The notes under the pieces: generated by a model | Seen by the model: only the letters and a program-made list of their open reading frames with translations | Databases searched by the model: none | What the model was told of the DNA's origin: nothing | Made by a program: the position numbers and the translations under genes | DNA from: an uncultured Candidatus Saccharibacteria bacterium | GTDB lineage: Bacteria; Patescibacteriota; Minisyncoccia; Phycocordibacterales; 2-02-FULL-43-11 | Direction of reading: 5' to 3' | DNA: 64,000 nucleotides | NCBI GenBank assembly: GCA_964348785.1 | Contig: CAYGDO010000002.1 | Location: forward strand, 2,238-66,237 | In this document: piece by piece, positions 1 to 64,000 of the stretch | Layout of the letters: each line of letters starts with the position of its first letter | Numbering within the stretch: the first letter of the stretch is position 1

Positions 1-19
1 GTGGAAAAGTAAGGAGGAG

Positions 20-214
20 ATGGAAAAATATATTTTAACCAATAAGGCCGACATTGGTGAAGAACTTGCAGATGTTCTGTACTGGGTTTTGCTTATGAGT
101 AACGATTTAAAAATAGACGTACTTGAAGCGCTTGAAAAGAAAATCTCAAAGAACGAAGAAAAATATCCGGTTGAAAAAGCAAAGGGTAAGCATACTAAAT
201 ACAATAAACTATGA
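20..214 (+). CDS. MazG-like nucleoside-triphosphate pyrophosphohydrolase domain protein (may extend upstream of window; no in-frame stop before pos 20)
   Basis: Translation EELADVLYWVLLMSNDLKIDVLEALEKKISKNEEKYP matches MazG/NTP-PPase helical core; AGGAGG RBS 8 nt upstream of ATG; stop overlaps next start (ATGA) -> translational coupling. Confidence 0.45.
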   Translation: MEKYILTNKADIGEELADVLYWVLLMSNDLKIDVLEALEKKISKNEEKYPVEKAKGKHTKYNKL

Positions 215-1323
215 TGGACTTAACAGGCGCTCTAAACGCCAAACAATTCTATAGGTTTACGGGACCACCAGAACATTGGCTTACAGCATTAAAGCACTGG
301 ACTTGGGGACTAGAAGACCATCATCGAGAACGATGGAAAAATATACAAACCGGCGATGTGTTTTTTATTCATAGTACTGGCGCACAAGCATCAGCGTTTA
401 ATAATGCAACTTCAGGAATAATTGGAATTGGCGTTGTGGGCTTCGATTTCTCAGTAAAAGAAACTCCTCTTTGGCATTATGAGATAAAAAACGGTGTAAA
501 TAGATGGCCACTATTAGTTCCACTTACGGAAATATATTTATTTAGTGAATTACCTGACCCGGCAACATGGGAATCCCCTGAGCCTAAAAATGACACAAGT
601 ACAACAAAGCTCATTGATCAGTTACTCGTAAATCGAATTCCGGTATCCAACATTAAAGGGTTTCCCCAGATGGGAAGTTTTTCTAGTGTATCTTTTGATG
701 TAGCGAAACAGATTTTATTTCAAGATAAACCCCTCTATCTATACTCCGGTCATTCTTTACGAGGTCAAATTAAAAATGAAGATAAACTATCAGACATGGC
801 TGAAGTACATAATGCGACTGAAACTCTACGCTCGGCCGCTTCTCTGAGGTTTTTGGAAGAATTAAATAGACGAATGATTGTTAAACCATTTTCGCACGTG
901 ACTAGGAATAATGATATTCTCGCACGCGCTGAGCTAACCCACCATACTGTTTTAGAACAGCTAATAAGTATTTTTCGCAATAAAGGCTATGTGACTCTTT
1001 CAAATAAACACGTGGATTTATTCGCTTATAACGAGTCAAGATCTTTTCTTTTTGAGGTAAAAAGTACTGAAAATAGAAATTTTCGTGTTCAAGCACGCAA
1101 AGGAATTGTCCAGTTATTTGAGTATGATTATTTCGAAATCAACAAATTCAAAGAGGAAAAGAATATCAAATTTAAGGAGTCATACGATTTACTAGTTCCG
1201 TCACAAGAACCAAAAGATTCTTCCTATATAAGATTCATTAATTCGCTTGATCTTGGTGTTGCGATGGTTAAAGACAAAAAACTAATAGCTATTGGTAACG
1301 ATAGTGGCTTTTCAAATATATGA
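211..1323 (+). CDS. EVE (PUA-like) domain fused to PD-(D/E)xK nuclease domain; putative modification-dependent (type IV-like) restriction endonuclease
   Basis: N-terminal ~120 aa fits EVE pattern (W..GL.D..RERWKNIQTGDVFFIHSTG...GIIGIGVVG...NRWPLLV...); C-terminal region has restriction-endonuclease-like core HVDLFAYNESRSFLFEVKS (D...ExK) followed by QARKGIVQLFEY; ATGA overlap with both neighbours. Confidence 0.5.
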   Translation: MMDLTGALNAKQFYRFTGPPEHWLTALKHWTWGLEDHHRERWKNIQTGDVFFIHSTGAQASAFNNATSGIIGIGVVGFDFSVKETPLWHYEIKNGVNRWPLLVPLTEIYLFSELPDPATWESPEPKNDTSTTKLIDQLLVNRIPVSNIKGFPQMGSFSSVSFDVAKQILFQDKPLYLYSGHSLRGQIKNEDKLSDMAEVHNATETLRSAASLRFLEELNRRMIVKPFSHVTRNNDILARAELTHHTVLEQLISIFRNKGYVTLSNKHVDLFAYNESRSFLFEVKSTENRNFRVQARKGIVQLFEYDYFEINKFKEEKNIKFKESYDLLVPSQEPKDSSYIRFINSLDLGVAMVKDKKLIAIGNDSGFSNI

Positions 1324-2357
1324 AGATTAAATTCAAAAAAGAAGATTTTTATAAATGTTTCGAATTTCCGGTGAAGTATTACCTTGATGAGACTAAATCT
1401 AAATCAAACAGAACCACCGGACAACAGAGAGGACTAGGCTCTATCATAAATGATTTTTTCCTAGGAAAACTAATTGAGATAGGAGTGGCAAGAGCTATTG
1501 AAGAGAGAAGTAATAATAAAAAAATACACTTGGATTTTGATATACATGAATCGGGCGAGAATCACGATAACGATCCTGATATTGTGAAAGTAACAGAATC
1601 GGGAAAAGATCGCGAGCCTAAGTTATATCTTGAAATAAAAAATGTTTCTGAAAATGACAGATTTATAGGCCTTACTTCTGAACAATGCTCTACTATGCTC
1701 GGTAGCAGAATTATTTCAAACGATTCCTCGAGGCTATTCATTGTATACGGAACAGTTTCTTCATCTGATAAATCAAAAATATGTGATGTGTTTGGCGCAT
1801 ATTTGAAATCAGAAATAAAAGATGATCTTTTAGATGGGTTTGCAGATATAGCCGATATTTATCTTGAAATTAAAAGTGTCATAAATACGAAAGAGCTTAC
1901 CGAAAATTGTTTGAAGTTTGATAAAGGGTCGCTGTTTTATGAGACTGAAATATTGGGGCCAGAAATAACTGAGACAAAGGCTAACAAAATAAGAGCTTCA
2001 GAATATGAGACAAAAAATTTAAAGGATGAAGTCTTACCGATAATAATGATGAACAGCTATCCTGCTCCAAAAGAATTCGGCGAATTCAGACTTGAAGGAC
2101 AAACAACCTTATTTATAAAGATTAACGACAAATCAAAAAGAATTTATTTAGACTGCCATTCTAACGGATACATTGAGAATAAATCTCTCGGAAGATTCGA
2201 TCTAAAAAACGGAAAAATGTATGAACTTTTCTTCACAACCATAGGGCGAAATCCTGTTTTAAGCAGAAACAACTTGTGGATCGCCCGGCGGAATGTAAAT
2301 AACATTATCCCAGATACTGTCGAACAGCGAATCGAGTATATAGCAAAAAATATTTAA
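1320..2357 (+). CDS. Putative type II-like restriction endonuclease (PD-(D/E)xK superfamily)
   Basis: Motif NDPDIVKV...(16 aa)...KLYLEIKNV = PD-x(n)-ExK; 3' end overlaps 4 nt convergently with the C5-MTase gene, a common R-M arrangement. Confidence 0.45.
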   Translation: MKIKFKKEDFYKCFEFPVKYYLDETKSKSNRTTGQQRGLGSIINDFFLGKLIEIGVARAIEERSNNKKIHLDFDIHESGENHDNDPDIVKVTESGKDREPKLYLEIKNVSENDRFIGLTSEQCSTMLGSRIISNDSSRLFIVYGTVSSSDKSKICDVFGAYLKSEIKDDLLDGFADIADIYLEIKSVINTKELTENCLKFDKGSLFYETEILGPEITETKANKIRASEYETKNLKDEVLPIIMMNSYPAPKEFGEFRLEGQTTLFIKINDKSKRIYLDCHSNGYIENKSLGRFDLKNGKMYELFFTTIGRNPVLSRNNLWIARRNVNNIIPDTVEQRIEYIAKNI

Positions 2358-3934
2358 GAATTCATTGCTCTCATCATTTGTTTTGCCACAGCTTCAATCA
2401 CTGGAACGCTAACAGAATTTCCAGCTTGTTTGTATAAGGCCGAATCAGAAATTGTGGGCAAAATATAGTCTTTTGGAAAACCTTGAATTCTAAAACATTC
2501 TAAAGGAGTCAATTTTCTTATTCCTTTTTTATCTTTAATTATTGGCACGTTATGTCCGCCCATTCCCATGTTTGCAGTCAGAGTAGGGCATACACTACTT
2601 TTATTTTCTCTAACGTATTGTCTACGCCATTGATAAACTTTTCCTTCTTCTTTTATAAAATTTTTCAATTTTTCAAACAAAGGTTTACCATTGTAATAAT
2701 ATTTTTCTGGAACATTTTTTTCTAATAAATCAGTAATTTTTGTATTCAATTTGATTGGACTAGGAAACTCAAATCTGTCTGAGTATGACTTATTTCTAAA
2801 GCCTACAATATAGATTCTCTCTCTATTTTGAGGAACATTTCCATATTCCATAGTATTTAAAACCTTAATTTTTACATAATAACCGAGGTCTTTTAAGGCC
2901 TCTTCAATAATCCTAAAAGTTTTTCCTCCATCGTGACTCTTTAGATTTTTTACATTCTCCAAAAGAAAACCCTCAGGCTTTCTAGCTTCTAAAATTCGAG
3001 CAATATCAAAAAACAAATTTCCTCTACCTTTTTCATCATTGAATCCTTGTCTGTATCCTGCGATAGAAAAAGCCTGACAAGGAAAACCTCCCAAAATAAA
3101 ATCGAATTTTGGTAAATCATCGATTCCAATCTTTCTAATATCTTCTACTACCAATTTAGAATCCTTAAAATTTAAATCATAAGTTTCTTTACATTTTTGA
3201 TCAAAATCATTTGCAAAAACTGTTTTAAATCCAGCCCTTTCAAAACCTATACGAATACCTCCAATACCAGCAAATAAATCTAAGGTACGAAAACCATGTT
3301 TATTCTTTTTTTGTTTTTCCTCTTGCGGAACATTTTTTATATTACTTATTACTTGAACGACAACTCCTCTAATTTCAACATCTGTCCTAAATAAAGGGCT
3401 CATATTTGGATTTCTAGGTTCCAATCTGATTCTATTTTTTTCGTAATAAAGTCTTTTCAAAGTTGCCTCATTGTCATCAATAATAGCGACGACGGTCTGA
3501 CCGTTTTCTGCAACAGATTGTTTTTTGATAACAACAATATCACCATCAAATATTCCGTCATCAATCATGCTCTCACCAACAACTCGTAAAGCGTAATAAC
3601 CATTTGAATTTTTTATACTAGGGTTTACTATAGAAATAGTATCCTCATGATTTTCGATTACTTCTATAGGCTGTCCGGCAGCAATTCTTCCTAAAACAGG
3701 AATCTCAATGATTGATTTAATTTCTTTCATCGGAGAAAGGCCTCTGACTGAATTTTCCGACCGAGAAAGAAAGCCCTTGTTTTTTAAAGAAGAAATATGT
3801 TCATGCACAGTGGACACAGCCCTAAGTTTTAATTGTTTTTTTATTTCTTCAAAAGTGGGGGATATGCCATTTTCAGAAAAATAACTGTTAACAAAATCAA
3901 ATACTTGTTTTTGTTTTTTTGTTAAATTAGACAT
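2354..3934 (-). CDS. LexA-like repressor (wHTH + S24 peptidase) fused to DNA (cytosine-5)-methyltransferase (Dcm family)
   Basis: N-terminal 200 aa collinear with LexA: MSNLTKKQKQVFDF...HTH, cleavage site RIAAGQP (Ala-Gly), catalytic Ser in VVGESMIDDG and Lys in EATLKRL; C-terminal 320 aa has C5-MTase motifs I FAGIGG, IV GFPCQAFS, VI ENV, VIII QNRERIYIVG, X GNSVSVPV; single uninterrupted 526-aa ORF. Confidence 0.85.
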   Translation of the reverse strand: MSNLTKKQKQVFDFVNSYFSENGISPTFEEIKKQLKLRAVSTVHEHISSLKNKGFLSRSENSVRGLSPMKEIKSIIEIPVLGRIAAGQPIEVIENHEDTISIVNPSIKNSNGYYALRVVGESMIDDGIFDGDIVVIKKQSVAENGQTVVAIIDDNEATLKRLYYEKNRIRLEPRNPNMSPLFRTDVEIRGVVVQVISNIKNVPQEEKQKKNKHGFRTLDLFAGIGGIRIGFERAGFKTVFANDFDQKCKETYDLNFKDSKLVVEDIRKIGIDDLPKFDFILGGFPCQAFSIAGYRQGFNDEKGRGNLFFDIARILEARKPEGFLLENVKNLKSHDGGKTFRIIEEALKDLGYYVKIKVLNTMEYGNVPQNRERIYIVGFRNKSYSDRFEFPSPIKLNTKITDLLEKNVPEKYYYNGKPLFEKLKNFIKEEGKVYQWRRQYVRENKSSVCPTLTANMGMGGHNVPIIKDKKGIRKLTPLECFRIQGFPKDYILPTISDSALYKQAGNSVSVPVIEAVAKQMMRAMNS

Positions 3935-3989
3935 ATTGATATAAAAAATCTTTAGCGCTACACTTATATTATAACCGAAAAAAAACCGA

Positions 3990-4664
3990 ATGAGTCAGCA
4001 AGTTATCCACAATATAAAAAAATACTGGAAAAAAATTTGTAATTTTTTTCTTAAAAAGGGGTTGCCTTTGTTAATAACTCTTATTTTTCTTATTCCCCCT
4101 TTTCTTAGTTTACATGCTTTTGTATTTTCAGAAATAAGTTTCAAAATAAAAACTGAGAAACCTAATGATGGAATACTAAAAATATCTATACTAAAAGAAG
4201 AGGTGAGATATCCTGCATATCAAGATATGATTTCTAAACTATTACAGATACCTCTAAACCTAAATCACTACAATGTATGTTTCCAAAATAAAAGTTATAA
4301 AAAAGAATCTGGAAAAAAAGAATTTTTACCATTAGAAGACGTCACCTTAATAAAAAGTGGTGATCCAAATAATATAATTGAACAATTTGACATGCTAAAT
4401 GAAGATTATGTCTGTAAAAATATAAATCTTTATGAAACAACAATATCTAAGGGAACATATCAAATAAACTTCAATTCCATACCCCAAGAAATAGAAACTA
4501 AAGTAGATATCACAACCACCCCTACGGCCTCTTTAGCCATAACAGACAAAATCATAGGTGTCACAGCTTTCACTCTAGGATTATATGGTATTTTTTTAAT
4601 AATAAGAGAAGTATATTTAATTATAAGTAAAAGAATAATGGAGCTAAAAAAATCCGACGACTAG
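3990..4664 (+). CDS. Hypothetical membrane protein (N- and C-terminal TM helices)
   Basis: ORF with hydrophobic segments LPLLITLIFLIPPFLSLHAFVF and IIGVTAFTLGLYGIFLIIREVYLII; no recognisable family. Confidence 0.4.
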   Translation: MSQQVIHNIKKYWKKICNFFLKKGLPLLITLIFLIPPFLSLHAFVFSEISFKIKTEKPNDGILKISILKEEVRYPAYQDMISKLLQIPLNLNHYNVCFQNKSYKKESGKKEFLPLEDVTLIKSGDPNNIIEQFDMLNEDYVCKNINLYETTISKGTYQINFNSIPQEIETKVDITTTPTASLAITDKIIGVTAFTLGLYGIFLIIREVYLIISKRIMELKKSDD

Positions 4665-4719
4665 CGCCTTACACAAAATTACCCCTTGCTTTTTTGGGGG
4701 AATATGGTATAATAGGAGT

Positions 4720-5037
4720 ATGAATTACATAATAACAGCTATCATTCCTGCCCTTATGGGAACTTCGCTTTTGATAGGAGGACATATGTTAGACAGTAGC
4801 AAAATCATTGCTTCTGCTTGGGAAGCCTCAAATTTGGCCAATAGACATCAAATCAGAACAGTTTTGGAACTCTATTATTTAGATAATAACGAGTATCCAG
4901 AGTCTAAAAATGCTAGCGAACTTTTCGATGAACTTTATAAAAAAGGTTACATCGAAGAGAAGCCAGTAAATCCTGAGGCCTTCGAATATAGAACTGAAAA
5001 CTCTTATCAAAACTACAAATTTAGTATTAAGCAGTAA
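4720..5037 (+). CDS. Pseudopilin/GspG-like domain protein (lacks canonical prepilin leader)
   Basis: NRHQIRTVLELYYLDNNEYPES resembles conserved T2SS GspG/type IV pilin core (A..Q...L..Y..DNG.YP); hydrophobic N-terminus. Confidence 0.4.
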   Translation: MNYIITAIIPALMGTSLLIGGHMLDSSKIIASAWEASNLANRHQIRTVLELYYLDNNEYPESKNASELFDELYKKGYIEEKPVNPEAFEYRTENSYQNYKFSIKQ

Positions 5038-5040
5038 CAA

Positions 5041-5090
5041 AAAACATAAAACTCACCAATAAGGTGAGTTTTATGTTTTTTGTCTAGTTT
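5041..5090 (+). terminator. Rho-independent terminator
   Basis: aaaactcacc-aataa-ggtgagtttt stem-loop followed by TGTTTTTTG. Confidence 0.6.
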
Positions 5091-5147
5091 CAATTTAATT
5101 TAAATAAGCTAGAATTTAGAACACTTTAAAATTTAAAGAAAAACAAA

Positions 5148-6401
5148 ATGGACACAATCAAAGAAAACAAAAATATTTGTATAGACTGCCGTGGCAGAAT
5201 CGAATCACTCCACGAAATGGTAAAACTAACCGAATCAGAAAGAGCTTTGCTTTCAAGACCTAGAAGAGTCTTTACTTTTGGCATACCGGTAAGAATGGAC
5301 AGCGGGGTAGTTCGAGTTTTCAATGGTTACCGTGTCCAATACAACGACGCTCTTGGTCCAACAAAAGGTGGTATCAGATATCACGAAGAAGTTGATTTGG
5401 AAGAAGTTAAAACTCTTTCATTTCTTATGGCTTTGAAATGCTCTTTAGCAGATCTTCCTTTTGGTGGCGGTAAAGGTGGAATTGAAGTTGATCCAACAAA
5501 ATTATCAGTTGGCGAACTTGAAAGACTGACAAGAGGATACGTAAGAGAAATTCACCAATTTATCGGCCCACGAATCGACGTGCCGGCGCCTGACGTAAAT
5601 ACCAACGGACAGATAATGGCATGGTTCGTCGACGAATATTCAAAAATAAAAGGTGAGTTTACTCCTGGAGTAGTGACAGGTAAACCAATAGAACTTGGCG
5701 GATCATTGGGCAGAGAAGAAGCGACAGCTTTGGGTGGCGCATTCGTTCTAGAAAACTTCTTAAAATCAACTAAAAAGTATAAAAAAGGATTAAAGGTAGC
5801 AATCCAAGGATTTGGCAATGTGGGAGGCAATATGGCCAAAATTTTGGATAATTGGGGCTATAAAGTGGTGGCTATTAGCGACGTAAACGGTGCCGTCTAT
5901 GATGAAAAAGGTTTTGCTATAAACAAAGTCTGCGACGCACAAAAGGGAACTTGCAAACCGGATCATTTCAAAGGCAAAAAGATAACCAATCAAGAGCTTT
6001 TGTATTTGCCAGTTGATATCTTGATCCCAGCGGCGCTCTCCAAACAAATCACTTCTGCCAATGCCGATAAAGTAAAAGCAAAAATAATTGTTGAAATGGC
6101 TAATGCTCCTGTAACCGAAGAAGCCGATGCCATTTTGGAGAAGAAAGGAATTACAGTTATTCCAGATATTTTGGCAAATTCTGGCGGTGTTATTGTGAGC
6201 TATTTTGAATGGGTTCAAAACTCCTCAAACGAATATTGGACAAAAGAAAGAGTAAACGAATCGTTAGAAGAAAAAATCGGTTTGGCTTTCAAAAAAGCTT
6301 TTGATTTCAAAATAAAAAATGACATGTCATTTAGAGAGGCCTGTTACGGCATCGCTATTGATAGGATTTTAAAAGCGGAAAGGATGAGAGGGACGGTATA
6401 A
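5148..6401 (+). CDS. gdhA: Glutamate dehydrogenase (Glu/Leu/Phe/Val dehydrogenase family)
   Basis: LPFGGGKGG catalytic glycine-rich motif, GFGNVG Rossmann NAD(P)-binding motif, overall collinearity with GDH. Confidence 0.9.
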   Translation: MDTIKENKNICIDCRGRIESLHEMVKLTESERALLSRPRRVFTFGIPVRMDSGVVRVFNGYRVQYNDALGPTKGGIRYHEEVDLEEVKTLSFLMALKCSLADLPFGGGKGGIEVDPTKLSVGELERLTRGYVREIHQFIGPRIDVPAPDVNTNGQIMAWFVDEYSKIKGEFTPGVVTGKPIELGGSLGREEATALGGAFVLENFLKSTKKYKKGLKVAIQGFGNVGGNMAKILDNWGYKVVAISDVNGAVYDEKGFAINKVCDAQKGTCKPDHFKGKKITNQELLYLPVDILIPAALSKQITSANADKVKAKIIVEMANAPVTEEADAILEKKGITVIPDILANSGGVIVSYFEWVQNSSNEYWTKERVNESLEEKIGLAFKKAFDFKIKNDMSFREACYGIAIDRILKAERMRGTV

Positions 6402-6521
6402 GCGTGGAACGTAGAATGTGGAGCGTAGAACGTAGAACGCAATAATTATCAATAAAAAAGTAATGTGCAAAAAATGCATATTGCAATATAAGTGACATCT
6501 TAAAGGCCACACAATAAAACA

Positions 6522-6920
6522 ATGAATCATTATTACGCAAATCTAGAAGAAGAAACAATAAAGAATAAGGATTTCAGAAGAGTTTTGTTCACTTCTGAAC
6601 ACAGCCAATTGGTTTTGATGTGTGTACCACCAAAAGAAGACATTGGTAAAGAAATTCACGACCTTGATCAATTTATAAGAGTGGAAAAAGGAATAGGTGA
6701 AGCAATAATAGACAACGTTCACCATGTTCTTAGCGATGGCTTTGCAATTATCATTCCAAAAGGCGCCGAGCATAATGTTGTAAACACTTCTCCAAATCAA
6801 GATTTACTTTTATATTCCATCTACACCCCGCCAGAACATAAAAAAGACACTATCCATCACAGCAAAAAAGATGCGATTGCCGACAAAGACCATGAATTTG
6901 ATGGTAAAACTTCTCTTTAG
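6522..6920 (+). CDS. Cupin domain protein
   Basis: Small protein with cupin-like two-motif layout (G.E.H..D..E...V..G.G...I ... H.V.N). Confidence 0.55.
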   Translation: MNHYYANLEEETIKNKDFRRVLFTSEHSQLVLMCVPPKEDIGKEIHDLDQFIRVEKGIGEAIIDNVHHVLSDGFAIIIPKGAEHNVVNTSPNQDLLLYSIYTPPEHKKDTIHHSKKDAIADKDHEFDGKTSL

Positions 6921-7030
6921 TTTCCAAAAATTATAAAAAATGTTATAATGATTTTATGAATAAGAAAATTAAACAAGCTGCTAAAAAGCACAGGAGAAAG
7001 AAAGGCAAAAAAATAAGCATGAGGCAATAA

Positions 7031-7060
7031 AAAAGTCCCCCTAGTGGGGATTTTTTGTTG
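7031..7060 (+). terminator. Rho-independent terminator
   Basis: gtcccccta/gtggggat stem followed by TTTTTTGTTG. Confidence 0.5.
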
Positions 7061-7074
7061 TAATATATAAATGT

Positions 7075-7317
7075 ATGAACAAAGGCAAAAAAGAGGAAAT
7101 AATCAGAATCAAAGTTATTCCAAACTCAAAAAAAGAGATAATCGAAAATGATAAACCAAATCATTGGATTTTTAAGATAAAAGAAAAAGCCGAAAATAAT
7201 ATGGCCAATGATAGGGTTTTAGAAATCGTTAAGACGATGACACACAAAAAAGCTAAAAACGTCAAAATCCTCTCTGGCCATCAAAAACCAACAAAAATAT
7301 TAGTAGCGGAATATTAG
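7075..7317 (+). CDS. DUF167 (YggU) family protein
   Basis: IRIKVIPNSKK...NDRVLEIVKTM...VKILSGHQKPTKIL matches YggU pattern (V.P.AK...GKAN..L...L....V.I..G..S..K.I). Confidence 0.6.
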   Translation: MNKGKKEEIIRIKVIPNSKKEIIENDKPNHWIFKIKEKAENNMANDRVLEIVKTMTHKKAKNVKILSGHQKPTKILVAEY

Positions 7318-7337
7318 AAATAACCTATAATATAAGT

Positions 7338-7697
7338 ATGGAAATAAAAACAAAATACACAAACCTAACCTTAACCCCAGAAACAAAAGAGCAGTTAATC
7401 AAAAAGATTGAGTCTGTGTCTAAAATCGTAGGCGAGGAAGAAAACATTCTATTTGAAGTAGAATTTGAAAAATCTTCTAAACATCAAACAGGAGACGTTT
7501 TCAGAGCTGAGATCAATATGACTGTCGACGGAAAACAATTTCGAGCAGAATCAGAAAAATCAGATTTATTGAGCGCGGTTGATGAAGCTAAAGATGAAAT
7601 TGGGAATATTTTAAGGTCATACAAAAACAAGCAAAAGTCTTGGGTTCGTCGAAGTGGCACACAATTAAAAGAATTTATTCGTAAATTTTATAAATAG
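7338..7697 (+). CDS. hpf: Ribosome hibernation promoting factor (HPF/RaiA family)
   Basis: beta-alpha-beta-beta-beta-alpha layout: MEIKTKYTNLTLTPETKEQLIKKIESV...FEVEFEKSSKHQTGDVFRAEINMTVDGKQFRAESEKSDLLSAVDEAKDEI. Confidence 0.75.
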   Translation: MEIKTKYTNLTLTPETKEQLIKKIESVSKIVGEEENILFEVEFEKSSKHQTGDVFRAEINMTVDGKQFRAESEKSDLLSAVDEAKDEIGNILRSYKNKQKSWVRRSGTQLKEFIRKFYK

Positions 7698-7699
7698 AT

Positions 7700-8368
7700 A
7701 TGTTTGAAAGAATATTAGAGGGCCGACAAAAAACGGTTGTAATTTTAGGGTTATGCGTCATAGCGATAGTTTTGGGTTATTTCATATTAAAAGCTAATCA
7801 AGGTAAAAACATGATTGAGACAACAAAAACGATTCAAACTTCAGAAAATTATACTGGAGCAGTCATTGAAACCAATTTGGGCACTTTTAAAATTTCTTTC
7901 TTAAAAGATAAAAGTCCAGAAACAGTTAAAAACTTTGTCACTTTAGCCAAAAAAGGATTTTATGAAAATACTAAATTTCATAGAGTTATCAAAAATTTCA
8001 TGATTCAAGGTGGCGATCCTAACTCAAAAGATGAAGATAAAAGCCTTTATGGAAGAGGAGGTCCAGGATACCAGTTTAACGATGAAATCTCTGATGAACC
8101 ATTGGTAAGAGGTATAGTAGCCATGGCTAATTCCGGACCAAACACAAACGGTAGCCAATTTTTCATTATCACCACTCCAGCAACTCCTTGGCTTCAAGGT
8201 AAACACACAGCTTTTGCTAAAGTTGTAGAGGGAATGGATACAATAGATAAAATAGAAAAAGTTAAATCTGTTGTTTGTTCTCAAGCAGATTATTATGACC
8301 CAACAAAATTCTGCGACGTCCCACTTGATCCTGTAATCGTAAGCAAAATTTCTCTGATAGAGAATTAA
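7700..8368 (+). CDS. ppiB: Peptidyl-prolyl cis-trans isomerase, cyclophilin type, membrane-anchored
   Basis: FHRVIKNFMIQGGDP, GRGGPGYQFNDE, VAMANSGPNTNGSQFFI cyclophilin signatures; N-terminal TM helix. Confidence 0.85.
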   Translation: MFERILEGRQKTVVILGLCVIAIVLGYFILKANQGKNMIETTKTIQTSENYTGAVIETNLGTFKISFLKDKSPETVKNFVTLAKKGFYENTKFHRVIKNFMIQGGDPNSKDEDKSLYGRGGPGYQFNDEISDEPLVRGIVAMANSGPNTNGSQFFIITTPATPWLQGKHTAFAKVVEGMDTIDKIEKVKSVVCSQADYYDPTKFCDVPLDPVIVSKISLIEN

Positions 8369-8376
8369 AACTCCCA

Positions 8377-8426
8377 TTTGGAGGTTCGACCTCCAAACAA
8401 AAAATCGAGGATAGGCCTCGATTTTT
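8377..8426. terminator. Pair of hairpins between convergent ppiB and fmt (bidirectional terminator)
   Basis: tttggaggttcgacctccaaa and aaaaatcgagg-atagg-cctcgatttttt. Confidence 0.55.
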
Positions 8427-8434
8427 TGTTTAGA

Positions 8435-9292
8435 CTATTTCAAACCGTTTTTAAATGCCTCGTAGGTCATTTCTTTTTTACCTTCCGGAATGACTCTTTT
8501 AATGGCAAAAATTTCATCTTGAAATGTTGCTTCCGTAATCTTCACTCTTATATCAAGACCCTTATGATTTTCAAAAAAATAAACGCCGAGAGTATCTTTT
8601 AAAGCCAAATATTTCAAATAATTTTTTAAATTGTCATCTTTAAAATCAATAAGACCATCTTCTTTTTTAAAAAGTTTGGTAAAAGTAGCTTCGTTGTGAT
8701 TTTGGACTACAGGTTTCAATTTGCCACTTAAATAATCCTCGATATCTTTTGCAAACAATTTAGCGCCAGCTTTAGCAAAAATTTCCTCTAAAACATCATA
8801 CGAAAGATGAAAGCCTGGCAACACAATGCCTATTTGAGACACAATATCTCCATGATCCACTTCTTCATCCATCTTCATAATAGTCACACCGACATTTTGC
8901 TCATTGTTTAAAATTTGATATTGAATAGGTGATGGGCCTCGATATTTTGGCAAAAGTGAAGGATGGATATTAAGAACCCCATACTTAGTAAAATCTAGGA
9001 AACTTTTAGGCAAAATTTTGCCAAAAGAGGCGACCAACAAAAATTCAGGATTATATTTTTTCATTTCACCTAAAAAGGCTTCGTCTATTTTTTCTACCTC
9101 CTTAACCTCAATTTTATTTTTTAGAGCTAAAAGTTTCAACGGAGAATCTTTCACAACCAAACCTCGTCCAGCTTTTTTGGGTACAGGACAAACAACTAAA
9201 ATAGGTTCCAAATTCAATTCTATTAAAGTTTTAAGGACAATAACCGATAGACGAGAACTGCCAAAAAAAATGTACTTCAATTTATTTTGCAT
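8435..9292 (-). CDS. fmt: Methionyl-tRNA formyltransferase (start set at internal Met MQNKLKYIFFG; ORF extends to 9334)
   Basis: N-terminal formyltransferase fold, NIHPSLLPKYRGPSPIQ motif, def-fmt synteny. Confidence 0.85.
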   Translation of the reverse strand: MQNKLKYIFFGSSRLSVIVLKTLIELNLEPILVVCPVPKKAGRGLVVKDSPLKLLALKNKIEVKEVEKIDEAFLGEMKKYNPEFLLVASFGKILPKSFLDFTKYGVLNIHPSLLPKYRGPSPIQYQILNNEQNVGVTIMKMDEEVDHGDIVSQIGIVLPGFHLSYDVLEEIFAKAGAKLFAKDIEDYLSGKLKPVVQNHNEATFTKLFKKEDGLIDFKDDNLKNYLKYLALKDTLGVYFFENHKGLDIRVKITEATFQDEIFAIKRVIPEGKKEMTYEAFKNGLK

Positions 9293-9884
9293 GATTCTTT
9301 TGATGTTTTTCCAATTCTTCTCTAGTAATTTCAACCAAATTTGTAGCCTTATCTATAAAAAGAGTGCCCTTCAAATGATCTGTCTCGTGTTGAAAAATTT
9401 GAGAAATTAGACCGCTCGCACCATAATTTATTTTATTGCCATTAAAATCAAAAGCTTCCAATTTTACCTTTTCACATCTTTTAACCTTGCCATACAAAAG
9501 ACGGACACTAAGACAACCCTCATCCATCTCTTTCATTTTTTTAGAAGTGCTTACAATTAAAGGATTAATAAAAACAAAATCACCTTCAAAATTGGCAATT
9601 TTTATGTTTTTCTTTTTTTCTTTTTTTTCAGTTTCAACCTCTTGTTTATCTTTTTTAGCCTCTCTAGAGTTTGATAAAAAAACACTGCCGAGTACGACAA
9701 AAATATTGAGCGAGACGCCGATTTGAGGAGCGGCAATAGCAACTGCGTCCGCCTCCTGATGAAGACCATCTATCATCTTTTTAATTATTTTTTTCAACTC
9801 CTCCGTACCAAACAAATTTAAAGGGACATCCTTAGCTGTCTCCCTTAAAACCGGATGTTCTTTTTGTAATATATCTATAGTCAC
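9282..9884 (-). CDS. def: Peptide deformylase (with K/E-rich low-complexity insertion)
   Basis: Motifs IAAPQIG (motif 1), EGCLS (motif 2), QHETDHL (motif 3). Confidence 0.85.
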   Translation of the reverse strand: MTIDILQKEHPVLRETAKDVPLNLFGTEELKKIIKKMIDGLHQEADAVAIAAPQIGVSLNIFVVLGSVFLSNSREAKKDKQEVETEKKEKKKNIKIANFEGDFVFINPLIVSTSKKMKEMDEGCLSVRLLYGKVKRCEKVKLEAFDFNGNKINYGASGLISQIFQHETDHLKGTLFIDKATNLVEITREELEKHQKNHAK

Positions 9885-9930
9885 AAAATTAGAATAACCT
9901 ATTTAAAAAACCTTGCAAATGAAACATTCA

Positions 9931-10045
9931 CCCCATTAGAAGCCACGGACATTGAATTTAGATCAAGAAATATTTTTAATAATTATCAAAAATCCAACCG
10001 CAAACAAACATCAATATCCTATATATGTCCTCACCTCTAACGGGA
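9931..10045. repeat. MITE-like palindromic repeat, copy A (degenerate), TIRs CCCCATTAGAAG / CCTCTAACGGGA
   Basis: Shares terminal inverted repeats and internal tagat(c/t)aag motif with copies at 11984, 22057, 57136; right end abuts priA stop codon. Confidence 0.5.
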
Positions 10046-11893
10046 CTAGAATAAATTATCAGGATTGACCTCGACACTAATTCTACTTGGTAATGACATC
10101 AAAATTTCAGCCAATGTTTTGTCTGGCCAAGCATCCTTACTGAGCTTTATAAGAGCTCTGCCTTCCTTAAAAACTGAAAACAAAAATGGATTGTAATCTT
10201 TTAAGGTCTCTCTTATCAAATCAGCGTCTTTGGATTTTTCATCACCTTTCCATTTCAACAAAATCAAAAAACCATATGGGGGATAGGAAAGTGATTTTCT
10301 GTCTCTTAATTCTTCATTGTAAAAATCAAACAAATTACCATCTTTAATTCTAGAAATAACTCTTGAAACATCATCTTTGGTTTGAATAAAAAATCTCTTG
10401 CTGGCTTTACTCAAAGAAAAAACCATTGTCCTCAAGGCAATTTCTTCGGAACTAAATCCTGGGATATTGGAAAACGATTCAGCCGATAATACCGCCACCG
10501 ATTCAACTTCCTCAAAAAGAGCGTTTAAAGACATTTCTGTACCCACCAAAACAGAGCCCGGCGAATCAAGAAAACTTTTTATAGTCTTTTCTATTTTTGC
10601 TTCACCTTTTGTTGAATCCTTATCAAGACGAAAAATCTTTTTTTCTGGAAAACGTTCCTTTAGATTTTCTTCGACTGATTCACTACCCAAACCAAAAGTT
10701 TTTAGATTCCAACTATCGCAATGCTGACATTTTGAACCTTTAGCCACAATTTCATTCAAACATTTGTGACACATAAAAAATCTTTCTCCCAAATTAGAAT
10801 GAAGAAACATAAAAGACTGACAATTTTGACACTTAATTGCCAAACCACAATCTCCACAAAAAATATAAGGCGATATCCCACGTCTTGGAACCAAAACAAA
10901 AGCTCGAGAATTATTTTCGACAGAACCGATAAAATTGAGAAACTCTTGATTTAAAATTCTATCATCCTTTTTTTGTGATTGTTTTTCAACGAGCTCAGAA
11001 ACAAATATCTCCGCTTTTGGTTTAAGACGAAAAGAAGCAGGTATATCCTCATATATTGAACCTTCTCTAATACGCTCCACTGTTTCAACTCGGAGCATCA
11101 CATCACCAAGAATCAATCTAAAACCAGCAAACTTTGCATAAGATTCAATAAAAAATCTAAAATCAACATACGGTCGGCCTTCTTTTTTGTAAAATCTTGA
11201 ACCTTCTTCTTCCAAAATTATGGTGCTGATATCTTTTCTCTGCATTCCAACGAACTGAGGTGTTGAAATCATTAAAACTGGGTGTTCGGTCTCGGAAAAC
11301 TTAGAAAACATTTCGACAGCTTTTGCTTTTGGCATTCTTTGATGTATAAAAAATACATAATCACCGATACCTTTTGAAACAGCGGTGGACCATTTTTTTA
11401 CAGAATCAACGGTGGGCAAGATAATTATCACCGATTTATTTCTAGCAAATTCCTCTCTTATAATTGTTCTGATTCTAGAAATTCTATCCTCAAATGAAGA
11501 TTGTATAGCTCGAACTTCTGGCAATCTACTTTGACTTTCGTAATTAGAAAAATTCAAAAAAGATGAGAAATTTTTTGGAGGCAACAAACTGTGAAGTGTT
11601 GCTCCTGGAGTACCACAAAAATAATTGGCAGTTTCTTTGACCGCTTCCATAAAAGCCTTAGAGAAAAAATTCTTCTGACTAATTCTTGAAATCTTACTCA
11701 TCTTAAAAGGTAAAGATTTGAGATAGCCCTTAGCCTCTGACACGTCTTCAATGGAATCAATTTTTGCCAAAATAATTCTATTTCGTAGGGGCACCTCTAA
11801 AAGATCACCCTCTTTGACATCCTCGGAGGTAAAATAATACAGACTTTTTTTTGGTATTCCTCTAGAAATCGGCAATACCGAAATTAGCTTCAT
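10046..11893 (-). CDS. priA: Primosomal protein N' (PriA) homolog lacking Walker A and with degenerate DEXH box
   Basis: N-terminal 3'-DNA-binding domain, Cys4-Cys4 zinc-finger insert (CGDCGLAIKCQNC...CHKC...CQHC), helicase motif II position reads IILEEEGSRFYKK instead of VIVDEEHDSSYK; no G..GSGKT P-loop anywhere; priA-def-fmt synteny. Confidence 0.75.
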   Translation of the reverse strand: MKLISVLPISRGIPKKSLYYFTSEDVKEGDLLEVPLRNRIILAKIDSIEDVSEAKGYLKSLPFKMSKISRISQKNFFSKAFMEAVKETANYFCGTPGATLHSLLPPKNFSSFLNFSNYESQSRLPEVRAIQSSFEDRISRIRTIIREEFARNKSVIIILPTVDSVKKWSTAVSKGIGDYVFFIHQRMPKAKAVEMFSKFSETEHPVLMISTPQFVGMQRKDISTIILEEEGSRFYKKEGRPYVDFRFFIESYAKFAGFRLILGDVMLRVETVERIREGSIYEDIPASFRLKPKAEIFVSELVEKQSQKKDDRILNQEFLNFIGSVENNSRAFVLVPRRGISPYIFCGDCGLAIKCQNCQSFMFLHSNLGERFFMCHKCLNEIVAKGSKCQHCDSWNLKTFGLGSESVEENLKERFPEKKIFRLDKDSTKGEAKIEKTIKSFLDSPGSVLVGTEMSLNALFEEVESVAVLSAESFSNIPGFSSEEIALRTMVFSLSKASKRFFIQTKDDVSRVISRIKDGNLFDFYNEELRDRKSLSYPPYGFLILLKWKGDEKSKDADLIRETLKDYNPFLFSVFKEGRALIKLSKDAWPDKTLAEILMSLPSRISVEVNPDNLF

Positions 11894-11929
11894 ACATAGA
11901 TTATCTAAGAAAAATGAAGTTTTGTATAC

Positions 11930-11975
11930 TCTGTAGACATCGGATGTCTACAGATTTAAAGTTTGCAACTTTAAA
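11930..11975. promoter_or_regulatory. Two adjacent perfect palindromes in priA/murA divergent intergenic region
   Basis: ctgtagacatc-g-gatgtctacag (11-bp arms) and atttaaagtt-tgc-aactttaaat (10-bp arms). Confidence 0.4.
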
Positions 11976-11983
11976 TGGGGAAG

Positions 11984-12093
11984 CCCCGTTAGAAGTCGGG
12001 TTATGTCAAAAAAATAACTAATTTTTAATACAAATATTGGTGAGTATTTTTTTAGATTAAGATCAAAAATAAAGTTTGCAACTTCTAACGGGG
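11984..12093. repeat. MITE-like palindromic repeat, copy B, TIRs CCCCGTTAGAAG / CTTCTAACGGGG
   Basis: Perfect 12-bp terminal inverted repeats 110 bp apart; AT-rich interior homologous to other copies. Confidence 0.55.
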
Positions 12094-12111
12094 TCATTTA
12101 AAATGACGTGA

Positions 12112-13413
12112 ATGAAATTAAAAGAAGAAAGCTTTGTCGTAGAAGGCTTAAATGGCGAAAGGAAACTAAAGGGCAAGATAAAAGTTAATGGTTCAAAAAA
12201 TGGAGCATTGCCACTTTTGTCTTCTATTTTTCTATTCAAAGGACCTGTTACTTTCACCAACGTCCCAAACATTGAAGATGTAAAAAGAATGTCTGAATTA
12301 TTTAAAGACTTGGGAGTAAAAGTTAAAAAAGGAAAAGATAGTTTGACTCTTGATGCGACCTTAGCCAATAAAAGTAATTTAACTAGAGAACTTTCAAAAA
12401 GACTACGCGCCTCTATTATCCTTTTAGGACCGATCCTTGGAAAAATGGGCAAAGTTCAATTTCCTCATCCGGGAGGTTGTGTTATTGGAGAAAGACCGAT
12501 TGATCTTTTCATAGATAATTTCAAAAAAATGGGATCATCTTTTGAAGAAAAAGATGGCACACATACAATCACGACCAAAAAGGAAGGTCTTTTGGGAACA
12601 GAAATTGTCTTTAAAATTCAGAGTGTCACAGCTTCAGAAACTTTTTTGATGGCTGGAATATTAGCCAAAGGTAAAACTGTATTAAAAAATGTTGCTATAG
12701 AGCCAGAAGTAACGGAACTCGCTCATTTCTTAAAAGCTTGTGGAGCAAAAATTGACGGCATTGGAACTACAACTTTAGAAATAGAAGGTGGGGAATTACT
12801 AAATTCACCATTAACTTCAGTCCCCGTAATACCTGATCGAATCGAAGCTGGTAGTTTTCTGATTTTGGGCGCTCTCTGTGGTAAAAATTTAATAATAGAA
12901 AATTGCGAACCGAAACATCTTGATGTGCCAATAAAAATTTTAGAAGAAATGGGCATTGATTTAGAAGTTGGAGAAAATTCAATTACCGTAAAAGGCCTAA
13001 AGAAAGGGTTCGAAAAAACACGTTCTACAAATGTTAAGACTCACGAGTATCCTGGATTCCCGACAGATATTCAAGCTCCAATGGTTGTCCTTCTTACTCA
13101 ATCAGAAGGTGAAGGAACAGTCTTTGAAACAATTTTTGAGGGCAGATTAAACTACACAGATGAATTAAAGAGAATGGGAGCGGATATAAAAATGTATGAC
13201 GCACACCACGTTACGATTAAAGGACCGACGCCCCTAAGAGGGAAAGATTTACAGAGTCCAGATATCAGAGCCGGCTTAGCATTTTTAATCGCAGCAACAG
13301 TTGCAGAAGGAAAATCAGTAATTGGTAATGCTTATCTGATAGACAGGGGCTATGAAAAAATAGAGAAAAGATTGAAAAAAATTGGCGTGGAAATAAAGAG
13401 AGTTAGCAATTAA
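12112..13413 (+). CDS. murA: UDP-N-acetylglucosamine 1-carboxyvinyltransferase
   Basis: KVNGSKNGALPLL N-terminal motif, full-length collinearity with MurA/EPSP-synthase fold. Confidence 0.9.
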   Translation: MKLKEESFVVEGLNGERKLKGKIKVNGSKNGALPLLSSIFLFKGPVTFTNVPNIEDVKRMSELFKDLGVKVKKGKDSLTLDATLANKSNLTRELSKRLRASIILLGPILGKMGKVQFPHPGGCVIGERPIDLFIDNFKKMGSSFEEKDGTHTITTKKEGLLGTEIVFKIQSVTASETFLMAGILAKGKTVLKNVAIEPEVTELAHFLKACGAKIDGIGTTTLEIEGGELLNSPLTSVPVIPDRIEAGSFLILGALCGKNLIIENCEPKHLDVPIKILEEMGIDLEVGENSITVKGLKKGFEKTRSTNVKTHEYPGFPTDIQAPMVVLLTQSEGEGTVFETIFEGRLNYTDELKRMGADIKMYDAHHVTIKGPTPLRGKDLQSPDIRAGLAFLIAATVAEGKSVIGNAYLIDRGYEKIEKRLKKIGVEIKRVSN

Positions 13414-13458
13414 AAAGATAAATTGGAAACTAATCCATTATTCTGATATATTCCAATC

Positions 13459-14478
13459 ATGAAATTCAATTTCTTCTCTCCAAAAATCGGCATTGATTTA
13501 GGTACAGTGAATACCTTAGTCTACACACCAAAAAAAGGCGTAATATTAAACGAACCCTCTGTTGTTGCCGTATCTGAACAAGAAAACAAAATTTTAGCTA
13601 TTGGCACTGAAGCCAAACAAATGATAGGAAAAACTCCCGACAGCATAGTGGCCTATAGACCAATAAGAGATGGTGTTATTGCGGATTATAGAGTGACAGA
13701 AGCGATGCTCAAATATTTTATCAACAAAGCGCTTGGAAGGTTTAATTTGTTCAAGCCAGATGTTTTGTTATCAGTCCCAGCCGGAATCACCTCAACAGAA
13801 AGAAGAGCGGTGATAGAAGCGGCGGTTAAAGCCGGAGCAAAAAATGCTTACGTCATAAAAGAACCGATCTTGGCAGCTATAGGAGCGGGTATTCCAATCA
13901 ATGAACCAATCGGCAGAATGATAATTGATATTGGAGGAGGCACAACAGACGTCGCGGTAATTTCTTTAGGTGGAATTGTGGCCTCAACGTCAGTAAAATG
14001 CGCCGGCGATAAAATCGATTCTGCAATTGCCGATTACATTAAAAAAACTTTCAATCTAGCGATAGGCGAAAGGACAGCTGAAGAAATAAAAATTAAAATT
14101 GGTTCTGCTGTTCCAGTCGAAGAAGAATTGACCATGACAATAAAAGGGCGAGATTTTGTTACCGGCTTACCAAGAGCAACAGAAATAAAAACCAACGAAA
14201 TAACTAAAGCAATAATGAAGGAACTTCGAGATATGATAAAAGCCATAAAAGACGTCCTTCAAGAAACACCGCCGGAATTATCAGCAGATATAATAGAAAA
14301 AGGGATAATAATGACTGGGGGAACCTCACAACTGCGAAATTTTCCTGAATTGGTTCTACGTAAAACTGGGGTCAAAGCAACCTTGGCAAAAGACCCTCTT
14401 CTTTGTGTTGCCAAAGGAACAGGTATCGCCCTAGAACATTTGGAAATTTACAAGAAAGCAATAACTTCCAAAAAATAG
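13459..14478 (+). CDS. mreB: Rod shape-determining protein MreB
   Basis: IGIDLGTVNTLVY phosphate-1 motif, DIGGGTTDVAV phosphate-2, actin-fold ATPase. Confidence 0.9.
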   Translation: MKFNFFSPKIGIDLGTVNTLVYTPKKGVILNEPSVVAVSEQENKILAIGTEAKQMIGKTPDSIVAYRPIRDGVIADYRVTEAMLKYFINKALGRFNLFKPDVLLSVPAGITSTERRAVIEAAVKAGAKNAYVIKEPILAAIGAGIPINEPIGRMIIDIGGGTTDVAVISLGGIVASTSVKCAGDKIDSAIADYIKKTFNLAIGERTAEEIKIKIGSAVPVEEELTMTIKGRDFVTGLPRATEIKTNEITKAIMKELRDMIKAIKDVLQETPPELSADIIEKGIIMTGGTSQLRNFPELVLRKTGVKATLAKDPLLCVAKGTGIALEHLEIYKKAITSKK

Positions 14479-15188
14479 TGTCCACAAAAGACGAAAAAAA
14501 ACATTTGCTAAATTTGTTATCTCAAATAAAATCTGACAGATTTCATCATGCTTATTTACTAAAAAACTTTAGCGAAGAAGAGTATAAAAGCGTCACAAGC
14601 GGAATAAAAGAAATTCTGGGCAAAAAATTACGACCGGAAGATTTTTTTGAAGAAAATATTGAAAATTTAGGCATTAAAGAATCAAGAAGTTTAAAAGACA
14701 GAGCTCAAGTTACACCACTTGGAGAATATAAAACATTTTTTCTAAAAATCTTATCAGTCACAAAAGAAGCAGAAAATGCTCTTTTAAAATTATTTGAGGA
14801 ACCGCCAGCTAGAAGTATCTTCTTTATCTTTTCAAAAAATATAGGACTTTCCAAAATACTTTTATCGAGAATGGTGGTTATTGAGGGGGAATTAGAAATA
14901 GACAATGAAATTTCAAAAAAAATATTTTCTCTAACAATAGGTGAAAAAATTGAATGGGCAAAAAAAATAGCTGATAAATCAAAAGAGGATGAAAATAAAG
15001 AAGAAATAATATCTTTGTTAAACTCAATAGAAAAAGAAATTATCAAAAAAAAGGGGGTAAACTTAAAAACTAAAGACATTTTAAAAGAACTAGAGCAGAG
15101 CAAAAGTTATTTAAAAGACAGATCGGCTGGAGCAAAAATGATTTTAGAGAACATTTTCATAAATATTCATAGATTATTCAAAGAATAG
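14478..15188 (+). CDS. holB: DNA polymerase III delta' subunit-like (HolB), probable GTG start overlapping mreB stop
   Basis: HAYLL... and ENALLKLFEEPP (cf. NALLKTLEEPP) and SRM (cf. SRC) motifs; ORF track start at 14403 would overlap mreB by 75 nt, GTG at 14478 gives TAGTG junction. Confidence 0.6.
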   Translation: MSTKDEKKHLLNLLSQIKSDRFHHAYLLKNFSEEEYKSVTSGIKEILGKKLRPEDFFEENIENLGIKESRSLKDRAQVTPLGEYKTFFLKILSVTKEAENALLKLFEEPPARSIFFIFSKNIGLSKILLSRMVVIEGELEIDNEISKKIFSLTIGEKIEWAKKIADKSKEDENKEEIISLLNSIEKEIIKKKGVNLKTKDILKELEQSKSYLKDRSAGAKMILENIFINIHRLFKE

Positions 15189-15222
15189 CTAGAAAATTTA
15201 CAAAATGATAATATAAGCATAT

Positions 15223-15774
15223 ATGGCATATAATTTTTCAAAATTAAAGGAAAAAGCAAAAAATTTACAAGAATGGTTAGGTAAGGAATTTGGAGGAGTA
15301 AGAACTTCCCGCGCCAATCCAAATATCTTGGATGCGGTTACAGTAGACGTCTACGGCTCTAAAATGCCAATAAGGCAATTGGCTTCAATAACCAATGAAG
15401 ATCCAAGGACAATGAGAATTGTTCCCTATGACACCACCCAGGCAAAAGCTATAGAAAAAGCAATTACTCTTGCTAATCTTGGCCTTTCGGTAGGAGCAGA
15501 TGACAAGGGCGTTAGAGTCTCTTTTCCTGATTTAACTTCAGAAAGAAGATTGGCGCTTATTAAGGTAGCAAAAGAAAAATTGGAGCAAGCTAAGATAAGT
15601 CTTCGAAAATTAAGAGATGAAGAAGTGGATGAAATTCAAAAAATGGAAAAAGCTAAAACCATAAGCGAAGATGAAAAATTCAGATTAAAAGCCGAATTAC
15701 AAAAAATTATAGACGGAGAATCAAAAATTCTTGACGATAATTTTGCCAAGAAAGAAAAAGAGATCTCTTCTTAA
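15223..15774 (+). CDS. frr: Ribosome recycling factor
   Basis: Full-length collinearity with RRF (GGVRTSRANPNILD...VDVYGS..P..Q.A.I). Confidence 0.9.
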   Translation: MAYNFSKLKEKAKNLQEWLGKEFGGVRTSRANPNILDAVTVDVYGSKMPIRQLASITNEDPRTMRIVPYDTTQAKAIEKAITLANLGLSVGADDKGVRVSFPDLTSERRLALIKVAKEKLEQAKISLRKLRDEEVDEIQKMEKAKTISEDEKFRLKAELQKIIDGESKILDDNFAKKEKEISS

Positions 15775-15776
15775 AA

Positions 15777-16871
15777 ATGACAGCAATCACTCTAATAATA
15801 ATTTTGGGCATATTAATATTCGTCCATGAACTGGGGCATTTTTTAGTTGCCAAAAAATCTGGTATTAGGGTGGATGAATTTGCACTAGGCTTCCCACCTA
15901 AAATTATCTCAAAAAAAGTGGGGGAGACAGAATACAAACTAAACCTCATTCCTTTAGGCGGTTATGTAAAAATTCACGGTGAAGATGGCGATCCAGAAAA
16001 CAACAAAGAAATAGACCCAAAAAGAACATTTGCCAACCAAAAAAACTGGATAAAAATAGCAGTTTTGTCTGCCGGTATATTGGGTAATATAATTTTTGCT
16101 TGGATTTTATTATCTTTCGGTTTTATGTTTGGATTACCTGCTGGAAATGCTGGAATTTTTTCTGATAGAGTGAAAGACAATAGAGTAATCATTCAAGAAG
16201 TTTTAATTGGTTCCCCAGCTGAAAAAATAGGTTTAAAAGTGGGGGATGAAATAATCTCTGCCAATAATGAGAAACAAACCTCAGCCGATAAAAGTCTAAG
16301 CGTAGATGGGGTAAAAAATGTTATAGAAACTTCTAGCGATAAAATAAAATTAGAAATTAAAAGACAAGAAGAAAAATTAAATTTTGAAATTTTACCCGAG
16401 ATCAAAGATGGTGGAGCAAAAAAAGTTGGCATAGCTATGGCTGAATTTGGCACACTCAAGCTACCATTTTATCTAGCGCCAATTGCCAGCGTGAAAGCTA
16501 CATACTTAATGACCAAAGAAACCGCATTTGGCATATCAGGTCTAATTAAAGAAGCTGTTTTAGGAAAAGCCAACTGGTCTTCCGTTTCTGGTCCAATTGG
16601 CATTGCAGGAATGGTTGGAAAGGCCAAAGCCGAAGGTTTTAGTTATCTGATAGTCTTAATTTCTCTCATATCTGTAAATTTAGCGGTCATAAATTTAATA
16701 CCAATACCAGCTCTTGATGGAGGTAGAATATTATTTGTCATAATAGAAGCTATCACAAGAAAACCTATAAAAACTAAAATTGCCCAGACCGTAAACACCA
16801 TTGGATTTTTATTGTTAATGCTTCTTATGCTTGTTGTCACTTATAAAGATATTGTTAAACTTATAAAGTAA
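15777..16871 (+). CDS. rseP: RIP zinc metalloprotease RseP (site-2 protease) with PDZ domain
   Basis: HELGHFLVAKKSGIRV HExxH in TM1, PDZ region GSPAEKIGLKVGDEIISAN, C-terminal LDGG motif. Confidence 0.85.
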   Translation: MTAITLIIILGILIFVHELGHFLVAKKSGIRVDEFALGFPPKIISKKVGETEYKLNLIPLGGYVKIHGEDGDPENNKEIDPKRTFANQKNWIKIAVLSAGILGNIIFAWILLSFGFMFGLPAGNAGIFSDRVKDNRVIIQEVLIGSPAEKIGLKVGDEIISANNEKQTSADKSLSVDGVKNVIETSSDKIKLEIKRQEEKLNFEILPEIKDGGAKKVGIAMAEFGTLKLPFYLAPIASVKATYLMTKETAFGISGLIKEAVLGKANWSSVSGPIGIAGMVGKAKAEGFSYLIVLISLISVNLAVINLIPIPALDGGRILFVIIEAITRKPIKTKIAQTVNTIGFLLLMLLMLVVTYKDIVKLIK

Positions 16872-16883
16872 TCTTTTAATTAA

Positions 16884-18137
16884 ATGCGACAATCCAACCT
16901 CTTCACCAAAACCAGAAAAGAAGCCCCTAAAGATGAAATCTCCAAAAACGCAGAACTGCTGATCCGCGCAGGATATATTCACAAAGAAATGGCTGGGGTT
17001 TATTCTCTACTTCCGCTTGGACTTAGAGTGATAAATAATATTTCTAATATTGTCAGAAAAGAAATGGACGCTCTAGGAGGCCAAGAAGTAACGCTCACTG
17101 TTTTGCAAGACAAAAATTTGTGGGAAAAAGCTGGCAAGTGGAGTGACGCGGTTGTCGATAACTGGTTCAAAACGAAACTAAAAAATGATTCTGAAATTGG
17201 ACTAGGTTATAGTCACGAAGCCGAACTAACTAATTTACTTAAAGATTATGTTCATTCTTGGAGAGATTTACCATTATTCATATATCAGATACAGACAAAA
17301 TTTAGAAATGAAGCTAGAGCAAAAAGCGGTATCATAAGAGGTAGAGAATTTTTAATGAAAGATATGTATTCTTTTTCAAGAACAGAAGAAGAACACGCAA
17401 CCTTTTACGAAAAAGCCAAAGACGCGTATAAAAATATTTTTAATAATATTGGTATCGGTGAGCAAACTTACATCACCTCTTCAAGTGGAGGAAGTTTTTC
17501 AAAATTTTCAGATGAATTTCAAACAATAACCGAGGCGGGAGAAGATGTTATCTATGTTTGTGAAAAATGCAAAATGGCAATCAATGAAGAAATCTACAAA
17601 GAAATGCCGGATTGCCCAAGCTGTCACAACAAAGATTTAATCAAAAAGAAAGCTGTTGAGGTAGGAAATATATTTAATTTGGGAGTCAATTTCTCCAAAC
17701 CTCTTGAATTAAATTTTGCAGATGAAACAGGAACTAAAAAAACTGTAATTATGGGATGTTATGGTATTGGTATTGGTCGCCTTATGGGAACAGTTGTTGA
17801 AGTCTTTGCTGATGATAAAGGTATTATTTGGCCAAAATCCGTCTCGCCATTTCAAGCACATATAATAGAAATAAATCAAAAAGAAAATAAAGAGGTAAAA
17901 GAATTAGTAGAAAAAATTTACAAAGATTTAGAAAAATCAAAAATAGAAACTCTGTTAGACGACAGAAGCTCGACAACAGGAGAAAAATTTGCCGACTCAG
18001 ATTTAATTGGTATTCCTTTTAGAATCATAATCAGTGAAAAAAGTCTCGGACAAAATACTTTTGAAACAAAAGATAGAAAAACCGGAGAAATAAAACAAAG
18101 AACTATTGAGGAAATAAAATCTTGGATTTTAGGATAA
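16884..18137 (+). CDS. proS: Proline--tRNA ligase, short form lacking INS editing domain
   Basis: N-terminus MRQSNLFTKTRKEAPKDEISKNAELLIRAGYI... collinear with bacterial ProS; class II motifs (FRNEARAKSGIIRGREFLMKDMYSF). Confidence 0.85.
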   Translation: MRQSNLFTKTRKEAPKDEISKNAELLIRAGYIHKEMAGVYSLLPLGLRVINNISNIVRKEMDALGGQEVTLTVLQDKNLWEKAGKWSDAVVDNWFKTKLKNDSEIGLGYSHEAELTNLLKDYVHSWRDLPLFIYQIQTKFRNEARAKSGIIRGREFLMKDMYSFSRTEEEHATFYEKAKDAYKNIFNNIGIGEQTYITSSSGGSFSKFSDEFQTITEAGEDVIYVCEKCKMAINEEIYKEMPDCPSCHNKDLIKKKAVEVGNIFNLGVNFSKPLELNFADETGTKKTVIMGCYGIGIGRLMGTVVEVFADDKGIIWPKSVSPFQAHIIEINQKENKEVKELVEKIYKDLEKSKIETLLDDRSSTTGEKFADSDLIGIPFRIIISEKSLGQNTFETKDRKTGEIKQRTIEEIKSWILG

Positions 18138-18239
18138 TTTTCTAAACTACAGCGAAAACTCAAGCACACAACACAAGAACTTATCAAAAAGTCAACCTGT
18201 TTTGTTTTTATAATTTTAAGTTATGATTACAAAACTCAG

Positions 18240-19301
18240 ATGAAAAAATACTTAGAAAAATTTAGAAGATTTGTATCTAACGATATAGGAATTGATTTAG
18301 GGACCGCAAACACCTTAGTCTACGTCAAAGGTAGAGGAATCATAATAAATGAACCCTCTGTTGTCGCTTTTAACCAAAAAACCAACCAGGTGGTGGCTAT
18401 AGGAATCCATGCCAAAAATATGCTGGGCAGAACTCCGCAACATATTTCCGCCATTCGACCACTTGTCGGTGGTGTGATTTCTGACTTTGAAATTACCGAA
18501 GAAATGATTGCTCATCTCATTAGAAAGGCAGAAGATAATTCAAAAAAAATTTTGGGGCCAAGGGTCGTAGTAGGTATTCCTTGTGGTATCACTAATGTAG
18601 AAACAAGAGCAGTAAGAGACGCCACAAAAAATAACGGGGCAAGAGAGGTTTATATTGTAGAACAACCGATGGCAGCAGCGATTGGCATTAGACTTCCCGT
18701 TAAAGAACCCGTTGGTAATATGATAGTTGATATTGGTGGTGGAACAACAGATATCGCTGTTATTTCTTTGGGTGGAATCGTAAGATCAAAAACTTTAAAA
18801 ATAGCAGGGGATAAACTCAATGAAGATATCATCTCCTATATGCGTAACGAATTTAAAATCTTAATTGGCGAAAAAACGGCTGAAAATATAAAAATTTCTA
18901 TTGGCTCTGTAATACCAGATAAAAATAGCTTGGAAACTCCAGTCAAAGGTAGAGACTTAGTAACAGGACTCCCAAGACAAGTCATTATCACTGATGATGA
19001 TATAAGAGAAGCAACAGCGATTTCCATAAATTCAATTTTAGAATCAGCAAAAGAAGTTTTAGAAATAACGCCACCGGAAATAGTCTCAGATATTATGCAT
19101 AGAGGTATATACCTCGTTGGAGGCGGAGCCTTGATCAGAGGATTAAACGAACTTTTATCAGATTACTTAAAAATCCCAGTTTACGTAGCAGAAGACCCGC
19201 TGACCGCCGTAGCAAGGGGGACAGGTTTTATACTTGAAAACCTAGAAGATTTCAAAGATATTCTTATAGAAAACGATAATGCCTTACCTCCAGAAAAATA
19301 A
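18240..19301 (+). CDS. MreB paralog (second actin-like rod-shape protein)
   Basis: IGIDLGTANTLVYVKG, DIGGGTTDIAVISLGGIV; sits immediately upstream of mreC/mreD/PBP2. Confidence 0.85.
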   Translation: MKKYLEKFRRFVSNDIGIDLGTANTLVYVKGRGIIINEPSVVAFNQKTNQVVAIGIHAKNMLGRTPQHISAIRPLVGGVISDFEITEEMIAHLIRKAEDNSKKILGPRVVVGIPCGITNVETRAVRDATKNNGAREVYIVEQPMAAAIGIRLPVKEPVGNMIVDIGGGTTDIAVISLGGIVRSKTLKIAGDKLNEDIISYMRNEFKILIGEKTAENIKISIGSVIPDKNSLETPVKGRDLVTGLPRQVIITDDDIREATAISINSILESAKEVLEITPPEIVSDIMHRGIYLVGGGALIRGLNELLSDYLKIPVYVAEDPLTAVARGTGFILENLEDFKDILIENDNALPPEK

Positions 19302-20067
19302 AAACTCATCAGGCGAATTAAAAAAGAATTTACTAGTTCTTTTTCTACTTATCTTAATCTTGTTTTTTGGAGAAAAACAAAAAGAGACTTTTCAATATAA
19401 ATCAGCCTTTCTAACGACTTACATAAACTTGTCTATAAAAGAAAGCATAGAAAAAGTAAATTCATTTTTTCATATTTTTTCCTCAAAAAGCAAACTGGTT
19501 TCAGAAAATAATGACTTAAAAAAACAACTTGAGATAAAAGATCAGGGTTTATATTTGTTAAATAAAAATCATCAATTAAAGATGACTGAGCTTCAATCAA
19601 CCCTTGAGGGATCAGAAAAAAAAGATTATATCGTCGGTTTTATAATTTCAAAAGCTCCTTCTTTACCCTTTGGTTATGCCATGGTTAATGTTGGATTCAG
19701 GGAAGGTGTCGAAAAAGGCAAACTTGTTATTTATCAAAATTTTTTAGTAGGAAAAGTAGAGTATGTTTCAAACGAACACTCTCTGATAAAATTTTTTGGC
19801 AATGACAAAGAAAATCGAAAGCTGTTAGTTGGAACAGGAAGAGTTGTAAGGACCGCCGAAGGAAATGGTAACGGAAGTTATCTAGTGGAGATGCCAAAAG
19901 ATGCCGAAACAAAATCTGGAGAAGTGGTAAGATTGCTTGAATTTCCCAATTATATATTCGGAGAAACAGTATTGGCCGGAACGTTGGGTAACGCAGAAAA
20001 GAAAATGTTTTTTGCCGAATCCCCTGTAAATTATTTCGAGGTACCTTTCGTTAAAATATTAAAATAA
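19279..20067 (+). CDS. mreC: Rod shape-determining protein MreC-like
   Basis: N-terminal TM + coiled-coil (NNDLKKQLEIKDQ...) then beta-rich G.V..V region; position after mreB. Confidence 0.6.
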   Translation: MPYLQKNKNSSGELKKNLLVLFLLILILFFGEKQKETFQYKSAFLTTYINLSIKESIEKVNSFFHIFSSKSKLVSENNDLKKQLEIKDQGLYLLNKNHQLKMTELQSTLEGSEKKDYIVGFIISKAPSLPFGYAMVNVGFREGVEKGKLVIYQNFLVGKVEYVSNEHSLIKFFGNDKENRKLLVGTGRVVRTAEGNGNGSYLVEMPKDAETKSGEVVRLLEFPNYIFGETVLAGTLGNAEKKMFFAESPVNYFEVPFVKILK

Positions 20068-20328
20068 ATGTCAGAATCAATATACAAAAGAATAACCTTA
20101 TTTATTATATTGCTGACCGCAATCTCAACTACACCCTCTTGGTTTTCAGTAATTATGCTTTTATTGACTTTAATATTGATTAGGAACTACTTTGAAGGAA
20201 TAGTCTTGGCCATGATTTTAGACGGTTCAAAAATGATAGGTGAAAATTATAACGTTACATTTTTAATTACAATCATCTCAATACTCCTCATAATAATCTC
20301 AGGCAGAGTAAGAATGTTATTAAAATAA
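20068..20328 (+). CDS. mreD: MreD-like small polytopic membrane protein
   Basis: 86-aa hydrophobic protein between mreC and PBP2 genes. Confidence 0.4.
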   Translation: MSESIYKRITLFIILLTAISTTPSWFSVIMLLLTLILIRNYFEGIVLAMILDGSKMIGENYNVTFLITIISILLIIISGRVRMLLK

Positions 20329-20332
20329 TAGG

Positions 20333-22039
20333 ATGAATTTTAAACCTTTCTATAAAAACAGAAGAAAAACTGTAAGAGAAATAGATGAGATTTACCCCGA
20401 AGACATATTAATTGATTCTCAAAATCTGCCTTCCTTCTATAGCCCAAATCTAGAGGGCAAAGTCGAAAAAACTATAAGCAAAAACGCTGGCTACATTTTA
20501 ATTGGAGCAATAATAATTTTTTTTAGTTTATTTTGCTGGAGGTTATTTGATTTACAAATAACAAATGGTGATTGGTATAAAGAAAAAAGCTTATTAAATC
20601 AGTTAAGATTCTCTTTAATTTTTACTAAAAGGGGTGCCATACTTGATAGAAACAACTTAGTAATAGCAGAAAATGAATCTAACAAAGACCTCCCATATAT
20701 GGAGAGAAAATACAGAAACACAAAAGGCATTGGCAACATTCTGGGTTTTATCAAATATCCTCAGGTTGATAAAAACGGTTTCTTCTACCAAACAGAGCTC
20801 AAGGGTATTGATGGTATAGAAAAAGCTTTTGATAAAGAATTAGGAGGAGAAAACGGTGTAAAAATTGTCGAGGTAGACTCCAAAAATAAAATACAATCTG
20901 AAAGCACCACAAAAAATCCGATTGATGGTAAAGATGTAAAATTATCTCTAGATTATGAGCTGTCAAAAAAACTTTATGACATCATGGAAAGCCTTTCTGA
21001 AGAAAAAGGCTTCGGTGGAGGAGTGGGGGCTCTTATGGATACAGAAACGGGCGAAATCATAGCTCTTTCTAGTTTCCCAGATTATTCTCCTCAAATCGTT
21101 ACAGACGGCAAAAATGCTAATTTAATAAAACAATACTCCGAAGACTCAAGAAAACCTTATCTCAACAAAGCCGTAGACGGACTTTATACTCCAGGTTCAA
21201 TCGTGAAGCCTTTTTTGGCAACTGGAGTTTTAAATGAACAATTAATCGATCCTTTGAAAACAATACTGAGCACTGGTTCTATCTCCATACCAAATGAATA
21301 TGACCCAGAAAAAAAATCAGTATTTACAGATTGGAAGGCGCATGGAGAGGTTGATATGAGAAAAGCTTTAGCGGTCTCATCAAACGTTTATTTTTACGAA
21401 GTGGGAGGCGGATTTGAAAACCAAAAAGGTTTAGGTATAGACGGAATCGAAAGATATTTAAGACTTTACGGTTTTGGTGGAGAGATAGATGATGTATTTC
21501 TAAAAGGTCAAAAAGGAATAATACCGAATCCAATGTGGAAAGAGCAAAATTTTGATGGCGATCCTTGGAGAATAGGAGATACGTATAACACTTCGATTGG
21601 TCAATATGGTTTACAGGTAACACCGATCCAAGTTGTGAAAGCAATGAGCGCCATTGCCAATAACGGTAAAATTGTAGAGCCAACAATAATTTTTCAAGAC
21701 GGGAATAGCCACATAAAATCATACAGTACCGGTATACCCGAAAAATACTATCAGATTGTGCGAGAAGGAATGAGAATGGCGGTTGAAGAAGGGACAGCAA
21801 GCGGTTTAGATATTCCCCAAGTGAAAATAGCAGCTAAAACCGGAACAGCTGAAATCGGAACAACCAAAAAATACGTTAACTCTTGGGTAATGGGTTTTTT
21901 CCCATACGAAAAACCAAAATATGTTTTTACAGCCTTAATGGAAAAAGGTCCTAGAGAAAATACAGTTGGGGGACTTTATGTCATGCGCCAATTCATAGAA
22001 TGGCTTGCCGTTTATCACCCCGAATACATAAAAATATAA
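20333..22039 (+). CDS. mrdA: Penicillin-binding protein 2 (peptidoglycan D,D-transpeptidase, elongasome)
   Basis: SxxK (GSIVKPF), SxN (VSSNVYF), KTG (AKTGTAE) motifs; N-terminal TM anchor; mreBCD-mrdA synteny. Confidence 0.8.
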   Translation: MNFKPFYKNRRKTVREIDEIYPEDILIDSQNLPSFYSPNLEGKVEKTISKNAGYILIGAIIIFFSLFCWRLFDLQITNGDWYKEKSLLNQLRFSLIFTKRGAILDRNNLVIAENESNKDLPYMERKYRNTKGIGNILGFIKYPQVDKNGFFYQTELKGIDGIEKAFDKELGGENGVKIVEVDSKNKIQSESTTKNPIDGKDVKLSLDYELSKKLYDIMESLSEEKGFGGGVGALMDTETGEIIALSSFPDYSPQIVTDGKNANLIKQYSEDSRKPYLNKAVDGLYTPGSIVKPFLATGVLNEQLIDPLKTILSTGSISIPNEYDPEKKSVFTDWKAHGEVDMRKALAVSSNVYFYEVGGGFENQKGLGIDGIERYLRLYGFGGEIDDVFLKGQKGIIPNPMWKEQNFDGDPWRIGDTYNTSIGQYGLQVTPIQVVKAMSAIANNGKIVEPTIIFQDGNSHIKSYSTGIPEKYYQIVREGMRMAVEEGTASGLDIPQVKIAAKTGTAEIGTTKKYVNSWVMGFFPYEKPKYVFTALMEKGPRENTVGGLYVMRQFIEWLAVYHPEYIKI

Positions 22040-22056
22040 ACGATCACTCTGATTGA

Positions 22057-22170
22057 CCCCGTTAGAGGCAGGACACGGACAGAATATTTGAGTTTCTGTT
22101 CTCTTAGATTCCAGTTAATTTTTAACAATATTTCTCAATCTTAAGTTAATGTCCGTGGCCTCTAACGGGG
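22057..22170. repeat. MITE-like palindromic repeat, copy C, TIRs CCCCGTTAGAGGCAGGACACGGAC / GTCCGTGGCCTCTAACGGGG
   Basis: ~25-bp imperfect terminal inverted repeats, flanked by TTGA direct repeat; interior tttaacaatatttct shared with copy D. Confidence 0.55.
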
Positions 22171-22231
22171 TTGACCGAAATCTCAAAAAAGGTTAAAATT
22201 ATGACTCAAAATTAAAAATAAGGCCTAGAAT

Positions 22232-22699
22232 ATGAGTGAAAAAGAACAATATTTGACCCAAGAAAAACACGACGAATTAGAAAAAGAACTTCAAGAACTA
22301 AAAACGACTAAAAGAAAAGAAGTAGCAGAAAATCTTGAATATGCTAAATCTTTAGGAGATTTGTCAGAAAATGCTGAATATCATGAAGCGAGAGCCATGC
22401 AAGCTGAACTTGAAGACAGAATAAATAAAATTGAAGCAATTCTTAGAACAGCCAAAATAGTTTCTGATAACCACACTGAAAAAGTGAACATTGGCTCAGA
22501 AGTTACATTAGAGAAAGAATCCTCAAAAGAAAAAATCGCATACACAGTAGTCGGTTCAGAAGAAGCTGATATCTCTAAAGGAAAAATCTCTTCCAATTCA
22601 CCTCTTGGTTCTGCGATTTTAGGTAAGAAAAAAGGTGAAAAAGTTAATATTCAAACTCCAAAAGGAAAAATCGCATACACCATAGTGTCCGTAAAATAA
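22232..22699 (+). CDS. greA: Transcription elongation factor GreA
   Basis: N-terminal coiled-coil with SLGDLSENAEYHEAR, C-terminal FKBP-like domain. Confidence 0.9.
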   Translation: MSEKEQYLTQEKHDELEKELQELKTTKRKEVAENLEYAKSLGDLSENAEYHEARAMQAELEDRINKIEAILRTAKIVSDNHTEKVNIGSEVTLEKESSKEKIAYTVVGSEEADISKGKISSNSPLGSAILGKKKGEKVNIQTPKGKIAYTIVSVK

Positions 22700-22720
22700 A
22701 AAAATGTTACAATCTTTCCT

Positions 22721-24178
22721 ATGGCATCACTTGAAGAGCTAAGATCAACACGTTTGGCAAAGTTAGACATACTAAAAAAGTATGGGATGGAGCCTTACCC
22801 AAGTAAAGTTCCACGCACTTTTTGCTTGGCAGATGCTAAGACTAACTTTGAAGAATTTGAAAAAACAAAAAAAGAAATTTCTCTTGCTGGCAGAATAATG
22901 GCCATAAGAGGCCAGGGCGCAATTCAATTTATCGTACTCTACGATGGCAAGGGTAAATTTCAAGCTGTATTTAAAAAAGACGAGATAGAAGAAGGCCTAT
23001 TTAATCTTTTTAACAGTGCAGTTGATATCGGAGATTTTATATCAGTCACCGGTACTTTTTTTACAACACAAAGAGGCGAACAGAGTATTTTGGTTAAATC
23101 GTGGATTATGGCCACAAAATCCATTTCTCCTTTGCCTGAAAAATGGCACGGCATTAAAGACGACGATGAGAGATATAGAAAGAGATATTTGGATATATTG
23201 ATGAATGACGAACTTAAAGATTTATTCATCAAAAAAGCTAAATTTTGGGATGTGACTAGAAACTTCTTAAAAGAAAATGGGTTTTTAGAAGTGGAAACCC
23301 CAACCCTTGAAGTTACAACGGGCGGGGCAGAAGCCACCCCATTTAAAACACATCATAATGATTATGATCTTGATGTGTATTTGCGAATTTCAATCGGAGA
23401 ATTGTGGCAAAAAAGATTAATGGCCGCAGGATTTCCTAAGACTTTTGAAATTGGAAAAGCTTATCGAAATGAAGGTTCAAGTCCAGAACATCTCCAAGAA
23501 TTTACGAATATGGAATTTTATTGGTCTTTTGCCGATTACAACGATGGAATGGATCTAGTTAGAGAAATGTATATTAAAATTGCCAAAGAAGTATTTGGAA
23601 CGACAAAATTTACAACAAGAGGCCACAATTTCGATTTAGCGGATGAATGGCAAAAAATTGACTACTCGGAAGAAATAAAAAAACAAACGGGTATTGATAT
23701 AGAAAAAAATACTGAAAAAGAAATGGCCAAAAAATTGGAGGATTTAAAGGTAAACTACGAAGGGCAAAACAGAGAAAGACTTACTGATTCCCTATGGAAA
23801 TATTGCCGAAAAAATATTTCTGGACCGGCATTTTTGATTAACCATCCCGTGCTGGTCGCACCATTAGCCAAAAGTGTAAAAAACTCAAACGTAGTTCAAA
23901 TGTTTCAACCAATTATAGCTGGAAGCGAATTGGGAAGAGGATATTCTGAATTAAATGATCCAATTGATCAAAAAAATAGATTTGATTCCCAACAAAAACT
24001 CATAGATTCTGGTGATACAGAGGCAATGATGAAAGATGATGAATTCGTTGAAATGCTTGAGCACGGAATGCCTCCAACTTGCGGCTTTGGTTTTGGTGAA
24101 AGACTTTTTGCTTTTCTTGCTGACAAACCGCTTCGAGAATTACAAATGTTTCCTTTGATGAAACCGAAATCTAAATAA
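22721..24178 (+). CDS. lysS: Lysine--tRNA ligase (class II)
   Basis: OB anticodon-binding N-domain, class II motifs (FRNEG, GGAEATPF...), C-terminal GFGFGERL. Confidence 0.9.
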   Translation: MASLEELRSTRLAKLDILKKYGMEPYPSKVPRTFCLADAKTNFEEFEKTKKEISLAGRIMAIRGQGAIQFIVLYDGKGKFQAVFKKDEIEEGLFNLFNSAVDIGDFISVTGTFFTTQRGEQSILVKSWIMATKSISPLPEKWHGIKDDDERYRKRYLDILMNDELKDLFIKKAKFWDVTRNFLKENGFLEVETPTLEVTTGGAEATPFKTHHNDYDLDVYLRISIGELWQKRLMAAGFPKTFEIGKAYRNEGSSPEHLQEFTNMEFYWSFADYNDGMDLVREMYIKIAKEVFGTTKFTTRGHNFDLADEWQKIDYSEEIKKQTGIDIEKNTEKEMAKKLEDLKVNYEGQNRERLTDSLWKYCRKNISGPAFLINHPVLVAPLAKSVKNSNVVQMFQPIIAGSELGRGYSELNDPIDQKNRFDSQQKLIDSGDTEAMMKDDEFVEMLEHGMPPTCGFGFGERLFAFLADKPLRELQMFPLMKPKSK

Positions 24179-24181
24179 TAA

Positions 24182-24694
24182 ATGACTCCTACTGAGGTAT
24201 CAGTAAATAACGAAATGCAAAAGGGTTATAAATACGCCCTTGTAGAACCTATTGGTAAAAATTTCAGAGATGATTTCAAACCAGATCTCACGCCCAAAGA
24301 AATGCTTGAACTCGGTATTTTTGGAGGAGTTTATATAAGAGACGCCATAGATGAATATCCAAAAAATTGGTTTACGAAAGCCAAATTTGCTAAAGGAGAA
24401 AAAAGAGAAACGGATCTAAATTTTTTCAAAGTTGATGCCAGTCAACCTCTTTCAGTATGGCAGAAAAAAGGCTGGATTTACAAAGATGACCCGAGAGGAT
24501 GGTTTGAATGGTATTGCCGCTACTACATGGGAAGAAGAGTAGAAGATGAAGATGACAGACAAATAAAAAGATGGAGAGCTATTAGAAGACATATCGGACA
24601 AATAAATAAAAACTGTAGAGCGGGAGACATAAACTGTAGACCAAAACAAAGACAGGCTTTGCTTCATTGGGCGTACGACAGTAGGAAAATATAG
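24182..24694 (+). CDS. Conserved hypothetical protein (W/Y/R-rich C-terminal motif GWFEWYCRYYMGRR...RQIKRWRAIRRH)
   Basis: Operonic with lysS (4-nt gap); no family assigned from sequence alone. Confidence 0.45.
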   Translation: MTPTEVSVNNEMQKGYKYALVEPIGKNFRDDFKPDLTPKEMLELGIFGGVYIRDAIDEYPKNWFTKAKFAKGEKRETDLNFFKVDASQPLSVWQKKGWIYKDDPRGWFEWYCRYYMGRRVEDEDDRQIKRWRAIRRHIGQINKNCRAGDINCRPKQRQALLHWAYDSRKI

Positions 24695-24727
24695 GGAATA
24701 AAATTTAAAAATAGTTTAATTGCTTTT

Positions 24728-25930
24728 ATGAAAAACCAGAGTAGTATGAACATAATGAGCAAACGAAATTCAATTATTATTATTTTTTTAGTTTTATTAA
24801 CTGGAACGGCTTTTTATTATTCATCCAAAAATATAAACGACGAAATACCCAGTAAAGCTAAAATCGAAGATAATAAAATTAGCTACATATTTTATACCAA
24901 AGATGGTGACATTTTTTCCATAACACCTGATAAATCTTTAACGACAAACTTATCAAAAAAATTAAACCCTGAAGGATTAGTTTCTAGCTCAAAAGGTAAC
25001 AGGATTGCTTACAGGGTAGAATCAACTTCTCAACACGCTATTTATGTAGCCGACGGCGACGGTAGTGATGCTACTCAAATTTTCACAACACCCAATACTG
25101 GATGCGATATAGTTGGAATTTTGGGAGTAGAAAATGATAATAAAAACGTTTTATTCATGTATCTCAATATGACAAACCGAGACGGCATACCATGCATTTC
25201 CAAACCAGGACAAAAAACAGAAGACGGAAATTACTATTACGAAAATGGTGTAGGTCTAAAAAGACTAAAAGATGACTTTTCTCAAAATCTTATGAGTTTT
25301 GATAATGGTAAATTACTTTATGTGACTTATGGCAAAGACAAAGAATTACTTTATGCGACTTATGACAAAGACAAAGAATGGCTAGTCACGATCAATATTT
25401 TTGATTTAAAAACTGAAAAAACGAAAAGCCTTTTTACACTCCCCCCAGAAATACAAAATCAACACCTCTCATTATCTTCTTCAGATCTTTCCGCAAAAAA
25501 TTTCAAAATGGCACTCAGTCTCGCTAATTCTTCTACTAAAGATACTAGTCAAATAACCATATTCGATTCTTCAAATAACACTTATACTCCAGCATCGCCT
25601 CAGGGTGTATTTGCTGAATTCCAAAGATTGTCTGTTTCTCCTAACTTTAAAAACCTAATTTATGTTCATCAGGTTAGAAATAATGAGGAACAATACGTCT
25701 ATAATGTTCAAAATAAAAAAATCCAAGATTTAAATATGGATTTAGGAAATATAATTTGGTTAGACGATTACAACTTATTGTATAGATACCCAGTTATAAA
25801 ATCTTGGCCTGTAAAAGACCATGGAAATTTAATAAAATTTAATATTGAAAATTTTAAAAGGGAGGTATTTTTAGAGACAATATCTGAACTTGTAAATTTC
25901 AACAAGGCAAGCATTCCTTACGGACCTTAA
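24728..25930 (+). CDS. Secreted/anchored beta-propeller (TolB/PD40-like repeat) protein
   Basis: N-terminal TM/signal anchor; repeated ...DG..I.F.....G...IY pattern typical of PD40 blades. Confidence 0.45.
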   Translation: MKNQSSMNIMSKRNSIIIIFLVLLTGTAFYYSSKNINDEIPSKAKIEDNKISYIFYTKDGDIFSITPDKSLTTNLSKKLNPEGLVSSSKGNRIAYRVESTSQHAIYVADGDGSDATQIFTTPNTGCDIVGILGVENDNKNVLFMYLNMTNRDGIPCISKPGQKTEDGNYYYENGVGLKRLKDDFSQNLMSFDNGKLLYVTYGKDKELLYATYDKDKEWLVTINIFDLKTEKTKSLFTLPPEIQNQHLSLSSSDLSAKNFKMALSLANSSTKDTSQITIFDSSNNTYTPASPQGVFAEFQRLSVSPNFKNLIYVHQVRNNEEQYVYNVQNKKIQDLNMDLGNIIWLDDYNLLYRYPVIKSWPVKDHGNLIKFNIENFKREVFLETISELVNFNKASIPYGP

Positions 25931-26010
25931 AAACTAATTGCTGAAAGAAATTTTTGTGGTATTGTAAAGATGTTAATAAAATGCTTATTACTAATTAATT
26001 AGTTAATTTT

Positions 26011-26751
26011 ATGTGGTACCCAATTTTAGGAGTTTTGTTTTTGTTAGTAGTTTCCAGTATTCGCCAAATAAACCAATACGAAAAAGGGGTTAAATTTACG
26101 TTTGGTAAATTTACTTCAATTATGGAACCTGGCTGGAGAATAGTCTGGCCTGTCATTCAAACTTATCAAAAAGTAGACGTCCGAACTAAAGCCGTTGATG
26201 TGCCAGATCAAAATGCTATTACACGCGATAATGTTTCCGTAAGAGTAAACGCTGTCATTTATTACAAAGTAAGTGACGCCAATAAAGCTATCATTGAAGT
26301 TGAAGATTTCCGATATGCCATTTCCCAATACGCACAAACAACAATGAGAAACATTGTCGGAGAAGTTACTTTGGATGAATTACTTTCAAGCAGAGACAAG
26401 ATTGCAGATAGAATCAGAGAAATTGTAGACAAAGAGACTGACGCCTGGGGATTGAAAGTCCAAAACGTTGAACTAAAAGACGTTAGTTTGCCACCAGAAA
26501 TGGAAAGAACTATCGGTAAACAGGCTGAAGCCGAAAGAGAGAAAAGGGCTGTTATTATCAATTCACAAGGCGAACTCGCCGCCTCTGAAAACATTGCCAA
26601 GGCTGCCGAGATGCTCGCCAGAACACCAGGAGCTCTTCATTTAAGAACCCTGCAATCAATCAACGATATGTCGTCTGACGCAAGTAATACCGTTGTCTAC
26701 ATGATTCCAATAGAAGCCCTAAAGGCCATTGAAGGATTCATCAAAAAATAA
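26011..26751 (+). CDS. SPFH/band 7 (stomatin-like) family protein
   Basis: N-terminal TM, TRDNVSVRVNAVIYYKV...AQTTMRNIVGEVTLDELLSSRDKI... stomatin core, coiled-coil C-terminus. Confidence 0.8.
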   Translation: MWYPILGVLFLLVVSSIRQINQYEKGVKFTFGKFTSIMEPGWRIVWPVIQTYQKVDVRTKAVDVPDQNAITRDNVSVRVNAVIYYKVSDANKAIIEVEDFRYAISQYAQTTMRNIVGEVTLDELLSSRDKIADRIREIVDKETDAWGLKVQNVELKDVSLPPEMERTIGKQAEAEREKRAVIINSQGELAASENIAKAAEMLARTPGALHLRTLQSINDMSSDASNTVVYMIPIEALKAIEGFIKK

Positions 26752-27125
26752 TGGGCGAAGAGGACAAAATTTTCGGACCACTTACATTTAGACAATTCTT
26801 ATATCTCGCCATGGGTTCGGGAATTATTTATTTTGCATATAATTACCTTGATAGAAAGGAGGGTATACCTATCATCGTAGTTTCTGCTCTAGTAACTTTC
26901 GCCGTAACATTTATCAATAACACGCCCCGTGTTGTTATAGATGAAAATTATATAAAAATAAAAAGAAGCCATTTTAAAAACACGGAGGAATTTAAAAAAT
27001 GGTTAAACAAAATAACTGCTCAAGTTCAAGCACAGATAACAATCAGAGAAATAAGAAATATACCTAAAGACCCTGAGCTTGAACGAATACTAGAACTTCT
27101 TGAAAACGCAAACAAAAGTAGTTAA
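26751..27125 (+). CDS. Small two-TM membrane protein co-transcribed with SPFH protein
   Basis: TAATG overlap with upstream gene; two hydrophobic helices; not an obvious NfeD OB-fold. Confidence 0.45.
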   Translation: MGEEDKIFGPLTFRQFLYLAMGSGIIYFAYNYLDRKEGIPIIVVSALVTFAVTFINNTPRVVIDENYIKIKRSHFKNTEEFKKWLNKITAQVQAQITIREIRNIPKDPELERILELLENANKSS

Positions 27126-27240
27126 TGACAAAAAATTTGTCATTTTGGCAAATTTTAATACTTAATTAGTTATCCACTATATTAAAATGGTGTATTTTTA
27201 GTATAATTTTGTAGAAAATTATTATTAACAATATAATTTT

Positions 27241-28713
27241 ATGGATAAAACCGAAAAAGAGCTTCGCAATTTCCTGGAGATAAGTTATGCCGAATTAGAA
27301 GAGATGAATGTTAAGGCTGGCCAAAAAGCTCAAAATGATGGGGAAGAAAAATTAAACAAAGAATATTCTGATTATTTAAAAAAAGAAGACCGAATAAAAG
27401 CCGTCACAATTTGCTTTTCCGATATTGAAGGCAGATTTCATATGCTTGATTATGACAAGAAATTTTTTCTTGATTCAATCGACAATCTAACTTTTGACGG
27501 ATCTTCAATCAGGGGGTTCTCAGAACAGTTTGAATCAGACCTACGATTAGAACCAGATTGGGGAAGTCTCCGATTTTTGCCAGCTGACATCTTTGGCGCT
27601 GGAAAAGTCGTTATGTTTGCTGACGTTTTAACAAGAGACAAAAAAGCGTACCCAGCAGATTTTAGAGGCCAACTTAAAGAACTAACTAGAAAACTAAAAA
27701 ATAAAGATGGGATTACAGCTCAAATATCCGCAGAAGTAGAAGGTTTTTTGGTAGATGGAAGAAACGCAGAACAAAATTATTCCGAAGAAAAAGGTTTCTC
27801 TTTAATCTCAGGTAGCGGATATTTTCATTCATTGCCAATGGATAAACTAAAAATCTTTATTGATAGATCAGCCGAAGCTCAAAGAGCTCTCGGCTTTAAA
27901 AATGAAAAAGACCATCCGGAAGTCGCACCCTCACAGTTTGAACTCAACTTCTCATATACAGAAGCGTTACGTGCTTGTGACCAAATTCAGCTTTATAAGC
28001 TTGTTTGTAGGCAAGTAGCTAGCGAAATGGGCATGACTGCCACATTCCTACCAAAACCAATTTCAGGCATAAATGGAAGTGGAATGCACCTAAATCTTTC
28101 AATGTCTAAAAATGGTCTGCCTGCTTCAAAAAACGGAGCGCAGACGAGTCAAAATATTTTCTACAAAAAAGATGGAGAAGAGAAACTTTCAAAAATTGCT
28201 TGGGATGCTATCAGTAGAATCCTAAACCATGCTCCAGAAATTTCTCTTGCATTAAACTCTAGTGTAAACGCTTATAGAAGACTTGATCCTCATTTTGAAG
28301 CTCCAAATCAAATTAAAGTTTCTTCACACGACAGAGGTTCAATGATTAGAATTCCAGCGGGCAACGAAAAAAGCGCCAGAATAGAAATTCGTTCAGTCGC
28401 TCCAGATTCAAATCCTTATCTTGTAGCCCTAACCATCCTAAAAACAATTGAGGAAGGGAAGCCACTCAGCAAAGATGCTGAAAAAAGGGAAAGGCTTAGA
28501 TTTTTACCAGGAAACGTCAACGATGCCATTAAACTATTTAAGGGTAGTGACTTTATCACCAAAATCTTGGGGGAAGAGCCAAAAGAAAAATATCTAAAAT
28601 ATAAACAAATGTCAGCCGACAGATGTGGAAAAGAACTAGGAAAAACTGTAAAAACTTCAGAGATAATTTACCACCACGAAGTAACCAATCAGATGTTGTG
28701 GAATAGGTTTTAA
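27241..28713 (+). CDS. glnA: Glutamine synthetase family protein
   Basis: FDGSSIRG (beta-grasp motif) and NGSGMHLNLSM (catalytic domain) signatures. Confidence 0.75.
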   Translation: MDKTEKELRNFLEISYAELEEMNVKAGQKAQNDGEEKLNKEYSDYLKKEDRIKAVTICFSDIEGRFHMLDYDKKFFLDSIDNLTFDGSSIRGFSEQFESDLRLEPDWGSLRFLPADIFGAGKVVMFADVLTRDKKAYPADFRGQLKELTRKLKNKDGITAQISAEVEGFLVDGRNAEQNYSEEKGFSLISGSGYFHSLPMDKLKIFIDRSAEAQRALGFKNEKDHPEVAPSQFELNFSYTEALRACDQIQLYKLVCRQVASEMGMTATFLPKPISGINGSGMHLNLSMSKNGLPASKNGAQTSQNIFYKKDGEEKLSKIAWDAISRILNHAPEISLALNSSVNAYRRLDPHFEAPNQIKVSSHDRGSMIRIPAGNEKSARIEIRSVAPDSNPYLVALTILKTIEEGKPLSKDAEKRERLRFLPGNVNDAIKLFKGSDFITKILGEEPKEKYLKYKQMSADRCGKELGKTVKTSEIIYHHEVTNQMLWNRF

Positions 28714-28823
28714 AGAATAGCCCCTAGCCATTAGCCTCTAGCAAAATAGCCAGAAAAAAGCCGAGCAAATGAATTATCAAGGTCGAACCTTGATAAAGTT
28801 TCAGTGTATCAATTTTTCACCAT

Positions 28824-28857
28824 ACACTTAATTGTTGCTATAGCAACAATTAAGTGT
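28824..28857. promoter_or_regulatory. Perfect 34-bp palindrome (acacttaattgttgcta|tagcaacaattaagtgt), candidate operator/terminator at AT/GC boundary
   Basis: 17-bp arms with no spacer, immediately followed by TTGACA; lies between glnA-like gene and a GC-rich gene. Confidence 0.4.
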
Positions 28858-28921
28858 ATTTGACAATATTCAAATTATATTTTAGTTTACTGACAGCAGT
28901 ACATCCCAAATCCAAGACCTT

Positions 28922-29470
28922 ATGCCAGACAAAATACTGACACCAAAGTTTCTGAACGCAACAATTGCCCAATTGGCTGTTCAACAGGCCATACGAGTTG
29001 TGACGGGGCCAGACTCGCTGACTGGCCTTCTCAAACGTCAGGCCTTCCACATCGTCGTCCTCGGACCCTCAATGAGGGACGACCGCGAAACCGACTACGC
29101 CGACTGGCCGGCCTACCAAATTCAGCCCGCTCTCATCTATGAGCACGGTGTCGGGAAAGGTGAAGGTCTCTGGACCGATAAATACGACGAGGTTGCAAGG
29201 TGCAAAGCCTTGCAACTCTGGCACGGACGCCAAGACAGCGGTACCGACATCGCTCCACATCTACTCTTTCCCGGAGACACCATCTACTGGGGAGGAGTAA
29301 AACGTCAGGGCATCGTCGTAGCCTGCTCGGGAGTCCAGCCTTGGTTCGACCGGATGATCGCCAACCTCGTGGCCGACATGATAATCGGCCTCTCGTACGA
29401 CGCGTGGATGAGAAGTAACGACAGGATGGATGTCGAACGGAAAATACCTGGCGCCGGCTGGATCACCTGA
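28922..29470 (+). CDS. GC-rich gene, possibly GlcG/HbpS-like (DUF336) protein
   Basis: Local GC far above genome background; HIVVLGP... and GGVKRQGIVVACSGVQPWFDRMIANLVADMI loosely fit DUF336 pattern (GG.PI..GG.V.GAIGVSG); long alternative-frame ORFs typical of GC-rich DNA. Confidence 0.4.
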   Translation: MPDKILTPKFLNATIAQLAVQQAIRVVTGPDSLTGLLKRQAFHIVVLGPSMRDDRETDYADWPAYQIQPALIYEHGVGKGEGLWTDKYDEVARCKALQLWHGRQDSGTDIAPHLLFPGDTIYWGGVKRQGIVVACSGVQPWFDRMIANLVADMIIGLSYDAWMRSNDRMDVERKIPGAGWIT

Positions 29471-29515
29471 ACAATCTTCGCACCGCACTCGTAGCTTCCT
29501 TAACCGGAAGCTTTT

Positions 29516-29956
29516 TTAATTCTTCAAACTATAAATATCCTTCAAAATTTCTACACCATGTTCGGTCGGAGAAACTTTTGGATAAACTTTAGCAACTTTG
29601 CCATCTGGACCAATCAAATAAGAAATTCTTTTTACAAAAATAAATCCGGCGTCATAAAGTTTTAGGACTTCTTTTTTTGGATCAGAAAGTAAAGTAAAAG
29701 GTAAATTATATTTATTAGCAAATTTTCTATGACTCTCAACCGAATCACTGTTTACTCCTAAAACTTTTACGTTGTTTAACTCAAAGTCCTTATACAGATC
29801 ACGAATGACACAAGCCTCTTTTGTACAACCCGGGGTATCATCTTTTGGATAAAAGTACAAAAGCACATATCTACCTTTGTGTTCAGATAAAGAATGGATC
29901 TTACCAAATTGATCTGCTAAGGAAAAATTCGGCGCCAATTCTTTTTCTTTTAACAT
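29516..29956 (-). CDS. bcp: Thiol peroxidase / peroxiredoxin (Bcp/AhpC-TSA family)
   Basis: Peroxidatic Cys motif PKDDTPGCTKEAC; thioredoxin fold. Confidence 0.85.
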   Translation of the reverse strand: MLKEKELAPNFSLADQFGKIHSLSEHKGRYVLLYFYPKDDTPGCTKEACVIRDLYKDFELNNVKVLGVNSDSVESHRKFANKYNLPFTLLSDPKKEVLKLYDAGFIFVKRISYLIGPDGKVAKVYPKVSPTEHGVEILKDIYSLKN

Positions 29957-29959
29957 ATT

Positions 29960-30331
29960 TTAATTATATTTATTACCGTATTCTCTTAGACTTCTAATAA
30001 TTTCTGAAAGTGCCTTACCGCGCTTGGTGAGAGAATATTCAACCTTAGGAGGTTTTTCATGGGGAAATGCCTTTCTTTCGATAACCCCTTCATCTTCTAA
30101 GGTTTTTAACCTGCTGGTTAAAGTTCTGGAATTAATAGCATGTTTGCCAGAAGCTGGTTTTAAAGACACTTGAAGTTCTGTAAATCTTTTTGGACCAGTT
30201 AGAAGATCACGAACAATAAGCATTACCCACAAATCACCAACAATATCCGCCACACGAGCAATAGGGCACACTTTCTCCTCTCTTTTTTTATTTCTGGTAG
30301 ATAAACTCATATTTTTGTGATTTTGATACAA
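29960..30331 (-). CDS. HxlR-family winged-helix transcriptional regulator
   Basis: CPIARVADIVGDLWVMLIVRDL...FTEL...ISSRTLTSRLKTLEDEGVIER...Y.LT.RG pattern. Confidence 0.8.
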   Translation of the reverse strand: MYQNHKNMSLSTRNKKREEKVCPIARVADIVGDLWVMLIVRDLLTGPKRFTELQVSLKPASGKHAINSRTLTSRLKTLEDEGVIERKAFPHEKPPKVEYSLTKRGKALSEIIRSLREYGNKYN

Positions 30332-30457
30332 CCATTACTTTAATTTGTACATTAAAACAGAAAACCAAAATCATTTCAAGAGCAAATTTGATTGACCGAG
30401 TATTACATATGCCTTATACTTTAAAAAGTAAAGTATTAAAAACTAATTTTAAAACAC

Positions 30458-30913
30458 ATGAGTGAAAAAAATATGAAAGGAAAAGATCTTAGAAAAGAAA
30501 GCCCGAGAAGCCCACATATAAAACTTGGTGATTTTTTGATTTTAGGCAGAACAATTGATAAGTGCAGAGCGATGCTTTGGGGAAATATTGGTGAATACCA
30601 CTTTGATTGTCCTCTTGATAATCAACTTTTTGGTTTCAAAGGTATCAAAGGGGAGGATTTCAAGAAATTTGTTGAGACAGGTGCCACAGATGAAGAAATA
30701 ACAAATTGGGTAAATACAAACGGTTTACCAAAGACCAAAGAAGAAATTGAGGTTTGGAACAAGGAAGTTGAGTCAAACAACTATTCAAAGTATAAAGATA
30801 AGAAAGAATGGTTAGGGGGAGAAAACTTAAGACTGGGACTCGATAAAGACGGCACATTATTTGATTTTCTTGATGCCGACGATAAGGATTCTACAGGTCC
30901 AAACGTCTGCTAA
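30458..30913 (+). CDS. DUF5069-like family protein
   Basis: PRSPHIKLGDFLILGRTIDKCRA motif region; divergent from HxlR regulator. Confidence 0.45.
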   Translation: MSEKNMKGKDLRKESPRSPHIKLGDFLILGRTIDKCRAMLWGNIGEYHFDCPLDNQLFGFKGIKGEDFKKFVETGATDEEITNWVNTNGLPKTKEEIEVWNKEVESNNYSKYKDKKEWLGGENLRLGLDKDGTLFDFLDADDKDSTGPNVC

Positions 30914-30933
30914 ATACAAAATTGTAAAGTCGG

Positions 30934-30968
30934 ACAAAAAACTACCTTAATAAGGTGGTTTTTTGTTG
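30934..30968 (+). terminator. Rho-independent terminator
   Basis: aaaaactacctta-ataa-ggtggtttttt + GTTG. Confidence 0.6.
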
Positions 30969-31177
30969 TCTTAGTTATCCACAATATGTTGTATTGTGGG
31001 GCATAGTGTTATAAAATAGTACTCAAGTGGGAAATAGTGGGAAAATGGAAAATATATGAAAACTGAATTAAAAAAATACAAAGTTTCCTCTAAAAAATTT
31101 AAATACGATTTTGTTTTGATTTTATCTTTTTACCAGCCAAAAATTAAAGAGAAAGTTTTGGTTTTAAGAAATAAAAA

Positions 31178-31618
31178 ATGCTTATAGGTGAATACATACA
31201 TGGTTTAGATGATAAAAACAGGCTTTCAATCCCAGCCAAATTTAGAGTTGAACTTGGGAAAAAAATTGTTATCACGCCCGGACTTGATGGGTGTCTTTTT
31301 GTTTTTTCAGAAAAAGAATGGAAAAAAATTGCAGAGAAACTTTCATCAGGAGAGACAAGTATGCTCCAATCTGACAACAGAGGATTCAACAGAAGAATGT
31401 TCGGTGGGGCAGTTGAAGCTGAAATTGATTCAATCGGCAGAATTTTGCTACCTGAGTTCTTAATTGGCATGGCGGAAATAAAAGAAAAAGTGGCAGTCGT
31501 TGGACTTCTTACAAGACTAGAACTCTGGAATGAGAGTGCTTGGAAAAATTATCGTGGAGTTGTTGAAAAGAAAGCTGACACATTGGCAGAAAGATTAGGT
31601 CAGATAGGTGTTCTTTAA
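31178..31618 (+). CDS. mraZ: Transcriptional regulator MraZ
   Basis: Duplicated DxxxR motifs (LDDKNRLSIP ... IDSIGRILLP), dcw cluster position. Confidence 0.85.
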   Translation: MLIGEYIHGLDDKNRLSIPAKFRVELGKKIVITPGLDGCLFVFSEKEWKKIAEKLSSGETSMLQSDNRGFNRRMFGGAVEAEIDSIGRILLPEFLIGMAEIKEKVAVVGLLTRLELWNESAWKNYRGVVEKKADTLAERLGQIGVL

Positions 31619-31621
31619 AAT

Positions 31622-32500
31622 ATGCATATTCCGGTACTTTTAGACGAAATCGTAAATGGTCTTGAAATCAAAGACAAAGAAGTGGTTTTTGATGGCACCT
31701 TAGGCGAAGGTGGTCATTCTAAAAAATTTTTAGAATCTGCAAAAGATGTTTCTCTGGTTGGAACTGATGCTGATAAAAAAGCCTTAGCGAAAACCAAAGA
31801 AAATCTTAAAGATGTTTCTGGAAAAAAGTTTTTATATGAAATGAACTTCCGAAAAGTTGACGAAGCCTTAAAAAATGCAGGTTTAGAAAAAATTGATAAA
31901 GCCCTACTTGATCTAGGATTTTCCAGCAATCAAATAGACGGGGATGACAGAGGATTTTCTTTCATGAAAGATTCACCGCTTGTTATGACTTATGAGCAAA
32001 ATCCAGGAAAAGAGACGACTACAGCTTACGATGTTGTAAATCATTGGAGTGAAGAAAATTTAAAAACCATCATTGAAGCCTACGGCGAAGAAAAAAACGC
32101 ATGGAAAATCGCCAAAGCTATAGTCGCAAAGAGACATGAAGGGGAAATAAAAACTTCCGGCCAATTACGAGAGTTAATAGAAAAAGTATCGAAAAGGAAA
32201 GGAAAAATAAATCCGGCCACAAAGACTTTTCAAGCCATAAGAATTGCTGTCAACGATGAAATAAGAGCGCTTGAAGAAGCTATTCACAAAATATTTTTCT
32301 TGTTAAACCCAAAAGGGAAAATGGCGATTATTTCTTTCCATAGCATAGAAGATAGAGTAGTGAAAAGATTTTTTAAAGAAAAAGAGAAAGAGGGCTTAGG
32401 AAAACAAACAACCAAAAAACCGATCATTGCAGGCGAAGAAGAACTAAAAACAAATCCAAGAGCAAGAAGTGCAAAATTAAGAATTTTTGAAAAAAATTAG
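31622..32500 (+). CDS. rsmH: 16S rRNA (cytosine1402-N4)-methyltransferase
   Basis: MHIPVLLDEIV...DGTLGEGGHS N-terminal signature. Confidence 0.9.
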   Translation: MHIPVLLDEIVNGLEIKDKEVVFDGTLGEGGHSKKFLESAKDVSLVGTDADKKALAKTKENLKDVSGKKFLYEMNFRKVDEALKNAGLEKIDKALLDLGFSSNQIDGDDRGFSFMKDSPLVMTYEQNPGKETTTAYDVVNHWSEENLKTIIEAYGEEKNAWKIAKAIVAKRHEGEIKTSGQLRELIEKVSKRKGKINPATKTFQAIRIAVNDEIRALEEAIHKIFFLLNPKGKMAIISFHSIEDRVVKRFFKEKEKEGLGKQTTKKPIIAGEEELKTNPRARSAKLRIFEKN

Positions 32501-32855
32501 AATGATGAGAAAAATTCACAAAAGAATAAATCAAAGAATTTCTGTAAAAAAGAATGCTCTTTCTAATTTTATTGATTGGAGTATACCAATTTCAACATTG
32601 TTGGTATCAGTACTTCTAATTTCATATGTGATATTCGTTAGTTTAACTACCATAAAATCAGCATCAAGAAGAAACTTTGAAATAAAAATATCTTCTCTAA
32701 TAGAACAAATAAACTCAACTGAAAGTCATCTAGCAAAAATTGAAAACTCCATTACCCCCAAACTGGCAGAAAATTTGGGTTTTTCTGAGACAAAAAAAGT
32801 TCAATATATTTCAAACAAACCAATTAAGGCCGCTTTTCGAGTAAATGAAATATAA
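32487..32855 (+). CDS. ftsL: FtsL-like cell-division protein
   Basis: Small bitopic protein (TM + coiled coil) between rsmH and ftsI. Confidence 0.45.
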   Translation: MKKIRMMRKIHKRINQRISVKKNALSNFIDWSIPISTLLVSVLLISYVIFVSLTTIKSASRRNFEIKISSLIEQINSTESHLAKIENSITPKLAENLGFSETKKVQYISNKPIKAAFRVNEI

Positions 32856-34560
32856 TTTTGAAGGTAGAATAAAGTCTATATATCTTTGTTTTGTGGTTCT
32901 AACTCTAATTGGAGCGACCAGACTCTATTTTCTACAAGTAGTACACGCCCAGGAATACAAAGACAGGCAAAATATAATTGATACCAGAGTCTCTAATGAA
33001 CTTTTTGACCGGGGATCAATCTACTTCACAGAAAAAGGTGATAAACAAAATTTATGGAATGCCGCCAGTCTAAAATCTGGCTATTTGATGTATATAAAAC
33101 CAACAGAGATCGTAGACATAGAAAAAACATATACTGAAATTTCAAAATTTATAAAAATAGAGAAAGATAATTTTATTGAAAAAGCTAATAAAAAAGATGA
33201 CCCTTACGAGGAAATTATAAACAGAGTTGAATCAGAAATCGGCGATAAAATAAAAGATTTAAAACTAAAAGGGGTCTATTTTCAAAAAGAACAATGGAGG
33301 TACTACCCAAACAATAAGCTGGCTTCGCACGTACTTGGATTCGTCGGCTATAAAAATGATGTTTTACAAGGCAGATATGGAATAGAAAGCTATTACGAAG
33401 ACAACCTTAAAAGAGACAGAACTGCTACCCTGAAAAATTTCTTCACCGAACTTTGGAGTAATGCTGGAAAAATTGCCAGCGGAGGAGAAAACTTGGAAGC
33501 CGACATAATAACCTCAATAGAACCTACTGTAGAACGAATGTTAGAAAACGAGTTGGAAGCCGTTACAAAAAAATATGATTCAAAATCAAGTGGAGGAATT
33601 ATTATGAACCCAACAACGGGAGAAATTTACGCAATGGCTTCTTATCCCTCATTTGATCCAAACAATTACAACAAAGAAAAAAATGTTGCCATTTTTTCAA
33701 ACCCTTTAGTAGAAAGAGTTTTTGAAATGGGTTCTATAATAAAGCCTATAACAATCGCCTCAGGTCTAGATCAGGAGATCATTAAAGCCAGTACAACTTA
33801 TAAAGATGAAGGTAGTCTAAAAGTGAGCGATAGAACAATTTACAACTTTGATTTCAAAGGACGTGGAGTTGTATCCATGCAAGAAGTATTAAACCAATCA
33901 CTAAACACCGGCTCAGCTCATGTTGCCTTATTATTAGGAAAAGAAAAATTTTCAGAATATATTGCTAATTTTGGTTTAGGAGAAGAGACGGGTATAGATT
34001 TGCCAGGCGAGTTACCAGGATTATTTAGAAATTTTGAAAAAGGTAGAGACGTAGAAGTAGCAAACGCAGCGTTCGGACAAGGTATTGCTATGACCCCAAT
34101 TGCAACCGTAAGAGCGCTTTCAGTATTAGGTAACGGTGGGGTATTACCGAATCCGCACATAGTAAAAAAAGTAAAATATAAAATTGGCACATTTAAAGAA
34201 AAAAATTTCACAGAAGATGAAATGAAAAGGGTAATCAAAGCAGAAACTTCAGAAGAAATCACTAGAATGCTGGTAGAAGTTTTTGATAAAGCCTTAAAAG
34301 GTGGAATATATAAAATGGAACGTAACAGTATCGCCGCAAAAACAGGAACAGCCCAAATAGCAGAAAAAGGTGGAGGTTATTACAAAGACAAATTTAATCA
34401 CACTTTTTTCGGATACTTCCCGGCATATGATCCTAAATTTATAATATTCCTATACACAGAAGAACCCCATTCAGACTATGCGTCCAATACACTATCTGAA
34501 CCATTTTCCAAATTGGCAAAATTCCTAATAAACTATTACCATATAACACCGGATAGATGA
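32845..34560 (+). CDS. ftsI: Penicillin-binding protein (FtsI/PBP3-like transpeptidase)
   Basis: SxxK (GSIIKPI), SxN (SLNTG), KTG (AKTGTAQ); dcw position. Confidence 0.8.
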   Translation: MKYNFEGRIKSIYLCFVVLTLIGATRLYFLQVVHAQEYKDRQNIIDTRVSNELFDRGSIYFTEKGDKQNLWNAASLKSGYLMYIKPTEIVDIEKTYTEISKFIKIEKDNFIEKANKKDDPYEEIINRVESEIGDKIKDLKLKGVYFQKEQWRYYPNNKLASHVLGFVGYKNDVLQGRYGIESYYEDNLKRDRTATLKNFFTELWSNAGKIASGGENLEADIITSIEPTVERMLENELEAVTKKYDSKSSGGIIMNPTTGEIYAMASYPSFDPNNYNKEKNVAIFSNPLVERVFEMGSIIKPITIASGLDQEIIKASTTYKDEGSLKVSDRTIYNFDFKGRGVVSMQEVLNQSLNTGSAHVALLLGKEKFSEYIANFGLGEETGIDLPGELPGLFRNFEKGRDVEVANAAFGQGIAMTPIATVRALSVLGNGGVLPNPHIVKKVKYKIGTFKEKNFTEDEMKRVIKAETSEEITRMLVEVFDKALKGGIYKMERNSIAAKTGTAQIAEKGGGYYKDKFNHTFFGYFPAYDPKFIIFLYTEEPHSDYASNTLSEPFSKLAKFLINYYHITPDR

Positions 34561-34617
34561 AATTAGAGAGTAGAGGGTAGAAAATAGGAAGAACTGATAT
34601 AAAACACTGAATTTGTT

Positions 34618-35922
34618 ATGAAGAAAATATTTAAAAAGTTTGTAATATGGTGTCTAACAAAAGAAGCAAAAATTCTTTTGAACAGATGGCAACCAAAAGT
34701 AATAGGGGTTACAGGAAGTGTAGGAAAAACATCAACAAAAGATGCCATTTATAGTGCTTTTAAAAATATAGTTCCTACCAGAAAAAACGAAAAAAGTTTT
34801 AATAGTGAAATAGGTGTACCCTTAACCATTCTAAATCTTAAAAATGGCTGGAATAACCCAATTTATTGGTTTTTTAATTTGTTTACAGGATTATTCAAAT
34901 CATTATTCCAAAATCCAAAAGAGAAATGGTTAATAGTAGAAATTGGAGCGGATAGACCAGGAGATATAAAAAACACAGTCAAATGGCTCAAGCTAAATAT
35001 AGCTGTAATAAATAAAATAGGAAAAATACCGGTACACGTAGAATTCTTTCCCTCAGTTGAATCTTTAGCTAAAGAAAAATCAAGCATAATTGACGGTTTA
35101 AAACCAAACGGCACGCTTTTGTTAAACGGTGACGATGAAATAGTAAAAAAAATAGGAGAAGAATCTAAAGGGAAAAAAATTCTATATTATGGTTTTGAAG
35201 AACAAAACGACATACAAGCCTCAAACTATTCAATAATCTACAAAGAAGAAAACGGTATAAAAAAACCGTCTGGCTGTGCCTTCAAAATAAATTACCAAGG
35301 AAAATGTTTACCTTTAGCTATCAACGGCGCTTTAGGCATACAACACGCTTATCCATCGCTTGTTGCCGTCGGAGCATCAGTATTGGCCGGTTTAAACCTC
35401 ATTGATGGAATAGAGGGTCTTAGATCACACAAAACCGCCCCAGGAAGAATGAGGGTCATAGAAGGTATAAAAAATTCTTCCGTTATAGATGACACCTACA
35501 ACTCATCTCCAATCGCAGTCACTGAAGCCTTAAACACGTTAAAAATGATTGAAACTAAAGGCAGAAAAATTGCCATATTAGGAGATATGCTAGAACTTGG
35601 AAAATATAGCGATGATTCTCATCTTGAAATAGGAAAAAACGCATCAAAAATTTGCGATCTTTTAGTCTGCGTCGGAATAAAAGCTAGAAAAATCGCTGAA
35701 GGAGCATTAAACAATGAATTTTCTGAAAAAAATATTCTACAATTTGAAAAATCTGATGAAGCTGGCAAAATGATTCAAAACTTAATAACGGAAAATGATG
35801 TAATCCTAATCAAAGGTTCACAAGGTGCAAGGATGGAAAAAATTGTTTTAGAAATTATGGCCGAGCCAGAAAAAGCAAAAGAACTTTTGGCAAGACAAGA
35901 AAAAGAATGGGAAAGAAGGTAA
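34618..35922 (+). CDS. murF: UDP-N-acetylmuramoyl-tripeptide--D-alanyl-D-alanine ligase
   Basis: Mur ligase P-loop GVTGSVGKTSTKD; DTYNSSP resembles MurF DSYNANP. Confidence 0.65.
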   Translation: MKKIFKKFVIWCLTKEAKILLNRWQPKVIGVTGSVGKTSTKDAIYSAFKNIVPTRKNEKSFNSEIGVPLTILNLKNGWNNPIYWFFNLFTGLFKSLFQNPKEKWLIVEIGADRPGDIKNTVKWLKLNIAVINKIGKIPVHVEFFPSVESLAKEKSSIIDGLKPNGTLLLNGDDEIVKKIGEESKGKKILYYGFEEQNDIQASNYSIIYKEENGIKKPSGCAFKINYQGKCLPLAINGALGIQHAYPSLVAVGASVLAGLNLIDGIEGLRSHKTAPGRMRVIEGIKNSSVIDDTYNSSPIAVTEALNTLKMIETKGRKIAILGDMLELGKYSDDSHLEIGKNASKICDLLVCVGIKARKIAEGALNNEFSEKNILQFEKSDEAGKMIQNLITENDVILIKGSQGARMEKIVLEIMAEPEKAKELLARQEKEWERR

Positions 35923-35979
35923 ATAAATTATCTTGAATAAAAATATAAACGGTGATAAAATTTCTTCATCGTAAATAAG

Positions 35980-38406
35980 GTGAAGCTTACTAATATTTCA
36001 ATGGAAAAAATTAAAGATTTTTTAGCTAACGAGAAACAAAAACTCACGTTTTTTATTGCTATTTTACTGATCTTCATTGCCCTAGGCTCAAACGATGAAG
36101 TAAAAAAATTGGCCCAAAAACAAGTTGCCCAAATCTATTCTGGCCAAACAGAAAGCGGAAGTGGTTCTTATGATAGCTCTTCTTCTTTTTCTAATGACAA
36201 TACAAACACTGAGTCCGGTAACGATAATGCAGAAGACACAAATTCAGGCATCGAAAACAACGAGGATCAAGATCAAGTTAATGATAATAAAAATACTTCA
36301 AATGGAAAAATAAATAAACTATATTGCAAAGGAGCCAATTCAGTAATTTTCACTGGTGTTCAGTATAAAAACGGCGATCCAGAAATCAAACTTGAAGTTG
36401 ATCCAGCTTTTGAAAAGAAAATACAAAAGGAGCGTGGGCTTTCTTTACCACTACCTCTCACTCCAGTTTATGATTTGATCTTTACCGTAACACCAGGTAT
36501 TAATCATTATTGTTTGCCGGAATGGGATGAAGAAGGTAATTTTTTAAGTCACGTTATTCCCCCTGACTCTTTACCTTTCAAGCCATACATAGAGGTGGAT
36601 GGCGAGATACTTGTTGGCCCGGGAGCTCTTGTCCAAAAGGGGCTTAATCCAGATGTTGGGGCTGAACAAGAAGAGTGGCAGTATGTGTGGCGTATTAAGG
36701 GATGGCCGAATGGCATTACCGACAATACTAAGCTAGAAAAACTGATTAAAGCAGTACAAGAAGGGGGTCATGATATAAAGATGGTGGTTGAGAGTACAGT
36801 TAACGGGAGGAAGACAATACATAAAAAAGGTATGGGTTTCGATCTTTGTGCGCCCATAGCGGGTAGTGGTAAATATGGTGTTTCTTTTGCAAGGGGGGAA
36901 TCCAGCACCTTGCAAGTTCCTGCTCTATCAGAAAAAGTTAAGAATTTCTGGGATAATGGGTTAAATAAAATTGAGCCATACAAATCAAATGTAAAAAATT
37001 TTTCCATATTGTCTGATTTAGGCAAATACAATGACGGTTGGGTCAATGACCTATTTAGTAAGAAAAGCCAAGAGGAAGCAGAAAAAAAATATGGTCTAAG
37101 TGGAGTTTTACTACAAGATAAAATAATTCAAGTCGGACTTTCCAGTGGTGCCTGTCGTGGAAGCAAATTCTTGTTTACAAAAAATATTTTGGATAATAAG
37201 GCTGGTATAGCTGCTGATAGCGGAGCAATTATTTTTGATGAAGCTGATACAACGACACTTGTGCATGAGTTTTCTCATACTTTTGCTGGTCTGAACGATG
37301 AGTACGTTTATAAAAAAAACTGGGTGTCTTTGGTGGGCCAAGAAAATCCAGATCAGCTTAAAGCTAGTGGTATAGTTTTAAAAAATTGTAGTTTAAATCC
37401 AATTATTGATTACACTTATAATAAAACAACTTACGCACAAGAAAGACAACCTGGTAAACCAGGATTTATAGGATGTTCTTTTTTCTCTCCTAATCCATTT
37501 CATTTAGATATACCAAGAGAAAATCGCGAATATATATATAGGCCATCTGAAAAAAGTATAATGAACTCAGTGGGTAGTAATAGTAATTTCAATGTCGTCA
37601 GTTGTGGACACATAATGCAGGCCATCAAAGGCGGAGATGCAAAATCATATTTTCCCGAATGTAACAAAATGGAAGGAATCGTGGATGCCGGTATCGCAAA
37701 AGCACCAATATTTCAAAAATTACTGGCAACGATTGGTCTAAATTTAAATAATCAGGTTGCTACTGCTTACTCCGATGAGGAATTATCATCGGAACCCTTT
37801 GAAGGTATTATTGTAGAAAATTTCTTGCCAGATGGAACAATTGAAGGAGATTTTTATAGTTTTTCTGATACAGACAATGTGACCCCTACACCTTCTATTT
37901 CTTTTCAAAACTCTATTCTTGTACCTAATCAAAATGTTTTTGTAGGCACCACTACTACTATCGGCGGTTTTACCGCGATTATTCAAGGAGGCCCTTTTTC
38001 TGTAAATAACCTTAATTTCAAAGTAAATATAACAGGCAGAGGAGGTTCCGTTAATGATTTGTCCAATATTGAACTTTACACTTCAAGTGGAGTGCTAGTT
38101 TCAAATGATGCCAATCCAATGGATAACCAGATCATTTTTAATGACCAATTTATTATTTCGACGTCAACAAGCTATGTCATTAAAGCTACCCTTGATCCAA
38201 ATTTTAGAAGTAGTCAAAAAATTAAACTCTCCACCAATTTTTACAAAAATGATGTGGTTGTGAGAGATTTAAACACGGGCAGAGAACTTCCAGCTTCCAA
38301 AAATAACATTACTCTCAGTGAAATGACCGTTGTGAACCCTAGCGCCAGTAACGGGCAATCATTATGGCAAAAATTCTGGGGATTATTTTTACCGTCCTCG
38401 TGGTAA
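35980..38406 (+). CDS. Large secreted/anchored zinc metallopeptidase (M64 IgA-peptidase-like HEFSHTFAGLNDEY motif)
   Basis: N-terminal TM anchor, S/N/D-rich linker, TLVHEFSHTFAGLNDEY zincin motif, C-terminal beta-rich region. Confidence 0.5.
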   Translation: MKLTNISMEKIKDFLANEKQKLTFFIAILLIFIALGSNDEVKKLAQKQVAQIYSGQTESGSGSYDSSSSFSNDNTNTESGNDNAEDTNSGIENNEDQDQVNDNKNTSNGKINKLYCKGANSVIFTGVQYKNGDPEIKLEVDPAFEKKIQKERGLSLPLPLTPVYDLIFTVTPGINHYCLPEWDEEGNFLSHVIPPDSLPFKPYIEVDGEILVGPGALVQKGLNPDVGAEQEEWQYVWRIKGWPNGITDNTKLEKLIKAVQEGGHDIKMVVESTVNGRKTIHKKGMGFDLCAPIAGSGKYGVSFARGESSTLQVPALSEKVKNFWDNGLNKIEPYKSNVKNFSILSDLGKYNDGWVNDLFSKKSQEEAEKKYGLSGVLLQDKIIQVGLSSGACRGSKFLFTKNILDNKAGIAADSGAIIFDEADTTTLVHEFSHTFAGLNDEYVYKKNWVSLVGQENPDQLKASGIVLKNCSLNPIIDYTYNKTTYAQERQPGKPGFIGCSFFSPNPFHLDIPRENREYIYRPSEKSIMNSVGSNSNFNVVSCGHIMQAIKGGDAKSYFPECNKMEGIVDAGIAKAPIFQKLLATIGLNLNNQVATAYSDEELSSEPFEGIIVENFLPDGTIEGDFYSFSDTDNVTPTPSISFQNSILVPNQNVFVGTTTTIGGFTAIIQGGPFSVNNLNFKVNITGRGGSVNDLSNIELYTSSGVLVSNDANPMDNQIIFNDQFIISTSTSYVIKATLDPNFRSSQKIKLSTNFYKNDVVVRDLNTGRELPASKNNITLSEMTVVNPSASNGQSLWQKFWGLFLPSSW

Positions 38407-38469
38407 AAAAGACAAGTTTAAACTAGAAACGGGAGGAGAAGATAAATAAATTAAAAAATTAATAAAAAA

Positions 38470-39981
38470 ATGAAAATCATAAAAAAATACAACTTGGAAA
38501 TCGTCGTCTTCTTCTGCGGGGCCATTGTAATGGTTTACGAAATGGTCGGCTCTAGAGTAATAGGGCCATATGTAGGCATATCAACATATGTTTGGACTAG
38601 TTTAATAGGTGTTATCTTAGCAAGCTTAAGTGCGGGGTATTATTTCGGAGGAAATTTAGCAGACAAAAAACCTCAAGTAAAACCCTTGGTCATATTTATT
38701 TTATGCGCATCAATATCGATTTCTTTAGCAACTGTCATAAAAGATTTCGTAGCCATAAAATTATCTTCAGCAAGTTTTTCACTTGAAATAAAAGCGCTAC
38801 TTCTTTCTATAATACTTTTTGCTCCCGCCAGTTTTTTCTTAGGCACCGTCTCTCCTTACGCTGTGAAATTAAAAATATTATCATTGGAAAATGCAGGGAA
38901 AACAGCCGGCAATCTTTACGCCTTATCAACTTTGGGAAGTATCATCGGCACATTTATGGCCGGATTTTACATCATCCCTCACCTTGGATCTACGACGTCT
39001 CTTTTTTTAATTTCTTTCCTACTAATTATTCTGCCTACATTGATCTTAAAAAAAACTGATCTGGAAATAAAAACCCTCCTGTCTTTTTTAGTTTCTATTG
39101 TCATTTTTGCCATATGTATTTTCCTATCCTCAGCAATAAAAATATCTATTCTAGAAGATAAAGACACCGAATATAACAAAATATGGGTCTACGAAAGTAC
39201 ATATCCTTACCCAAACGGTAAAAAAACTATAAACCTGATGAACGACCCTATAGGCACTCAAAGTGCCATGTACATAGATGAGCCGACAGAAATAGTTTTT
39301 GATTATTTAAAATTTTATAATTTGTATGAGCATTTCAAAACAAACACAAAAGAAACCTTAATGATAGGAGGAGCAGCTTATACTTACCCCACACATTTTT
39401 TAGATAAAAATAAAAAAGCCAATATGGATGTAGTTGAAATAGATCCAGGCATGACAGAAATTGCAAAAAAATATTTCCAACTTAAAGACAGTCCGAGACT
39501 TTCTATTTTTCACGAAGATGGCAGAATTTTTTTAAACAATAATAAGAAAAAGTATGATGTAATCTTTCTTGATGCTTATAACTCAGCCCTTTCTGTACCG
39601 TTTCATTTAACAACAATAGAGACAGTAAAAAAAATCTACGATTCTTTGAGTGATGATGGTGTGGTGATGGCCAACGTAATTTCATCTATAAACGGTGAAA
39701 AAGGTAAATTTTTAAGAGCTGAATATAAAACATTTAAAAAAATGTTTCCTCAAATATTATTATTTCCAACATCAGACCAAAAAGATGAAAGTATGGCCCA
39801 AAATATAATGTTAATAGCCTTTAAATCAGACAAAAAAGCATCTTTAACGAGTAAAGATCAAAAAATATCCGCCATGCTTTCAAAAGTATACACAGGAGAA
39901 ATAATTGATGATGCCCCAATTTTAACAGATGATTATGCACCTGTTGAACATTATAGAAAATCAATGCTCAAAAAATCCTGA
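38470..39981 (+). CDS. Spermidine synthase-like domain fused to N-terminal multi-TM domain
   Basis: 7+ TM helices then SpeE-like domain (IGGAAYTYP, VVEIDPGMTEIAKKYF, FHEDGRIFL, YDVIFLDAYNS). Confidence 0.7.
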   Translation: MKIIKKYNLEIVVFFCGAIVMVYEMVGSRVIGPYVGISTYVWTSLIGVILASLSAGYYFGGNLADKKPQVKPLVIFILCASISISLATVIKDFVAIKLSSASFSLEIKALLLSIILFAPASFFLGTVSPYAVKLKILSLENAGKTAGNLYALSTLGSIIGTFMAGFYIIPHLGSTTSLFLISFLLIILPTLILKKTDLEIKTLLSFLVSIVIFAICIFLSSAIKISILEDKDTEYNKIWVYESTYPYPNGKKTINLMNDPIGTQSAMYIDEPTEIVFDYLKFYNLYEHFKTNTKETLMIGGAAYTYPTHFLDKNKKANMDVVEIDPGMTEIAKKYFQLKDSPRLSIFHEDGRIFLNNNKKKYDVIFLDAYNSALSVPFHLTTIETVKKIYDSLSDDGVVMANVISSINGEKGKFLRAEYKTFKKMFPQILLFPTSDQKDESMAQNIMLIAFKSDKKASLTSKDQKISAMLSKVYTGEIIDDAPILTDDYAPVEHYRKSMLKKS

Positions 39982-40105
39982 ACGCTATCAATAATAAATA
40001 ACTATAAAAATTGACAAAGATGATTGTTAAATGATAACAATTAGGTACTTCGGTTGTTAAAAACTAGGCAAAACAGGCAAAACTCAGTAACTCTAGGCAA
40101 AAACA

Positions 40106-40831
40106 ATGAAGACGAAACTGTTCTTTGCGATACTTTGGTTCAGCATTCAAAACGCTTTCAGTTGGACGTGGCCCGAAGTCAGTATTCGGTCCATGTACGG
40201 TAGCCAATTTCTCGATCCCGGGACCGGTTACGTCATTTATGACAAACCGGTAGTCCAGAGCGATCTGGAAATCGGAATTCCGTTTGGTTTCAGGGTGAAT
40301 GTCCTCAACTCCAAAAGCCTCAATGGAGGATGGGGCGAAACGCTCGGCGACGAAATGGACTACACGCTGGGCTGGAGAGGTGCGATCATCAAGAATTTCG
40401 GTTTGGACGTGTCTGTCACGTTTCTTGACGAATTACATCTTTTCCAAATGGGGGAAGACGACATCTTCTACAGCAGGTTCCATCTCTCGTACACCCATAA
40501 TGAATGGCGGTTTTCAGGAATTTGGGAGAACTATACCACTTTCTCCAGTGGTCACCTCACAGGAGGGGATTTGGTCGGACTTGGTGTTGAGCGAGAGTTC
40601 GCCCTTGTAGGCGAGTGGCTAATCCTCGAAGCAGAAACGGCCACCCTCTACAACGCGGGGGCCCTTCATCGGGAGGGTTTTTTTCAGAGGGGAATGATCA
40701 ATCTGGGATGGGAAATTTCTAAAGGGCTCACAATAATTGCCCCCAGAGTGGACTTCTATGTTCCGTTCGAAAATCATCACCACAAAAGGAACGACGCTGT
40801 GGTGTTCATGGGACTGAAGTATCGGTTCTGA
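40106..40831 (+). CDS. GC-rich secreted protein with beta-barrel-like C-terminus (ends GLKYRF)
   Basis: Signal-peptide-like N-terminus, aromatic-rich alternating pattern, terminal Phe typical of OM beta-barrels; GC content well above flanks. Confidence 0.5.
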   Translation: MKTKLFFAILWFSIQNAFSWTWPEVSIRSMYGSQFLDPGTGYVIYDKPVVQSDLEIGIPFGFRVNVLNSKSLNGGWGETLGDEMDYTLGWRGAIIKNFGLDVSVTFLDELHLFQMGEDDIFYSRFHLSYTHNEWRFSGIWENYTTFSSGHLTGGDLVGLGVEREFALVGEWLILEAETATLYNAGALHREGFFQRGMINLGWEISKGLTIIAPRVDFYVPFENHHHKRNDAVVFMGLKYRF

Positions 40832-40849
40832 CCACACGCTCGGATCGAT

Positions 40850-40930
40850 CGACGACTCGGATTTTCTGGGTCGTTTTTTTTATTTACCTCACCCAAACAA
40901 AAACCACTTAAACTGAGTTAAGTGGTTTTT
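40850..40930 (+). terminator. Two tandem rho-independent terminators
   Basis: cgacgactcgg-attttc-tgggtcgtTTTTTTT and aaaaaccacttaa-ctgag-ttaagtggttttt. Confidence 0.6.
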
Positions 40931-41036
40931 ATCAACCTTTATTTTACTTTGTGTTTTTTAATGAATAAAGGAAAACGTGTAAAATTCAAAATTTTTAAAC
41001 AACGTCCCTATTCAACAAATACAAATTCAACAAAAT

Positions 41037-41711
41037 TTATTGGGTAAAGAAAGTGTTATTCAATGTATAAGTGGTATTACCAGAACCATCAACAGATTCT
41101 AAAATGTAATAATACAACCTGTTATTTTGAAGACCTGTAATGGTCACATTGGATGAAGAGCTAAATACATTAGTACTTACACTAGGAGCAAATTCAAAAA
41201 GAAACGGCCAAGATGTCCCATACATCACTCGTCCCTTAGAAGCTTCACTGGTACTCCAACTAACATTTACCGAATTGCCATTAACTACGGCAACCTGAGG
41301 ATAAATAACGGGAGCCCAAATGTCACCACCGATGTTTCCAGTAGAACCGCTATTGTTTATTGAACCACCACTATTCATTTGAGAATTAATAAGAGAGAGA
41401 GTTTGAGGTCCAACTCTACCTACAGCAGAAAGATCATTTGCTGACTGAAAACGTGATACGGCTTTTTCAGTTAAACTACCATAATATCCGGTTACAATTC
41501 CTTCTGGATAGATTGTGCTATTACCAGCAAGAAAAGTTTGAAGAGAAGTTACATCAGAATTTGTCATTCCTGGATCAAGTTCTTGAGTAAGTAACGCTGC
41601 ATCTGCCTTAAACGGCATTACAAGCACCAAAGCCATAAATGACGCAGTAATAAATGCGGCCAAAGATAAATTGCTACTATTAGGCGCAATAGCCATAATT
41701 GTTTTTTTCAT
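41037..41711 (-). CDS. Secreted protein with peptidoglycan-binding-like domain and Fn3-like beta-sandwich
   Basis: Signal/anchor MKKTIMAIAP...; DVTSLQTFLAGNS...YGSLTEKAVSRFQ resembles PG_binding_1; W/Y-rich beta domain. Confidence 0.45.
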   Translation of the reverse strand: MKKTIMAIAPNSSNLSLAAFITASFMALVLVMPFKADAALLTQELDPGMTNSDVTSLQTFLAGNSTIYPEGIVTGYYGSLTEKAVSRFQSANDLSAVGRVGPQTLSLINSQMNSGGSINNSGSTGNIGGDIWAPVIYPQVAVVNGNSVNVSWSTSEASKGRVMYGTSWPFLFEFAPSVSTNVFSSSSNVTITGLQNNRLYYYILESVDGSGNTTYTLNNTFFTQ

Positions 41712-42026
41712 AGAAATAAATATAAATGATAAGGAAAGAGAGATCTTTTATTCCAATAAACGAGAATGCGTGAATTTGACTTTGCACAACATTCGAGCGC
41801 GCTTGAAATAAGCTGTCAGAAGGCTAAAAAACGGACCATGCCTTAGACAATAATAAATAATAGTCAAACTTATAGCGACCCCAAATCTATTCCCGTCTAT
41901 TAATAGTTTGGCTACCTCCACTAACAAAACCAATTAGATATTAAGCCTTGATATTTTAACATAATAAAACTACATAAGCTTGTATCTTTATATTGAAAAC
42001 GTGTTGTGGTTTATTAAAAGAAAAAC

Positions 42027-42344
42027 CTATTTATTAAATTTTTTTTCAATAAATCGCGCAAAAGAATTGTCGGGAGAACAACCAGCATATACCTTAGTCC
42101 ATCCAAAACCAACAATAGGGATACCGCCATAAGATTTACACTCCTCTTCAGAGTATGTTTTTTTATAAAAAACATACGTGCCTCCGTTATCTGGACAAAC
42201 ATCACCAAAACATACAGTTTTAATTTTGTATGGATTTATTATATAGGCCAATAAAAGTATTAAAATAATAGAAAATAAAATTTTTAAAAATTTTTTCATA
42301 AAGGGAATTATAGCATTTAAGAAGGGGAGTCGGGGGGGGTTCAA
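42027..42344 (-). CDS. Small secreted Cys-rich protein (likely starts at internal MKKFLKIL)
   Basis: Signal/TM then CFGDVCPDNGG...CKSYGG...GCSPDN. Confidence 0.35.
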   Translation of the reverse strand: MNPPRLPFLNAIIPFMKKFLKILFSIILILLLAYIINPYKIKTVCFGDVCPDNGGTYVFYKKTYSEEECKSYGGIPIVGFGWTKVYAGCSPDNSFARFIEKKFNK

Positions 42345-42650
42345 ATCCCATTAGGGTCTAAAAATTACAAAACAAAAACAGAGCATCCACTCTGTTTTTG
42401 GTAATTTGTGACCCTAATGGGAATTTTGAAACTTACAGTTTCAGTACACCTTTCCCATTTGCTTATAATAAGAATTACTCGCAAATAAGGGAGAAGGTTT
42501 TCAAATCCCATACGCAAGTGAATCAATTCACTTGCTTAGGGTCATTAATAAAAATGGCTTTGGAAAAAACCAAAGCTAATTTTTATACTAATGACCCTAA
42601 TTAGTGAAAATTGGAATCTACTTTTAAAGCAAATGAAAGTTTTTAAAGTC

Positions 42651-42992
42651 TTATTTAGTTAAGTATATATATGAGTAGAAAAGTATAAAAAACATTACAA
42701 AATATATAAGTGCATACAAACCATATATCTTGTGAGGGGTATATGCCACTTTCTTAGCTTCAAGATAGTCTTCTTGATGTTTTTTATCAAAATATTCAAG
42801 AATTAAAGAAATTGTAAGTCCAAAAGTTATTATTATCCAAAACCACAAATTCTCGTTACCTCCAAACGATTTAGCAAAAACATCTGGAGAAAAAGACAAC
42901 AACAAGAACGTGTTAACAAAAATAAGGCTGACTATTAATATAATTTTAATTTTTCTACGCACGGATGATAACAGCAATAAGATTAACCACAT
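42651..42992 (-). CDS. Small multi-TM membrane protein
   Basis: Hydrophobic ORF; overlaps next ORF by 38 nt in a different frame. Confidence 0.3.
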   Translation of the reverse strand: MWLILLLLSSVRRKIKIILIVSLIFVNTFLLLSFSPDVFAKSFGGNENLWFWIIITFGLTISLILEYFDKKHQEDYLEAKKVAYTPHKIYGLYALIYFVMFFILFYSYIYLTK

Positions 42993-43221
42993 TCAAAATA
43001 ACAGAGATTATTCCCAATGTCATACCTGCCATTCCTAATGCCCTAGAACCTCCTTTTCTGGCCTGGAATCCAAATACAGTAGCTATTATTGCCGCTATCA
43101 ATCCGACTACTATCAACAAAGAAGGAGATAATTTAATATACAAAATCTTTGACCAAACCCAAGGAAAAAAGAATATGGTCGAAATAATAATACTTAAAAT
43201 GCCTTTCCATGACGCTTTCAT
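42955..43221 (-). CDS. Small multi-TM membrane protein
   Basis: Hydrophobic ORF within tRNA-Glu-adjacent repeat region. Confidence 0.3.
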   Translation of the reverse strand: MKASWKGILSIIISTIFFFPWVWSKILYIKLSPSLLIVVGLIAAIIATVFGFQARKGGSRALGMAGMTLGIISVILNVVNLIAVIIRA

Positions 43222-43875
43222 AATTTGTTCAGTCAGTTTTATTAATAATATTTATTATAACACTATAGATAATATTTTATTCTTAATAAGGTTTATACCC
43301 CTAATGGGATTTTCCTTCGACTCTCAGCTAGCCGTCGCTCGAAACAGTCACATTCGCTCTGCTAAGCTCAGTACTTCCTCGCTCTCGCTTGGTCGCTAGG
43401 CACCGACTCGCTTGTTTTTTCTGCTGAAAAAACATAGCTCCGTCGTTCAAATCCCATACGCAAAGCGAGCAGTCGCTTTGCTTAGGGTCATTAATAAAAA
43501 TGGCATAACTAATGGGAATTTTGCCCGCGACTAAAACTTTTTCGTCAAAAAGTTTTGTCTGGGCACCGACTCGCGCTTCGCCGAAACGGCTCAATGCGCT
43601 CCGTCGTTCAAATCCCATTAGGATCTAAAAATTACAAAACAAAAACAGAGCATCCACTCTGTTTTTGGTAATTTGTGACCCTAATAGAAACAGGGACTTG
43701 GTCACAAATCATTTTGTGCCGTCGCACAAAATGTTCGCGACCCCAGCTCAGCATTTTGCGAAACGTAAAATATGCCTGCGCTTTTCAAATCCCATATGCA
43801 AAGCGAGCAGTCGCTTTGCTTAGGGTCATTAATAAAAATGGCTTTGGAAAAAACCAAAGCTCATTTTTATACTAA

Positions 43876-43950
43876 TGACCCTAATGGGATTTGAACCCAT
43901 GTTACCGGATTGAAAATCCGATGTCCTAGACCAGGCTAGACGATAGGGCC
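43876..43950 (-). tRNA. tRNA-Glu (anticodon UUC)
   Basis: Minus strand GGCCCTA-TC-GTCT-AGCCTGGTCTA-GGAC-A-TCGGA-TTTTCAA-TCCGG-TAAC-ATGGG-TTCAAAT-CCCAT-TAGGGTC-A folds as cloverleaf; collinear with E. coli tRNA-Glu. Confidence 0.85.
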
Positions 43951-44084
43951 AGCACCATAATTATAGCAAATTATCAATAACCAATTTTCAAATTTTCATT
44001 GAAATTGCTAAAAGCTAGTGGCTAATAGCTAGGCGCTAGTATATACCATTTTTATGAAAAAAGGCAAAAAAAATCCCCAAGAGA

Positions 44085-44290
44085 GGGGACCCAAAAGGGA
44101 AGGAAGGTCAGGCCGGAAGGGCTTCAGCGACTGCATCAAGGACGATGCCCTCGTCAAGATCACATCCATCACGAGGATACTCCCTGAAAAAAGCGCTGAC
44201 GGCCCAAACTGCGCCTTCACGGCCATGGAGACCAAACCGTTGACACAGCCACACACAGTAGGCGACAGGGTTCATACTAGTTCAATAATA
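44085..44290 (+). ncRNA. GC-rich non-coding-looking patch with SRP-RNA-like GGUCAGGCCGGAAGG motif (speculative)
   Basis: 200 nt of high GC in AT-rich context; overlapping ORFs on both strands look non-protein-like; GGTCAGGCCGGAAGG resembles SRP RNA domain IV GGUCAGGUCCGGAAGG. Confidence 0.2.
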
Positions 44291-44344
44291 TACCTCAAAA
44301 ACTCAAAAAAACAAGTTTGAGTGGTATTTTATACAAACCGTAAA

Positions 44345-44797
44345 TTAAGAAAATAATTGATCAACGACACTTTTCACATCACTACCATCCGCTTTTCCTT
44401 TTAGATCTTTCATGAGGCCAGACATGAGCATTCCAGATTTTGTCTTATCGGTAATTCCAAGCTCAGCTTTTTTATTTTTGGCAATTTTTAAAATTTCTTC
44501 TCTACTCATCATTTGAGGCAAATAAACTTCCAAAATTTTAAGCTCATCTTCTTCAGTCTTTACTAAATCTTCTCTTCCACCAGCTTTAAACTGCTCAATA
44601 GAATCCTTTCTCTGTTTAACCAATCTTTTAATAACAGACAGGGCTTCTTCATCTCCCAGTTCGGTCTTACCTGGTTTGTTTATAAGTTCGTTCAAAAAAA
44701 CCGCTTTTACTGATTTCAAAGTATTCAACCTTAAAGTATCCCTAGCGATCATTGCTTTTTTGGCTTCGTCTTGTATTTGTTGAAATAAACTAACCAT
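44345..44797 (-). CDS. GatB/YqeY domain protein
   Basis: MVSLFQQIQDEAKKAMIARD...LSVIKRLVKQRKDSIEQFKAGGREDLVKTEEDELKILEVYLP matches YqeY; start set at internal Met. Confidence 0.7.
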   Translation of the reverse strand: MVSLFQQIQDEAKKAMIARDTLRLNTLKSVKAVFLNELINKPGKTELGDEEALSVIKRLVKQRKDSIEQFKAGGREDLVKTEEDELKILEVYLPQMMSREEILKIAKNKKAELGITDKTKSGMLMSGLMKDLKGKADGSDVKSVVDQLFS

Positions 44798-44927
44798 ATT
44801 AAATAAAAAATAAAATATTAAAAACCATAAAGTATACAATGAAGATTATAACACGTGAAAAACCGTGGACTATTAATACCTAATGCCTAATGGCTAATGG
44901 CTATTTTTAAATGATATAATCTATCTC

Positions 44928-45995
44928 ATGAATTCCAGTGTCCTTATTGTAATAATTGTAGCTTTGGTTCTAATCATAGGAATCAACGCTTACATTCTTT
45001 GGAAACTATCTTCAAAAAAGGATGAGAAAGGAGAAAAAAATGATGTTGGTTTCCAATTACTTCTTCAACACGTAAATGATTTATCAAGAACGCTGGATGC
45101 AAAAATAGGGGAGACGACCAGACAAATGAACGAATCAGTAAAAACCCAATTTGGCGAATCTGCAAAATTAATCAGAGAAGTAACCGTCGGTCTAACAAAA
45201 CTCGATGAAACTAATAGACAGGTGGTTTCTTTTGCTGATCAACTTCAAAATCTTCAAGATATTCTAAAAAATCCAAAACAAAGAGGAATTCTTGGTGAAT
45301 ATTATCTTGAAACTCTACTTAAAAATGTTTTACCTCCAGGCCAATACCAAATGCAATACGCATTTTCAAATGGTGAAATCGTAGATGCGGTGGTTTTTGT
45401 AAAAGATAAAATTATTCCGATAGATTCAAAATTTAGTTTGGAAAATTATAATCGTCTGACAGAAGAAAAAAATCCCACTGAAAAAGAACGTTTAGAAAAA
45501 CTTTTTGTAAACGATTTAAAAAACCGTATTCAAGAAACTTCAAAATATATAAGACCAAACGAAAATACAATGGATTTTGCTTTTATGTTTATTCCTCACG
45601 AAGCTATTTATTACGATTTACTTATAAACAAAGTTGGAGCAGTGACAGAAGATACTGAAAATCTTATCCAAAGAGCTGCCAATAAATACAAAGTTATTAT
45701 CGTTTCCCCGACGTCATTTTTGGCCTATCTACAAACAGTATTACAAGGACTGAAAGCCATGCAGATAGAAGAAACTGCCAAAGATATAATCAAAAGAGTG
45801 GAAGAACTTGGTAAACATTTAAAAAACTATGAGGAATATCACAAAAAACTTGGTAACTCTCTTGGTACCGCCGTCAGCCATTTCAATAATGCAGGAAAAG
45901 AATTTAAAAAACTTGATAAAGATGTTGTCCGTATCACAGGAAATGTTGTAGGGATAGAAACACTGTCGATTGAAAAACCCGAGTCGGAAGAATAG
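44928..45995 (+). CDS. rmuC: DNA recombination protein RmuC
   Basis: N-terminal TM, long coiled-coil, conserved C-terminal FAFMFIPHEAIYYDL region. Confidence 0.8.
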   Translation: MNSSVLIVIIVALVLIIGINAYILWKLSSKKDEKGEKNDVGFQLLLQHVNDLSRTLDAKIGETTRQMNESVKTQFGESAKLIREVTVGLTKLDETNRQVVSFADQLQNLQDILKNPKQRGILGEYYLETLLKNVLPPGQYQMQYAFSNGEIVDAVVFVKDKIIPIDSKFSLENYNRLTEEKNPTEKERLEKLFVNDLKNRIQETSKYIRPNENTMDFAFMFIPHEAIYYDLLINKVGAVTEDTENLIQRAANKYKVIIVSPTSFLAYLQTVLQGLKAMQIEETAKDIIKRVEELGKHLKNYEEYHKKLGNSLGTAVSHFNNAGKEFKKLDKDVVRITGNVVGIETLSIEKPESEE

Positions 45996-46015
45996 GATTT
46001 AAATACAATTTTAAA

Positions 46016-46528
46016 ATGTTTAATTATAAAAAAAACAAAGGTTTCACTCTGGTCGAACTCCTTGTGGTAATTTCAATCATAGGAATTCTTTCCAGTGTTG
46101 TGTTTGCCAGTTTAAGTTCAGCAAGAAAGAGAGCAAGAGATGCAATTAGAAAATCAGATTTAGCCCAAATAGGAAAAGCTCTGGAAATCAACTATACGAA
46201 AAATGGGAATTACACCACACCCGAAAACTGTAGTGGAGACACCAGCCTGGGCGCAACAGGCGCATGTGTAGTAAACGGAGTCACAAATGATTGGGATTCT
46301 GGTAGCGACTTAAGAGATTTAGTTGTCGATGGTTCTTTGAGCGCCTTGCCAAAAGATCCTATAAACAGCGGGGTCTATTACTACCATTATGAAGTCTGGA
46401 ATGCAGATGAAGCATATTATGTAGGTGACCCGGGAGCGGTGGGAAGACCTGCAGGGCAGGCATACCAGTTATGCGCCCAAACATTGGAATCAACCGGCGC
46501 TCAGTACTGTATATTCAAGACAAATTAA
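46016..46528 (+). CDS. Type IV pilin / prepilin-type N-terminal cleavage-methylation domain protein
   Basis: KGFTLVELLVVISIIGIL class III signal peptide. Confidence 0.75.
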   Translation: MFNYKKNKGFTLVELLVVISIIGILSSVVFASLSSARKRARDAIRKSDLAQIGKALEINYTKNGNYTTPENCSGDTSLGATGACVVNGVTNDWDSGSDLRDLVVDGSLSALPKDPINSGVYYYHYEVWNADEAYYVGDPGAVGRPAGQAYQLCAQTLESTGAQYCIFKTN

Positions 46529-46605
46529 TAAATTAACGCTCGACTAAATTACTCCTTTCTCAAGCTTGCTTTTTAAACAGATTTGAGTATAATTTCGCCT
46601 TACAT

Positions 46606-46953
46606 ATGGCAAAAGCTAAAACAGAGGGAGAAGTTAGCAAAATCGCAGTTATAAAAACTGGCGGTAAACAATACCTTGTAAAAGAAGGTGATACTCTTAA
46701 AATTGAAAAAATTACCGGTCTAAAAGAAGGAGATAAGGTATCTTTCAAAGAAGTACTCTTAACTTCAAATGGTTCTGAAGCAAAAATCGGAACTCCAATC
46801 GTCCCTTCATCAGAAGTTGCAGGAACAATTGTAGAAATGGGAAGAAATCCAAAAGTTATAGTAATAAAATATAAACAGAAAAGCAGATACTACAAGAAAA
46901 ACGGACACAAACAACCTTACGCTAAAGTAAAAATTGAATCTATCAAAGCTTAA
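46606..46953 (+). CDS. rplU: 50S ribosomal protein L21
   Basis: AVIKTGGKQYLVKEGDTLKIEKI core matches L21 (YAVIKTGGKQYKV.EGD.L.VEKL). Confidence 0.8.
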   Translation: MAKAKTEGEVSKIAVIKTGGKQYLVKEGDTLKIEKITGLKEGDKVSFKEVLLTSNGSEAKIGTPIVPSSEVAGTIVEMGRNPKVIVIKYKQKSRYYKKNGHKQPYAKVKIESIKA

Positions 46954-46962
46954 GTAGTCATC

Positions 46963-46990
46963 AAAAAACAGCCTCCGGGCTGTTTTTTGG
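46963..46990 (+). terminator. Rho-independent terminator
   Basis: aaaaacagcc-tccg-ggctgtttttt. Confidence 0.6.
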
Positions 46991-47026
46991 TAGTATTTAG
47001 CATTTACATATGCTAGGATTTGTTGT

Positions 47027-49207
47027 ATGAAAAAGTATATATTTTTAGCCTTATTTTCTTTACTTATAACAATCCCGACTGTTTATGCACAAGAAATTAC
47101 ATTTTCAAATGACTTACAAATAGGTAGCCAAAACAACGATGTTGTCGCATTACAAACGTGGCTAATCAATCAAGGTTACGACATACCATCTGTAAGTTCG
47201 GGAAAAATTGCAAAAGGCTATTTCGGCCAGCAAACTCGTATGGCTCTATCATCTTATCAAAAATCTGTCGGCCTTCCTTCGTTCGGTTTTTTTGGCAAAA
47301 TGACACGCGAAAAGTTAAATAAAAATACAAAGATTTCTACTTTGACTGTCACATCACCAAACGGTGGGGAAAAGTGGCAGAAAGGAACATACCAAACAAT
47401 CACTTGGAATGCACCCCAATATTTTAAGGCGACAACCGTTGATATAAAATTGATACAGTATTATCAGCCATGTACAGGACAAATTTGTCCAATGGTTGGG
47501 CAAATGCCAATTCGTCCATACGAAATTGCAAAAAATATAAATGTAGACAAACACGCTTACATTTGGAATGTTGGAAATTTTCCACCAACAGTGGACCCAG
47601 TCGATGGAATGGGTGTTGGAATACTTCTTCCTAATGGAGACGGTCAATACACCATCCAAATTTGTGAATCCGGAACTTCAAATTGCACTTCAAGTAAAAA
47701 ACCATTTACTATTACAAACGAAAATAAATCATCTCCTACAATAAACGGTCTTGATGCTCCTACCACTCTTACCGTAGGACAAACAGGAACATGGACCGTT
47801 AGAGCAAGTGACCCCCAAAATGGACAATTAAGCTATAACGTAAGCTGGGGAGATGAAAACGGGGTTGATTCTTCGGGGACTGTGATTATGCCGTCTCCTC
47901 CGTATTTCACCCAATCCTCTACATTTACTCACTCGTATTCGCGTGCTGGCACATTTACTATCATATTTACAGTCAAAAACATTTCAGGACTTAGTGCTCA
48001 AACTAAAACGACAGTAGTCGTAACTAATCCGTCATCATCTTCCGTAAAAATTCTCTATCCAAACGGTGGGGAAAAATGGAACGCTGGAAATACATACACA
48101 ATATCTTTCAATTCTACAATACGTCCAGTAACGTTTTACATTGAAGGGTACTCCACAAACAACATTAATAATTTAAGCAGTATGATAGGAACTGTTACGC
48201 AACCAGATGTTACAACATTGAATTTTGTAATACCAAAAGACACTTGGTATGGTGACAAATTTAAGATTAAAATTTGTGCTGAAGATTGTAAGTTGAGCCA
48301 CAGTAGCGATTCGTATTTTACTATTATTCCAGAAAGAAAACCCACTATTTCAGTAACACTTCTTAATTCTTTTGAGGATAAAGCAGGAAAAGGTTCCAGT
48401 TTTCAGCCAGGATGGAGCTCTATCCATAATCCAAATTTTACTAATGCTGATTGGAATTTTGAAATGGTACTAGACTTACCCTCAGCAAAGACTATTGAAT
48501 ACATCCACCTACAACACGACCCTGTCTCCGCTTCAACTGAACGTTGGTCCACAAATATAGAAAGAGTAGGTTCTGCCAGCTGGAAGGATTACCCACTTGT
48601 TATTTTTGAAAATGGAAAACAATTGAATACAGATTTTGATCAGAAAATTTATCTTGAACCAGGAATTCATAATCTTAAACTTTATGCTCAGGTTGAAAAA
48701 AATAAATTTTCCGGAGGCCATATTATGCTAGGTTTTAATGACACTTGGTTAAAAACTAATATTCCTGCTTCAGCATACACCCCTCCTCTCGGTGATTGTA
48801 AACCGATTCCAGTTCCTGAGGTACCATTGCCTGTATTATCTACAATAGAGGGTGCTCAGCCTTCAATAAATTTAATTACACCAAATGGAGGCGAAACTTT
48901 TCAATTAGGTAAAATATATCGTATTGTTTGGAATTCGACGAATGTTGATAAAGCAACCTTACGATATTCGTTTCCTCCCTATGGAAATTCTGGTCATGTA
49001 AGTTCTGACGATATTGCCTTCCTTATTCCTAACCAAGGATATTATGACTGGCCTGTCAAAGTCACTCCGTTTGTAGATAAAAGAGTTATAATTACGGTTG
49101 CAGGATATAATACAGGGGCAGGAATAAGCACAGGACATCCTCAAAGTATAGATTATTCTGACGATTATGTTTCCTTAAAAGAATGTGCGAATGATATCAA
49201 TTTATAA
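47027..49207 (+). CDS. Large secreted protein: peptidoglycan-binding domain + repeated SPNGGE beta-sandwich modules + PKD-like domain
   Basis: Signal peptide; ALQTWLINQGYD...GYFGQQTRMALSSYQ (PG_binding_1-like); modules starting TSPNGGEKWQKGTYQTITWN, YPNGGEKWNAGNTYTISFN, TPNGGETFQLGKIYRIVWN; SYNVSWGDENG (PKD-like). Confidence 0.55.
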   Translation: MKKYIFLALFSLLITIPTVYAQEITFSNDLQIGSQNNDVVALQTWLINQGYDIPSVSSGKIAKGYFGQQTRMALSSYQKSVGLPSFGFFGKMTREKLNKNTKISTLTVTSPNGGEKWQKGTYQTITWNAPQYFKATTVDIKLIQYYQPCTGQICPMVGQMPIRPYEIAKNINVDKHAYIWNVGNFPPTVDPVDGMGVGILLPNGDGQYTIQICESGTSNCTSSKKPFTITNENKSSPTINGLDAPTTLTVGQTGTWTVRASDPQNGQLSYNVSWGDENGVDSSGTVIMPSPPYFTQSSTFTHSYSRAGTFTIIFTVKNISGLSAQTKTTVVVTNPSSSSVKILYPNGGEKWNAGNTYTISFNSTIRPVTFYIEGYSTNNINNLSSMIGTVTQPDVTTLNFVIPKDTWYGDKFKIKICAEDCKLSHSSDSYFTIIPERKPTISVTLLNSFEDKAGKGSSFQPGWSSIHNPNFTNADWNFEMVLDLPSAKTIEYIHLQHDPVSASTERWSTNIERVGSASWKDYPLVIFENGKQLNTDFDQKIYLEPGIHNLKLYAQVEKNKFSGGHIMLGFNDTWLKTNIPASAYTPPLGDCKPIPVPEVPLPVLSTIEGAQPSINLITPNGGETFQLGKIYRIVWNSTNVDKATLRYSFPPYGNSGHVSSDDIAFLIPNQGYYDWPVKVTPFVDKRVIITVAGYNTGAGISTGHPQSIDYSDDYVSLKECANDINL

Positions 49208-49213
49208 AAAATT

Positions 49214-50455
49214 ATGAAAATCAATAATCAAAAAGGTTTTGTTGTTCAAGGAGCAATCGTGATAATAGCTTTGCTGTTAATTAGTGGGGGAGCATATTAT
49301 GCTGTAAAAAATCAAGACACGACTCCTGATAAAGATAATCTAAATGCGAATCAAAATATAAAAGATGTAACCCTTATAAAAGAAGTAACAATTATGGTGC
49401 CTGATAATATGGAATCCTATTTGACGGCAATGAATAAATATATTTTTGATGGAGGAAATAACCCTTCAAAAACATGGACTTTTGTAGCTAAAAAAATACC
49501 CACCACACCTTCAAGCGACATAATTAAAACAAGCGCTCAAGTCGCAGCTGAACAGATAGATACACAGGGCGGAATTCCTAGCGCTGAAGTTGTGTATTTA
49601 AAAATAGTAAATAAAACTGCTTATATCTTATTAGCAATGCAAATAGATTCGTGGGTTAGTGTTTCAACAAGCTTAGCAAAAATCAAGCCTTTAGTTGAAA
49701 AAACGCTTTTACAATTCCCAGAAATAGAATCTGTTGTTTTTGATACCGCTCCTGGAGATAAAATAGAAGATATTGAAAAATCATATAAAAGAAAATCAGT
49801 GTTGCCAATCACGATTCTTTCGCCAAACGGAGGAGAAAACTTTGTGGTAGATGGCGGGGATATAAATGCCTCAATCCCAGTGAATTTTACACTAAATAAA
49901 CCCCAAGGTTTTTCAGTCTACCTCATAGACTCAAAACAAAACATTACGGCTTCTTGGGCTACTGACAATCGATTCAATTCGGATTTAAAAATAAATTATA
50001 AATTTAATGTTAATTCTTTGATAAGCGGTGAAAAAAATTCTTCTCCAACCAAAGCAGGGGAGTACAAAATCAAGATTTGTGACTATGATGGAAATAATTG
50101 TGATACGAGTGATAATTATTTTACTATCATAGATAATCGCAAATCTTCAATCAGAGTCCTTTCACCAAACGGGGGAGAAAAATTATTAATTGGTAATAAA
50201 TATGAAGTTAAATGGTCCACTTCAAACAATAGCGATTTTGTAAGATTATTCCTTATGCCTGGCAATATACCGATTACATCAATGGCCAATGCAACAGCAG
50301 AATTTTCTTCACCATTTTCTTGGACAATAAATACAAATATCTTACCCGGACAATATAAAGTAGAGGCCAGACTTTACACCCCTTATGGCGACGTCCCTAG
50401 CCAAATATCATTTGATCAAAGTGATGACTATTTCACCGTTATTGCTTCAAAATAA
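49214..50455 (+). CDS. Secreted protein with SPNGGE repeat modules (paralog of upstream gene)
   Basis: SPNGGENFVVDGG..., SPNGGEKLLIGNKYEVKWSTS modules; N-terminal anchor. Confidence 0.5.
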   Translation: MKINNQKGFVVQGAIVIIALLLISGGAYYAVKNQDTTPDKDNLNANQNIKDVTLIKEVTIMVPDNMESYLTAMNKYIFDGGNNPSKTWTFVAKKIPTTPSSDIIKTSAQVAAEQIDTQGGIPSAEVVYLKIVNKTAYILLAMQIDSWVSVSTSLAKIKPLVEKTLLQFPEIESVVFDTAPGDKIEDIEKSYKRKSVLPITILSPNGGENFVVDGGDINASIPVNFTLNKPQGFSVYLIDSKQNITASWATDNRFNSDLKINYKFNVNSLISGEKNSSPTKAGEYKIKICDYDGNNCDTSDNYFTIIDNRKSSIRVLSPNGGEKLLIGNKYEVKWSTSNNSDFVRLFLMPGNIPITSMANATAEFSSPFSWTINTNILPGQYKVEARLYTPYGDVPSQISFDQSDDYFTVIASK

Positions 50456-50591
50456 AAATATTCAACGAAAATAAAGGCGCTACAAAAATATATATTTTAA
50501 ACGTACGCGCATATTTAAACACACTAGGTTAATTAAAAAGGGTCCGACCTGTGTCAGACCCTCGACAAAAACCTGCTCGGGTAGCCGCACC

Positions 50592-50936
50592 CTACCAGGC
50601 GTATCGGCCGTTGAGTCCCTTCCATCCCGGGTCGGCTACCCGGGCGAGGAGCAGATCGCCATCGATCCGCTCGTTGTTGGAGCAGTGCACCATCGCACCG
50701 CGCCCGTTGGGGGCCAACTCCCGGAGATCACAATCGGGGATATAGGAATCAGTCGCCCGACGGATCCACACCTGGCCGTCCATGGTTACCACCGTCTGTG
50801 TCGAATTGTTGGAGTCATGACGGCCCCAATCACTCTCCTCGGGACTCGCGATGACCACGTCGTTGGACTTGGGCAATCCTGTCACATGAACGAACCCCAG
50901 TGCCCGAAGGGTCTCAGCCTGTGTTAAATTCATAAA
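50592..50936 (-). CDS. GC-rich hypothetical protein (start at MNLTQAE with GGAGG RBS)
   Basis: GGAGG 8 nt upstream of ATG; followed (minus strand) by stem-loop gggtctgac-acag-gtcggaccc + TTTTTA terminator at 50534-50575; GC content far above background. Confidence 0.35.
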   Translation of the reverse strand, partial: FMNLTQAETLRALGFVHVTGLPKSNDVVIASPEESDWGRHDSNNSTQTVVTMDGQVWIRRATDSYIPDCDLRELAPNGRGAMVHCSNNERIDGDLLLARVADPGWKGLNGRYAW

Positions 50937-51202
50937 AGCGCCTCCAACTTTCCGACAGATACTTGCCCACAATCTAAACTTGAATGCCTGGTTCAAGAAA
51001 AGATATTGGCTTAACCAAAAAGGGGTTTCGAAGCCCTTTAAGTTGGTCTGGGATGGTAGCAAATCTATGCCCCTGTCCCAAAGTACCTATTGTCAATATT
51101 ATAACATATATAGGAGAAAAAGCAAGGAATCTGCCTCCCCGTAAAACAGGAAGCCTGTCACGGGGTAGGCACGCTTTACGTCTCCTGTTTTTGAAAACTG
51201 TC

Positions 51203-51814
51203 TTACTCTCTATGCTTCAGTGCATTTTTCAAAGTATCCGCATCGGCATATTCAAGTTCAGTTCCAGTCGATAAACCACGTCCTAAAACTGTAATTTTGA
51301 AGTTATCGACAGATATTGGGGAAAGATGGGACACAATGAAATCGCCAGTGTTTTCACCCTCAGAATTGGCATTTAAAGCCAAAATAACCTCTTTTAAACC
51401 CTCTTTTGAGAGCTTTTTGACCAAAGATATCAATTCTTTCAATCTAATCTTTTTTTCAGGTTCTTTATCCAAAATTGGCACACTACCACCCAAAACAAAA
51501 TACAATCCTTTATAAGCTCCACTTTTTTCAACCATTTCAAAATCAACGTCACGAGAGACAATCATCAATATAGTTTTGTCACGATTTTTATCAGAACAAA
51601 TATTGCAAAGCTCGGCCGAAGACCCCACGTGAAAAAATCTATGGCAAGAAGCGCATTCTTTAGAAGTTTTTCTAACATTAACAATCAGTTTTGATAGGGA
51701 ATCAGAATAACTAAACTCTCTAGTCAAAATAAAATAAGCAAAACGTTTGGCCTGTCTTGGACCAATACCTGGAAATTGTCGAAACGCCTCTACCAATCGG
51801 TTAAATTCTTCCAT
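51203..51814 (-). CDS. recR: Recombination protein RecR
   Basis: N-terminal HhH (FPGIGPRQAKR), C4 zinc finger CASCH...CNICSD, Toprim domain. Confidence 0.9.
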   Translation of the reverse strand: MEEFNRLVEAFRQFPGIGPRQAKRFAYFILTREFSYSDSLSKLIVNVRKTSKECASCHRFFHVGSSAELCNICSDKNRDKTILMIVSRDVDFEMVEKSGAYKGLYFVLGGSVPILDKEPEKKIRLKELISLVKKLSKEGLKEVILALNANSEGENTGDFIVSHLSPISVDNFKITVLGRGLSTGTELEYADADTLKNALKHRE

Positions 51815-51819
51815 CTTAT

Positions 51820-53262
51820 TTAAAAATTATCTAATCCTTTGCCGGGAACATTTGGAGTCGAAGAGAAATCATTAAAATCACCCTTTTCTAAACTCATAAA
51901 AGTTGATCTATCAGAATCAAAATACAATTCAACTTTACCAGTCGGTCCATTTCTATGCTTTTCAATCAAAATTTCAGCGATATTTGGCTTTTCACTGTTT
52001 TCATTATATTTATCTTCACGATGAATAAACATAACGACATCAGCGTCCTGTTCAATAGAACCAGAATCCCTAAGGTCTGAAAGTCTTGGTCTGCCACCTC
52101 TTTGTTCAACTGCACGATTTAACTGCGACAAAGCAAGAACGGGAATATTTAATTCACGAGCCAAATTCTTTAGAGAACGAGAAAGTTCCGTAACTTGTTG
52201 AACAACAGAATCAGATGCACGACTGTCTGTGGGGACCATAAGCTGTAAATAATCGACAATAATTAATCCAAGATTTTTTTCACTTTTCAACCTACGGGCC
52301 ACTGATCTCATTTTTATAATATTATTGCCAGGTTGATCATCAATATAAACTGGTGCCTTTGAGAGTCTGTCCAGTGAGTCTCTAATTCTGTCAAAATCAT
52401 TTTCAGCAGACAATCTACCAGTTCGAAGTTTCCAAGCATCAACTCTAGATTCAGCGGCAAGCATTCTATCAACCAACTGTTGAGAGCTCATTTCAAGAGA
52501 AAAGACACAAACAGGAATAGAATGATTGATAGCAGCTTGTCTTGCTATATCAAGAGCAAGAGAAGTTTTACCCATAGAAGGACGGGCTGCCAAAATTATC
52601 AAATCTGATTTTTGAAGACCGGCCAACTTATTATCAAGACTTGGAAAACCAGTTGGTACACCACGAAGTTCATCTTTTGATTTATGCAATTTATCAATTC
52701 TTTCCCATGCCTCACCTAAAATATCTTTGAGTTCTAAAAACTTATGATTTTTAGAAGTTGAGTTCGCAACTTCATAAATTCTTTTTTCTGCCTTATCAAG
52801 CAATTGCTCAACGTCCGCTACTTCGTCATAACCCAAATAAGTAATATACTCAGCGGCCTCAATAAGACTTCTCATCAGATTTTTATTGTGAACAATGTTA
52901 GCGTACTGTCTGACATTTACCGAAGAGGGAACATACTCAATAAGTTCAGCCAAATAAGTACTGCCACCGATTGATTCCAAACTACCTTTTTCTTTTAATC
53001 TGGAAGAAATCGTTAACAAATCTATTGGTTCATTTTTTCCAAGAAGTTCAAGCATTACCTCAAAAATAATGCGGTGTTTATCAAAATAAAAAGACTTAGG
53101 AGAAACAATGTCCACTATTTCATAGACTGCTCCAGGTCTCATCATAACTGAACCGAGCAATGCTTTTTCCGCCTCAAGATTTTGAGGTGGTACTTTTAAA
53201 GTGTTTGTACTCATATGTGTCGCCTGATTTCTTGTATTTTTTGTAATTGCCATGAAAGGCAT
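51820..53262 (-). CDS. dnaB: Replicative DNA helicase DnaB
   Basis: N-terminal PPQNLEAEKALLGSVM, Walker A ARPSMGKTSLALD, RecA-like C-domain. Confidence 0.9.
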   Translation of the reverse strand: MPFMAITKNTRNQATHMSTNTLKVPPQNLEAEKALLGSVMMRPGAVYEIVDIVSPKSFYFDKHRIIFEVMLELLGKNEPIDLLTISSRLKEKGSLESIGGSTYLAELIEYVPSSVNVRQYANIVHNKNLMRSLIEAAEYITYLGYDEVADVEQLLDKAEKRIYEVANSTSKNHKFLELKDILGEAWERIDKLHKSKDELRGVPTGFPSLDNKLAGLQKSDLIILAARPSMGKTSLALDIARQAAINHSIPVCVFSLEMSSQQLVDRMLAAESRVDAWKLRTGRLSAENDFDRIRDSLDRLSKAPVYIDDQPGNNIIKMRSVARRLKSEKNLGLIIVDYLQLMVPTDSRASDSVVQQVTELSRSLKNLARELNIPVLALSQLNRAVEQRGGRPRLSDLRDSGSIEQDADVVMFIHREDKYNENSEKPNIAEILIEKHRNGPTGKVELYFDSDRSTFMSLEKGDFNDFSSTPNVPGKGLDNF

Positions 53263-53470
53263 TTTAGCACAGTGGGAAATAATAAAAGTTATAAAAGTTA
53301 TTAAGCTGTGGGGAAGGTGGGGAGATCATAAACAATTTCTAAGACCTAATTATTAATTTCTAATACAAAATCCCAGCCCCCTAGCCCAGAACACACTCTG
53401 AGGCTTTTTTATTTTTTGAAACAACCTTGACGATAAATAAATTAAGGGTAATCTCTATTTGGAACAAACC

Positions 53471-53623
53471 ATGAACAACGACACTGAAGTCCGGGTGGAT
53501 CGCCTAAGGGATGATAGGACTCTTCGAAGAAGTCTCGCCGTCGCGACAGTCACAGTTCTGGCCTTGGGATTTGCCCTTGGCCTTCTCTGGCTCTGGGTCG
53601 GCAACAAACCGTTTTGAGGATAG
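53471..53623 (+). CDS. GC-rich 50-aa ORF with one TM helix (MNNDTEVRVDRLRDDRTLRRSLAVATVTVLALGFALGLLWLWVGNKPF)
   Basis: High-GC codon usage unlike host; TTGACG -35-like upstream; no SD; coding status uncertain. Confidence 0.25.
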
Positions 53624-53729
53624 AGTCCGATGGCGGTTTTTTTATTGCAACTTAGGACGAGGTCAAACTTTTTTGAAACAAAATGCCCACAAATACAGTT
53701 TGATATTCATAGATTAAATAGTTATAATC

Positions 53730-54410
53730 GTGCGCAATATGCAAGCAGTAATACTAGCCGCCGGACGTGGCAAAAGAATGAATCATCTGACAAATGACAC
53801 ACCAAAACCTATGATACAGGTTGGTGGTAAAAATTTGATTGAATGGAAATTAGAGAGACTGCCAAAAGAAGTGGATGAAGTAATTTTGGTCATTGGTTAT
53901 CTTGGTGAAAAAATCAAAAATTATTTTGGTTCAAATTTTGCTGGCAAAAAAATAACCTATGTTGAACAAGGTGATTTAAGTGGAACAGGTTCAGCATTAT
54001 TTAGAGTAAAAGACCTACTTAGTGGACAATTTATAGTAATGATGGGGGATGATATTTATGGAGAAGATGATGTCAAAAAGGCGCTTTCAAATGGTTGGAG
54101 TATTTTAGTAGAAAAAGTAAAAACACCAAAAAAAGGTGCAAAAATTATCCTTAATGAAGATAATACGATAAAAGATATTATTGAAAGATCTGATTTAAAT
54201 ATAGGAGAAATAAACAATGCTGGAATGTACGTTTTGGGAACAGAAATTTTCAATTATCCCTTAGTGCCAATAGGTAATGATGAATTTGGATTACCCCAAA
54301 CAATAGTTAAGGCTCTTAAAGATTTCAAAATAAAAATAATAGAAGAAACTGGCTGGATACAAGTCACTAACCCAGAAGATGTAGAAAAAGCTGGAAAATT
54401 AATTAAATAA
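53730..54410 (+). CDS. Sugar-phosphate nucleotidyltransferase (NTP_transferase family)
   Basis: AVILAAGRGKRMNHLTNDTPKPMIQVGGKNLIEW signature G..RGKR loop. Confidence 0.75.
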   Translation: MRNMQAVILAAGRGKRMNHLTNDTPKPMIQVGGKNLIEWKLERLPKEVDEVILVIGYLGEKIKNYFGSNFAGKKITYVEQGDLSGTGSALFRVKDLLSGQFIVMMGDDIYGEDDVKKALSNGWSILVEKVKTPKKGAKIILNEDNTIKDIIERSDLNIGEINNAGMYVLGTEIFNYPLVPIGNDEFGLPQTIVKALKDFKIKIIEETGWIQVTNPEDVEKAGKLIK

Positions 54411-54412
54411 AT

Positions 54413-55798
54413 TTAAACTCTTTTTATAGTTTGTTCTCCTTCACTGTCATTCACCTCAAAACCTAAATCTTTTATTTGATTTCTAATTAAATCAGATTTT
54501 GCCCAATCTTTAGCATCTCTTGCTTTTTTTCTTTCCTCCAAAAGATTCTTAACTTCTATCGGCAAAACTATAGACTTCTCATCTCGACTAATTTTTTCCA
54601 AATTTAAACCCAAAACTTTATCAAATTCCAAAATAGTGGCTTTCTTATTTTCTCCTAAAACAGCATCGTCTTTGATTAAATCCCAAAGGACAGCAACAGC
54701 TTGAGAAAAATTTAAATCATCATTTATGGCTTCTTTAAAACGATCAATGTAATACTCATTTACCTTACCTAAATTCTTTACAGAGGTAATAAATGAAACA
54801 ATTTTAAAAAATGCATTCTGACTGGCTTCCAATGCCTCAAAAGAAAAATCCATTTGAGTTCTGTAATGAGCACCAAGCAAATAGTACCTATAAGCGACGG
54901 GATTAAAGCCTTTTTCAATAATAGTCCTAAGAGTAACAAAGCCCTCGCCTGACTTTGCCATTTTATTGCCTGATAAATTCAGATGTTCATTATGAAGCCA
55001 ATATTTTGCCATCGGAACTCCAAAAGCTGATTCGGATTGAGCAATTTCATTATTATGATGTGTGCCAATATGATCCACTCCACCAGTATGAATATCAAAC
55101 GGAACTCCAAGATATTTTTCTGACATTCCCGAACACTCAATATGCCAACCAGGAAAACCCTTACCCCAAGGAGACTGCCAACCCAAATCCTTATTAAATT
55201 TCCACAAACAAAAGTCTGATTGAGATTTCTTTTCTGGATTTATAGCAACTCTTGCTCCATCTTTTTTATTATCCGTTGCAAAGCTTCCCAATTTTCCGTA
55301 ATCAGAAAATTTTGAAGTTTCAAAATAGACACCATCAGAAATTTTATAAATGAGATTTTTATTTTCTAATTTTTTTATAATAGCAATGTCAGCATCAATA
55401 TTATCGCTTGCTCTTGGCATAACATCTGGCAAAGAAATATTGAGAATTTTCAAGTCTTCAACAAAAGCATTTTCATAAAACAAAGCAATCTCTTTCATTG
55501 ATTCAAGATTCAAAGGTTTTCCTTCTCTTAAAATGGCCTTTGTCATTTTATCTTCTCCTTCATCAGAATCTGTTACCAGCTGACCAACATCAGTAATATT
55601 CATTACCTGTCTAACTTTATAACCGCCAAAAAGTAAAGTTCTCTTAAGTAAATCAACAAAAACATACGCTCTTAGATTGCCAATATGAGCATAGTTGTAA
55701 ACAGTGGGGCCACAGTTGTACATTCTAACTTCCTCTTTTTTAATAGGGGAGAAAATTTCTTTTTTACCTGACAGAGTATTTAAAAGCTTTAATTCCAT
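54413..55798 (-). CDS. cysS: Cysteine--tRNA ligase
   Basis: MYNCGPTVYNYAHIGN (HIGH), KMAKSGEG (KMSKS-like), Zn-binding Cys. Confidence 0.9.
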   Translation of the reverse strand: MELKLLNTLSGKKEIFSPIKKEEVRMYNCGPTVYNYAHIGNLRAYVFVDLLKRTLLFGGYKVRQVMNITDVGQLVTDSDEGEDKMTKAILREGKPLNLESMKEIALFYENAFVEDLKILNISLPDVMPRASDNIDADIAIIKKLENKNLIYKISDGVYFETSKFSDYGKLGSFATDNKKDGARVAINPEKKSQSDFCLWKFNKDLGWQSPWGKGFPGWHIECSGMSEKYLGVPFDIHTGGVDHIGTHHNNEIAQSESAFGVPMAKYWLHNEHLNLSGNKMAKSGEGFVTLRTIIEKGFNPVAYRYYLLGAHYRTQMDFSFEALEASQNAFFKIVSFITSVKNLGKVNEYYIDRFKEAINDDLNFSQAVAVLWDLIKDDAVLGENKKATILEFDKVLGLNLEKISRDEKSIVLPIEVKNLLEERKKARDAKDWAKSDLIRNQIKDLGFEVNDSEGEQTIKRV

Positions 55799-55815
55799 AA
55801 AAAGATACTACCATC

Positions 55816-56733
55816 TTAAAGCCATTTTTTCATCTTGAAAAAAGCATAAAAAAATAAACCAAGTAACACTTCACCACCAGCAATAATCCAAAAAGAATTT
55901 GGAAGATTAATGAAAGGCGTACCCTTTGCTCCGATTTGAAACCAAGAAGTGATGATGCTTAAAGGTAAAGTTATAAAAGCGATAACAGTCAAAGCTTGAG
56001 TAATTTGATTTTGCTTAGTAGTCAAAAGAGCATTGTTGGTCTCTCGTAGTTCAGACATAAACTCCAACATATTTCGGATAGAATTTTCTACTTTTACATA
56101 TTCACCAATAAGAGATCTCAAATAAAACCGGAATTCTTCACCAAAAAATTTAATTGAGGCAACTTCAAAAGATTCTAAAATCTCGTCATGAAGACTGGTT
56201 GCCCGTTTAAAATCCAAAAGCTCTCTTGAGACCTCTGACAATTTCTTAACCATTTCCTTTTCTCTACCTTTAAAAATCTCATCCTCAATAGAAGCCAGTT
56301 TGTCTTTAATCCTTTCAGTTTTATGCAAAATAGATTCATAAATCTTTTTAAGCATTTCAAAAAAGATAAAGCCGGCGTGAGCACCTTTTGCTCCTTTTTC
56401 TAAGATTGCCTCAACTTCCAAAGATTTTGATAACGCGAGAAGGGCATCAACTTCTCCATATCTCGTAGTAATAATAAAATTCTTTCCAACGATAAAATCC
56501 ATTTCTTGATCATCTTGCCCACCATCAACATTTTTTCGAAGAGAAGGGAAGTGAAGAATTAAATAAATAAAGTTGTCATACAAATCAACCTTGGGTCTTA
56601 AGGTTGGAATATTGAGTTCATGCGCAACTAAAGGATGAATATTGTATTCAGAAACAATCTGCCTAATTTCATCAACAGATGGAGAAATTAAATCTACCCA
56701 GACTAAATTTCCAGAGTGATATTTTTGTATCAT
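55816..56733 (-). CDS. CorA-family divalent cation transporter homolog lacking the GMN motif
   Basis: N-terminal CorA fold (WVDLISPSVDEI...IHPLVAHEL...RPKVDLYDNFIYLILHFP), two C-terminal TMs; position of YGMNF reads SWFQIGAKG. Confidence 0.65.
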   Translation of the reverse strand: MIQKYHSGNLVWVDLISPSVDEIRQIVSEYNIHPLVAHELNIPTLRPKVDLYDNFIYLILHFPSLRKNVDGGQDDQEMDFIVGKNFIITTRYGEVDALLALSKSLEVEAILEKGAKGAHAGFIFFEMLKKIYESILHKTERIKDKLASIEDEIFKGREKEMVKKLSEVSRELLDFKRATSLHDEILESFEVASIKFFGEEFRFYLRSLIGEYVKVENSIRNMLEFMSELRETNNALLTTKQNQITQALTVIAFITLPLSIITSWFQIGAKGTPFINLPNSFWIIAGGEVLLGLFFYAFFKMKKWL

Positions 56734-56802
56734 AGTTAGAAAAATTATATCACAAAAATTTACATTGCTTTAATTTAAAATCCGTTTATAGTTCTGTGTT
56801 AG

Positions 56803-57069
56803 ATGAAAAGAAAAAGATCTCATTGGATTTTCCAGGGAGGGTTCAAACGACAAAAAAGAGCAGGGGAATCTCCCCAAAAATGTGCGGAATGCCACATGCC
56901 GATAAACAATGGGGAAGTCTACACTGGAGAAATCTGGAAACATTATGGTAGATTGATCACTCTTAGACGACATGAAAATTGCACAACACGGCTAGAACGT
57001 GGTCATGTTTGGTGCGCCATCACAGCACTTTCTCTCATCGTCCCAACCACTACTCCCATCACCCGGTAG
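56803..57069 (+). CDS. Possible small Cys/His-containing protein in mildly GC-enriched patch
   Basis: 88-aa ORF with CAECH...HENC; ends inside hairpin accactac...gtagtggtTTTTTTT (57046-57080). Confidence 0.25.
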   Translation: MKRKRSHWIFQGGFKRQKRAGESPQKCAECHMPINNGEVYTGEIWKHYGRLITLRRHENCTTRLERGHVWCAITALSLIVPTTTPITR

Positions 57070-57135
57070 TGGTTTTTTTAATGTTTGTCCAAACCTTTCT
57101 TCTGCCAAGAAAGAAAGTTTGGTTACAAACATTAA

Positions 57136-57259
57136 TCCCGTTAGAAGTAGGGCACAGACAGGATGTTTACATTTCATAACTTTTGAGTATTTGATAATCT
57201 TTAACAATGTTTCTTAATCTAGATTTAGTATCTGTAGCTTCTAATGGGATAAATCCTGA
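57136..57259. repeat. MITE-like palindromic repeat, copy D, TIRs TCCCGTTAGAAG / CTTCTAATGGGA
   Basis: Left arm cccgttagaagtagggcacagacagga parallels copy C cccgttagaggcaggacacggacagaa; interior ctttaacaatgtttcttaatct parallels copy C. Confidence 0.55.
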
Positions 57260-57442
57260 AAAAATTTAGACCGAAAGTGAAACGCTCTACGTTTTCCACT
57301 TCATGTATTACAAATGGACGCCATCTGCAATGCATCTGCAAATATATGTTGGTTTTTATTACACTTCACGTTGTACAATACACGCTTTGCGTCTAAAAAT
57401 TTGCGATTTAACCCGCCTATATGAGATAATTCACTCCACGTT

Positions 57443-58705
57443 ATGGACAACTTCGTAAAAAAACATTTAATACTAACCCTAATCGGATTAATCCTACTTA
57501 GTGGCTCTTTTTGGTCTGGAATGGAATATGGAAAAAATCTTAAACCAGATATAGAAAAAATTTCATCAATCATAAACAAAGAAACAGACAAACCGGCAGA
57601 TGTTGATTTTTCCCCGTTCTGGAAAACTTGGAAAACTTTAGATGAAAAATTTGTCGGAAAGGGAACTACGACTGTATCTAGCCAGGACAAAGTTTGGGGA
57701 GCCATCTCAGGTCTAGCATCTTCCATGGGGGATCCTTTCACCACTTTTATGCCTCCAGAAGAGAACAAATTTTTTGAAAGCGAAATATCAGGTAGTTTTG
57801 AGGGAGTCGGTATGGAAATCAGCAACAAAGATGGTGAACTCTCTGTCATAGCACCCTTAAAAGGCACCCCGGCATATAGAGCGGGTATACAGCCTGGAGA
57901 TAAAATTTTAAAGATAAACGATACCCCTTCTATCTTAATGAAAAGTGAGCAAGCAATAAAAATTATAAGGGGACCAAAAGGTACCACCGTTAAATTTTTA
58001 ATTGAAAGAAAGGGCAAAGAACCTTTTGAAATAAAAGTGGTAAGAGACAAAATACAAATCCCAACAATTGATACCGAGTTTCGCCAGTTAGCAAGCAACG
58101 ACAATTCTGGAAGTGGTTTGAGAGATGACGGCATCTTTGTTATCCGTCTCTATAATTTTTCTGCAATTTCACCAATGCTTTTCCAAAATGCCCTAAGAGA
58201 ATTTGTAGAATCTGGTTCACATAAACTATTACTTGATTTAAGAGGTAACCCTGGAGGATATCTTGAAGCTTCCGTTGATATGGCAAGTTGGTTTTTGCCT
58301 GCCGGTAAAATAATAGTAAGAGAAAATTATGGTACAAAAAGAGAAGAATCGTCCCATAGAAGTAGAGGGTACAATGTTTTCAAAAATTACAATCTAAAAA
58401 TGACAATTTTAGTCAACGGCGGTTCTGCCTCTGCCTCAGAAATTTTAGCTGGAGCACTTCAAGAATATAAAGTAGCGACATTGGTTGGAACAAAGACTTT
58501 TGGCAAAGGATCTGTTCAAGAATTGGTAAAAATAACCCCCGAAACATCTTTAAAAGTTACGATAGCCAAATGGCTGACTCCAATGGGTAAATCAATATCT
58601 GAAGAAGGATTAACTCCAGATTATATAGTAGAAAATACTGAAAAAGATGCAAAAGCCAACAAAGATACACAATTCAACAAAGCAATAGAAATCTTAAATA
58701 AATAG
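57443..58705 (+). CDS. ctpA: Carboxy-terminal processing protease (S41 family) with PDZ domain
   Basis: PDZ (GIQPGDKILKIND), LLDLRGNPGGYL, GGSASASEILAGAL (Ser nucleophile), TKTFGKGSVQ (Lys). Confidence 0.85.
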   Translation: MDNFVKKHLILTLIGLILLSGSFWSGMEYGKNLKPDIEKISSIINKETDKPADVDFSPFWKTWKTLDEKFVGKGTTTVSSQDKVWGAISGLASSMGDPFTTFMPPEENKFFESEISGSFEGVGMEISNKDGELSVIAPLKGTPAYRAGIQPGDKILKINDTPSILMKSEQAIKIIRGPKGTTVKFLIERKGKEPFEIKVVRDKIQIPTIDTEFRQLASNDNSGSGLRDDGIFVIRLYNFSAISPMLFQNALREFVESGSHKLLLDLRGNPGGYLEASVDMASWFLPAGKIIVRENYGTKREESSHRSRGYNVFKNYNLKMTILVNGGSASASEILAGALQEYKVATLVGTKTFGKGSVQELVKITPETSLKVTIAKWLTPMGKSISEEGLTPDYIVENTEKDAKANKDTQFNKAIEILNK

Positions 58706-58789
58706 CACTAAAACCTTCAAAAGATTCAACTTTATATCGAGCACTTAGAATATTGACTTAAAACCTATTTCAGTTTATAGTTCTGAAAG

Positions 58790-58960
58790 ATTTCAGTTTG
58801 GGCGTCTGTGTAGGAGTTCCCGACGCCGGGGAGGATGGTTACACCACGGGTGGGGTAATTTAACCTCCAGTCCTTGAATCGCCTTTGGGCGGTGACACGG
58901 ACACGAGCTCCGGGGGGTTGTTTAGAATGGTATGCCTGAGCCATTCTGCAACCCCCCTCA
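58790..58960 (+). ncRNA. GC-rich ~170-nt candidate small RNA ending in strong intrinsic terminator
   Basis: GC-rich segment between ctpA and rplI; nested hairpin ggggggttg-tttagaatggtatgcctgagccattctg-caacccccc followed by TCATTTTTTA. Confidence 0.25.
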
Positions 58961-59047
58961 TTTTTTATTACAATATTTAATATTGCCTAAAAGGATATAA
59001 TCGGTTAAACTTCACCCCACATTAGTTTTATGTAATATAGTGAAAAT

Positions 59048-59557
59048 ATGAAAGTTATACTATTGAAAGACGTAGCAAAAATGGGAAAGAGAAATGACAT
59101 AAAAAACGTGTCTGACGGACATGCTTTAAACTTATTGATACCTAAAGGTTTAGTTGAAATAGCTACACCAAAATCATTGAAAAGAGTTGAAGTTGTAAAA
59201 CAGAGAGAAACTGAAGAAAAGAAAATAAAAACTGATTTGTTGCTAAAGAATTTCGGCGATCTAAAAGGTGTAATTGTTGAAATTGCAAAACCGGCCAATG
59301 AACAAGGTCATTTGTTCGCTCAAATACATAAAGATGAAATAATATCAGCAGTAAAAGAACAGACTAGATTAGACATAGAATCCGAATATCTATTGACTAA
59401 AGATAACGAACCAGTAAAAACAATCGGGGAGCATGAGATAGAGGTAAAAATAGAAGATAGAGCTGTAAAGTTTACATTATCCGTCAAAAGCACAGGAGAA
59501 GCTCATAAATCCGAAACTAAAGAAAAGACTTCTAAACCTAAAGCAAAAAAGAAATAA
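59048..59557 (+). CDS. rplI: 50S ribosomal protein L9
   Basis: MKVILLKDVAKMGKRNDIKNVSDGHALNLLIPKGLV N-domain. Confidence 0.9.
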   Translation: MKVILLKDVAKMGKRNDIKNVSDGHALNLLIPKGLVEIATPKSLKRVEVVKQRETEEKKIKTDLLLKNFGDLKGVIVEIAKPANEQGHLFAQIHKDEIISAVKEQTRLDIESEYLLTKDNEPVKTIGEHEIEVKIEDRAVKFTLSVKSTGEAHKSETKEKTSKPKAKKK

Positions 59558-59564
59558 CTAATCA

Positions 59565-59598
59565 AACAAAAAACCACCAGAAGGTGGTTTTTTGTTTG
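59565..59598. terminator. Bidirectional terminator between rplI and rpmA
   Basis: caaaaaaccacc-agaa-ggtggttttttg. Confidence 0.6.
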
Positions 59599-59618
59599 AA
59601 CTAAAACTTAAAATTTAA

Positions 59619-59891
59619 TTATTTAACAGAAACAACTTTTCTCATTACTGTTCTGCCATCATATTTAATCTTCTTTTTGTTCTTAAATTCTACAACACCC
59701 TCTTTCATAGCAAAGATACTGTCATCTCTACCTCTTTTGGTGTTTAGACCAGCCATAAATTTTGTACCTCTTTGTTTAACAATGATACTGCCAATTTTGG
59801 CTTTCTGACCACCTGAAAGCTTGACCCCAAGATATTGTGGATTTGATGTCGTTAGGTTTTTCGCTGTACCGCCCGCTTTTCTATGTGCCAT
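59619..59891 (-). CDS. rpmA: 50S ribosomal protein L27
   Basis: MAHRKAGGTAKN...LGVKLSGGQ...GSIIVKQRGTKF collinear with L27. Confidence 0.9.
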   Translation of the reverse strand: MAHRKAGGTAKNLTTSNPQYLGVKLSGGQKAKIGSIIVKQRGTKFMAGLNTKRGRDDSIFAMKEGVVEFKNKKKIKYDGRTVMRKVVSVK

Positions 59892-59946
59892 TTTAAAAAA
59901 TTGGCTACAACCACGATTTAAAGATAAAGTAACAAACCCCTAAACT

Positions 59947-60405
59947 GTGGCCAAACGCCTAATTACTGTTATAATTTTTAACATGCAAATTGTAAAAGAA
60001 ATCTGGAAAAAATGCAAATCCAAAGAGGTAATGCTCGTTATTACAATAGTCATGTTCGGTTCTCTGTCTTTTGGGCTAGGAAGATTGTCAAAGACATACG
60101 AAAACAAACCGCAAGTGAGCATCATAACCCCTAAAAATATGGTTGAAAAAATAACTGTTGAAAAAATAGCTCTAAGTGGCGATAAATTGGTGGCTAACCC
60201 AATATCAGCAACTAAAAATAATATCAAAGAAGAGGAGAGCAAAGAGGGTATAGTTGTGGCCTCAAAAACAGGCAAAAAATATCATTTGCCGTGGTGTTCG
60301 GGAGCAAAAACAATTTCAGACAATAATAAAATATGGTTTAATTCAATAGACGAAGCCAAAAAAGCGGGTTATACTCCAGCTCTAAATTGTAAGGGGCTGA
60401 AATAA
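59947..60405 (+). CDS. Membrane-anchored protein with C-terminal Cys/His motif (KYHLPWCSG...EAKKAGYTPALNCKG)
   Basis: TM near N-terminus; conserved-looking H-x3-C ... Y-x5-C-x-G tail; family not assigned. Confidence 0.4.
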   Translation: MAKRLITVIIFNMQIVKEIWKKCKSKEVMLVITIVMFGSLSFGLGRLSKTYENKPQVSIITPKNMVEKITVEKIALSGDKLVANPISATKNNIKEEESKEGIVVASKTGKKYHLPWCSGAKTISDNNKIWFNSIDEAKKAGYTPALNCKGLK

Positions 60406-60457
60406 TAATTTGCTTATTAAATTTTTTATTTTTGATATTTAATTTTTAATTTAAATC

Positions 60458-60766
60458 ATGAACACAATTTTAAAAATCGGCGGTTTTATATTAATAGCCA
60501 TAGGATCTATAGGTCTTTTTTTACCTTTTATCCAGGGATTATTTCTTATAGCCGTTGGAGTGTACTTTATCTCAAGAGTTGATAAGGAATTTGAACAAAG
60601 TGTTATCAAATTTATAGAAAAAGGTAAAAATAAATTTCCAAGATATAAAAAATATTTTGAATCGATAGAAAGAATCTATATTAAATTAGTTAAATGGGGT
60701 AAAAAAGAAAAGGGAAGTGAACAAGAAGAAAAAACCGAAACTCAGCAAGAAAACAAAGAACTGTAA
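60458..60766 (+). CDS. DUF454 (YbaN-like) small membrane protein
   Basis: IGGFILIAIGSIGLFLPFIQGLFLIAVGVYFISRVDKEF matches YbaN pattern G..G..LP..P...F.LLA...F.R.S. Confidence 0.55.
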   Translation: MNTILKIGGFILIAIGSIGLFLPFIQGLFLIAVGVYFISRVDKEFEQSVIKFIEKGKNKFPRYKKYFESIERIYIKLVKWGKKEKGSEQEEKTETQQENKEL

Positions 60767-60772
60767 TTCCAG

Positions 60773-60846
60773 GCATCCTTAGCTCAGTTGGTTAGAGCGT
60801 GCGATTCACATTCGCAAGGTCGGAGGTTCGAATCCTCCAGGGTGCA
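60773..60846 (+). tRNA. tRNA-Val (anticodon CAC)
   Basis: GCATCCT-TA-GCTC-AGTTGGTTA-GAGC-G-TGCGA-TTCACAT-TCGCA-AGGTC-GGAGG-TTCGAAT-CCTCC-AGGGTGC-A cloverleaf. Confidence 0.85.
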
Positions 60847-61150
60847 CTAGCAACCTAACAAGCAATCTGCATTGCTTGTGTGGAGGATTCGAAAAGGTTC
60901 TCCCATATCGAGTCCGCGAGATGGGAAACCTGTACTGACCCTGTAAGGGTCGATCCCTACAGGATGCATCAGACTGAACAAGCAAACGATTTTGCTTGTG
61001 TTAGGGATCGAAGACCTTTTGAGCCTAAAATTGATTTTAAGAAAATTTTAGCCAAAAGGTGTACTGAAACTGTAAGTTTCGATATCCCTCCATTCCATGG
61101 TGCACCAGACTGAGCAAGCAAACGTCCGCCAGCTGGCGGATTGATTGCTT
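60847..61150. repeat. tRNA-Val-downstream repeat array (hairpins NcaagcaaN..ttgcttgNg, T-arm-like fragments, repeated cagactga(a/g)caagcaaacg)
   Basis: Three related hairpin units; segment ggattcgaaaaggttctcccatatcgagtccgcgagatgggaaac is homologous to the element inserted in tRNA-Pro (63641-63753). Confidence 0.45.
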
Positions 61151-61192
61151 TAAATATCTTTTATACAATAGCAACATAATTTAAATAAAAAT

Positions 61193-61552
61193 ATGTTCAA
61201 AAAATTAACAGAATTTTCATACAAAAGAAACTGGAAAGAAGCGGTTGGATTTTATCTATCATATTTACTTATGGGCCTCATTTTAGGTTTTATTGCTGGT
61301 GCATTATTTGGAATAATCATGCCTAATAGAAATTTAAGCGAGGGTCTAAAAATTGGAGTGATCGTTGGCGCAATATATACTTTAATAATTTCTTCTATCG
61401 TATTAGTACAAAGAAAACTGTACAAAAATTTCGGATGGATCATCTTAACTTTGTTAAGCGTCATCTTAACAATTTTTGGTGGTGCGATACTTGGATTAAT
61501 AATACCAGCTTTTATGACCACCAGAGGAATCGGAACAGAAAGTTTGAAATAG
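61193..61552 (+). CDS. Small multi-TM membrane protein
   Basis: Three hydrophobic helices; no family assigned. Confidence 0.4.
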   Translation: MFKKLTEFSYKRNWKEAVGFYLSYLLMGLILGFIAGALFGIIMPNRNLSEGLKIGVIVGAIYTLIISSIVLVQRKLYKNFGWIILTLLSVILTIFGGAILGLIIPAFMTTRGIGTESLK

Positions 61553-61574
61553 TGGCTAATTATTTCCGTTTTCA

Positions 61575-61622
61575 ACTATATATAAATCATTGACTAAAAT
61601 GCTTTTTTGTGATATCATTAAA
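61575..61622 (+). promoter_or_regulatory. 48-bp direct repeat copy 1 carrying sigma70-like promoter (TTGACT-17-TGaTATCAT)
   Basis: ctatatataaatcattgactaaaatgcttttttgtgatatcattaaaa; 47/48 identical to copy at 62068. Confidence 0.5.
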
Positions 61623-61723
61623 AAAGAATCCCTACTCGTATGGGTAGGTGGCTCACCAGGAGCAACGGGGCAATATTTCCCGCCTCGCACAAGGGAAATG
61701 GAAATGCAAATTGAACAGGTCGT

Positions 61724-61984
61724 ATGACCAACACACAGCAGTACCGGATCGTCGGAGGGCCGTCTCGTGAGGAACTTTTCGACGCCCTACGTCTTCGGCA
61801 TGAAGGAAGAAAGGTTTCCTTCAACGGACAGCCCACACGGACGTTTGAAGTGTCCGTAGACAACATTGGCGTCGAAGACGGAAGTGGGCACAGATGGTTG
61901 CTGTGCCTCTCAAACCCGTCAGGCTTTTTCGAAGGGTACTTCGATACCGCCAAACGGGAAGGGGTTCTGAGGCCGAAGAACTAG
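61724..61984 (+). CDS. GC-rich small protein (86 aa) in cassette 1
   Basis: Downstream of promoter repeat with ~95-nt structured leader; plausible globular sequence QYRIVGGPSREELFDALRLRHEGRKVSF...; followed by hairpin + T-run. Confidence 0.4.
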   Translation: MTNTQQYRIVGGPSREELFDALRLRHEGRKVSFNGQPTRTFEVSVDNIGVEDGSGHRWLLCLSNPSGFFEGYFDTAKREGVLRPKN

Positions 61985-62067
61985 ACATTCCACCGGCAAC
62001 ACGGGGCGCTTCACTCTCACGAGTGGTGCGTCCTTTTTCTTTTCTGTTTTATTTTATGATTTTTTAC

Positions 62068-62115
62068 TATATATAAATCATTGACTAAAATCCTTTTTTG
62101 TGATATCATTAAAAC
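62068..62115 (+). promoter_or_regulatory. 48-bp direct repeat copy 2 carrying the same promoter
   Basis: ctatatataaatcattgactaaaatccttttttgtgatatcattaaaa; followed by ~95-nt leader with 10-bp stem ttgcctgtag...ctacaggcaa. Confidence 0.5.
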
Positions 62116-62211
62116 TGGTTAGTTTTTTGTCATTTTGCCTGTAGAAATGGCACCCTTATACAAGGCAAAAGGGGTGTCAAACTACAGGCAAACATCAAAT
62201 CTATATCGGCA

Positions 62212-62766
62212 ATGAAAAATACGCTGGCATTGGTAATGGCAGTATTAGTCTGGACGTCTTCGTCCTTCGGGCAAGTTTTTGAACTCAAGCTCGAAGATAG
62301 TCAGGGAGGATTGTACACTCTCAATGATACAATCTCAAGGATGGAAATCGTCCCCGGAACCCCGCCCAACGAACTTCAATTTATCACGATGGGAACGCTC
62401 CAGTTGAAATTCTCATCAGCCTTTTCCGGACCGACCCTTCAAAAAGACGTAATGTACGAAGGCGTGCTCTCTGGAGGAGACCCGGGGTGGTGGACGCCAT
62501 ACATACAGTTAAATGAGCCGTGGGACTTCATGGTCTCAAAATTTGCGGGTCAACCCGTAACATTCTGGTTCGACGAATTGTCCCTCGACGACGTGCATAC
62601 GTCGATCGTGGTGGCTGAATTTTTTGCAATAAAATCAGAGACCGAGTGGCTACGCGGGAACCTCCAATACGGCGTCAGTGCCGTCCCCGAACCCGAAACC
62701 TATGCACTCGGAGTCGGGATCGGCCTCATCGCCTTCGGCGTCGTGCGACGCCGTTTCAAGAAGTAG
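62212..62766 (+). CDS. GC-rich secreted protein with PEP-CTERM sorting signal
   Basis: Signal peptide MKNTLALVMAVLVWTSSSFGQ; C-terminus VPEPETYALGVGIGLIAFGVVRRRFKK = PEP motif + TM helix + Arg cluster. Confidence 0.6.
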   Translation: MKNTLALVMAVLVWTSSSFGQVFELKLEDSQGGLYTLNDTISRMEIVPGTPPNELQFITMGTLQLKFSSAFSGPTLQKDVMYEGVLSGGDPGWWTPYIQLNEPWDFMVSKFAGQPVTFWFDELSLDDVHTSIVVAEFFAIKSETEWLRGNLQYGVSAVPEPETYALGVGIGLIAFGVVRRRFKK

Positions 62767-62862
62767 ACGGTATTGTACGTCATTCGCACACGACGTACGC
62801 AGGGGGAAGGATTCACATCCGACCCCTTTTTTATTTTCAAACAATAGACTAAAATCATAAAA

Positions 62863-63540
62863 ATGCTTGCTAAGATAAAAAATAATATTTTCCCCATTAT
62901 CTATTTACTGTGGTTAATTTTTACCGTTCTTATTACCTTCAGTGTTAGCAAATTGAGTAATGACAACATTACCCATATAGTAATACTGATTATTCTGGTC
63001 TTATCTCTTTTTGCCTTTAAATTATTTAAACCTAAAAATCCTAAACGATTTTTTATCATTTCCTCTGTCATCTTGGCAACATTGTGCGAAGGGGCATATA
63101 TGATCAGCAAACCGGTACGCGAATCCCTTATAATCACAAAAAATTCAACTTTCATTGAATTTATACAAAATTATGCAATTGATTTGACCTTTACTGTACC
63201 AGCATATATTTTAATCTTTTTTGTCATTTGGAAACTTATTAATAAATATAACTACTCAACTTTTGAATACATTTTCTTGATGGCATTTGGACAAGCACTT
63301 GGGGATGGAAACGCATTTTTCTTTGCCAATCCTTTTATGTTGGTATTTATCCCATACATAATGCTAAATTATCACGCAATGAATATATTTCCTTATTTAA
63401 AAATCAGAGACTTTCTTAAAGATATTCCAAAAAGTAACTCCAAATGGAAATACCCGGTAACTGTTCTTTCATTGTTCGTAACTTACATTTTTGCTGGAGG
63501 TATAATACACATTGTCGCCAAAACTATCGGTTTGGAATAG
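62863..63540 (+). CDS. Polytopic membrane protein, hypothetical
   Basis: 6 predicted TM segments; no family assigned. Confidence 0.45.
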   Translation: MLAKIKNNIFPIIYLLWLIFTVLITFSVSKLSNDNITHIVILIILVLSLFAFKLFKPKNPKRFFIISSVILATLCEGAYMISKPVRESLIITKNSTFIEFIQNYAIDLTFTVPAYILIFFVIWKLINKYNYSTFEYIFLMAFGQALGDGNAFFFANPFMLVFIPYIMLNYHAMNIFPYLKIRDFLKDIPKSNSKWKYPVTVLSLFVTYIFAGGIIHIVAKTIGLE

Positions 63541-63568
63541 AATAAAAACTTCTAATATTGATAAATAA

Positions 63569-63639
63569 CGGGGCGTAATATAGTGGTCGTATACACCCTT
63601 CGGGAGGGTGAGGCCCGAGTTCGATTCTCGGCGCCCCGA
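63569..63639 (+). tRNA. tRNA-Pro (anticodon CGG)
   Basis: CGGGGCG-TA-ATAT-AGTGGTC-GTAT-A-CACCC-TTCGGGA-GGGTG-AGGC-CCGAG-TTCGATT-CTCGG-CGCCCCG-A cloverleaf, U33, G37. Confidence 0.8.
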
Positions 63640-63640
63640 A

Positions 63641-63773
63641 TGAACGAAGTGAGTGAAGAGGGCGAGCGAGCAAACTGCTTTGCTCGCGTCCAGAATCGAA
63701 AGGTTTTTCCTTATCGAGTCTGCGAGATGGAAAAACATCTGGCTACGTGGTAGCCGATTCTCGGCGCCCCGAA
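63641..63773 (+). repeat. 113-bp element inserted after tRNA-Pro plus 19-bp direct duplication of tRNA-Pro 3' end (CGATTCTCGGCGCCCCGAA at 63622-63640 and 63755-63773)
   Basis: Perfect 19-bp direct repeat; intervening sequence homologous to tRNA-Val-downstream repeats (hairpin gagcgagcaaa-ctgc-tttgctcgc; ...gaatcgaaaggtttttccttatcgagtctgcgagatggaaaaac). Confidence 0.55.
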
Positions 63774-63792
63774 TAAAAGGTATAATTAAAAA

Positions 63793-64000
63793 ATGATAAT
63801 AGTAGATGTGGAATCATCAGGAATAGACTCGGGAAAATGTTCACTTCTTTCAGTTGGTGCAATTGATTTTGACACACCAGGAAGACAATTTTATGAAGAA
63901 TGCAGAGTGTTTGATGGAGCTCATATAGAAAAGGAGGCTCTAAATGTAAATGGATTTACAGAGGAACAGGCAACCGACAAAAATAGACAAAGCGACAAAG
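63793..64000 (+). CDS. DEDD-family 3'-5' exonuclease (DnaQ-like), 3'-truncated by window end
   Basis: IIVDVESSGID = Exo I motif D-x-E-(T/S)-(T/S)-G. Confidence 0.55.
   Translation, partial: MIIVDVESSGIDSGKCSLLSVGAIDFDTPGRQFYEECRVFDGAHIEKEALNVNGFTEEQATDKNRQSDK

Follow-up and report, generated by a model that had tools for sequence, protein, structure and literature searches.

All three tRNA genes of the analysed DNA (a stretch of 64,000 nucleotides, hereafter the window) are followed by structured units that are probably small insertion elements of about 120-170 nt, non-coding and non-autonomous, with a specificity for tRNA and tmRNA 3' ends. The family to which they belong is common in Patescibacteria (CPR) and is unannotated, having no Rfam entry and no prior description in the literature searched. 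A unit consists, in this order, of an antisense copy (A) of the upstream tRNA's end, a structured core and a sense copy (S1) of that end; the tRNA's own 3' end is referred to as S0. A is the antisense of the T-loop, the T-stem 3' strand and the acceptor 3' strand, and a conserved hairpin (hp) interrupts it where T-stem and acceptor meet. There are at least two conserved structured cores. Type I comprises P1, GTACTGA and then P2 with a CTGTAAG loop, GTACTGA and the loop being its unpaired conserved nucleotides, and type II reads CGGAGC..GGGGTCGCGA..TGTGACC.

Units behind tRNA-Val, tRNA-Pro and tRNA-Glu

The tRNA-Val(CAC) gene (60773..60847, plus strand; ARAGORN; Rfam 70.8 bits), whose S0 (T-loop, T-stem 3' strand and acceptor 3' strand) occupies 60827-60847, is followed on the same strand by an array. 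Unit 1 (60850..60968; 60.1 bits and E 1e-17 with our covariance model R1) opens with an acceptor-5'-like GCAACCT (60850-60856) and hp (60859-60878). Its A0 (TGGAGGATTCGAA, 60881-60893) is antisense of S0, and an inverted-repeat comparison paired 60827-60839 with 60881-60893 at 13/13 positions. P1 (60894-60931), the junction GTACTGA (60932-60938), P2 (60939-60949) and S1 (TCGATCCCTACAGGATGCA, 60950-60968) complete the unit. Unit 2 (60969..61104; 73.6 bits with R1) has hp at 60979-60998, followed by A1 (TTAGGGATCGAA, 61001-61012), which matches S1 and not the tRNA, by P1 (61013-61060; 98% identical to that of a unit behind tRNA-Arg in locus L033), GTACTGA (61061-61067), P2 (61068-61078) and S2 (61079-61104), a diverged older tRNA-Val 3' end. 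A partial third unit (61105..61150) contains a spacer and a long hp-like hairpin with the palindrome TCCGCCAGCTGGCGGA.

Behind tRNA-Pro(CGG) (63569..63639, plus strand; ARAGORN; Rfam 57.8 bits; S0 at 63620-63639) there is a single unit on the same strand, insert plus repeat, at 63640..63773 (28.5 bits and E 2e-6 with R1). It contains the GAACGAAGTGA loop (63642-63652), hp (63666-63687), A (GTCCAGAATCGAA, 63688-63700), P1 (63701-63736), a variant P2 (63742-63754) and S1. The latter is a 19-nt repeat: CGATTCTCGGCGCCCCGAA lies at 63622-63640 in the tRNA gene and again at 63755-63773. Inverted pairing between 63620-63634 and 63686-63700 holds at 13/15 positions. The same spacing was found in two independent Logan assemblies (ERR3094302 and ERR3094292), which argues against an assembly artefact.

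The Val and Pro units share a 36-nt core (60893-60928 and 63699-63734) at 86% identity, whose 18-nt centre, ATCGAGTCYGCGAGATGG, has two exact copies in the window and none in any of 100 shuffles. The hairpin together with its left part forms a module present three times (60857, 60977 and 63665).

The third array (42340..43874, minus strand) follows tRNA-Glu(TTC) (43875..43951, minus strand; S0 at 43876-43895) and begins with a terminator hairpin. A0 (TGACCCTAa, hp and atATGGGATTTGAA; 43784-43828) contains a 20-nt reverse complement of the tRNA end, interrupted by the hairpin. A type II core with GGGGTCGCGA (43735-43744), S1 (ending at 43676), A1 (43607-43622) with a core, S2 (43509-43517), A2 (43446-43490) with a core and S3 (about 43299-43309) come next. 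Two small membrane ORFs with TTAGGG on both sides (42651-43221) are followed by S4 (42592-42600), a type I unit (42408-42545; 99 bits with R1) and a final A (42340-42355). R1 gave 18 bits on the segment 43681-43823.

Much of an earlier note on this DNA was thus reproduced. The 19-nt duplication at tRNA-Pro that it reported is real, the core that it saw as common to Val and Pro stands, its array 3' of tRNA-Val, said to reach ~61150, resolves into two full units and a third hairpin, and its idea that the tRNA genes of this genome are systematically decorated holds for all three of the window. While the duplication and the shared core had been described, the antisense copy of the tRNA end and the second core type had been overlooked.

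Properties of the antisense copy

A differed from S0 by 0.95 mismatches per 13 positions, and was closer to S0 in 25 units and to S1 in none, with 16 ties. A and S flank the core as terminal inverted repeats, as in MITEs, and the S copies at Pro (19 nt), Val (S0/S1/S2) and Glu satisfy the criterion of direct repeats of the tRNA 3' part flanking an insert, as in tRNA-targeting integrative elements of the tyrosine-integrase type. The empty Pro site of relatives (below) fits that element type as well, whereas the lack of an integrase gene does not. T-loops resembling GGTTCGAATCC were common to most tRNAs examined.

Several other readings of these copies were rejected. A primer-binding site is not supported, as A has no TGG to pair with CCA unless CCA is encoded in the gene; A therefore matches the gene and not the mature tRNA. 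Typical units are not tRNA duplicates with an insert in the T-loop either: A is an exact reverse complement even with non-palindromic T-loops (ATTTGAA, ACTTGAA), and also where the tRNA has G-U pairs. Nor is S1 with a closing acceptor stem a conserved feature, S1 frequently lacking the acceptor part. A few pseudo-tRNA scaffolds do exist (L020, L037 and L085).

Distribution of the family

A search with the core motif matched more than 120 metagenome stretches, and in 81 of 124 occurrences a same-strand tRNA lay just 5'. A few cores had no tRNA at all. The hosts comprise at least 18 tRNA isotypes and, for one unit, tmRNA. Alignment with MAFFT of units with and without P3 misaligned their 3' ends, so a seed of P3 units alone was used. 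Covariance model R1 had 130 matches in 0.55 Mb of loci and, trained on metagenome copies only, recovered the Val, Pro and Glu units of the window, five of them at E<0.01. An antisense copy (at most two mismatches) was present 3' of 87 of 142 tRNAs compared with 4 of 128 in the upstream control; note that the loci were picked via the type I motif, which biases the sample toward unit-bearing loci. Contigs that are otherwise unalignable as DNA share a P1 subtype at different tRNAs, and at the syntenic pyrG/tRNA-Gln locus the subtypes differ between contigs.

No type I motif was found in 2.9 million viral contigs. A viral scan for the GC-rich type II motif gave chance matches for the most part, 1 of 120 being genuine; a type II array lies on one IMG/VR contig. 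When the window and 17 loci were compared with Rfam 15, the units remained unmatched at the gathering threshold and at E values up to 10; the only matches were to tRNA, tmRNA, rRNA and a group I intron. Known RNA families, ribozymes and riboswitches, including GOLLD, ROOL, YrlA and T-box, were rejected for lack of an Rfam match on the units, and a full-text literature search returned no description of such units.

Fold, strand and transcription

Covariation in the units is strong, and it is the tRNA-sense strand whose folding it favours. Paired states made up 89% of the cells, against 62% in shuffles, and compensatory changes were seen in 43 of 46 pairs; pair counts on a model-fitted alignment lean toward the model's own structure. 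In hp, G-U exceeded A-C by 33:1, and the plus (tRNA-sense) strand was the more stable in 48 of 57 units. With this strand bias and with the branches present (hp, the P3/AT bulge), RNA and single-stranded DNA cannot be told apart by sequence. A canonical tRNA terminator lies ahead of the unit in about 40 of 50 parsed units; as most units are behind an intrinsic terminator, their transcription is unproven. At Val and Pro of the window there is no terminator between tRNA and unit, and several units are followed by terminator-like hairpins.

Absence of linked enzymes

No integrase, transposase or reverse transcriptase was found in the window. Recombinases were not enriched as neighbours near 120 loci, where no autonomous transposase partner sharing the ends was seen, and among the families matched by at least two of the 150 nearest ORFs there was neither an integrase nor a Y1 transposase family. 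A synteny search with the S41 peptidase in species genomes returned three distant loci without tRNAs. No integrase or transposase is linked to the units.

Empty and filled sites in relatives

Empty orthologous sites, which the earlier note had proposed to look for, do exist. In relatives L136-L139 an identical tRNA-Pro is followed directly by TAAAAGGTATAAT and an RNase_T-like gene, and the window has exactly 133 extra bases with the 19-nt repeat at their bounds; the promoter and gene 3' of tRNA-Pro are identical in empty and filled alleles. A homologous filled site was found in L132/L134 and a homologous unit in NCBI and JGI assemblies of relatives, and L140 retains degenerate remnants.

At tRNA-Val the relatives carry 0, 1 or 2.5 units. 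Between L136, which has no unit, and L137/L138, which have one, 4971 nt align at 99.8% identity from exactly the T-loop onward, and S1 of L137/L138 is the 3' end of the L136 tRNA allele. The tRNA body and the tail of the upstream gene differ between them, with only an 'AGG' microhomology at the T-loop. These replaced alleles fit homologous recombination as well as site-specific insertion. One contig end of L137 looks chimeric.

Discussion

The suggestion of tiny insertion elements at tRNA 3' ends, already made in the earlier note, is upheld by the empty Pro site, by the 0, 1 or 2.5 Val units and by the at least 18 host isotypes. The broad distribution of the family had escaped that note. We propose that the inserted block would carry a replacement T-loop-to-3'-end (S0), often with its own terminator hairpin, then the reverse-complement copy A, split by hp, and a type I or type II core. 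It would end with a T-loop-like TCGA, behind which the resident tRNA's own T-loop-to-3'-end would be left as S1. This S1 would come from recombination at the T-loop of the resident gene, which would make the 19-bp duplication a target copy. Repeated events would build up arrays whose newest unit adjoins the tRNA, and each A would for this reason match the S copy on its left. The data demonstrate the insertion polymorphism, the unit boundaries and architecture, the covariation, the strand bias and the lack of a linked recombinase. It is only an inference that a trans-acting enzyme recognises the tRNA-sense fold (S paired with A, plus hp and core), in the form of either folded single-stranded DNA or a transcript.

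A more specific version can be put forward only tentatively: the units could be mobile DNA with a folded single-strand attachment site, in which A pairs with S and so rebuilds the 3' end of the tRNA gene as a duplex image. This image would be decorated by hp and the core, and a trans-acting structure-specific enzyme would recombine the folded element with whichever tRNA it matches; in a variant of the idea a transcript would serve as the recombination guide. If true, the target is written into the element itself, and the system would suit bacteria that take up single-strand DNA by competence.

The fold is also what lends weight to the proposal, unlikely in our opinion, that the units are functional structured RNAs, either tRNA 3' trailers or small RNA genes with borrowed tRNA sequences, and to its equally unlikely corollary that selection keeps them and that duplication and loss, not transposition, give the pattern. 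The covariation, the G-U bias and the stability excess of the tRNA-sense strand speak for it, together with the conserved unpaired GTACTGA and CTGTAAG loop, the terminator-like hairpins after several units and the missing terminators at Val and Pro. In addition, a type I unit stands behind tRNA-Gln(CTG) in four contigs with pyrG whose PyrG proteins are 56-66% identical, and this, with the strong core conservation, fits a selected RNA function. However, a canonical tRNA terminator precedes most parsed units, only about half of the tRNAs bear units, empty and filled alleles coexist within a 99.8%-identical population, L140 has only remnants, and P1 subtypes differ at the syntenic tRNA-Gln while being shared between unalignable contigs. 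Moreover, the two are not exclusive, as a mobile element may also produce RNA. We find it quite unlikely that no dedicated machinery is involved, the tRNA and its trailer spreading as a package by transformation and homologous or microhomology recombination, and just as doubtful that such exchange was anchored in the tRNA or upstream gene on the left and in the T-loop-like TCGA of the trailer end on the right, leaving the resident 3' end behind. The replaced segment in L137/L138 does extend over the upstream gene's tail and the entire tRNA body, the sequences become identical again at the T-loop with nothing but the 'AGG' microhomology, no recombinase is linked and similar T-loops are widespread, but the conservation and covariation of A, hp and cores, the same core at many isotypes with A re-matched each time, and the precise insertion of 133 nt at a tRNA-Pro that is otherwise identical would all remain unexplained.

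Very little supports the other option of the earlier note, that these are eroded remains of large integrase islands or prophages that used several tRNAs. An island in L032 is bounded by a tRNA-Glu 3' half, the Glu-array ORFs are flanked by TTAGGG and one type II array is on a viral contig; against this, more than 130 copies share a single compact, covarying architecture with intact pairing, integrase fragments are lacking nearby, viral contigs are without the type I motif, and random erosion would not repeatedly end in one and the same 130-nt structure. An assembly artefact, which would have refuted the duplication, can be practically dismissed: short-read contigs, those of Logan included, do end within the Val and Glu arrays, and the L137 end looks chimeric, but the tRNA-Pro unit is identical in assemblies of two other samples, homologous units occur in NCBI and JGI assemblies of relatives and over 100 independent contigs carry members of the family.

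The insertion elements that we favour matter in several respects. The CPR account for a large part of bacterial diversity, and the ways in which their small genomes gain and lose DNA are poorly understood. The family decorates about half of the sampled tRNA genes (in a sample biased toward bearing loci), keeps a record of serial replacement at tRNA loci and borders variable gene islands. Sense and antisense images of the target in one element offer a simple, testable route to programmable site choice, and a protein partner yet to be identified is suggested by the conserved cores. On the practical side, the units break short-read assemblies at tRNA genes, and partial copies of tRNA ends may confuse the annotation of tRNAs and att sites.

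GOLLD and ROOL, large structured RNAs whose function is unknown, are frequently encoded beside tRNA genes (Weinberg 2017). The units differ in having no Rfam match, in being much smaller and in being built from the tRNA's own 3' end. With MITEs and PATEs (IS200/IS605-derived; compare the Rickettsia palindromic elements) they share a short, non-coding, structured, multi-copy and transposase-free make-up with inverted repeats flanking a core. Their inverted repeats, however, derive from the target and vary from locus to locus, they have no known autonomous partner, and their conservation across divergent genomes exceeds the usual MITE level; IS200/IS605-type PATEs, which make no target duplication, insert 3' of a short fixed motif and have a TnpA (Y1) partner, do not fit, the target copy being 19 nt or longer instead of none or a few bp.

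CTX-phi, among the IMEX elements, uses a folded single-stranded attP. As in this attP and in integron attC sites, the units have an imperfect inverted repeat, by which one strand may fold into a duplex with extra-helical features, and they form arrays. The units differ from attC in lacking the R''/R' core sites (RYYYAAC ... GTTRRRY), L boxes, IntI and a dif/XerCD site; no IntI-like ORF was found, their arrays begin at a tRNA gene without attI, most of their 'cassettes' are gene-free, and their arms are the tRNA's own 3' end and change per tRNA. Comparative methods have flagged structured DNA motifs such as attC as 'structured RNAs' (Weinberg 2017).

A further parallel is with miniature derivatives of tRNA-integrating elements, such as CIMEs and the tandem partial-tRNA arrays beside tycheposons in Prochlorococcus islands, where insertion is likewise at tRNA 3' ends and the insert is flanked by direct repeats of the tRNA end. 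For tycheposons, successive integrations are described as displacing older ones outward, and partial tRNAs are scattered in the variable island. Unlike such derivatives, the units have no integrase in cis or nearby and an insert of only 120-170 nt, and, behind at least 18 tRNA isotypes, they carry a hairpin-split inverted copy of the target together with a covarying core.

Antisense copies of the tRNA 3' end

The window, at ~34% GC, is an AT-rich piece of a bacterial chromosome and carries housekeeping genes; its nearest relatives are Parcubacteria/Patescibacteria (44% for a peptidase to Ca. Portnoybacteria, 58-64% for an RNase_T-like gene to Ca. Taylorbacteria-named homologues). It has three tRNA genes: tRNA-Glu (43875-43951, minus strand), tRNA-Val (60773-60847, plus strand) and tRNA-Pro (63569-63639, plus strand). 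The repeats that the earlier note had listed around them were all found. The 3' end of tRNA-Pro is duplicated as a 19-mer (CGATTCTCGGCGCCCCGAA, 63622-63640 and 63755-63773), an arrangement seen alike in two other assemblies; a core common to 60893-60928 (Val) and 63699-63734 (Pro) is 86% identical; and a hairpin module is repeated at 60857, 60977 and 63665. The 18-nt centre of this core has exactly two copies in the window (0 of 100 shuffles), and BLAST of the arrays behind the tRNAs against the whole window gave copies at the three tRNA loci only.

What that note had missed is an antisense copy of the tRNA end. Each tRNA is followed by the reverse complement (A) of its own T-loop, T-stem 3' strand and acceptor 3' strand, split by a conserved hairpin (hp). 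For tRNA-Val, TTCGAATCCTCCA (60827-60839) faces TGGAGGATTCGAA (60881-60893) with 13/13 paired, and for tRNA-Pro 63620-63634 faces 63686-63700 with 13/15; at tRNA-Glu, TTCAAATCCCATTAGGGTCA is followed by TGACCCTAa, the hairpin and atATGGGATTTGAA. Writing S0 for the tRNA end within the gene and S1, S2 for sense copies further out, the order is S0, spacer or terminator, hp/A, core, S1, hp/A, core, S2, and so on. In the Val array the partner of A1 (61001-61012) is S1 (60950-60968), not the tRNA. The functional tRNA end, S0, is the one that A complements (0.95 mismatches per 13); A is closer to S0 in 25 cases and to S1 in none, with 16 ties, and S1 is often reduced to T-loop and T-stem 3' strand. 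Of 50 parsed units, ~40 have a canonical bidirectional terminator as the S0-A spacer, its A-run and T-run prolonging the S0:A palindrome; the Pro unit of the window and a few others have a GAACGAAGTGA loop there instead. When all tRNAs in the sampled loci were considered, a 12-nt antisense of the own T-loop and T-stem (at most 2 mismatches) was present within 300 nt downstream in 87 of 142, compared to 4 of 128 in the upstream control.

A family of units in metagenomes

Searching with SSTGTACTGANNCTGTAAGNNTC, a pattern derived from the core's junction and P2, gave at least 120 matching metagenome stretches and no match in 2.9 million viral contigs. Of 124 occurrences among the matches listed, 81 have a tRNA upstream on the same strand; most of these tRNAs end 100-140 nt ahead of the motif, and at least 18 isotypes are represented. 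Two units stand behind tRNA 3' halves that follow group I introns. These introns (L025 1645-1886 and L026 9839-10101) lie directly upstream of the halves, with type I units after them, and since ARAGORN called no tRNA there, the tRNA genes appear interrupted. In another contig (L047 216-787) a full type I unit stands behind a tmRNA gene, and the antisense part of this unit fits the unusual tmRNA T-loop (TCCGATT).

The common plan runs from an acceptor-5'-like segment through hp, GT, the T-stem complement with ATCGAA, P1 and GTACTGA to P2 (NNCT-GTA-AGNN), TCGA, an optional small hairpin P3 or 'AT', T-stem 3' and acceptor 3'. A second conserved core (type II), CGGAGC-hairpin-GCGAGGC-GGGGTCGCGA-hairpin-CTTGTGACC, uses the same scaffold and is present in the first Glu unit of the window, with related cores in the next two. 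A type II array also lies near one end of a 50% GC IMG/VR contig with the host-like genes CysE, GalE and cytidine deaminase (L152 2840-3319, minus strand), and may mean that the family reaches beyond AT-rich CPR genomes or may mark a provirus boundary. Some type I cores (L031 5294-5364, L068 ~470-620, L077 943-1067) lack a tRNA or tRNA-derived arms and are closed by unrelated short helices, such as TCGCAAGACC...TCGCG. Variant units in L020, L037 and L085 have a fuller pseudo-tRNA scaffold, with D-arm and anticodon-stem remnants, hairpin insertions and the type I core in the T-arm; in L020 the intact tRNA comes after the pseudo-copy.

The units share a conserved fold

The folding z-scores of single units are -6 to -10. 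In 17 seed sequences a hand-specified structure left 87.8% of cells paired, compared to 69% when shuffled, with double changes at 31 pairs. R1, a covariance model of the type I unit built from those metagenome copies only, matched 130 copies in 0.55 Mb of loci. In the window it recovered Glu unit 5 (99 bits), Val unit 2 (73.6 bits), Val unit 1 (60.1 bits, filters off), the Pro unit (28.5 bits, E 2e-6) and Glu unit 1 (18 bits), and the window sequences are therefore members of the family. In 129 distinct aligned copies 89% of cells are paired, compared to 62% when shuffled and 35-45% with partners slid, and 43 of 46 pairs have compensatory changes; this alignment was fitted to the model, which inflates the pairing figures somewhat. 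Taken directly from the pattern matches, P2 is Watson-Crick paired in 224 of 226. The folding strand is the tRNA-sense strand: in 48 of 57 units this strand has the greater stability (p ~1e-8), and in hp G-U outnumbers A-C by 33:1.

No Rfam family matches the units. Units with P3 (e.g. L061, L065, L090) have up to three copies each of the motif RGUGUACUSA, at the P1 apex, the junction GGTGTACTGA and P3 AAGYGTAMTCRCGG, and P2 with its flanks resembles an anticodon arm (5 bp, 7-nt loop CUGUAAG). A protein might bind at one or the other.

Empty and filled sites

Syntenic loci in relatives were reached through homologues of the RNase_T-like gene that lies downstream of tRNA-Pro; the order there is L9, L27, unnamed ORF, DUF454, tRNA-Val, a variable stretch, tRNA-Pro, RNase_T and methyltransferase. 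The empty sites that the earlier note had suggested looking for at orthologous tRNAs were found there: in relatives L136-L139 (85% protein identity) tRNA-Pro is identical to that of the window and has no unit, the RNase_T-like gene starting 19 nt after it (...CCCCGAATAAAAGGTATAATTGAAGAATG); in the window this flank comes after S1, with exactly 133 bases added. L132/L134 have a homologous unit and an additional 217-aa ORF, and L140 keeps a 47-nt remnant. At tRNA-Val there is no unit in L136 and L132, one in L137-L139 and L140, and 2.5 in the window. Starting exactly at the T-loop, L136 shares 99.8% identity with L137/L138 over 4971 nt, and S1 of the L138 unit (TCGATCCCTACAAGGCGCA) with its flank equals the 3' end of the different tRNA-Val allele of L136. 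Thus, S1 is the displaced resident tRNA end, and the incoming part is S0 with hp, A and core.

Val unit 2 and a unit behind tRNA-Arg in L033 have P1 sequences that are 98% identical; the rest of contig L033 does not align to the window. P1 subtypes differ among units behind tRNA-Gln(CTG) in contigs also carrying pyrG. Judged by sequence comparison, core subtypes behave as mobile. Several short-read (Logan/JGI) contigs stop inside Val/Glu arrays (L001, L003/L004, L010, L011, L137); at the start of L137, a contig end, unit sequence is joined to the tail of the DUF454 gene, in what is probably a chimera induced by repeats.

Neighbouring genes

Gene content between tRNA-Val and tRNA-Pro differs among relatives (L132, L136, L140), so this stretch behaves as a variable island. 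In the window it holds two GC-rich cassettes (61569-62830), encoding an 86-aa ORF (61724-61984) and a 184-aa ORF with a PEP-CTERM-like tail (62212-62766), each preceded by a 55-nt promoter-like repeat (61569-61623 and 62060-62114; 95% identical; TTGACT-17-TATCAT). Elsewhere, a GC-rich 241-aa ORF (40106-40831, GC 0.45) without a Pfam match looks foreign to the genome; it has a signal-peptide-like start, a C-terminal ...YRF as in outer-membrane beta-barrels and an AT-rich promoter-like stretch before it. A single 526-aa ORF (2354-3934, minus strand) is an unusual fusion of LexA DNA-binding domain, Peptidase_S24 and C-5 cytosine DNA methylase.

Within the tRNA-Glu array, two small membrane-protein ORFs (42651-43221, minus strand) lie between partial tRNA-end copies with the common direct repeat TTAGGG, which suggests an insertion that carried genes, the crossover being in the acceptor 3' strand. 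In L032 (1-2600), tRNA-Glu and a partial copy of it, the 3' half starting in the anticodon loop, enclose a 2.1-kb island with ORFs, the classical signature of an integrative element; the partial tRNA copies there have type I and type II units next to them.

No integrase, transposase or reverse transcriptase was found in the window, and none was enriched near units at 120 loci. The largest recurrence of an ORF cluster near units was at most 6 of 120 loci, and most Pfam families hit by the 150 nearest ORFs are housekeeping ones.

Interpretation

We conclude that the units, whose transcription is untested, are insertion elements that target tRNA and tmRNA 3' ends specifically and are non-autonomous. 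Other readings remain possible, with lower probability. The units may have a selected RNA function, or tRNA-plus-trailer packages may be spread by ordinary recombination, and each of these could be compatible with mobility; the units may also be produced by erosion of large islands, an origin that the earlier note had entertained.

In the favoured reading, the elements centre on a conserved single-strand fold in which the inverted target image pairs with the target sequence. The enzyme acting in trans and the molecular form, folded ssDNA or RNA, are inferred, not shown. Folded ssDNA has precedents in attC and CTX-phi.

Follow-up and report, generated by a model that had tools for sequence, protein, structure and literature searches.

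In a 64,000-nt stretch of the chromosome of an AT-rich, Paceibacteria/Staskawiczbacteria-like Patescibacterium, hereafter called the window, two adjacent GC-rich genes appear to form independently transcribed single-gene units, and the promoter of the second unit appears to have been copied in front of the first. Taken as a whole, this combination of separate units and promoter replacement is probably the best explanation of the locus. Each unit would consist of a sigma-70 promoter, a structured 5′ leader, a GC-rich open reading frame (ORF) and an intrinsic terminator. The first gene also has a conserved leader, a predicted structured RNA that matches no Rfam family. The units were designated cassette 1 and cassette 2 and comprise the following features:

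61569-61623, + strand: repeat copy 1, predicted promoter module of cassette 1 (promoter consensus and repeat match), with -35 TTGACT at 61590-61595 and TG-extended -10 TATCAT at 61613-61618
61623-61729, + strand: structured 5′ leader of cassette 1 (match to model R1, 70.5 bits, E 1e-11)
61631-61648, + strand: hairpin P1, CCTACTC-GTAT-GGGTAGG
61651-61663, + strand: hairpin P2, GCTC-ACCAG-GAGC
61666-61700, + strand: H-type pseudoknot, S1 pairing 61666-61671 with 61682-61687 and S2 pairing 61674-61681 with 61693-61700
61718-61729, + strand: start-codon hairpin P5, GGTC-GTAT-GACC, with the ATG at 61724-61726
61724-61984, + strand: cassette 1 ORF, 86 aa, member of a small-protein family, GC3 0.63
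62003-62045, + strand: predicted intrinsic terminator of cassette 1, a GC-rich hairpin (62003-62034) followed by a T-rich tract
62060-62114, + strand: repeat copy 2, predicted promoter module of cassette 2, with -35 at 62081-62086 and -10 at 62104-62109
62115-62211, + strand: leader of cassette 2 with a long stable hairpin (62134-62192)
62147-62215, + strand: upstream ORF of leader 2, 22 codons, MAPLYKAKGVSNYRQTSNLYRQ, whose stop codon overlaps the main ATG (ATGA)
62212-62766, + strand: cassette 2 ORF, 184 aa, with signal peptide, mature domain and PEP-CTERM-like tail
62212-62274, + strand: Sec-type signal peptide of cassette 2 as read from the sequence, MKNTLALVMAVLVWTSSSFGQ
about 62680-62766, + strand: PEP-CTERM-like tail at the C-terminal end of cassette 2, VPEPETYALGVGIGLIAFGVVRRRFKK
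62774-62834, + strand: 3′ UTR of cassette 2, with a hairpin (62774-62799) and a terminator hairpin (62801-62828) plus T run

A 48-bp direct repeat preceding the two genes had been described in the original prediction and is indeed present, shifted by one base. Within the window there are exactly two occurrences of the 48-mer (61576-61623 and 62067-62114), with 47 of 48 positions identical, and a match was obtained in 0 of 100 shuffles. Without gaps, the similarity reaches 55 nt (61569-61623 versus 62060-62114, 52/55 identical). The repeat was also said to bear a promoter, and this agrees with the sequence consensus: both copies contain TTGACT, a 17-nt spacer and TATCAT (10 of 12 matches, the -10 preceded by TG), and they are the two best sigma-70-like sites between positions 60700 and 63900. 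Repeat copy 1 is ordered as an A/T-rich upstream tract, -35, spacer and -10, and extends to about +5. Promoters and terminators were assigned as consensus matches, and transcription from both repeat promoters is likewise predicted. The search for more copies of the repeat did not bear out the idea of a widespread unit: beyond the two, no exact copy was found in the window and none in the other loci examined, and the scanned JGI metagenome contigs contained no copy of the promoter core or of the leader-2 hairpin. The cassette-2 3′-UTR hairpin was absent from the scanned IMG/VR sequences.

The only true homologue of the cassette-2 protein, P0059 (49% identity), is encoded by another genome (L046) in an unrelated gene context, and L046 shares with the window only the stretch from promoter to terminator of cassette 2. 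The left edge of this common unit is also the left edge of the repeat. Within the unit, the core of repeat copy 2 (from ~62072 onward, with -35, spacer and -10) is kept and the full 55 nt are 80% identical. The leader-2 hairpin is 96% identical (55/57), one C-to-U change keeping the pair as G-U, and the 3′ UTR is 85% identical over 62767-62837, with the likeness ending directly after the T run. For the mature domain, the DNA identity is 55%, with dN 0.47, dS 2.2-2.4 and dN/dS about 0.2; these flank and substitution values compare two sequences only. Since P0059 keeps promoter, leader hairpin and terminator despite saturated synonymous sites, the promoter was assigned to cassette 2. Upstream of cassette 1, similarity to the cassette-2-type promoter of L046 spans 61581-61622 and cassette-1-type similarity, to L033, begins at 61613, giving a chimeric junction at 61613-61622 in the -10/+1 region. 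Judged from these alignments, the repeat promoter is natively that of cassette 2, and a copy of it apparently replaced the own promoter of cassette 1 at this junction. The notion of a portable promoter is thus upheld in one sense, as P0059 carries the same promoter, leader and terminator elsewhere and a copy seems to have displaced the promoter of cassette 1.

A structured leader of ~100 nt with P1, P2, the pseudoknot and P5 was found before every member of the cassette-1 family. In P1, P2 and P5, 95.1% of positions are paired, compared with 76.6% in shuffles and 34-50% with slid partners, and compensatory changes occur in 14/14 pairs. The pseudoknot can form in 44/44 leaders despite very different stem sequences, with a mean score of 28.3 versus 8.1 for shuffles, and the P1 and P5 loops are identical to each other in 32 of the 44. 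A scan of 368 kb with model R1 retrieved as its only extra match an untrained second copy in L035, and leader 1 had no match in Rfam 15 even at E up to 10. Leader 1 combines covarying structure with a fixed position upstream of one gene family, which is the criterion for a cis-regulatory leader. Leaders of about 95 nt with a strong stem had been proposed for both genes. The lengths were confirmed (~96-100 nt), and the strong stem applies to leader 2 (hairpin fold -36.7 kcal/mol, z -5.35) and not to leader 1, which alone is not exceptionally stable (z -0.9) and whose structure is nonetheless conserved. In Rfam 15, leader 2 gave only a spurious mir-192 match (26 bits versus a threshold of 54).

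A regulatory role appears plausible for both leaders. With its covarying multi-stem 5′-UTR structure and the AUG inside the last hairpin, leader 1 resembles riboswitches and translational operators of the ribosomal-protein and phage types; it differs from the known ones by carrying the same tetraloop on two hairpins, the loops changing in step between lineages. The unpaired nucleotides differ between GC-type and AT-type sequences, and variation of this kind is unusual in a metabolite-binding pocket. Two further readings were rejected: loop-loop kissing between P1 and P5, because the loop variants GGAT and GGAC are not self-complementary, and P1 as a DNA operator palindrome, because many stems contain G-U pairs.

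The cassette-1 family comprises 57 homologues at 43 genomic loci, nearly all in Patescibacteria MAGs; 41 of the loci are labelled as Patescibacteria or unclassified and 2 as Gammaproteobacteria. The original prediction had passed over this widespread Patescibacteria family and its conserved structured leader. Family members share the motifs GPSREELFDALRLRHE, EDGSG..W and R.G, and the invariant residues are present in cassette 1. The AF2 model of the protein has a mean pLDDT of 85; compared with known folds, the model gave no match and no recognisable RNA-binding fold, and the protein is not basic. Close relatives form GC-rich islands in AT-rich genomes and distant ones are at host GC. The promoters of the relatives are unrelated to the 55-nt unit, and no conserved neighbour or partner gene was found across the 43 loci. 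In about 9 of these loci a tRNA gene lies inside the fetched 3-kb flanks, which is not a rule. The cassette-1 terminator folds with -20.3 kcal/mol (z -2.8), and the eight closest family loci examined all have a GC-rich hairpin and T run past the stop codon, with no conservation of its sequence.

Cassette 2 has the layout of a PEP-CTERM protein, with a signal peptide and, at the extreme C-terminus, a PEP motif, a hydrophobic helix and a basic cluster; the tail is conserved in P0059, where upstream and main ORF are joined as one in-frame fusion. The 3′ UTR folds with z -3.5. No known homology was found for the mature domain, and its AF2 model, built from two sequences, was unusable (pLDDT 33). 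A signal peptide and a textbook PEP-CTERM motif had been claimed. The signal peptide stands and the tail motif does so marginally, with a PF07589 score of 21.0 bits against a gathering cut-off of 20.7. With TIGR02595, cassette 2 scored 12.5 bits and P0059 13.1 bits against a cut-off of 16, so that the motif formally fails the model that had been named beforehand for its refutation. Eleven NCBIfam PEP-CTERM models match cassette 2 by their C-termini, all below their cut-offs.

The exosortase model PF09721 had no match in 38470-39981 or 62863-63540, two of the three multi-pass membrane proteins of the window, the third being at 15777-16871. Of this genome, the analysis covered the window and about 10 kb more. 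The neighbouring 225-aa six-helix protein (62863-63540) was rejected as a hidden exosortase, as its family has no invariant Cys or Arg. In a regular-expression scan of the window ORFs and L001-L051 for PEP-CTERM paralogues, only cassette 2 and its homologue P0059 were retrieved. An outer membrane is not known from Patescibacteria, the group in which its relatives place the organism. According to Haft et al., the PEP-CTERM/exosortase system occurs only in outer-membrane bacteria and is associated with exopolysaccharide genes, and genomes with the system encode several paralogous PEP-CTERM proteins each, with a median of 8 (PMC1569441). Among the papers searched, none connected exosortase to Patescibacteria; one mentions PEP-CTERM together with the candidate phyla radiation. 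Cassette 2 resembles the substrates of this exosortase (EpsH) system in its signal peptide, novel mature domain, VPEP, hydrophobic helix and terminal RRRFKK; it differs in its score below the TIGR02595 cut-off and in being the one such protein in the ~370 kb of Patescibacteria sequence examined. With no exosortase in evidence among the membrane proteins scanned, the tail is most likely a plain membrane anchor.

Both cassettes stand out by base composition, with GC 0.55 and GC3 0.63 for cassette 1 and GC 0.51 and GC3 0.61 for cassette 2. The other ORFs of at least 120 aa in the window have GC 0.27-0.42 and GC3 0.19-0.37, with the exception of three further GC-rich ORFs, and this profile confirms the foreign composition that had been noted for the two genes. 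Including the cassettes, the window holds at least five single-gene GC-rich islands (GC3 0.60-0.66), and each of these five has its own promoter-like site and terminator. The scanned neighbours of the islands are housekeeping genes (glnA, ahpC, hxlR, recR and others). The three further islands are:

28922-29470, + strand: island A, 182-aa orphan ORF, GC3 0.64, with its own promoter-like site and terminator
40106-40831, + strand: island B, 241-aa ORF with a signal peptide, ending ...GLKYRF, GC3 0.60, with its own promoter and terminator
50592-50933, - strand: island C, 113-aa ORF next to recR, ATG at 50933 after GGAGG, with a leader of ~150 nt and a terminator; GC3 0.66 as measured on the longer ORF 50592-51062

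The five islands encode mutually unrelated proteins, and the promoters of islands A, B and C differ from the 55-nt unit. Cassette 2 and islands A and B have no Shine-Dalgarno sequence, like the host genes read in the window. The island A protein had no Pfam, NCBIfam, PHROG or PADLOC match and no convincing PDB match, and the island C protein had no family match; for the donors of islands A-C, family and PDB searches gave no convincing match, and for cassette 2 no donor lineage was found. Against PHROG, the five proteins had no significant match, the sole weak one being that of island B (E 0.025). Island B is kept in the related genome L052 with dN 0.084, dS 1.05 and dN/dS 0.08, and the host genes flanking it have the same dS (1.0-1.3). 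The assumption of recent acquisition is doubtful because island B, diverged like its host neighbours (dS about 1), is still GC-rich; together with the GC pattern of the cassette-1 family, this is explained by selection for high GC no less well than by recent transfer. Horizontal transfer is a putative origin of the islands. An empty-site test on contigs with homologues of the flanking 225-aa membrane protein gave no insertion borders, since synteny is lost in the nearest relatives.

An integron-like logic had been considered for the repeat. Integrons consist of IntI, attI/attC sites and a common promoter Pc, attC being an imperfect inverted repeat 3′ of promoterless cassettes. The present units resemble integron cassettes as small single-gene units of foreign composition, arranged in tandem with a repeated sequence at their boundaries. 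However, the 55-nt repeat is a 5′ promoter and not an attC-like imperfect palindrome, both cassettes have their own promoter and terminator, only two units in the window share the repeat while islands A-C use other promoters, and no integrase or IntI domain was found in scanned or annotated genes flanking the islands or in the downstream genes in L001, these genes having housekeeping domains or none. In its arrangement the locus resembles ordinary acquisition of genes more than it does an integron. The units also resemble phage morons, which are defined as independent transcription units spread by horizontal transfer (PMC3594210): each is one gene with a sigma-70-type promoter, a factor-independent terminator and atypical composition, it is located between unrelated genes, and such units are present in different contexts in different genomes. 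Unlike morons, the islands are not in a prophage, as seen from their housekeeping flanks and the PHROG result, and the cassettes carry long conserved structured leaders and share one duplicated promoter.

Other explanations of the locus were weighed. The 55-nt unit might be a recombination site as well as a promoter, through which circular or linear DNA carrying the unit and cassette 1 recombined with the unit before cassette 2, in a Campbell-type or homology-driven manner after DNA uptake. The insert would then have a copy of the unit on either side, and cassettes would accumulate in tandem behind shared modules. In favour of this reading, one crossover within the repeat would produce the order repeat, cassette 1, terminator, repeat, cassette 2; the repeat and the L046-shared unit have a common left edge; the flanks of cassette 2 have changed far less than synonymous sites, as expected of homology arms; and several cassette-1 relatives lie within runs of GC-rich blocks with short AT-rich dips between them. 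This capture system is nevertheless improbable, given that the unit is confined to two copies in the window, that unrelated promoters precede the cassette-1 relatives and islands A-C, that no recombinase was found nearby and that a junction inside the -10/+1 region matches simple promoter replacement. Moreover, 55 bp is short for efficient homologous recombination. An artefact is extremely improbable, be it a chimera made in assembly or ORFs wrongly called on GC-rich genes for non-coding RNA. GC-rich DNA does yield long chance ORFs, and several overlapping antisense ORFs exist in the same stretch, but the identical locus is present in two independent assemblies and is recorded as encoded on a 170-kb NCBI contig, AT-rich sequence lies on both sides of the islands, invariant residues and a confident fold model speak for the cassette-1 protein family, and the dN/dS values for cassette 2 and island B are low (about 0.2 and 0.08).

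A rather unlikely explanation of the locus is that the genes are not recent imports but have long been resident, selection maintaining their high GC for the sake of, for example, mRNA structure, mRNA stability or a special translation regime, and that the promoter was duplicated locally, unlinked to mobility. It would account for island B, whose GC3 is still about 0.6 at host-like divergence, for the nearly equal GC3 of five unrelated islands, and for the GC-type cassette-1 genes, which in nearly every host have a higher GC than the flanking DNA, at 34% flank GC as well as at 55%, and also in hosts of 46-55% GC. The lack of Shine-Dalgarno sequences and the AT-rich promoters also make cassette 2 and islands A and B look host-adapted. 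On the other hand, cassette 2 and P0059 occur in unrelated gene contexts, the cassette-1 family has no conserved neighbours, and its distant members are at ordinary host GC, so that high GC is not required for the cassette-1 protein or leader. A GC3 near 0.6 after dS of about 1 could likewise result if genes from a very GC-rich donor had been partially ameliorated.

If two independent units and a promoter replacement are assumed, the shared promoter copy would place both cassettes under the same strong, TG-extended promoter, and gene-specific control would be left to the two different leaders. By concealing or freeing the AUG, leader 1 may gate the start of translation. The trigger could be a factor recognising the G-N-A-Y loops that P1 and P5 have in common, the cassette-1 protein itself being one possibility, or alternatively a ligand bound by the pseudoknot; autoregulation is a guess because the protein lacks both basic character and a recognisable RNA-binding fold. 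Cassette 2 would be a Sec-exported surface protein held by its PEP-CTERM-like C-terminal helix and basic tail. It is tentatively proposed, and on balance unlikely to hold in both parts, that leader 1 represents a new Patescibacteria-specific regulatory RNA class (riboswitch or operator) and that the units belong to an exchangeable cassette pool. Competent Patescibacteria would then trade GC-rich units by recombination through conserved promoter/leader and terminator modules, and one such exchange would have left the duplicated 55-nt unit as its scar. Gene transfer among Patescibacteria is common, and competence has been proposed as a route (PMC12455944).

The integron-like hypothesis, which made the finding striking, is not supported, and current ideas are not overturned. 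The presence of a PEP-CTERM-like protein in bacteria with no known outer membrane suggests either transfer from an outer-membrane bacterium, possibly the episymbiont's host, or an unrecognised sorting route. The self-contained GC-rich units indicate that single genes with their regulatory signals are added to streamlined AT-rich genomes, and island B has remained foreign in composition while diverging as deeply as the host genes beside it. Patescibacteria are mostly uncultured and have tiny genomes, and to our knowledge almost nothing is known of their gene regulation. Leader 1, as a well-supported structured RNA, offers a testable entry into post-transcriptional control in this group.

The original prediction had placed a promoter-bearing 48-bp sequence twice in this region, and apart from coordinates that were one base off it was borne out: exactly two copies are present in the window (61576-61623 and 62067-62114, one difference), while 0 of 100 shuffles contained a match. 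Compared without gaps, the repeat comprises 55 nt (61569-61623 and 62060-62114, 52/55), and similarity ends abruptly at both edges. Each copy carries the proposed promoter (TTGACT, a 17-nt spacer, TG and then TATCAT), and the two copies are the best two sigma-70-like sites of 60700-63900. Behind each copy lies a leader (about 96-100 nt), then a GC-rich ORF, then a GC-rich hairpin and T run. The foreign composition of the ORFs was also confirmed, with GC3 values of 0.63 (cassette 1) and 0.61 (cassette 2) versus 0.19-0.37 in ORFs of the AT-rich host (GC about 34%). An assembly artefact was ruled out, since two independent assemblies have the locus in identical form and a 170-kb NCBI contig is recorded as encoding it. 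The same composition test yielded three more single-gene GC-rich islands in the window (A, B and C; GC3 0.60-0.66). The GC-rich units are:

28922-29470, island A
40106-40831, island B
44054-44320, further single-gene GC-rich island with its own promoter and terminator
50592-50933, minus strand, island C
61724-61984, cassette 1 ORF, 86 aa
62212-62766, cassette 2 ORF, 184 aa

The repeat promoter was regarded as native to cassette 2, because the cassette-2 homologue on another contig, L046, has the same promoter; the promoters of cassette-1 relatives at other loci differ from the repeat. At cassette 1, similarity to the L046 promoter spans 61581-61622 and that to the closest leader of a cassette-1 relative, from L033, starts at 61613; the two stretches overlap within TATCATTAAA. 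Cassette 1 therefore has a copied cassette-2 promoter joined to its own leader, with the junction in the -10/+1 region. The single variable base of the repeat supports this direction of copying: L046 and the cassette-1 copy have G, the cassette-2 copy C. One crossover between DNA carrying the unit with cassette 1 and a chromosomal unit, the repeat acting as a capture site, could give the same layout; however, the unit is present in two copies only, the promoters of the other islands are unrelated to it and no recombinase was found nearby. These three observations also speak against the integron-like logic that had been suggested, and the units of the window are not integron cassettes. Phage morons, independent promoter-gene-terminator units spread by horizontal transfer (PMC3594210), are alike in this organization and in their atypical composition, whereas the window units lie outside any prophage. 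The finding itself is real; on balance, we consider it fairly probable that most of it represents ordinary single-gene acquisition together with promoter duplication.

Islands A, B and C each have their own promoter-like site, leader and terminator. Neighbouring genes encode glutamine synthetase, a peroxiredoxin, an HxlR regulator, a spermidine-synthase-like membrane protein, RecR and peptidoglycan-binding proteins; none of them contains an integrase or transposase domain, and past the downstream end of the window the genes are equally ordinary. None of the five island proteins is related to another, and searches against Pfam, NCBIfam, PHROG and PADLOC assigned no family, the exceptions being cassette 2 with its PEP-CTERM tail and island B with a weak PHROG match. 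The island B protein has a signal peptide, and its end (...GLKYRF) resembles an outer-membrane beta-barrel signature. Island B is found in a similar neighbourhood on contig L052, from a genome with 81-87% DNA identity to the window, and between the two its dN (0.084) and dS (1.05) are like those of the flanking host genes (dN 0.05-0.09, dS 1.0-1.3). It is therefore a real gene under purifying selection that was inherited with its neighbours, and it is GC-rich despite this shared inheritance. The assumption of recent acquisition is thus not established for the islands, whose high GC could be slowly decaying from that of a very GC-rich source or be kept up by selection. For Patescibacteria, frequent gene transfer, mostly within the phylum, has been described, with competence proposed as a route (PMC12455944). 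GC-rich single-gene islands, several of them adjoining tRNA genes, were also observed on other AT-rich Patescibacteria contigs and are not peculiar to this genome:

L048, 1-1200 and 2950-3800
L005, 499-1152
L006, 2113-2727
L004, 2485-2757

In the window, a GC-rich insert follows each of the genes for tRNA-Val and tRNA-Pro, and behind it the 3' end of the tRNA is repeated (60773-61141 and 63569-63773); this copy is exact at 63757-63773 (17 nt) and degenerate around 61088-61112. The two inserts, which have TCGAGTCYGCGAGATGG in common (60908, 63714) and no match in Rfam, resemble tRNA-linked elements or small scars of integration; downstream of tRNA-Val, a stretch of 290 nt has a very stable fold (z -7.6). 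The layout recurs in other Patescibacteria contigs (L048 1-191, L003 2626-2850). At 42339-43951, at least 5 fragments of the tRNA-Glu 3' half (GTTCAAATCCCAT...) occur with 76-104-nt repeats, oriented opposite to the intact tRNA-Glu (43875-43951, minus strand), which suggests repeated integration and excision at tRNA-Glu. A 33-nt unit in two tandem copies (25311-25376, 94% identical) lies inside the ORF 24728-25930.

The cassette-2 protein carries a Sec-type signal peptide and has VPEPETYALGVGIGLIAFGVVRRRFKK at its C-terminal end. Its proposed assignment to PEP-CTERM held narrowly for PF07589 (21.0 bits, cut-off 20.7) but failed for TIGR02595 (12.5 bits, cut-off 16); eleven NCBIfam PEP-CTERM models also matched it with their C-termini, every score being below cut-off. 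According to Haft et al. (PMC1569441), PEP-CTERM proteins occur only in outer-membrane bacteria, number eight per genome at the median and come with a cognate EpsH. In the roughly 370 kb of Patescibacteria DNA that were analysed, such tails occurred on cassette 2 and its homologue only. The membrane proteins that were scanned included none resembling an exosortase. The 225-aa protein with six membrane helices directly downstream of cassette 2 (62863-63540) is not exosortase-like; its family, invariant at E76, D107, E135, D148 and H171, has no Pfam match and consists mostly of unnamed metagenome sequences, the named ones being from one Candidatus Staskawiczbacteria and one Ozemobacteraceae MAG.

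Among 1.84 billion representative proteins, a full HMMER scan gave one true homologue of cassette 2, P0059 (49% identity), encoded on the AT-rich contig L046 among neighbour genes that differ from those of the window. The sole DNA common to both is the promoter-to-terminator unit (L046 5926-6677, window 62072-62837), with the following identities to L046:

55-nt repeat stretch, 80%
cassette-2 leader hairpin, 96%
cassette-2 mature domain, 55%
PEP-CTERM tail, 78%
cassette-2 3' UTR, 85%

The -35, spacer and -10 are kept save for one substitution and one single-base deletion. Since dS in the coding region is 2.2-2.4 (dN 0.47), the well-kept non-coding ends are conserved far beyond synonymous sites; in this two-sequence comparison, either strong constraint on regulatory RNA parts or recent flank exchange would account for them. 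Within the leader, an upstream ORF of 22 codons overlaps the main start (ATGA); in P0059 this upstream ORF is fused in frame with the main ORF. The unusual conservation of the cassette-2 flanks is a second point of interest.

For the cassette-1 protein, 57 homologues were retrieved from the protein collection, sharing the motifs GPSREELFDALRLRHE, EDGSG..W and R.G. The AlphaFold model shows one helix and six strands in a small, confidently predicted fold (mean pLDDT 85) without significant match in PDB or BFVD, and a profile search against PDB sequences gave nothing. Genomic loci of relatives were labelled Patescibacteria lineages or unclassified bacteria (41/43) or Gammaproteobacteria (2/43); no neighbour gene is conserved across them, and only about 9 of the 43 have a tRNA gene within the fetched flanks. 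The host of the window is itself a Patescibacterium, as these labels and a relative of the neighbouring host gene named Candidatus Staskawiczbacteria indicate. The nearest relatives (L003, L005, L006, L008, L009, L010 and others) have a GC of 0.50-0.61 with AT-richer flanks, and far relatives match their own host. L025 carries, just upstream of its homologue, a GC-rich ORF with PSREEL (2348-2719), possibly a divergent paralogue. AT-type family genes start inside the palindrome CATCGTACGATG. GGAGG precedes island C and many GC-type relatives; a Shine-Dalgarno sequence is absent at cassette 2 (62212) and the host-type starts read (61193, 62863 and others).

One RNA architecture is common to all 44 cassette-1 upstream regions. 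Its elements in the window are:

61631-61648, hairpin P1
61651-61663, hairpin P2
61666-61700, H-type pseudoknot
61718-61729, hairpin P5, with the start codon in its loop and 3' strand

In a MAFFT alignment, pairing in P1, P2 and P5 reached 95.1%, versus 76.6% for column shuffles and 34-50% for slid partners, with two-sided changes in 14/14 pairs; RNAalifold recovered P1 and P5 unaided. By constrained search the pseudoknot was found in 44/44 leaders with widely different stem sequences (mean score 28.3 versus 8.1 for shuffles). A covariance model of P1, P2 and P5 recovered every training locus and, in L035, a second copy that had not been used for training, without other matches in 368 kb, the rest of the window included; L035 has two tandem family genes (2953-3381 and 3631-3993), each with the leader motif. 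The P1 and P5 tetraloops have the same sequence in 32/44 leaders, the variants GTAT, GTAC, GGAT, GGAC and GTTAT co-occurring in both; permutation inside two clades gave p of about 0.001 and 0.035, in tests that ignore shared ancestry. G-U pairs in P1 argue against a DNA operator and favour an RNA structure, and a P1-P5 kissing interaction is argued against by loop variants that are not self-complementary. The matched loops suggest a single trans factor reading both hairpins. The cassette-1 protein is a candidate for this role at its own leader; because it is neither basic nor of a known RNA-binding fold, such binding can only be inferred. The leader matches no family of Rfam 15 (E up to 10) and is a structured, probably cis-regulatory RNA absent from that database; this leader, conserved across the cassette-1 family, is the part that deserves follow-up.
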